NCBI GenBank assembly: GCA_964016885.1
Contig: OZ024741.1
Location: forward strand, 86,676,001 to 86,740,000
From: Eledone cirrhosa
Taxonomy: Eukaryota
DNA: 64,000 bases
Reading direction: 5' to 3'
This document shows, piece by piece, positions 1-64,000 of this stretch. Under the pieces are notes generated by a model that saw only the letters and a list, made by a program, of their open reading frames with translations, ran no database searches and had not been told where the DNA came from. A program made the translations under genes and the position numbers. How positions within the stretch are numbered: the first letter of the stretch is position 1; each line of letters opens with the position of its first letter.

Positions 1-1393
1 TCCGAAATGGTGCACCCTAGAAAAAACGGTTTTCATTTTCGAAATCTGCGTCCCAAGGAGAATGTTTTAGGGTTGTTAGTTATAAAAAAAAATGTAATTG
101 TTATGAGATATAAACAACTTCAAGATCGCCAATATTGAACACAACGAGAGAGCATATAATATATCCCGATACTGCTAATCGACGACAATAGTGTGTATGC
201 AAAGGGTAGAGTTGAAAGAAAGGAAAAAATTTGCGTGCATAATTATTTTGAAACTAACACAGACATTGGAGAGAGAAGCCTGTAAAGCAAACTAACTAAA
301 AGAAATGAACAACAATTACAAGCCGAAAGGAAAACAAACGTGTGTACAAATTCGACACCAAACAAGGTAAACATTTTCAACTTTTCCCTTTTTTCGCATA
401 AGTGTATGCTTTGTCTGAGACAACTTCAAAATATTCTTCAAGGAACTGGATTTTACCATTCCGTTGGATCACTTAACTCCCAGAGACATTTGAACGGATT
501 TTACCATTTACAATCTACGGACAGGAATAACAGATCTTCGGAGTAAAAAAAAAAAGAAAAAAAAAAATTTTAAGGATTGGTGTGGCAACAACGCAAGGAA
601 CCAACCTGGAGCAATTGAATCTCACAATTATACGTTCCTCCTTAACGTACACTTACAATTTTTCAAAAACAAACCCCCCAAATATAAAATAAAAATAAAT
701 AATTATAAATGGCGAGGAACCGCCACTAGCTTCACAAGAAGAGAATACATATGTCACCATCCCATCTCCCTCTTGAAATAACCTGAATCTATTTATAGTC
801 AGTTGTGACTGAAAGGTCAATCCATACTTCCATTCTATTTCACAAAATTAGAAGCTTTGACCACTTGATAGAATTCAGGACCAGTAATGTAATCACTCTG
901 TAATTGTAAACATCTTGTATCACTATCATTCAGGTTTTGATTTTACTGAAGTCTTGCCCATGTGTTTTTTTTTTCTTCACACAAACTCACAATTTCGGTT
1001 TTTACTGCGGATTTACCCATGCGAACTATAACGCAAACTCACAGCCTTAGATTTTGTATTTCTAGCGTTTTTATTTTCCTTCTCTTTGCATGTTCAGTGC
1101 TCTTTCTCTCCCACTGTATTTACCTGCCTCTCACGTGACCACACTCCTCTCCACGCACTCATAATCTTCTCACCCCTTCTCCACTTTCTATCCCTCCCCT
1201 TGCTCACCCCTTACTTCGTCCTCGCGCACAGCCCACATAGGTATTCGTTCAACCTGTCGGTGGCCCGATGTTTCGACCAAACTATCACCGGCGATTGCCG
1301 ATTGATAAAGTTGCCTCCACTTTAACCTAATCCACTCTAGGTGGCGGTGGCATACGTCGAACGACCAAGAGACCTGCTTGGTGGAACGATTTT

Positions 1394-3958
1394 GTGACAA
1401 ATGGTCAGCCTTCGACCTCTCATTCTCCACCAACTGCAGCACGCACGAGAGGAGCTAACTTGCCCCCACCTACCCCCTCCTCCTCTTCACGGCAGATTCC
1501 GAACGAATTCAACCCGGCCAACCACACCACCCCTACAACTGTTAGCTCACCACCCAACCTCCGCTCTAGTCCCACTGTTAGAACCACTGCTGTCTCCTTT
1601 ACTGACTCATTCCTTCCACCAAATTCCAACACTGGCTCTCTACTGCCGGCTGCTGCCAGCCCACCACCTGATTGCGCTCTCTGTGCCCGCACTAGCCGGT
1701 ACTTAAAGACAATAAATGTCACCTATGCTACGCAAGCTACCACAGAAGCTGTGTCGGCATCACCAAAGCTCAAGCCGAAAGGCTTCAATACTGGACCTGT
1801 AATCGGAGCCACTTCAGCTCCGACGTATCCCGTGGGGATGCCCCACACTTTGATGACCAACTCTCTACCGAGGACTTTGCCACAGCCCTCCAGGGCTTCT
1901 CCAAATCAAAGCTCGTTAACCGGATCCCTAGGAGCTCGGAATAGCTTTGCACGTGCCCTCTCTAATCTACTGAAAAACGTTTGCTCGTCCAACAATAGGT
2001 CTGACTGGCAGAAATTCTTTTTGTTTTCCCTCATTTCTCATCACGTGCACAATGCAAATTCGGGTTCCCTCATGTCCTCTCTCAAGCGGCAGTTCCAGCT
2101 ATTTGAGTCCACCCCAACCACGTCTCATCTCAGTTCGACACCGAGCTCGGTGTCCACCAGCAGACAACCGGTAGACCTCAAGCGAGCGGTCAATGCCAAA
2201 TTCAGCGAAATTGACATTAAAGGGGCTGTCCGTCTCCTCTCTTCTCTGTCCTCCCTTGCTCCGTGCAACTCTGATTCTCTTGAGTGTCTGAAAGAGAAGC
2301 ACCCATCGGCACCCCCAGATGATCAGCTACACTGGCCCGAACCACCAGAATACTCGAGACCAGTTTACACCACCGATATCATCAGAAAGGCGATTTCATC
2401 CTTCCCAGCTGGGTCAGGCGCGGGAATTGACGGCCTTCATCCTCAATACCTCAAGGATGGTATCTCCTTATCAGCCGGTGATGCCGGACTTGAGCTCTTG
2501 GAGAGTCTGACTCAGTTTATGAATCAGTTCTCTTCAGTGAACGTTCTCCCGTTCATCCGCCCACTGTTCTTCGGTGCGAAGCTATTTGGTCTCACCAAGC
2601 CCAACGGGGACCTGCGCCCCATTGCGGTTGGCTGCACTCTTCGCCGCCTAACTGCAAAGGCGTGTTTGCTGTTGGTCTCCGATTCACAGGCAGAGGAATT
2701 TTCCCCCATCCAGCTGGGGGTGGGTACCAGGTTGGGATGTGAGGCTGCTGTCCATGCTACCAGAACATTTACCAACTTGTCCTCCTCGTCCCCCAAGGTG
2801 ATCCTCAAACTTGACCTCAAGAATGCCTTCAACTCCGTCAGCCGCGACATCGTCCTCGGCTCAGTAAGAGAGAGGGTCCCACAACTCTACTACTTTGCTT
2901 GGCTGGCTTATCGGGAGCCCTTCGATCTCTCTTTCGGTGACCAGATCATCACCTCTGCTTCAGGAGTCCAACAGGGTGACCCACTCGGGCCCACTCTGTT
3001 TGCACTGGGCATTGATGACGTCACCAAGATGGGGGTTGAGTTGGACCTCAATGTTTGGTACCTCGACGACGCCTGTTTGGGGGGAACTCCGGATATGGTT
3101 CTCGCCACTGCCAACAGGATGGTGGAGGAGCTTGGCCACCGGGGTCTCCAGATCAATAGCTCCAAATGTGAGCTCTGGATCCTCAGCCACCCGGCTTCTC
3201 AACACCAACAGCTGATCGACCTGTTCGCAGAGTCCTTCCCTTCCATCGCGGTCCCTCTCCCGTCGGCTTGGTGCTCCTTAGCAGCCCCAATCACAGACCT
3301 GGCCTTCGAGTCAACCTTCCAATCGAAGATGGTTGGCCTTGAGCAGCTGCTGAGGAATATCGAAGTTATCGAACCCCATCAAAGTTTCTTCATACTCATG
3401 AACTACCTGTCTATTCCTAAGCTTCTGTATCTGTTCAGGGTCAGCCCCTCTCACAGATTTCCATCCTGCCTCCAACGCTTTGATGACCTAATCTTCGAGA
3501 GACTCGAGTGTCTGGTCAATGTTAGACTCTCGCCAGAGTCCCGCGATCACGCTGCGTTGCCCAAGCGATTTGGGGGTCTTGGTCTTCGTAAGTGTTCGTC
3601 CCTCTCTCTCCCCTCCTTCCTTTCCTCCACCCATGCTTGCTCCATCCTGGTGAGCAGCATCCTCTCCTTTCCAACATGGACTAGTTCCAACAGGGAGTTG
3701 GGTGAAGCTCTCCAGCAATGGAGTGAGTTGGGCTTGTCTCTTCCTGAGAAAGTGGAGGACAGTCGAAGTCAGAGAACTTGGGACAGCATAAGTTCGAAGG
3801 CCACCTTCGACTCCCTCTTCGTCCAGTCAGATCAGTTTGCAAGGTGCCAGCGCCAAATACTCAGGCAACTAGGTCGATGCCCCACCCGTGGCCAACGTTG
3901 GTGGCCTACTCAGCCTGGCCGAACTTCGTGTCTCCATCGCCCTCAGAGTGGGAGCTGA
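1394..3958 (+). pseudogene. Reverse transcriptase ORF of the CRE-like element (frameshifted near 1710, 1930 and 3845)
   Basis: 854-aa ORF with complete RT motifs; the tail after ~3845 is out of frame with the downstream knuckle/RLE frame. Confidence 0.85.
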
Positions 3959-4511
3959 CGTCTGCATGGGTTTGAGGTGCTGATGCGGCAAACTCCTCGA
4001 TTCTACAAGCCTCCACGGTTTTTCTTGCCGCCTGAATGCCGACCGCTTCGCACGTCACACGGAGCTAAACCTCATTCTGAAGAGAGCTTTGGCCCGGGCG
4101 AATATCCCCTCAGTCTTGTCCAGAAGTGATGGCAAAAGACCTGACGATCTTACCCTGTGCCCCTGGTCGAGAGGCAGTTGCCTTGTCTGGGACGTCACTG
4201 TTAGTGACACTTTTGCTCTTTCCCACATCCTGGATGCTGCGGTTAGGACGAGAGCCACAGCTTCTGCAGCCGAGCGGAGTAAGAACCTCAAATACTCTGA
4301 TCTGTTGGTCAGCTACATTTTTCAGCCTGTGGCTTTCGAGACGTTTGGGGGAGTCGGGCTGCTGACTGCGAGGTTCTTCTGCTCACTGGCGGCTTGCCTA
4401 ATAGAGGTGACTGGCGAATCTTGCGAAGGCGCTTGGCTGTTTCAGCGCATCAGCCTTGCCACCACCCGAGGCAACGCTGCGAGTGTTGTGGCTTGCCTCA
4501 AAAATCATTAG
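3886..4511 (+). pseudogene. Zinc knuckle and restriction-like endonuclease domain of the CRE-like element
   Basis: VANVGGLLSLAELRVSIALRVGADVCMGLRC*CGKLLDSTSLHGFSC...RHTELN continues into ORF 4089..4511; in-frame TGA at 3981-3983. Confidence 0.85.
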
Positions 4512-5879
4512 AGAGGTTGCCCAGCACTCGCGATGTTGCTGTCTTTTGCTCTGGTGTTGGCTCCGTTGTTCACCCCTTCCTTTACATTTTCTTTAATATT
4601 GTAACATTAAAAGAATATATCTTTCATTGTATCATCCTTTATAATGTTATCGAAGCATTTGTAATGTTATTTATGTATACATTTAAAACATATTTGTTAT
4701 GGTATTCTACTGTAAATTTATTTATATGCTCTGTTCATATTTTCATTCTGAAAGAATTGCAAATGATTTGTAATGTTATTTATACAACTATGAATAAAAT
4801 ATTTATATTAGGAAAAAAAAAAAACCCAACAGTATTATCAGAATTCTAGCACCTAGGATGCTATTTTACTTTTACTATCAAATATACTATTCTATTTTCT
4901 CAGATGTTACCTAAACAAAGATGATGAGACATACTAATTTGAATGTTAGAAGAAAAATCTACATTTGATCTAAAACAATTGAAGAGGTATTCTGAATATC
5001 CAATATGAATGAATGTGAGGGATATGTTGAATGCATGTTAGTTCAAAAAGTGACTAGTTATCAAAGCATTGACTAAAGTATGGAAAGAATAAACTAAACT
5101 AGCTTGTAAATATATTTAATGTTAATAGACACTACCTACTGGGTGATAAGTGTTCTAGGTTGGTAAAGGGTATAAAAATAGGAAGCTAAAGAAAGATCTT
5201 AGAAAGTTGAGCCTCATATTTGAAATGATACAGAATAAAGATTCATGAAAATATATGACATAATGAATTTATCTAAATCATGACTGTATAAACATTAATC
5301 CTTTAGACACTAACCCAACCAAAACTGCCTCTATTAAAGAGTTCAAATCTAAATGTAAATATTTGACTGAAATTCTGTGATTAGTATACAAAATTAGGTT
5401 ATTGATTTGTAGAGGTATGACTTTGTGTCTAGTACCAATACTGCACTAGTACACAAGCTTAAGTTGATTAAAAAAATGGACCCAGTACACTCTGTAAAGG
5501 GGTAGTGTTGGTGTCACAATAAAAGCGTACGGTACATACTGTACCGTACTGATGATGATGATGATGATGATGAAGAGGAGGAGGAAGAAGAGCTAGGGCT
5601 GATCAGAACCAATATGTGCAAAGTTATTATAGGCTTCAATATTTCAGACAAAGTACTTCCATTTTCTATAGATGAGCCTGTAGTCTACTAGTGACTTTCT
5701 GCTGCTTATATCAGATAAATATGTCTAGAGCATTCCTAGCTTCATTTGTAATCTAGTGCAGTGATTATTTTAATATTCAGTTGACCCTTGCTTGTGTAAT
5801 TCTAAATCAAATTTTGTGCAGTAAGTTTATATTTTGTGTGGGATACTACACACGCTTACAATGTAAATGATGGTTAACA

Positions 5880-6190
5880 GATTTATAACATTCACAAAAT
5901 GCTTCTCAGATACAGAGAATATGCAAGACTGGGTCATAACACCTGCCTCAAATATTTGTGTAGTTTTAAAATTTCCTTAAAATAAACTGACCTAGTGTAC
6001 ATTATATTTGTTTCCAGAGTCAGATATATTAGAAATTGACCACTGCATCTGGTGAACTCATGAAAAGTAAAGGGTGCATCTTTTGCTTCAATGTGCACAT
6101 TGCAGTCACCCTGTACAATAATCATATTATGTAAAGGAACTAAGCTAATCACATCTTTGGCATCTTCAGAGCTTTCAACAGGTGCATGGT
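5880..6190 (-). mobile_element. Decayed LINE AP-endonuclease fragment
   Basis: ORF 5934..6152 contains VPLHNMIIVQGDCNVHI, matching the APE GDFNA motif context. Confidence 0.55.
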
Positions 6191-6561
6191 GGAAATCACT
6201 CTTGTAGCAAGGTTACCACTAAAGCTAGCACTTATAATTCTGCTGATGATGGAAGTGACATCTTACAGACCCATCTCTGTATCCGTCGAAGATGACATTG
6301 GCATCACCACATGCATTATTTTCATTTCTCTATATTTGATGAATTTATCAACTTGCATCTCTCCAGGGGACTGAACTCTTACTCACCTTCATGGTCAACG
6401 ACCTCTAAGATAGTCAGCTGCAAACCTCACATCAAGAGGAGACCTTATATCAATTTGTACAAGAAACTTTGTATAAAACTTTGCATACAAACATTTTAAG
6501 TGCAATTTCTAACCTTACTGTGAGAGTAAAAATGAAGTAAAGAAAATATATAAAATAATAC

Positions 6562-36170
<29,609 letters not shown>

Positions 36171-36479
36171 TTTTTCCGCAATAACAACGCAAAGGCTTTA
36201 AAGCAAAGCTACATACTAATTAGATTCGAATTAATTGTGGTTAACCAAAGAAGTAAAATAAATTATACGGTTTTTTTAATTATAAATAATAGCTAAAATT
36301 TAAACGTAAACTATGACAACATATTAAAAAGAATTCGTTCAATTTACTTATTCTCTTGGTAAAATTTAAATTAGTACATCAACACGGTATAAAAAGAAAA
36401 CATTTCAATATTTGAAATATATTTATGTGTAAATATCGAGTTAATATTTCTTCAGTTCTTGAGCTAGCTGTATTGTCCA

Positions 36480-36870
36480 AGGTTGATGGGAAGAGGTCAG
36501 ACTGTCTCACCCTTTGCATCTGGGTAAGGGGAAAATGTCTAATTTCAAATGTCACAGTTAGTCTTTTGCTCCTTCCCTCATCCTAGTTGCTGCGGTAGTG
36601 ATGGTCACTGCATTCGTAGCCAAACCAAATAGAATTCGATTCGAAAATACCAGGAATTATCGGCACACTATTTTTTCAGCCTGTAGCAATCGAAATGTTT
36701 GGAGTAACTGGGCCACTGATAATAGAGTCCTTGTCATCGTTGACGGCTTGCCTTACAGAAGTTTCGGGAGATACCCGCGAGAGTGCTTGGTTATTCTAGC
36801 GCCTTAGCTTTGCTATTACTCGTGCCAATTCTGCGAGTGTATTGGCTTGCCTCAAAAAAGTATTAGAGGG
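36480..36870 (+). mobile_element. Decayed 3' end (RLE domain) of the CRE-like family
   Basis: Alternate frames give FQPVAIEMFG and AWLF*RLSFAITRANSASVLACLKK, homologous to 4320-4511. Confidence 0.75.
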
Positions 36871-39441
36871 AGGGTCCAGCAACCTTGTAGTGTGTGATTG
36901 AGTGTGCCGGTCTGCTATCTCACCTTTCTTCCTTATTATTTCCCTCCTTTCCTTTTCTTCTTTTTTGTACTGTATATCTGCATAGTCTTACGGTTATTAA
37001 ATAAGCCGAATACTCTGTGTTTAAAACCTATATAGTCTTGTTGCAAAATGAAATGAGGTTGGATATTCTCGTTTTTGTTGTTGGGTTATTTCTCATCTTA
37101 CTGATAATTGTTGTGGAAAAAGGGTGCAGGCATGGCCAAATGGTTAAGAAATTCATTTCGCAATCCGGAGGTCCAGGGTTAGGTCTTAACATATAACATA
37201 TATTGGACAAGTGTCTTTTGCTGTAGTTTTTGATTCATCCAAGCCTGTGAATGTGTTTTGGTAGAAGGATTTGTTGGTGCCACTCTAAAACGCACGGAGT
37301 GCTTTTAGAGTGGCACCAACACAAAGTTGTTGTGTCCTGGACACAATTGAAGAGTTCTATCAACTCTTTGGCACGTTTTCTATGGCCGAATACTCTTCCT
37401 AATGTGAACCACTTTACAGGATGCATCTTTTGTGGCATCAACAATAGAGAGATTGTCATGTCTGTGACATGACTGAAGAGCCCCCAAACTGTTTTGGTAT
37501 GCTTTCTACCACTGGGTGCCCTTCTTAACACCAGCCACTTTACAGAGTGTACTGGATACATTTTATTGTAGCCTTATCCCTCACTTATAGGGTGGAAGTG
37601 ATGACTTGGCCTAAGTGAAGCATGTTTAGGGGAGGAAGGGTAAGTAAGACGGATGATAGTTATGATGTCAAGGGTGAGTGATACCAAGTGTGACAAGTGT
37701 GGTGGGATTTAAGGGGCGATAGGGAGAAAAAGGGTGAGAAATTATTTCATGGGTATATGACAACTAGTAGATTTAGAGAGGAAAAGTATGGGGGATAACC
37801 TCTGAATAGGACAGACACAAAGAGCTATGAGTAGTGTCATGGGATTTAGCAAGGTGATGAGAAGGAGGAGGGTTGAAGGTGATCATGGATAGAATGGTTG
37901 GGGTACAGTGATGGCGAGAATAATTACTAAGGAGTAATGGTGCTGGGGGTATGAATGAGTCAGGTCACATTTACATTCTATACTGTTAGGTGAGTTTTCT
38001 CCAGTACAACATGTTGCCAATCCTCGCAGTCCTTTATTGTGAGATTCAGTTTCCTAAGGTCGGACTTTTCTACTTTATTCCATGTCTCGTACACGAGTCC
38101 TATTGACTAAGATTTCTTTGCCTTTCTTTATACATACATCTGTCATCTTCCATATGCATCAAATGTTCATACTACACTACATTCAATTCCTCTTATACCC
38201 AGTTTATCTCTCAGCTCACTTATGTTACTTTGTTTATGTACAATGATGTTCCAATTATATTGGTGCAAGTCAGACATGTAGAAAAGACATGAAAATGGAT
38301 GGAATTCCAAAGACGCAGGAATGACCTGGCACAATGGTTAGTGCCAAGTCATTCTTGGGGGAGAAGGCACAATATAACAAGAAGAGGAGGGATGAGTAAA
38401 TCAGGACTGCCTAAGTTGAGGTGGCACAAGACAAGTTAACCTTGAGAAACAGAGACCATTGTAGTGGTAGTAAAGAAGCAGGGAAAGAAGGCAGCATATC
38501 TGCACACCAAAGACTGGAGTATGTCTGAGTGACTTTATGCTAGTTAGTTGAGTGGGTCATCTCTAGATACAATTCAGGATGTCTGTGTGTGTGTGCAGCA
38601 CCCACCACCCTAGACACAAGAGCAGCACCACATCATGGGTTGCATTTGAGTACTGCCGAGGATCAGCAATTGTTGAGGACAAGAATTTTAAAAATACTTA
38701 AAAGGAAAGACAAACCCCCAAGATGCAGTCCTAGCTATGCTAAGTGACACATGTTCTTATTGGTCAAGAGAGGTCATGGGGGTTAAAATTGTTGCAGGAT
38801 CTAAATCAAACTACTAAATTGCAAAGAAAACAACCAGGCCAAAGTGTATATTAAAAAAAAAAAAGTATGTTACTTCAATATGGAGTGAAGGCATCTGAAG
38901 TAAACTTTAAAACAGAAGGATGTGTGTGGTTATGAGTCACATACTGGAAGTAACAGTGATCCTATGGGTGGAAGGGGAAAGGAGAGGACCCCTGTCCTTG
39001 TTCAGATTTAACATGAGAAGTGTCTTGGATCTCAGGTGAAACCCTAATTTCTGGTCAGAGTTATGGTGTGAGTATGAGTCTTGGATTATGCAGCTAAACA
39101 AGAATGACAATCAGAGAGGACTGGCAATGTAAACAATTTTGCGTTTTTCCATCACACACATAATTACCTATCTAGCAGTGGTACACAGGTGCTGAATATA
39201 TATACATATATTTGTTTTGCAAGGTTTTTGATATGAAACTGTGGGTCAAAACAAATATTGTTATACTTGGGGAGGGTCATATTGTTATAATATTGCCAGA
39301 AATAACAACAACACACACTCATTGTTTGGTTTGGGTTGGTTTTCGCTTCTGTATCTTTTATATCTCCATAGTTAATTTATTTGGCAATCAATGTTTATCA
39401 TTGATTGACCAACGGTTAAAAATATATATATAAATATATAT

Positions 39442-39495
39442 ATAGTCTATCAAAGTTCTTTCGTCACACATCTGCGACATCATCACTGGTACTAT
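39442..39495 (-). ncRNA. Candidate degenerate minimal hammerhead ribozyme at the Penelope 3' end
   Basis: Minus strand atagtacca-GTGATGA-t-gtcgca(gatg)tgtgac-GAAA-gaactt-tgatagactat: core boxes around a 6-bp stem II; first core base is G instead of C. Confidence 0.5.
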
Positions 39496-41300
39496 CATGT
39501 TTTCTCCCATTGTATTGTAATGTCTACGCCATTTTTTAAAATTTATTTATTTATTCTTGTCTCTGTCTCTGCGCATGCGTGTGTGTTTAATGTTTGGTGT
39601 GTTTTTGTATTCTATCTTTGTTCACTAGTGTGTGTTTGTATGTGTTTGTTGTTGTACTTGTGTATATATTTATTTATTTATATTTCCCTTAAGTCAGTAT
39701 TGTTTGTTTGGGTATGGTTGTTGTTGTTATTCCATTCATTCTTTCTGTTCAACTTCGGTCTTCTTAGTTCTATCTCAGTTGCTTCTCTGATTTGCCTACC
39801 TGTTGAGTCATTTCTATGCTTAGATATTATTTTAATTTCTATGTTGTCTACATTACTGTCATCTCTTTGTTCATGTAGTACTGGACGTTTTTTTGTCTTT
39901 TTAGTTCCCCCCAGTGTTGGTGTATACTTTCTCCTATGCTTTGAGCTGTCTCACCTATGTATATCATTGTCATGTTTCTGCAAGTACCCTCTGTACATCT
40001 TATGCTATAGACTACATTTCTAGTTTTACAATTTATCTGGGGGTTCATTCTACATATAACACATTTCTTATTCGTACAGTGGGTTTTCTTAAAGGGGTAT
40101 GTTTTGCTGATCAGGGATTTTATGGTAGTTCCTGGCTTTTCTACCACTTTAATCTTTAGATGGGTCTTTTTTTAGGGCCTTTCTACATTGCTAAGCTAAT
40201 TTCCCTCCAGGAGTAGCATCCACAAACATGACACTCTGTTATCTCTGGTTGTTGTGCAATGAAGTGGCTTTCCCTATCTTATGTTTAGTCCTATCTAAGC
40301 TATTCCATGATTTGCTCCTGTATAATTGGCAAATTCCTTTCATGTCCATTTCTATGAAGGTCTTATATTTCTCTGTGGCTCCTTTGTATACTCTGATTCT
40401 GTCTCTTTGGTTGTAGCCAGAGAACTGCATGCGATTGATGAAGTGTTGGATGTGTCTTTCCATTTCAGTTGGGTCACACATATGGGACACATTCTTCATC
40501 ACTCTTACCAAGTCTGCGATCAGAATATTAAACTTAGCACTATTGGACATTGCTGAGTTTTTGAGTATCAGGTATTTGGAGGCCATGGGCTTAGCATAGT
40601 GTGAGTGGAGAATTTGGGCCCTCTCGTCTATAGTGTTTATATAGAGTTCCATGTCTTATACTGGTAGTCTATTGTTAGGGTGTTTGGAAGGGTAATCAAG
40701 GGTTACAGTTATACTCTGGTGTATGGAATTAGGTATTTGCTGGATGCTCTCCATTGTGCTACTTTCTAATTCATGTTTATTAGTACTCTCTTGTGGGGGT
40801 GTTCTTATTACTATATTAATATCGTCTACGTAACGAGAGTACATGATGAGTGCTATGGAGTTCTCTTCAAGGAGTTCTCTTAGTTTCCTCTCCCACCATA
40901 CCATAAATAGATTGGCAACATCCCCAGCCATGCTCACGCCAATGGTTGCTCCCCCATTCTGGGTGTAGATCTTTTTATTAAATTTAAACATATGGCCCTT
41001 TAGGGTAGTTTTAATACTAGCCCCTATTGCATGTGCGACCATTTTTCTCACCTGATCATTGTTTGTGGGGGTCCTATATGGCTTTGGTCCATCCGTTCCA
41101 TCTTCCTATGGGAGTCTTTTTAGCCATTGAGGTTATGGTGGGGGGGGGGGGGGGGAGTATATCTCTTATAGGTTTTCTGGGGCAGAAACAGCTAAGGTCA
41201 TGATTATCTAGGTATTCGGTGTCATAAGTAAGTCTAAGTAGGAGGCCCAGTTCATCTGTGTCGACATCGCAGAACTCCACTTTGCTCTCACTGATTATTT
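39442..41300 (-). mobile_element. Decayed Penelope-like element (RT, Cys-rich linker, GIY-YIG endonuclease)
   Basis: ORF 40656..41051 YTQNGGATIG...YSRYVDD; 40239..40652 thumb (HYAKPM, MQFSGY); 39848..40147 CTNKKCVIC, NVVYSIRC, IYIGET. Confidence 0.88.
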
Positions 41301-41302
41301 CT

Positions 41303-41358
<56 letters not shown>

Positions 41359-41559
41359 TCATGAGTTTTATATCCTTTTGTTTTAGCGGTGGCACAGAGC
41401 ATCAGCCGACAACGTTGTTTCTAGATTATTGTACTTTGTCAAGATTGTGTATCTCTTTCTGTCACTCACTAGAACTCTCAGGAATATATAGTATTCTCTA
41501 AAGTATACATCAGCTGATTAGCCTCATTTGCTAATCGCTCGGTATGCAAATAAGGTTAA

Positions 41560-41870
41560 TCAGCGATGGTAGACCCCTTATCTGGGATGCTACATGTTGC
41601 GACACACCTTGTCTGACAGAAACTTGGTCCATTTAACGACTAGTCCAGGCTTCGATGCTCATCGGGCTGAAGAGAGAAAACTGTTGAAGTATCGGTTGCT
41701 CTCCGATAGTTTTGTGGTCGAGCCTGTGACAGTGAAGATTTTCGGTATTCGTGGCCCTCGGACCACAACCTTACTGTTATTGGAGTGGAGTTGGCTTCAA
41801 GCACTAGTTAGCCCCGCGAGCTGGAGTGGCTGTTCCAGTGCGTCCCCTTGCCTTCCTCTTGGGTAACCTT
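41560..41870 (+). mobile_element. RLE-domain fragment of a second CRE-like family
   Basis: PLIWDATCCDT, then AEERKLLKYRLL...VEPVTVKIFGIRGP. Confidence 0.65.
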
Positions 41871-42142
41871 TTCCCCAGTCTCTCTACTGGGACTACGAGA
41901 TTGTCTAACCCTTAAACATATTTCTTTTTTGTTCTCCTCTCAAGGTTACAGGACAACTAGCTTTGACTCCTTTAGTGTAAACTAGCAGAATGGCCCGGCG
42001 TTGCTTGGGATTTGCTCTGGGGTTCTTATATATTTGATATATATTTATCCTTATCGAGCCTCGTGAAATAAATATATTTTGTTATTGTGTATGCAAAAAT
42101 ATCTGTACACGAATATATAATTATATTATATATATATATATA

Positions 42143-42703
42143 TAGCAGCGGAGGTGGGTGTTCGGAAAGTACAATAACTAGGGTAAGAACGGTATGGAAG
42201 AAGTTCGGAGAGCTACTGCCACTGCTAACTGCAAAAGACTTTTCCCTCAACATGAAAGAGAGACTGTATGATGCTTGTATACGAACAGCAATGTTACATG
42301 GTAGTGAGACCTGGGCGCTGTCTGTGGAAGACTTGCGTAGATTAGAAAGAAACGAAGCCTGCATGCTCCGATGGATGTGTAATAGTAATATACGCGAACG
42401 GCAAAGCATAAATGAATTGAGAGAGAGACTGGGCATAAGAGGAATCAAATGCTGTGTGCAGGAGAGGCGGTTGTGTTGGTACGGACATGTGATGCATATG
42501 AAGGATGACAGCTGCATAAAAAGGTGCAGAGCACTAGAAGTCGATGGAAACCGTGGAGTGGGGAGACGCAAGAAGACCTGGGATGAGGAAATAAAAGCCG
42601 ACCTTACCCAATTACACTTCTCAAAGGCGATGACACACAACTGCGACCTCTGGCGTCACGCAGTAATACAGAAGACCGGACGTAAAATGGTGATGATGAT
42701 GAT
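42143..42703 (+). mobile_element. RTE 3' fragment inserted into a TA-rich tract of a Helitron unit
   Basis: ORF 42087..42728 SSGGGCSES...LHGSETW...; (TGA)n tail. Confidence 0.85.
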
Positions 42704-45700
42704 AATATATATTAAAATAACAGGTTAAAGTTTAAGCAAAGAATCGCTGCTTTCTCCCTTAACGGGATCTTCTGAAACTAAAAAAAAAAACAATCTGGGA
42801 ACGTAGAAGTAAATATTTCTAAAAACGGTACACACTATATATACAGACAGATATTATATGGGCGCAACTTTGTAGCTATGTATCTATCTAAAAAAAAGAC
42901 TAAGAATTATAGAGAGATCGCCTAATACGGTCCATGGGGCATTGAAAATTTGAAATTTTCTTTGTTCAAAACACTCACACGACCATAAGTATTACATGTG
43001 TAAAGTTTGAAAACAATCAGTTGGGTGGTTCTCGAGTTTTATGGAGTCAGACAGACAGACATTCTCTATTTTAGATATATAGACTAGCAGAAATCCACAC
43101 GTGGGCGGTTTTCTGCTAGCAAATCTAGTGTATATACTGATATTGTTGAGATTTGGATGAGAAATGTTTTCGGCACGACATGTTCACCGTCTCTCGGTGT
43201 GTCTTTTATGCATGTATAAATATATATGTTATCTAAACGGTGAAATCTTTGAAATAAATATATGTTAAAACGAAAAAGGAGAAAAAGAGATTAGTGACGG
43301 AAATATAAACGTTATGATACATAAACGTTATGATATAACGATTGAAATATATAAACGTTTATGATAAAACGATGGAAATAGAAACGTTTATATATAATGA
43401 TAAGCCGAAACACGCGTAAGCCGAAACACTCGTAAGTCGAAACACTCGTAAAGCGAAACGTATAAATAAAGATTAATGTAATGAATTTGAAAAGCATAGA
43501 GATTTGAAACCGCGTCTATAGGTGTGTAAATTTCAGACGGACAGACAGACAGACAAACAAACAGAGAAATGCCCATTATATATTATAAGTAGACTATCTA
43601 GTACCCGTCCTTTGGACGGGTGAAGTAGCTTTCGATGTAGCTCATTAAAGTAAACATAGTAAATTTGAATACATAGAAGAAATACGTACTTTATGTAAAC
43701 ATGAAAACTTTAGGCACTATTCCAGCGAAATAATTAATATGTGAGCTCGGTGTTATCCGTTATCCGGTAAACATTTTTTTAACAACATTAAAAGCGCGTG
43801 ATGGCATATATTACACACACAGAAATGTATATATATTTCTGTGTGTATATATATATATATTTCTGTGTGTGTATATATATATATATATTACACACACACA
43901 GATATGTATATATGTTTCTGTAGCACTCCTCAAGTACCCCTCTCCCTCCCGCTATCCCCTCTTGTAGTCTGTCTCTTTCTTTCACTCTCACTCTCTATCT
44001 ACGCGTGCGCAAAAACATTCTCACGCGCCCACGTGTTTTAGCGTCTATTCACTCTCTCTCTCTCTATCCCTCTCTCCCTCCCGCTATCCCCCTCTCGTAG
44101 TCTGTCTCTTTCTTTCACTCTCACTCTCTCTCTACGCGTGCGCAAAAAACATTCGCACGCGCGCACGTGTTTCCACTGTCGGACAGACAGACAGAGAAAT
44201 TGCTGGTTATATGTTATAAGGAGATTACATATACATATGTAACTATGTATATCATCATCATCATCGCCATTATATATATATATAATATGGGCCGAAGCCG
44301 AAAAAAATTTTGTTTGGCAGCTCTAATTGCGCCTTAATTTTATTCAAAAAATTGTATACTAACATATTCGAATACCAGGCACTATTGGAATCAACAATAG
44401 CAGCGTCCTGAGGGTCATTACAAAACACAAATTCGCGAGAATTAGTGTTTAAGTCTTGGAAGGTGGTAAAAAAAATCAACAAAATCTTCCATTCTTTTTT
44501 AATAAAAATTTATTTTTAATAATATTTAAATAACTGGCGGTTAGAAAAAAATATTCCTATGAAATTTTAATCATACCATTAGGTGTGAATAAGGAAATAT
44601 TTTTTTTATTGTCAAAACAAATGTTCAAAAGTTAAACTTCAATTTTTTGAATTATTTCCAATTTTTTCATGAAATTGAACACTGGACATTGGCTGCTGGA
44701 AATGGAAATTAAATCGTATTTAATTGTATTTAAATTTCTAACCTTATTTTATTATTTATATTTTTTCAATAAGAAATTAAAAAAAAAGAAAAAAGAAAAT
44801 TAAAGAAAACAATTGAACAAATCAAACGTAGGTTATGGAACTGCGCAATCTGAATAATAAATTACCTCATCAGCACACAAATTCAATGGCAACCTTCTTC
44901 AAACCACAAATTCAATGGCAACCTTCTTCGCATGGTGTCAAGTCAGAACCGCCTCGAACTGGTTACTTCTGGCTTGTACAAGGTGTCTCTGTAGCAACCA
45001 GCGAATCCCTCGGTCGGCCTCAGTGACCAAAGTCAGTGGAGAGAGGAAGGTAATATTTCTGTAGCACGTGTTTTAGTGTCTATTCACTCTCTCTCTCTCC
45101 CTCCCGCCTCCCCCTCTCGTAGTCTGTCTCTTTCTTTCACTCTCACTCTCTCTCTACGCGTCGGACAGACAGACAGAGAAATTGCTGGTTATATATTATA
45201 AGGAGACTAGCAGAAAACCACCCCGTGGGCGGTTTTCTGCTAGCAAATCTAGTCTATATACTGATATTGTTGAGATTTGGATGAGAAATGTTTTCGGCAC
45301 CACATGTTCACCGTCTCTCGGTGTCTCTTTTATGCATGTATAAATATATATGTTATCTATACGGTGAAATCTTTGAAATAAATATATGTTAAAACGAAAA
45401 AGGAGAAAATAAATAACTGGCGGTTAGAAAAAAATATTCCTATGAAATTTTAATCATACCATTAGGTGTGAATAAGGAAATATTTTTTTATTGTCAAAAC
45501 AAATGTTCAAAAGTTAAACTTCAATTTTTTTAATTATTTCCAATTTTTTCATGAAATTGAACACTGGACATTGGCTGCTGGAAATGGAAATTAAATTGTA
45601 TTTAATTGTATTTAAATTTCTAACCTTATTTTATTATTTATATTTTTTCAATAAGAAATAAAAAAAAAACAATAACAAAAATTGAAGAAAAAAATTGAAC

Positions 45701-46850
45701 AAATCAAATGTAGGTTATCGAATTGCGCAATCTGATTAATAAATTACCTCATCAGCTGCAACCTTCTTCAAATGGTCCTTATTATCAGCAGCAACAACCA
45801 CAAATTCAATGGCAACCTTCTTCAAACCACATATTCAATGGCAACCTTCTTCGCATGGTGTCAAGTCAGAACCGCCTCGAACTGGTTACTTCTGGCTTGT
45901 GCAAGGTATCTCTATAGCAACCAGCGATTCCCTCGGCCTCAGTGACCAAAGTCAGTGGAGAGGGGAAGGTAATATTTCTGTAGCACGTGTTTAGCGTCTA
46001 TTCCCTCTCTCTCTCTCCCTATCTCGCTCCCGCTATCCCCCTCTCGTAGTCTGTCTCTTTCTTTCACTCTCACTCTCTCTCTACACACGTGTTTCCACTG
46101 TCGGACAGACAGACAGAGAAATTGCTGGTTATATATATAAGTAGACTAGCAGAAAACCACCCGGTGGGCGGTTTTCTGCTAGCAAATCTAGTGTATATAC
46201 TAATATTGTTGAGATTTGGATGAGAAATGTTTTCGGCACCACATGTTCACCGTCTCTCGGTGTGTCTTTTATGCATGTATAAATATATATGTTATCTATA
46301 CGGTGAAATCTTTGAAATAAATATATGTTAAAACGAAAAAGGAGAAAAAGAGATTAGTGACGGAAATATAAACGTTATGATACATAAACGTTATGATATA
46401 ACGATGGAAATATATAAACGTTTACGATAAAACGATGGAAATAGAAACGTTTATATATAATGATAAGCCGAAACACTCGTAAAGCGAAACGTATAAATAA
46501 AGATTAATGTAATGAATTTGAAAAGCATAGAGATTTGAAACCGCGTCTATTTGTTTCCTTGGCATTTTTTACAGACGGACAGACAGACAAACAAACAGAG
46601 AAATGCCCATTATATATTATAAGTAGACTTGGCATAGTGTCAAGTCAGAACCGCCTCGAAGTGGTTACCTCTGGCTTGTGCAAGGTGTCTCTATAGCAAC
46701 CAGCGATTCCCTCGGCCTCAGTGACCAAAGTCAGTGGAGAGGGGAAGGTAATGTTTCTATAGCGACAGTGTTTCTCTTGGTAGTACCAAAGTGGAGAAAG
46801 GAAGGGGAAAGTAATATTTCTGTAGCACCTACATTTGAGTTTTAGGGAAG

Positions 46851-46892
<42 letters not shown>

Positions 46893-46900
46893 GAAATGCC

Positions 46901-46912
46901 CATATATTTCTG

Positions 46913-46973
<61 letters not shown>

Positions 46974-46999
46974 CACACACAGAAATGTATATATATTTC

Positions 47000-47036
<37 letters not shown>

Positions 47037-47162
47037 TACACACACAGAAATGTATACATATTTCTGTGTGTATATATATATTTATATTACACACACAGAA
47101 GTGTATATATATTTCTGTGTGTATATATATATATTACACACACAGAAATGTATATATATTTC
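46901..47162. repeat. Self-complementary minisatellite acacacagaaat-(ta)n-atttctgtgtgt with (TA)n spacers; shorter copy at 43810-43920
   Basis: Directly visible repeated palindromic units. Confidence 0.85.
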
Positions 47163-47281
47163 TTAGAACAAAATTAATATTAATGTTTTGCTGTTCATAA
47201 CAATTGGAATTGAAAAATTACTCTTGAAATTATTAGTTATTTTATTAATGCTTAGATATGTAAAAATGAAGCAATGTTTCT

Positions 47282-47473
47282 AATAATTGTTTCTACTTTT
47301 GGCACAAGGCCAGCAATACCTAGTACATTACTGGTACTTTATTTTATCGACCCCGTGAGGATGAAAGGCAAAGTTAACCTCGGCGGTATTTGAATTCAGA
47401 CCTTAAAGGGATGTAACTCCATGCTATGAAGCATGGTGTCCGACTCTCTACTGATTCTGCCAATCCACCGCCC
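47282..47473 (-). mobile_element. tRNA-derived SINE, family A
   Basis: Same head and body as the 12362 copy. Confidence 0.8.
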
Positions 47474-50400
47474 TAATGTCTGTACGTAATGAGGGAGTGA
47501 GAGGGGAGAGAAAGAAAGGCAGAGGTGAAGTGACGAAGTGACTCTCTCCTCCTCCTCCTCCTCCTCCTCCTCCTCCTCCATCTCCCCATTCGTCACAGCG
47601 ATAGAGGGGAGGAATGTTAGTGTGTTACAAAGAGAAAGAGTGACAGTGAGAGAAACAGACAGACTAAAAGAGAGGGATAGCTGGAGAGAGAGAGATAGCA
47701 ACCACGCGCGCACATGTTTCCACTGTCGGACAGACAGACAGAGAAATTGCTGGTTATATATTATAAAGAGACTAGCAGAAAACCACCCGGGGTCGGTTTT
47801 CTGCTAGTCTATATATCTAAAACAGAGCATGTCTGTCTGTCTGTCAGCTCACTAAAACTTGAGAACCATCCAACCGATTGGTTTCAAACTTTAGACATGT
47901 AATACTTATGGTCCTGTGAGTGTTTTGAGCAAAAATATTTCAAATTTTCAATGCCCTAGGGACCGCATTGGGCGATTTAGCGTTCTCTCTATATAATTCT
48001 TAGTCTTTCTTTTTAGATAGATACATAGATATAACGTTGCGCCCTTATAATATCTGTCTGTATGTCTGGCTGCCTGCATTACGTCATTATGACGCGCTCA
48101 GTGTGTGTGTGTATATATATGTATCGTAATGCAGACAACAAGACATAGCTTTCCTTCCCCTCTTCCAGCGTCTCTCTCTCTCCCTCCCGCTATCCCCCTC
48201 TTGTAGTCTGTCTCTTTCTTTCACTCTCACTCTCTCTCTACGCGTCGGACAGACAGACAGAGAAATTGCTGGTTATATATTATAAGGAGACTAGCAGAAA
48301 ACCACCCCGTGGGCGGTTTTCTGCTAGCAAATCTAGTCTATATACTGATATTGTTGAGATTTGGATGAGAAATGTTTTCGGCACCACATGTTCACCGTCT
48401 CTCGGTGTGTCTTTTATGCATGTATAAATATATATGTTATCTATACGGTGAAATCTTTGAAATAAATATATGTTAAAACGAAAAAGGAGAAAATAAATAA
48501 CTGGCGGTTAGAAAAAAATATTCCTATGAAATTTTAATCATACCATTAGGTGTGAATAAGGAAATATTTTTTTATTGTCAAAACAAACGTTCAAAATTTA
48601 AACTTCAATTTTTTTAATTATTTCCAATTTTTTCATGAAATTGAACACAGGACATTGGCTGATGGAAATGGAAATTAAATCGTATTTAATTGTATTTAAA
48701 TTTCTAACCTTATTTTATTATTTATATTTTTTCAATAAGAAATAAAAAAAAACAACAAAAAAAATTGAAGAAAAAATTGAACAAATCAAGTGTAGGTTAT
48801 GGAACTGCACAATCCGATTAATAAATTACCTCATTAGCAGCAACCTTCTTCAAATGGTCCTTATTATCAGCAGCAACAACCACAAATTCAATGGCAACCT
48901 TCTTCAAATGGTCCTTATTATCAGCAGCAACAACCACAAATTCAATGGCAACCTTCTTCGCATGGTGTCAAGTCAGAACCGCCTCGAACTGGTGTCTTCT
49001 GGCTGGTGCAAGGTGTCTCTATAGCAACCAGCGATTCCCTCGGCCTCAGTGACCAAAGTCAGTGGAGAGAGGAAGGTAATGTTTCTGTAGCACGTGTTTT
49101 AGCGTCTATTCACTCTCTCTCTCTCTCCCTCTCTCCCTCCCGCTATCCCCATCTCGTAGTCCGTCTCTTTCTTTCACTCTCTCTCTACGCACGTGTTTCC
49201 ACTGTCGGACAGACAGACAGAGAAATTGCTGGTTATATATATAAGTAGACTAGCAGAAAACCACCCGAGGTCGGTTTTCTGCTAGTCTAAATATCTAAAA
49301 CAGAGAATGTCTGTCTGTCTGTCAGCTCACTAAAACTTGAGAACCATCCAACCGATTGTTTTCAAACTTTAGACATGTAATACTTATGGTCCTGTGAGTG
49401 CTTTGAGCAAATTTTATTTCAAATTTTCAATGCTCTAGGGACCGCATTAGGCGATGTAGCGTTCTCTCTATATAATTCTTAGTCTTTCTTTTTAGATAGA
49501 TACATAGATATAACGTTGCGCCCTTATAATATCTGTCTGTATGTCTGGCTGTCTGCATTACGTCATTATGACGCGCTCAGTGTGTGTGTGTATATATATA
49601 TATGTATAGTAATGCAGACAGCAAGACATAGCTTTCCTTCCCCTCTTCCAGCGCCTCTCTCTCTCCCTCTCGCTATCCCCCTCTTGTAGTCTGTCTCTTT
49701 CTTTCACTCTCACTCTCTCTCTACGCGTCGGACAGACAGACAGAGAAATTGCTGGTTATATATATAAGTAGACTAGCAGAAAACCACCCGGGATCGGTTT
49801 TCTGCTAGTCTATATATCTAAAACAGAGAATGTCTGTCTGTCTGTCAGCTCACTAAAACTTGAGAACCATCCTACCGATTGTTTTCAAACTTTAGACATG
49901 TAATACTTATGGTCCTGTGAGTGTTTTGAGCAAAAATTATCTCAAATTTTCAATGCCCTAGGGACCGCATTAGGCGATAGCGTTCTCTCTATATAATTCT
50001 TAGTCTTTCTTTTTAGATAGATACATAGATATAACGTTGCGCCCTTATAATATCTGTCTGTATGTCTGTCCGTCTGCATTACGTCATTATGACGCGCTCA
50101 GCGCGATTCCCTCGGCCTCAGTGACAAAAGTCAGTGGAGAGGGGAAGGTAATGTTTCTGTAGCACGTGTTTTAGCGTCTATTCACTCTCTCTCCCTCCCG
50201 CTATCCCCCTCTCGTAGTCTGTCTCTTTCTTTCACTCTCACTCTACGCACGTGTTTCCACTGTCGGACAGACAGACAGAGAAATTGCTGGTTATATATAT
50301 AAGTAGATTAGAAAAACAATTTCGAATTAGAATCAAGTAGCGTGCCAGGGGAGACAACACCGCTTTCGCTTAACTTTCAATTAAAAATAAATATTACTTC

Positions 50401-51107
50401 AAAGTAACAATTCGTATTTTGTCTAACTTGTCCGTAGAGAAAGGCAACAGTTGGCACTTTCGTATTTGTGCATGTTTTATATATGTTAGTCTCCCTCTCT
50501 CCCAACAAACGAACTCTAAATTTTATTATATACAGAAATATGTTAATGGTTAGATTACTTTAGTTCTTTTAACGTAAATTATTTGTATTTAATGAAGAAA
50601 AGACTATGACAATCTTTATCAAGCTGATCTAGCCGTCACTCCTTCCGGCCTTAATGACACTTCGAGTAAACTGATACTTGGAACTTCGTTGATTTAATGT
50701 GCATTTTAGCTGTTATTTCTAGCATCACGGATAGGCTCATCGTTGATACGTAATAGTTATTTTGCTGGTTGATGATTTTCTTTTTGCATTTTTTTTTATC
50801 ATGGTTTCGATAAAGGAACAAATTGATATAAAGGGTTCTTCTGAATGTTAGGAACCCTTTACTTATGAAGCCGGTGTTATTCAAGTAAGGGAAAATTGCC
50901 AACGACACCGCCTATTTAAAATCTTTACAACTTCATCTGATATAAAAAGTCCTACGACAAAAATAATATCATAATATATTATGGAAGAAGTTAATCACTC
51001 GAACACTTTTAACTGAACCATAATAGATTATACTTCATCTAATGTATATACACCTTGTAAATAGAGACGTTGTGTACCCAAGACAAAAAACTTTATCATA
51101 ATACATT

Positions 51108-54100
51108 ATGGAAGACATTAATCACACAAACACAACAGTTTTCAACACTCTATATTCAGTTACAGTGGCATACAGTAGCGAGAAACCTTTAGGTAGTGAA
51201 ACATTTACTAAACAAATATCTTTATCTTTACAGAAAAATATTCCTGAATATCGCTTGAGAGTTATAGGAAGAAATTTTTTTTGGAGAATGAACTTTTCAC
51301 GCACAAAGAAATACACAAGGAAAAACCCTTCTCCTGTGAAATATGTGGTAAATATTTTATCTATAACAGTAATTTATCTAGACACAAAAGAATACACACC
51401 AAATAAAAACCGTTTTATTGTGAAATATGTGGGACATATTTTGTTTCTAAAAGTAATTTAAAAACACATAAAAGAATACACACCGGAGAAAAACAGTTTC
51501 GTTGTGATATATGTGGAAAATATTTCGATTCTAATAGTCTTATTAATCACAAACGTAGCCACACTGGTGAAAAACCATGTCACTGTGGAGTATGTGGGAA
51601 ATCTTTCTTTAACAATTCGAGTCTTGTTATCCACCAACGTAGACACACTGGAGAAAAACCATGGCCCTGTCTAATATGTGGGAAATCATTCTCAAATAAT
51701 TCAAGTCTTGTTATCCACATATGCAGTCACACTGGAGAAAAACCTTATCATTGTGAAATATGTAGGAAATCATTTATGATAAACAGTGTCTTAAAAACGC
51801 ACAAAAGAATACACACTGGAGAAAAACCTTATCATTGTGAAATATGTGGAAAATTATTCATAAATAATTCAAATCTTGTTATCCACATACGTAGTCACAC
51901 TGGTGAAAAACCCTTCCACTGTGATATATGCGGAAAATCCTTTGTCTCCAACATTATTTTAACAACACACAAAAGAATACATACTGAAGAAAAACTATTT
52001 CACTGTGAAATATGTGGGGAGTCTTTCATTAATAATTCAAATCTTGTTATCCACAAATGCAATCACGCTGGAGAAAAGCCATATCAGTGTGAAATATGTG
52101 GTAAATCATTTGTGATAAATAGTGTCTTAAGAACACACAAAAGAATACATACTGGAGAAAAACCTTATCACTGTGAAATATGTGGGAAATCATTCATAAA
52201 TAATTCCCAACTTGTAGTTCACAAAAGAATATATACTGCAGAAAAACCCTATCATTGTGAAATATGTGGAAAATCATTCATTAATAATTCTCAACTCCTA
52301 TTTCACAAAAGAATACACACTGGAGAAAAGTCCTTCCATTGTGATACATGTGGGAAATTTTTTGTCTTTAACAGCTATTTGGCAAAACATAAAAGAATAC
52401 ACACTAGAGATAACCCATTTCACTGTGAAATATGCGGAAAGTCTTTTGTTGAAAATTCCAAGCTTACAATCCACAAACGTAGACACACTGGAGAAAAACG
52501 GTATCGCTGTGAAATATGTGGGAAATCTTTCTCTCTTAATCGTAGTCTTGTAGTTCACAAACGTAGTCACACTGGAGAAAAACCCTATCATCGTGATCAT
52601 CATCATTATCATTTAACGTCCATCTTCCACGCTTGCATGGGTTTGGATGGGAGTTTTCCCACTTGAGGCAAGATTGGTTGTCCTGCTCGTATAGGACTGT
52701 CTAGCGGGTTTTCTACGGCTGGATGCCCTTCCTAACACTAACCACGTTTACAGTGTGGACTGGGGGGTTTTTACCGTGTTACCTACACGGCCACATTACA
52801 GCGTGGACTGTGTGTTTTTTTGTTGTGACACCTACACGACCTCATTTGTTTCGGACTGGATGTTGTGGTACCAACATAACTTCACATTTAAGGGGGTGGT
52901 GTGGGGGTAGTGGGACGGGGGTGTATTTTGTTAGAGGTGCCTACTGACTGTAGGTTTCGCTTTGTACTTAGGCAAGGCGGGTCTTCTGTATAACTGTGTA
53001 GCGCCAAATATCTCGGTCCAATGACATTGTCTTGGAGAGGTATAAGTGTGTGAGGTCGGAATTTATCAAGTCATCCCAGGTTTTTCTGGGTCTGCCTTCT
53101 CCGTGGCTACCGTCTATTTTTATCGCCCTGCACTTTTTTATACAGCTGTCGTCTTTCATGCGCATCACGTGACCGTATCAACGTAGTCTTCTCTCGAGTA
53201 AACAGCATCTGATCCCTCTTATTCCTAATTTCTCCCTTAGTTCGTTTATGCTTTGCCGTTCACGTATATTACTATTACACATCCAGCGGAGCATGCAAGC
53301 TTCGTTCCTCTCCAGTCTGCGTATATCCTCTGCACACAATGCCCAGGTCTCACTGCCATGCAACATTGCTGTTCGTATGCAGGCATCATACAGCCTGCCT
53401 TTCATTTTTACTGAGAACCCTTTAGCGGCCAATAATGGTATAAGCTCTCTGAACTTTTTCCGTCCCGTTCTGACTCTAGCTACTGTACTTTCGGAGCACC
53501 CTCCACCACTGCTGATTTTGTCACCCAGGTAAGGGAAGGTGTCCACTATTTCTATAGAACCATCTGTGCAATGGAATGAGTTAGTATTATGTGGGTACTT
53601 GCTGCTACTTATTGCACCAGAGCACCGGCCACATATAAAATCTATATTCTTAGTTAGCTTACCTGTGATCCCACTACATCTTTTATGCACCCATACTTTG
53701 CATTTGGGACATAAAATGGAGTTTCTGCCTACTCCTTTCCTACACACTGAGCATGGCCATTTCCCAGATGGGACCAGTGCCCTATTTTCCTTCCTACAAA
53801 CTAGAACTTTAGTCTTAGACAAGTTAACTTTAAGGCCTTTTGGTTCTAGGCCATGCTTCCATGTTTAGAATTTCTTCTCTAGTTCAGCCATTGATTCAGC
53901 TAAGAGCGTTAGATCATCTGCATATAGGAGTTCCCATGGGCAGCCGGTCTTGAGCTCCTTTGTTATAGCCTGAAGTGCAATAATAAATAGTAGGCGCCTA
54001 AGGACGGAGCCCTGATGAACACCAACTATTACGCTAAACTCTTCACTATATTCGTTGTTAATTCTAACCTTGCTGACTGTTTCTTTATACATGGCTTATT

Positions 54101-54190
54101 TGCAGGAAGTCATTTAGCTGTAGCAGTCTTTTAAAAAGACATGAACGAATACACACTGGAGGGGAAAGCATTTAACTGGGAAACATGATA
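51108..54190 (+). pseudogene. C2H2 zinc-finger gene (~15 fingers), disrupted by a frameshift (~51280), TAA at 51404-51406 and an RTE insertion
   Basis: Tandem CEICGKSF...HTGEKPYH fingers from ~51330 to 52590, open from 51407; finger resumes at ~54098 (ICRKSFSCSSLLKRHERIHTG). Confidence 0.8.
52588..54095 (-). mobile_element. 5'-truncated RTE LINE with long 3' UTR, inserted in the zinc-finger array
   Basis: ORFs 53865..54092 (GVHQGS, LLYADDL), 53178..53822, 52968..53168; (ATC)n tail at ~52594-52612. Confidence 0.92.
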
Positions 54191-55237
54191 AATCCTATGG
54201 CAAATCTAAATTTATTGTCCACCAAGTACATATTGTATCTTCCAGCAGGCTATCAATATAATTTCTTTTCATTCTACCACTGTTAGTGTAGGAGCCATCT
54301 GATGGCTCCTATAGAACAAGATCACTTGTAGTTCACAGCTGAATACTGACTGGAGAAAAAAATTATCTGTGAAATATGTTGGAAATCTATCTGAATTCTA
54401 GTCTTTTGATTTATAGAGAAAGATATATTTACTTATTTTTTATTCAAGATTTTCTTTAGACACCATCTCATTAAACATGACTGGAAAAAAGATGTAAAAT
54501 CTTATCACTGAAATTTTGGACAAAATAATCAAATTTTAATGTAAACCAAAATTTTTTTTATAAGAATCTTAATCTATGTTATAATTAATAATTATTAGAT
54601 GTAATTTTTGGATAGTCTAACTTACGTTTTTTTAAAAAATTGATTGACCTCTGAAAAAGATATTTGTAACAAAATCTATACTATAATAATAAAGGGAGGA
54701 GTGCGGGACAGCGTACGGTTTATATCTTTTAATCCACTTAGTAAAATAAGTTGGATTACTTTGAATAAATAATGAATGGATATTACATAATTTATGTACT
54801 AAATTTCATAACTCTTGATTAAATATAAATAATTTTATTGCTTATTTAAAATTGACTTCTTTTCAAAGTTTCAAATTTCTACACTTCTGGTATATTGCCG
54901 CTGCCACCAAACATACATCTATATGTATGAGTATATAACTATAATTGCACAAACACAAACTTACAAAAATACACCCTCACGGACATACATTCACACATAT
55001 ACATTTACACAAACACACATATACAGTCATGATAGCAGCATTCAGTGACTTGGAAATGGGAGAATAAAATAAAGTACAACTTTTTATTTATTTATTAACA
55101 ACACAGTTTAACTCTTTTTTTTTAAAAACTCATTTGTATAAAAATTTAATATAATGGTGACAGAACGAAAACACATATAATATATACAAAGTAAAGGGAA
55201 AGGAGAAAAAAATACACAAGCACATAATACACACATC

Positions 55238-57740
55238 TTAGACCACATAGAACAATATGCAGATGAAAGGGGTGGACAAACGAGCTGCTACCAGAGTAAA
55301 AGATAACAATATAGCGAGGAACACTGGGAAACCTCTATAATAATTTTTTAGGCAAGCGAGCACGCTCGCAGCGTTACCTGGGGTGATGGCGAGGATGAGG
55401 TGCTGGAACAACCAAGTGCCCTCACGAGCATCACCAGTTACCGCTGTATGGTGAACCGTCAGTGAAGCTAAGAATAAACAGGAAATCACAGCATCTCATG
55501 CAAATGTTTCAGGGTTCTGGTGGACAAAACGAAGAATGTGTTACCCCAGGGGCGGTTGGTGGCAGAAATAGTGCTTGTTCTTGTGGCTGGTCATCTTTAT
55601 CCTTATCAGAGTGAGTAGACAGGTGGTATGGAAGCCCAGGACATCAGATATTTCCATCACTATAGATCTGATAAGAAACTTATCAGGGAATGTAAACTTT
55701 GTTAGCTTGAGATCTTCAACCTGTCAGGTGACAAACCCTGGATCTGTCATTGCTCACTAGGTTGCTGTAGGTCATATCCTAGATTGATGGTTTCTCTCCT
55801 CAGTTTAATTCTGCAGTGGGAAAATCAACTGTCCAAATCACACGAAATGATAACATTGAGATTAGCATATCAAGGGAAACAAATGGAATCTCAAAATGTA
55901 TACTGTAGAGCCATAATGGCATTTGTGTTGCTCACAAATTTGGAAAACAAACCTGAAAAGAAACGCCTATTCAGAGACAGTTATTGTCTGACTGGGTACC
56001 AGTTGACTGAAGGTATGCGGTATCCATCCAAGCACTACTAGGGGGCAGGGCTGAGACATGCTGGTCAAACAGGTACATTAGGTTGTCCAAGACTTTATGG
56101 TGTCCCATTTATGTTGGACTAATGGGACTTCTGCAGGATGAAGGCCAAGTTAGGTAATTGTGGTAGGCTCTGCAGTGTTGTGGAGAACATTAAGGGCAAT
56201 GATAATTTAATGAGAGACAGAAGATCAAGGCAGGAAGGGAGACTTGCTGCCATCCAGTTTCGATGAAATGGAGGTTGCATATACCACACCAGATGGATTT
56301 ATTTTTAGTTCAGTGAAAAATTGGCTGCAATAAGGTATGCTGTGAAATGTATACATCAGAATATTGTCAGAGCTGCAATATCATAGGCAGATGTTAGTTA
56401 CGAGATATTATCATTAACTCCTAATATCCTTGACTACATGAAAAACCACATTAGCAAAACAATGCTGTAAATGCATCACATTAAAAATAGTCTTTACTCT
56501 AATAGTGCAAATATTTGATCCAAAAGACTGTTATTAACTCAATGTCTCGTACCACAGAAGACTACATTAGCAAGACATTCTAGAAAAGTACTAAACAGCA
56601 CAATGACTGCACCACATAAAAGATTGTTTTTACTCTAATCAAATTTTCATATCATTCTGTCCACTAGTAAAAATCAGAGGTTATAGAAAAATAAAGAGTT
56701 GAAGGCACTCTTGTTCCTAAGCAGTAAAGTAGACATGAAAGCATGTCACCTACAAACATAAAGCTGACACAGAAGAGGATAGAGAATTTCATTCACTTCC
56801 CTGTTGGAACTAGTCCATGTTGGAAAGGAGATGTTACCTACCAGAGAAGAAAGGAAGAGACAGAGACGAGCATTTACATAGACCTAGGCCCTCGAAACAT
56901 TTGGTCATTGCAGCATGGTCACAAGATTTTGGAGTCTGGCATAGACCACGCATTCAAGTTTCCTCAAGATTAGGTTGTCAAAACATTGCAGAGACGACAA
57001 GAATCCATATGAGTGACTGATTCTGAGCATATACAACTTAGGAATTAATAGGTAATTCCTATTGGGGCTTGATTACCACAATGCTTTTCAGTAATTACGG
57101 AAGGTTGCCATCTTGAAAGCTAGGTCAGTAATTGGGGCTCCTAGGGAGCACCATACTGATAGGGGAAGGATTCATTGAATAGATTTATAGTCAGCTGACG
57201 TGAAACTGAGTAGTTGAAGATCCAGTGCTTGCATTTGGCACTGTTGATATGTAGGCCTCTATGACCAACTTCCTCAATCACTGTCTTTGTAAATACCATC
57301 AAGATACAAGACATGCAAAACCAAGTCAGCCCCTATCTTAGTAACATCGTTAATGTCCAATGCAAATAGAGCAGGTCCGAGTTGACCGCCTCGTTGGACT
57401 CCCGAGGTGGAGAGTATCAATTGGTTACCAAAAGAGAGATAGGAGGGCTCCCGATAAGCAAAGATGTAGGGCTTGGTGGTCCTCTCCATAATTAAGCTGA
57501 AGATGACATCACGACTAATAGAGTGAAATGCCTTCTTGAGATCATGTATGAGGACAACATTAGGGATCTCAGAAAGAAAGTTGGTGAAAAACCCACATTG
57601 GTACCCACTCCCAGCTGAAGGGAAAATTCTGTAGACAGGTGGACTGAGACCGATGTCAAAGACACTTATGTGATGAACTGTATCAGAGTATTTCCAAATG
57701 CAATGGGGGCGAAGGTCGCCATTGAGTTTTACAAAGCTGA
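55238..57740 (-). mobile_element. Decayed, interrupted copy of the CRE-like family (3' end 55238-55490; RT part ~56790-57740)
   Basis: WLFQHLILAITPGNAASVLACLKN and AYREPSYLSFGNQLILSTSGVQRGGQLGPALFALDINDVTK match the 1394-4511 element. Confidence 0.8.
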
Positions 57741-58074
57741 ACCAGCGACCAATATAAACTGAAACTAAAACAAAAATAATTATTTTAAATTTTCAGAAAG
57801 CGAAACAACTAATATTTTCAAATATATATATTTTTTCTTGAATTTTAAAAAGTTTCTTTCTTTCATTTTTTTTCTGTAATCAAAAACTGATTAGGATTAC
57901 GATATTTACAGATGAGTACATTTTTGATATAAATATGCTTGCATGTGCAATGAAATAAAAAAAAAAGATTGTTCGTTTCGGTTATTCAAGGCAGCCAATA
58001 TATTTTTTTTTACATTCACCATTATTGTTAGTTATATTTTCAATTGCGTTAGTTTTAAAAGTTCTACCTAAATA

Positions 58075-58262
58075 TTATTGGCAGTATCGGTGGAGGGTCA
58101 GACGTCATGCTTTGCAGCATAGAGTTACACCCCTTTAAAGTCTGAGTTCAAATCCCGCCCAAGTTAACTTTACCTTTCATCCTTACCAGGTCGATAAAAT
58201 ATATCACCAGTAATGCACTGAGATAATTGCTGGCCTTGTGCCAAAAGTAGAAACAATTATTA
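58075..58262 (+). mobile_element. tRNA-derived SINE, family A
   Basis: tggcagtatcggtggag...gagttcaaatccc...cctttcatccttacc. Confidence 0.75.
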
Positions 58263-59324
58263 ATATTTGTAATAAAAGAAAATTTTGGAAGTGAGGGACG
58301 GTTGAAATATCGGAAGTATCATTGATTATTTGGGAACAACAATCTACCTCGAATCATTAGAGAGTGTGATACCTCAGACCTAACAAACCAAATAACATTT
58401 ACAAATGTTATTGTTGTTTAGTCTCGGCTCAAATTTGATTCCAAATTAAATGACATTATGGAAATTGAATTATGCTAAATGACAACAGGACACAGAGGAC
58501 TTCGATCGCAAAAGAACAAGAATGAGATAGATGTATGTAACAAAAATTTGAGATCGGAAAGATAACCTAAATTTCTAAAACTAAATAATATAAGTAGTAT
58601 TAAGTATTTAGCCTTCATTGTTGAGTTCGCTGAGATGTAAGTAAATATTTCTAATATTTAATTTCTGACGTAAAAGTGTTTTTCCAAGAGAGAGTTAATG
58701 AAAACTGATGATAAATAATAAAAAAAAAAGGCTGCAAATAACGAAGCTATTAATTATTATTTCAAGTCTAAGTACGTAACAGCGTATAAATATTAATTAA
58801 ATACATTTCGTGGTTTCGTATATTATTTTTTAATCACTGAAATTTACTTTCTGTTTGTAAGAGCTAAGTATCTTGGTTATAGACATAATTGATATGTTCG
58901 TGACAATTAACTGAACAGTCTTCAGGTATATGTGATAGTTTTGACAAATATACTTTACATTAAACCTTAGCCTAAATTTTAATGTAATATGTAGCGACAC
59001 TTTCTCTAGTGGTAACCTAGTGAATTCGGTGACAGACATAAGTTTCGTTCCTTGAGAAGCTGAAGATCGCAAGCTGTTGAAGTATCGACAGATTTGCCGT
59101 TGAATCTGTAGCCGTGGACACTTTCGGCATCCTTTGTCACAGTACGACACCCTTACTCACTGCTATAGGAGGGGTAGGGGAATTGGTCAGCCACATGAGT
59201 GAGCACTGTAAGCTGGAATAGCTATCTTCCGGGATTTTCTCCATTCTGTCCGCTGGGACCAAGCGGCGGCTTGCGTCAGGATTTCTGTATACCAGAATCC
59301 CACATTCTCTAGGTTCGTATTATT

Positions 59325-59692
59325 CGGTGGATTGGCAGTATCGGTAGAGGGTCGGACGCCATGCTTTCCAGCATAGTTACGTCCCTTCACGATTTGAGTT
59401 CAAATCCCGCCGAGGTTGACTTTGCCTTTCATCCTTACGAGGTCGATAAAATAACGTACCAGTAATGCACTGGGTATTTTCTGGCTTGTGCCTAAAGTAG
59501 AAACAATTATTAGTGTAGCGAAAGGGCGGTGGATTGCCAGTATTGGTAGAATGTCGAAAATCATGCTTTGCAGCAAAGAGTTATGCCCCTTTACGGTCTG
59601 AGTTCAAATACCGCCGAGGTTAACTTTGCCTTTTATCTTTACGGGGTCGATAAAATAAAGTACCAGTAATCCACTAGTAGAAACAATTATTA
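59325..59692 (+). mobile_element. Two tandem family-A SINEs (59325-59512, 59523-59692)
   Basis: Both have head, B-box gagttcaaat, body and end gtagaaacaattatta. Confidence 0.8.
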
Positions 59693-59809
59693 GAGTAGTG
59701 ATGGTATAGGTTACGGGAGATATATAGAATACACGTGATTTGGAATAAAAAAAAATTTCCGAAAAGAAAACACACATACAGACACATATCTATGTTCTTT
59801 CATTACGCT

Positions 59810-60137
59810 CACTCATTTCGAAAAAAACCTTTTTTTTTTTCAAATTACGTCCGTTACATCGGTTCGTTGTAATCAAATCCAGCAGGAAAAAAATGTTTCA
59901 CTCACCATATTCTCCAAAACTTGCTCCTTCTGATTATCATTTGTTTAGGAATTTACATAATCATTTTGATAGACTGAAATTAACACCAAGAGAGGAGGGT
60001 AAAAATTAGTTAGTCCTCTAATGAATATGGTTATTGAAAACAATGGAGATTATGATTAAATGCAATCCTAAATACCACTATTTTGATCTTCAAAATACAT
60101 GTTAAAATCTGACAGAACTTTTATTCAAACCAAGTAT
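59810..60137 (+). mobile_element. mariner transposase 3' relic
   Basis: 59898-59966 translates HSPYSPKLAPSDYHLFRNLHNHF. Confidence 0.7.
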
Positions 60138-60300
60138 ATATAATGTTATAGAAGCTGCAAGTGTAGCTATAGTCTGCAAATATACAAACTTCAGGCATGA
60201 ATGTATGATATAAAGTTGAGTTATTCAGGTAATGGTTTATATCTACAGTTTATTTATATGGAAATATAATAAGATTTCAATTGTTTAATCTCTATCTTTT

Positions 60301-60360
60301 AACTACCCCTTATTTCTTTCTTTTCCTTTTTAACTACCCCATATTTCTTTCTTTTCTTAG
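60301..60360 (+). promoter_or_regulatory. Candidate 3' splice site of a 5'-UTR intron of the zinc-finger gene
   Basis: Duplicated taactacccc...tttctttcttttc polypyrimidine tract ending ttag at 60360, ~390 nt before the ATG. Confidence 0.4.
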
Positions 60361-60751
60361 AATATCAGATGACATTGCTAGAATATTTTCTAGTAGACCT
60401 TCATCAATATTATCGTCTTTTAAGGATCAAAAGAAGATGTATTGTTTATATAAATTGCTGGTAGTATTACTATAAAGTACTTGTTTGGAACCGACATTAA
60501 TAGCACATTGCTCTACTTCACAGTCTTCAATGTATATCAGATGATTTGCCATTCTTGAAAAAAAATTCAATGGAGTTTGCAACATCTTCAGATATTGATA
60601 AACATCATAGTTGATGTATCAGTAAAAATAATTGTAAAGAATGAAATATAAATACAAAAAGAAGAAAATTATCCATGTATTGTGTTGAGAAAAATGATGG
60701 TAAAATTAATTACATAAGAAACTTAAAGGATGGATATTTTTTCCTGAAAAA

Positions 60752-62350
60752 ATGGCAAAAGAAATAAAAAAACCTCAATACCACTGTGATATCTGTGGTA
60801 AATCCTTCTCTGGAAATAGTGACCTGACTAAACATAAACGGATTCATACAGGAGAGAAGCCCTTTCACTGTAATATTTGTGGTAAATCATTCTCTCAAAA
60901 AGGTAATATAAATAGTCACAAACGGATTCATACAGGAGAGAAGCCCTTTCACTGTGTTATTTGTGGTAAATCATTCTCTTCAAAATCTAACTTAACTGTT
61001 CACAAACGGAGTCATACAGGAGAGAAGCCATATCATTGTGATATCTTAATTAAACACAGACGTATTCATACAGGAGAGAAACCATATCGCTGTGATATCT
61101 GTGGTAAATCATTCTCTGAAAGTGGTGTCTTAATTAAACACGTACATATTCATACAGGGAAGAAATCATATCACTGTGATATCTGTGATAAATCATTCTC
61201 TCAACATCATTACTTAGCTAGACATAAATACATTCATACAGGAGAAAAACCATATCACTGTGATATCTGTGGTAAATCCTTCTCTGCAAATAGTGACCTG
61301 ACTAAACATAAACGGATTCATACAGGAGAGAAGCCCTTTCACTGTAATATTTGTGGTAAATCATTCTCTCAAAAAGGTAGCGTAAATAGTCACAAACGTA
61401 TTCATACAGGAGAGAAACCATATCGCTGTGATATCTGTGGTAAATCATTCTCTGAAAGTGGTGTCTTAATTAAACACATACAAATTCATACAGGGAAGAA
61501 ATCATATCACTGTGATATCTGTGATAAATCATTCTCTCATCAGTACTTAGCTAGACATAAATACATTCATACAGGAGAAAAACCATATCACTGTGATATC
61601 TGTAGTAAATCCTTCTCTGGAAATAGTGACCTGACTAGACATAAACGTATTCATACTGGAGAAAATCGATATCACTGTGATATCTGTGGTAAATCATTTT
61701 ATGCAACTGATAACTTAACTAAACACAGACGGACTCATACGGGAGAAAAACCATATCACTGTGATATCTGTGGTAAATCATTTTCTGTATCTTGTAACTT
61801 AACTAATCACAAACGGACTCATACAGGAGAAAAACCATATCACTGTGATATCTGTGGTAAATCATTTTCTCTATCTTCTAACTTAACTAAACACAAACGG
61901 ACACATACAGGAGAAAAACCATATCACTGTGATATCTGTGGTAAATCATTTTCTCTATCTTGTAGCTTAACTAATCACAAACGGACTCATACAGGAGAAA
62001 AACCATATCACTGTGATATCTGTGGTAAATCATTTTCTCTATCTTGTAACTTAACTAATCACAAACGGACTCATACAGGAGAAAAACCATATCACTGTGA
62101 TATCTGTGGTAAATCATTCTCTCTTTCTAGTCACTTAGTAAGTCACAAACGAACTCATACAGGAGAGAAACCATATCACTGTGTTATCTGTGGTAAATCA
62201 TTTTCTGTATCTTGTGACTTAACTAAACACAAACGAACTCATACAGGAGAGAAACCATATCACTGTGTTATCTGTGATAAATTCTTCTCCAGTCGTGATT
62301 ATTTATCTAAACACAAATATATTCATATTGGAAAAAAACAATTTCACTGA
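60752..62350 (+). CDS. C2H2 zinc-finger protein, 532 aa, 18 intact fingers plus one internally deleted finger, no effector domain visible
   Basis: Uninterrupted ORF of [11 protein letters not shown]...[10 protein letters not shown] repeats; ATG in aaaATGG context. Confidence 0.9.
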
Positions 62351-62899
62351 TATCTGTGGTCAATCACTTTCTTATACAAGTAACTTAACTAAACACCAGT
62401 ACAATGATACAGATTAAAGTCATATAACTGATATATGTGGTAAATCATTTTCTCAAAACCTTTTCTTTACCTATACAGGAGAGTAATTCTGTAGTGAAAT
62501 TGTACACTAGGTAGTTTGTTATTGCATGATCTATGGCTATTTTCATATTGTTTGCATTGCCATATTAATAGTCATTAATTTTGGACCAACTGACCAGGAA
62601 CAGTAGATCTTTGGTTGGTGCTGCCAGCTTGTGTACTCTCAGTTGATCACAGACTTTGAAATGTAATGTACCTTGATTACATAGGAAATGAAATATATAA
62701 ACCACAATAACACAAAGCTGCTATGCTACTAATTTATTAAATATAACTATTGCCAAAGTTATATGACAATACATGAAGAACAAATAACCACAGATGAAAT
62801 GTGTGATGTTATGTATCAGGATGATGTGTATGCGTGTTTGCTTGCAAAATTATTATTAAAAATGTATTTACCAAACTTCTGTTGATGGGATGAATTTCG

Positions 62900-63915
62900 C
62901 TGGCTTGGCTGAGAGAGAAAGAGCAGATAAGACGCACAGTGTCTGTGTAAAGCAGTGGAGATGGTGCTTCAGCTTTACCAACAGTACAAAGGTGGGCAGC
63001 TGGATTTAAGAGGGGAAGGAAGAGCCTTGAAGATAATCCAATATCTGGACGCCTTGCAACTGTCACTACAGAGGAAAACATTGATTGTGTTCATCACATG
63101 AAGAAGGATGACAAATGATTGACTATAAATCAAATAGCCAATGGTATATCACATGGGAGAGTTGAGAATATTCTGCACAATAAACTTGGCATGACGAAGG
63201 TTTCTGCTCAGTAGGGGCCACGTCTTCTGATACCTGATCAAAAGTTCACCAGGCTGGTGAACAGGAAAATCTGACATTGTTTGAGGCAGATCCAGATGGT
63301 TTCTTTAAATGTTTCCTAATCCGGAAGGAGTGTTGGGTTCATCACTTTGAGCCAGAAAGAAAGAGACAATCTATGCAGTGGTAACACCCCTCCTCGCCTG
63401 CTCCAAAGAAGGCCAGGGTCATTTCATTTGCAGGGAAGGTGGTGGTTTCAGTTTTGGAGGATGCAAAAAGCATTGTGTTTTTTGACTATCTTCAAAAGGG
63501 CCTTGCTGAGGCAGTTATGAAAGGCTATCAAGACCAAACACCCAGGAAAACTAATGAAAGGGGGTCTTGTTTCCTCAGGACAATGCTCCAGCACACAAGT
63601 CCTCGATTTCAAAGACTAGTGTACATGACTGGTTGATTACCCTCCCTATTCTCTTGATTTGGCTCCATTTAACTATCATTATTCCCCAACATGAAAAAAC
63701 ACTTGGCTGGTAACCAGTATCACAATGATGATGATATCATATCTGTTGTTGACTAATTTTTTCACCAACAGGATGAAAGTTTTTTCACCAATGGTATCCA
63801 TGCACTGCAAAATCCATGGAAGAAGTTTGTGGACTATGTTGAAAAATAAGCCTTATTTGGTTACATTTCGCAAGAGTATCTTGGTCAGCCTATGAACTTT
63901 TAAACCAATCCTCAT
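62900..63915 (+). mobile_element. Decayed mariner transposon
   Basis: Degenerate CWVHHFEPERKRQSMQW, QDNAPAH and PPYSLDLAP motifs with stops and frameshifts; probable right TIR near 63890-63915. Confidence 0.8.
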
Positions 63916-64000
63916 ATTCTAGATCAAAATCTAGATGTGATGGAGCAAAACTGATTCCTTATTCAGAAAGAGCACCCTAAAATTAGCTTAAATCACCTGA

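Follow-up and report, generated by a model that had tools for sequence, protein, structure and literature searches.

Structure of the array

How does a genome come to carry a string of unlike Helitron units joined end to end by copies of one palindrome? The question is raised by a locus within a 64,000-nucleotide stretch of an Eledone cirrhosa contig (the window), where a first-pass annotation had placed a Helitron array at 41982..50307. These limits proved exact, with CTAG at 41982-41985 followed by a host T and an A|TC junction at 50307. All seven of the annotated palindromes were found again, six of them exact (45207, 46146, 47772, 48291, 49250 and 49773) and one with a single mismatch at 43084; the six exact copies compare with none expected in 100 shuffles. 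Immediately left of every palindrome is a minus-strand TC head, giving CTAG|TC at all seven, and the reading of these junctions as Helitron tail-to-head joints was borne out. B-family plus-strand TC heads do begin at 47808, 49286 and 49809. They had been assigned to the same head family as the minus-strand head at 43083 and all are indeed of the B family, but the three plus-strand heads belong to another B subfamily.

Read along the minus strand, the host A|TC junction at 50307 leads through ten TC-headed segments to a B-family element running from 43083 to 41982. All ten unit heads and the resident head begin with TC, the seven palindromes end in CTAG, and three internal joints are non-canonical or nested. 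No RepHel frame was found in the array. The arrangement is not the head-to-tail series of same-family units of a rolling-circle tandem array, as several kinds of unit are present and the series ends on an unrelated resident. The units are non-autonomous Helitrons, a variant with a palindromic end, and the observation is a real one. We rejected an assembly artefact because like units differ from one another by 3-5%, because the outer junction is present in public contigs and because related arrays occupy two paralogues. Short-read contigs of a public sample match the outer junction (50287-50426) without difference; the four runs holding these contigs come from one study and may represent the assembly's own sample.

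The landing site is a resident B-family non-autonomous Helitron (41982..43083, minus strand) with its TC head at 43083, an ordinary hairpin and CTAG|T at 41982, and the same element stands without the array in a paralogue (L156/L159). It contains what we take to be a LINE-like fragment at about 42143-42680, in whose frame (42072-42725) Pfam returned no match. This fragment and a presumably SINE-like piece (47280-47475) in one of the units below both recur elsewhere in the window. Exactly between the host A and the resident's TC, with no target duplication, lies a 7224-bp block of A-headed units (43084..50307), all on the minus strand. Next to the resident is a 510-bp unit (43084..43593) made up of an A' head, an X body and the mismatched palindrome (43084..43119), which has the X body on its right and the B head on its left. 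It is followed by a unit (43594..44224) with an A head, a W microsatellite block and tail2, a different Helitron 3' end, joined through ATAG to an A' head; the tail2|A' joint is a fixed internal junction, being present in all eight exact genome copies, on several contigs. An A head with an AT-rich body (44225..45206) runs into the internal A head at 44224 through an A|TC junction. The next unit (45207..46145, 939 bp) comprises an A head, an AT-rich body, an X body and the palindrome at 45207-45243, and its neighbor (46146..47771) carries a long A head part with the SINE-like piece and a W block, an X body and the palindrome at 46146-46182; an A' head at 46627 within it is reached through a non-canonical CCAAG|TC joint. 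Genome-wide, the joints CCAAG|TC (window 46628) and CTAGATAG|TC (window 43594) to A' heads are recurrent, fixed internal junctions.

The outer part of the array contains three two-headed B1-type units. The first (47772..48290) consists of an A head, an inverted B1 5' part with its plus-strand TC at 47808, and the palindrome at 47772-47807. After a 959-bp unit (48291..49249) with an A head, an AT-rich body, an X body and the palindrome at 48291-48327, which shows 28 differences in 931 positions from 45207-46145, come the second (49250..49772; plus-strand TC at 49286, palindrome at 49250-49285) and the outermost (49773..50307; plus-strand TC at 49809, palindrome at 49773-49808), the last meeting the host at A|TC 50307. 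Beyond it, the host flank (50308..51290) directly adjoins a B head in paralogue P4. Local duplications of 600-1100 bp with 94-95% identity are present within the array, and its three B1 units share a loop start, GA, absent from the other B1-type units listed, indicating that part of the array arose by local duplication.

The palindrome genome-wide

The genome search with tabulated flanks that the annotation had proposed yielded 1657 exact copies of the palindrome in the 3.0-Gb genome, 660 of which have T outside both CTAGs. We fetched the loci of the first 50 palindromes on one contig (C1), together with 20 more regions drawn from these 660. Nine of the first 50 belong to an ordinary family, Y, whose elements measure about 440 bp, have a TC head of their own and are followed by host DNA. 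Each of the 41 others has a Helitron head on one side, the exceptions being in form only (one head follows two extra bases and one has a mutated first base). An X body, as at window 45244, is carried by 23 of these 41, and the remainder have one of a small number of other bodies, namely B1 (an inverted B head piece), W (a TA microsatellite block) or Z. Where an A head was in reach in these non-X, non-Y loci, it was found on the side of the body and directed toward the palindrome, with the abutting head on the other side. As anticipated, the palindrome is not confined to the interior of one fixed consensus element.

A pattern search found 1450 A heads genome-wide. Among 30 examined, 21 reach a palindrome within 1.5 kb and the other nine gave no clear answer. 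The palindrome is the end of a young non-autonomous Helitron family with one common A head; an older family, Y (5-7% in age, clean statistics being drawn from 44 rows), has the same palindrome and inserts normally. The 37-nt sequence folds on either strand with its terminal CTAG within the stem, at -9 to -17 kcal/mol as DNA. Canonical Helitrons are outlined as having a 16-20 bp hairpin 10-15 bp from the 3' end (PMC13286980). The palindrome is a variant of this form, its GC-rich core ending 11 nt before the end and its stem continuing through CTAG. In Y loci (for example L044, L058 and L233-L240) the loop takes two reverse-complement forms, with a GAA or a TTC center; the minor form, seen in about 9-13 of the first 100 listed, is scattered over the tree in the manner of flip-flop termini.

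Probable targeting of Helitron heads

X-type ends are followed by TC in 699 of 719 cases (97%) and by TA, TG or TT in the remaining 20, the ends counted being those with T next and at most 105 of the 1657 palindromes falling outside the five counted classes. Of the 20, 17 abut mutated heads, two represent one duplicated landing in the TA run of an inverted A element, and one lies at a host TA. Accordingly, 716 of 719 X ends lie at TC or mutated heads, and the dispersed insertion at ordinary AT-rich sites that Y and the B/C families display is not the pattern of X. All 62 TC cases fetched without bias were head-like, and they represent many families. The control families behave differently: Y ends are followed by something other than TC in 159 of 173 cases and by TC in 14, with one of the nine Y ends among the first 50 C1 palindromes being head-like, and TC follows 10 of the first 100 of 4117 B/C tails, about five of them head-like by eye. 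On the target side, intact C heads number 1666, and CTAG precedes 46 of the first 100 (scored by eye, with a pattern that required A or G before the head; the A-head pattern was similar).

A heads themselves enter at A|T without target duplication, as seen in the empty paralogue described below and in the base preceding the nearest intact A head, which is A in 47 of 53 cases (CTAG in four and T in two). Among the first 100 of the 1450 A heads, 78 follow A, 21 follow CTAG and one follows TTAG. Beyond the ends of Y and B/C elements the ordinary target appears to be T-n5-TA(A/T), with T at +1 and TA(A/T) at +7 to +9. This strong consensus beyond AT resembles the elements' own heads. Because heads fit it, they are legitimate targets for all families, and a further tail type ending TTCAGCTAG that is joined to B heads at L068 and L074 indicates that other families hit heads at times. 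Only the A-headed family uses heads almost exclusively. This near-obligate insertion at the 5' junctions of resident Helitrons, the probable main cause of the array, had no place in the first-pass annotation. RepHel-coding elements also occur in tail-to-head joints, at L175:1795 and L183:9422 (element orientation), one lying after a CTAG end and the other being followed by a mutated C/B-like head.

Age and diversity of the partners

The sequences abutted by 82 X ends (their partners) fall into 27 clusters when grouped at 85% identity over 180 bp. Several are plainly unrelated, 75 of the 82 fall outside the two A clusters, and many partner families occur singly among the 82 loci. Fourteen loci taken without bias combine a complete X body with a C partner, truncated bodies having been filtered out; in these the X body lies 0.7% from its consensus and the adjacent C partner 3.9% (0.6% and 3.7% with CpG masked). 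The partner is older in all 14 (p=1.2e-4), and in 23 of 23 when exception loci are added; another set, which also includes loci picked as exceptions, gives 1.8% versus 4.8%. The first 24 partner bases stand at 2.1%, compared with 3.9% for the whole 250. Distances between X bodies and between their partners are uncorrelated (Mantel r=0.065, p=0.33, n=23), and the closest partner pair is 3.4% apart (n=23), whereas X bodies may be identical. Taken together, the old partners, the uncorrelated distances and the lack of any partner pair closer than 3.4% indicate that junctions formed many times on old residents. Partners do not co-evolve with the element.

An empty paralogous site

The annotation had called for empty sites; one was found, a paralogous one, and only one. 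A search with the right flank revealed, at a distance of 98 kb, a 99% identical paralogue that shares the left flank and the B element, including the LINE-like insert, and in which the right flank directly follows the B head. It follows that window 43084-50307 occupies the A|TC junction exactly and has brought about no duplication. Of the four paralogous zinc-finger gene units recovered, three have related arrays at the B head and one is empty, and in the B segment the empty copy is an outgroup, with 28-36 differences from the filled copies compared with 3-15 among them. Both the filled and the empty junction forms are present in public contigs. We considered allelic polymorphism and rejected it, since the second form matches paralogue L156 and is hence no evidence of an allele.

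The empty paralogue's B head is damaged by a 4-bp deletion. The filled B 5' parts are 9-11% from the empty copy (11% for the window), above the flanks (0-8% per 100 bp), and the raised divergence reaches the locus-specific LINE-like insert (6-8% at 42500-42700). The excess B divergence and the patchy identity suggest a history blurred by conversion between paralogues, and the array may conceivably have been lost from the empty site by a precise event. In two filled paralogues an additional W unit separates the B head from the unit that follows, which implies either that occupied CTAG|TC junctions are also entered or that the window lost a W unit. Window 36823-56471 and C2:86748768-86830000 hold four or more paralogous units, each containing the resident B Helitron; in two paralogues additional inserts have made the arrays longer, and a C2H2 zinc-finger frame lies at window 51407-52666.

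Relation to known systems

Target choice and entry by Helitron circles are the least understood step of the cycle. The two families described here share a 3' end and differ in their targets, so that this step could be tested by swapping about 30 bases; the head might in turn suggest a way toward a site-specific Helitron vector. Insertion at heads is also another way, apart from rolling-circle concatemers, in which Helitron arrays can form, and it means that genomic CTAG|TC junctions are not proof of circles. Helentron/HLE2 elements of the DINE-1 type have sub-terminal inverted repeats at both ends and a TT target, and were set aside because the ends here are TC and CTAG at A|T.

The nearest precedent is the maize r1 region, in which adjacent, dissimilar Helitrons stand head to tail with a CTAG|TC junction between them; this was explained by a second insertion, either at G|T or at the AT made up of the host A and the initial T of the resident (Du et al. 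2008, PMC2267711). That account concerns one case with the order left open, whereas here there are more than 700 junctions, with an order given by age and by the empty paralogue and with almost no solo elements. Like the present units, Helraiser and Helibat start with TC, end in CTAG with a GC-rich hairpin core 11 nt before that end, insert at A|T without duplicating the target, form CTAG|TC junctions and show an AT-rich bias 3' of the site; in that system RepHel is reported to nick at the 5' TC, the hairpin is the terminator, and circles with CTAG|TC insert at AT (PMC4778049, PMC5876387). In contrast, the stem here includes the terminal CTAG, which is present on both strands, and the accessible text on Helraiser describes AT sites genome-wide and no targeting of element ends (PMC4778049, PMC5876387). 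Maize Heltir and mosquito ATon resemble our units in having Helitron 3'-like sequence inverted and in inserting at AT, but they have inverted repeats at both element ends (PMC3422177, as cited there); our units lack these and have a single palindromic end and a TC head. Chimeric Helitrons of Fusarium (PMC5148889), silkworm (PMC3789558) and bat (PMC4224331), which arise by end bypass or self-insertion, are likewise new units made from nested or inverted copies that terminate at the first 3' end met, and in the passages searched from these reports neither a strand-symmetric end nor end-specific targeting was found. The precedents in the literature searched thus comprise one unlike maize pair, same-family tandem arrays, end-bypass chimeras and, by citation, Heltir. 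Neither near-obligate targeting of Helitron 5' ends nor a two-way palindromic end was found in the open-access main texts searched (including PMC13282606, PMC13286980 and PMC12001565), and a literature search directed at octopus and cephalopod Helitrons likewise returned no such arrangement.

A model for growth of the array

The array is a stack of A-headed non-autonomous Helitrons with palindromic ends that RepHel probably inserted at resident 5' ends, a reading drawn from sequence comparisons. RepHel supplied by another element would peel off the A-headed strand and stop at the palindrome's CTAG. A nick would be made at the resident's 5' junction, either A|TC or, where this is already occupied, CTAG|TC, and by strand exchange the incoming element would become joined at its TC end to the host A and at its CTAG end to the TC of the resident. 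Because the incoming TC would be joined to the host A, the new head would itself be a target and chains could grow; local duplication of units would add length. We infer such strand exchange at the resident's 5' nick from the way in which HUH relaxases integrate at their own oriT: the relaxase TrwC is reported to integrate only where its own nick site exists in the target, and since TrwC belongs to a bacterial conjugative system the analogy is one of mechanism only (PMC5714925). RepHel genes are plentiful in the genome (150 scored PF14214 matches of 3704 candidates). In 13 sampled RepHel loci neither a palindrome arm nor a detected A head was found; heads were found in four and tails in four.

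The likeliest determinant of targeting is the A head, since head targeting is shared by units with the bodies X, W, B1 and Z and is not a property of Y, which has the same palindrome and another head. The A head and the palindrome nearly always occur together, which makes their roles inseparable here. Y is older and may have used another RepHel. Somewhat short of an even chance, in our estimate, is a stronger proposal, that the A family is a hyperparasite. It would be unable to open targets alone, would enter only through RepHel nicks at true Helitron 5' ends and would occupy almost one in two intact heads in the family that chiefly hosts it; its strand-symmetric terminator would let every inverted landing found a family, and its head would be a natural site-specific tag for a eukaryotic HUH transposase.

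Three other routes to the array were weighed against insertion at resident 5' ends. Composite movement does occur and adds array length, because the tail2|A' joint recurs in eight of eight copies. The general form of this idea, in which an A-X unit could not end at its own palindrome and moved only with its downstream partner from a few founder junctions, is largely refuted and now quite improbable. The spread of fixed internal junctions (tail2|A', and CCAAG|A' at several loci) agrees with it, as do five partners seen in full, which are complete elements ending CTAG|T, and the near-identical partner starts of L021 and L042; however, partner divergence is roughly five times that of the X body, none of 23 are less than 3.4% apart, there is no Mantel signal, the 82 loci fall into 27 clusters, and the empty paralogue places the partner first, its locus-specific LINE-like insert included. 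A hybrid route, in which RepHel makes the 5' join only and the 3' side is completed when the resident recombines homologously with a partner copy present on the donor, is also improbable. It would account for filled B 5' parts that are 9-11% from the empty paralogue, above the local mean, and for first partner bases closer to consensus than the whole (2.1% for 24 bases versus 3.9% for 250), but the raised divergence extends into the LINE-like insert, even those 24 bases show three times the divergence of the X body, and the many partner families seen once in 82 loci would each need a founder of their own. Finally, rolling-circle concatemers or satellite-like tandem amplification of one unit would explain the 600-1100 bp local duplications at 94-95% identity and the 21 of the first 100 A heads that follow CTAG. 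Most junctions, however, join unlike families and most loci consist of a single unit with an older partner, making this very improbable as a general cause, and we retain it as a contributor.

Possible use of the palindrome from both strands

The first-pass annotation had also suggested that the palindrome can terminate on either strand, an old junction being reused in inverted orientation to build new units. For the plus-strand B heads of this array as launch points the suggestion fails. In 27 two-headed units a host A|TC before the B head was found in none and the palindrome in all 27, including L019, which a script scored as host and which has the palindrome with a short duplication. The B head is a fixed internal part of an amplified two-headed unit, and the heads at 47808, 49286 and 49809 are fixed passengers. 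As the origin of subfamilies, inverted reuse is supported by a precursor at L084/L085 and by reversed loops in six of 19 W-type units compared with none of 84 X-type. A unit inverted inside another A-headed element, or a head-bearing piece facing the palindrome, would let displacement end at the other CTAG and so found W and B1. We consider it somewhat probable that termination on the reverse strand was the founding event of these two subfamilies, as distinct from anything that happened at the three passenger heads. The loci L084/L085 have the form predicted for such a precursor: within the TA run of another A element lies an inverted X unit, and the head of that other element, at a distance of 786 bp, faces the palindrome. 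The sequences replacing the X body each start with T exactly after the reverse CTAG.

A possible but less probable reading is that the reversed junctions (B1, W and Z) arose by fold-back synthesis or hairpin inversion, the palindrome being a one-way, recombination-prone terminator; this concerns only the founding step of W and B1 and leaves the targeting of heads untouched. Loops of the ordinary Y family flip repeatedly, with 10 changes on the tree versus 11.1 in shuffles (12 of the 57 rows in that tree being of the wrong class or misaligned), and since these flips occur without strand switching they weaken loop direction as a tracer of it. Arm conversion is also seen, at L020 and in W units that end in GA and have forward loops, and 17 of 18 B1 rows have a forward loop, one being reversed, where a direct X precursor would give reversed loops. 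Set against this are the uniform T after the reverse CTAG, the existence of the predicted precursor and the loop directions of X (no flips in 84) compared with the equally young W, which is mixed (six reversed, six forward and seven unoriented). The forward B1 loops could themselves be reached in two steps, as suggested by L056, where a reversed W unit stands before a B1 head.

In L020 (near C1:58005863-58005957) the conversion consists of the start of a C head copied onto the B1 body. In W units at L061, L217 and L219 the start of the target head has apparently been copied onto the opposite arm, giving an inverted repeat longer than the palindrome, and the loops of L198 and L209 are expanded by runs of C.
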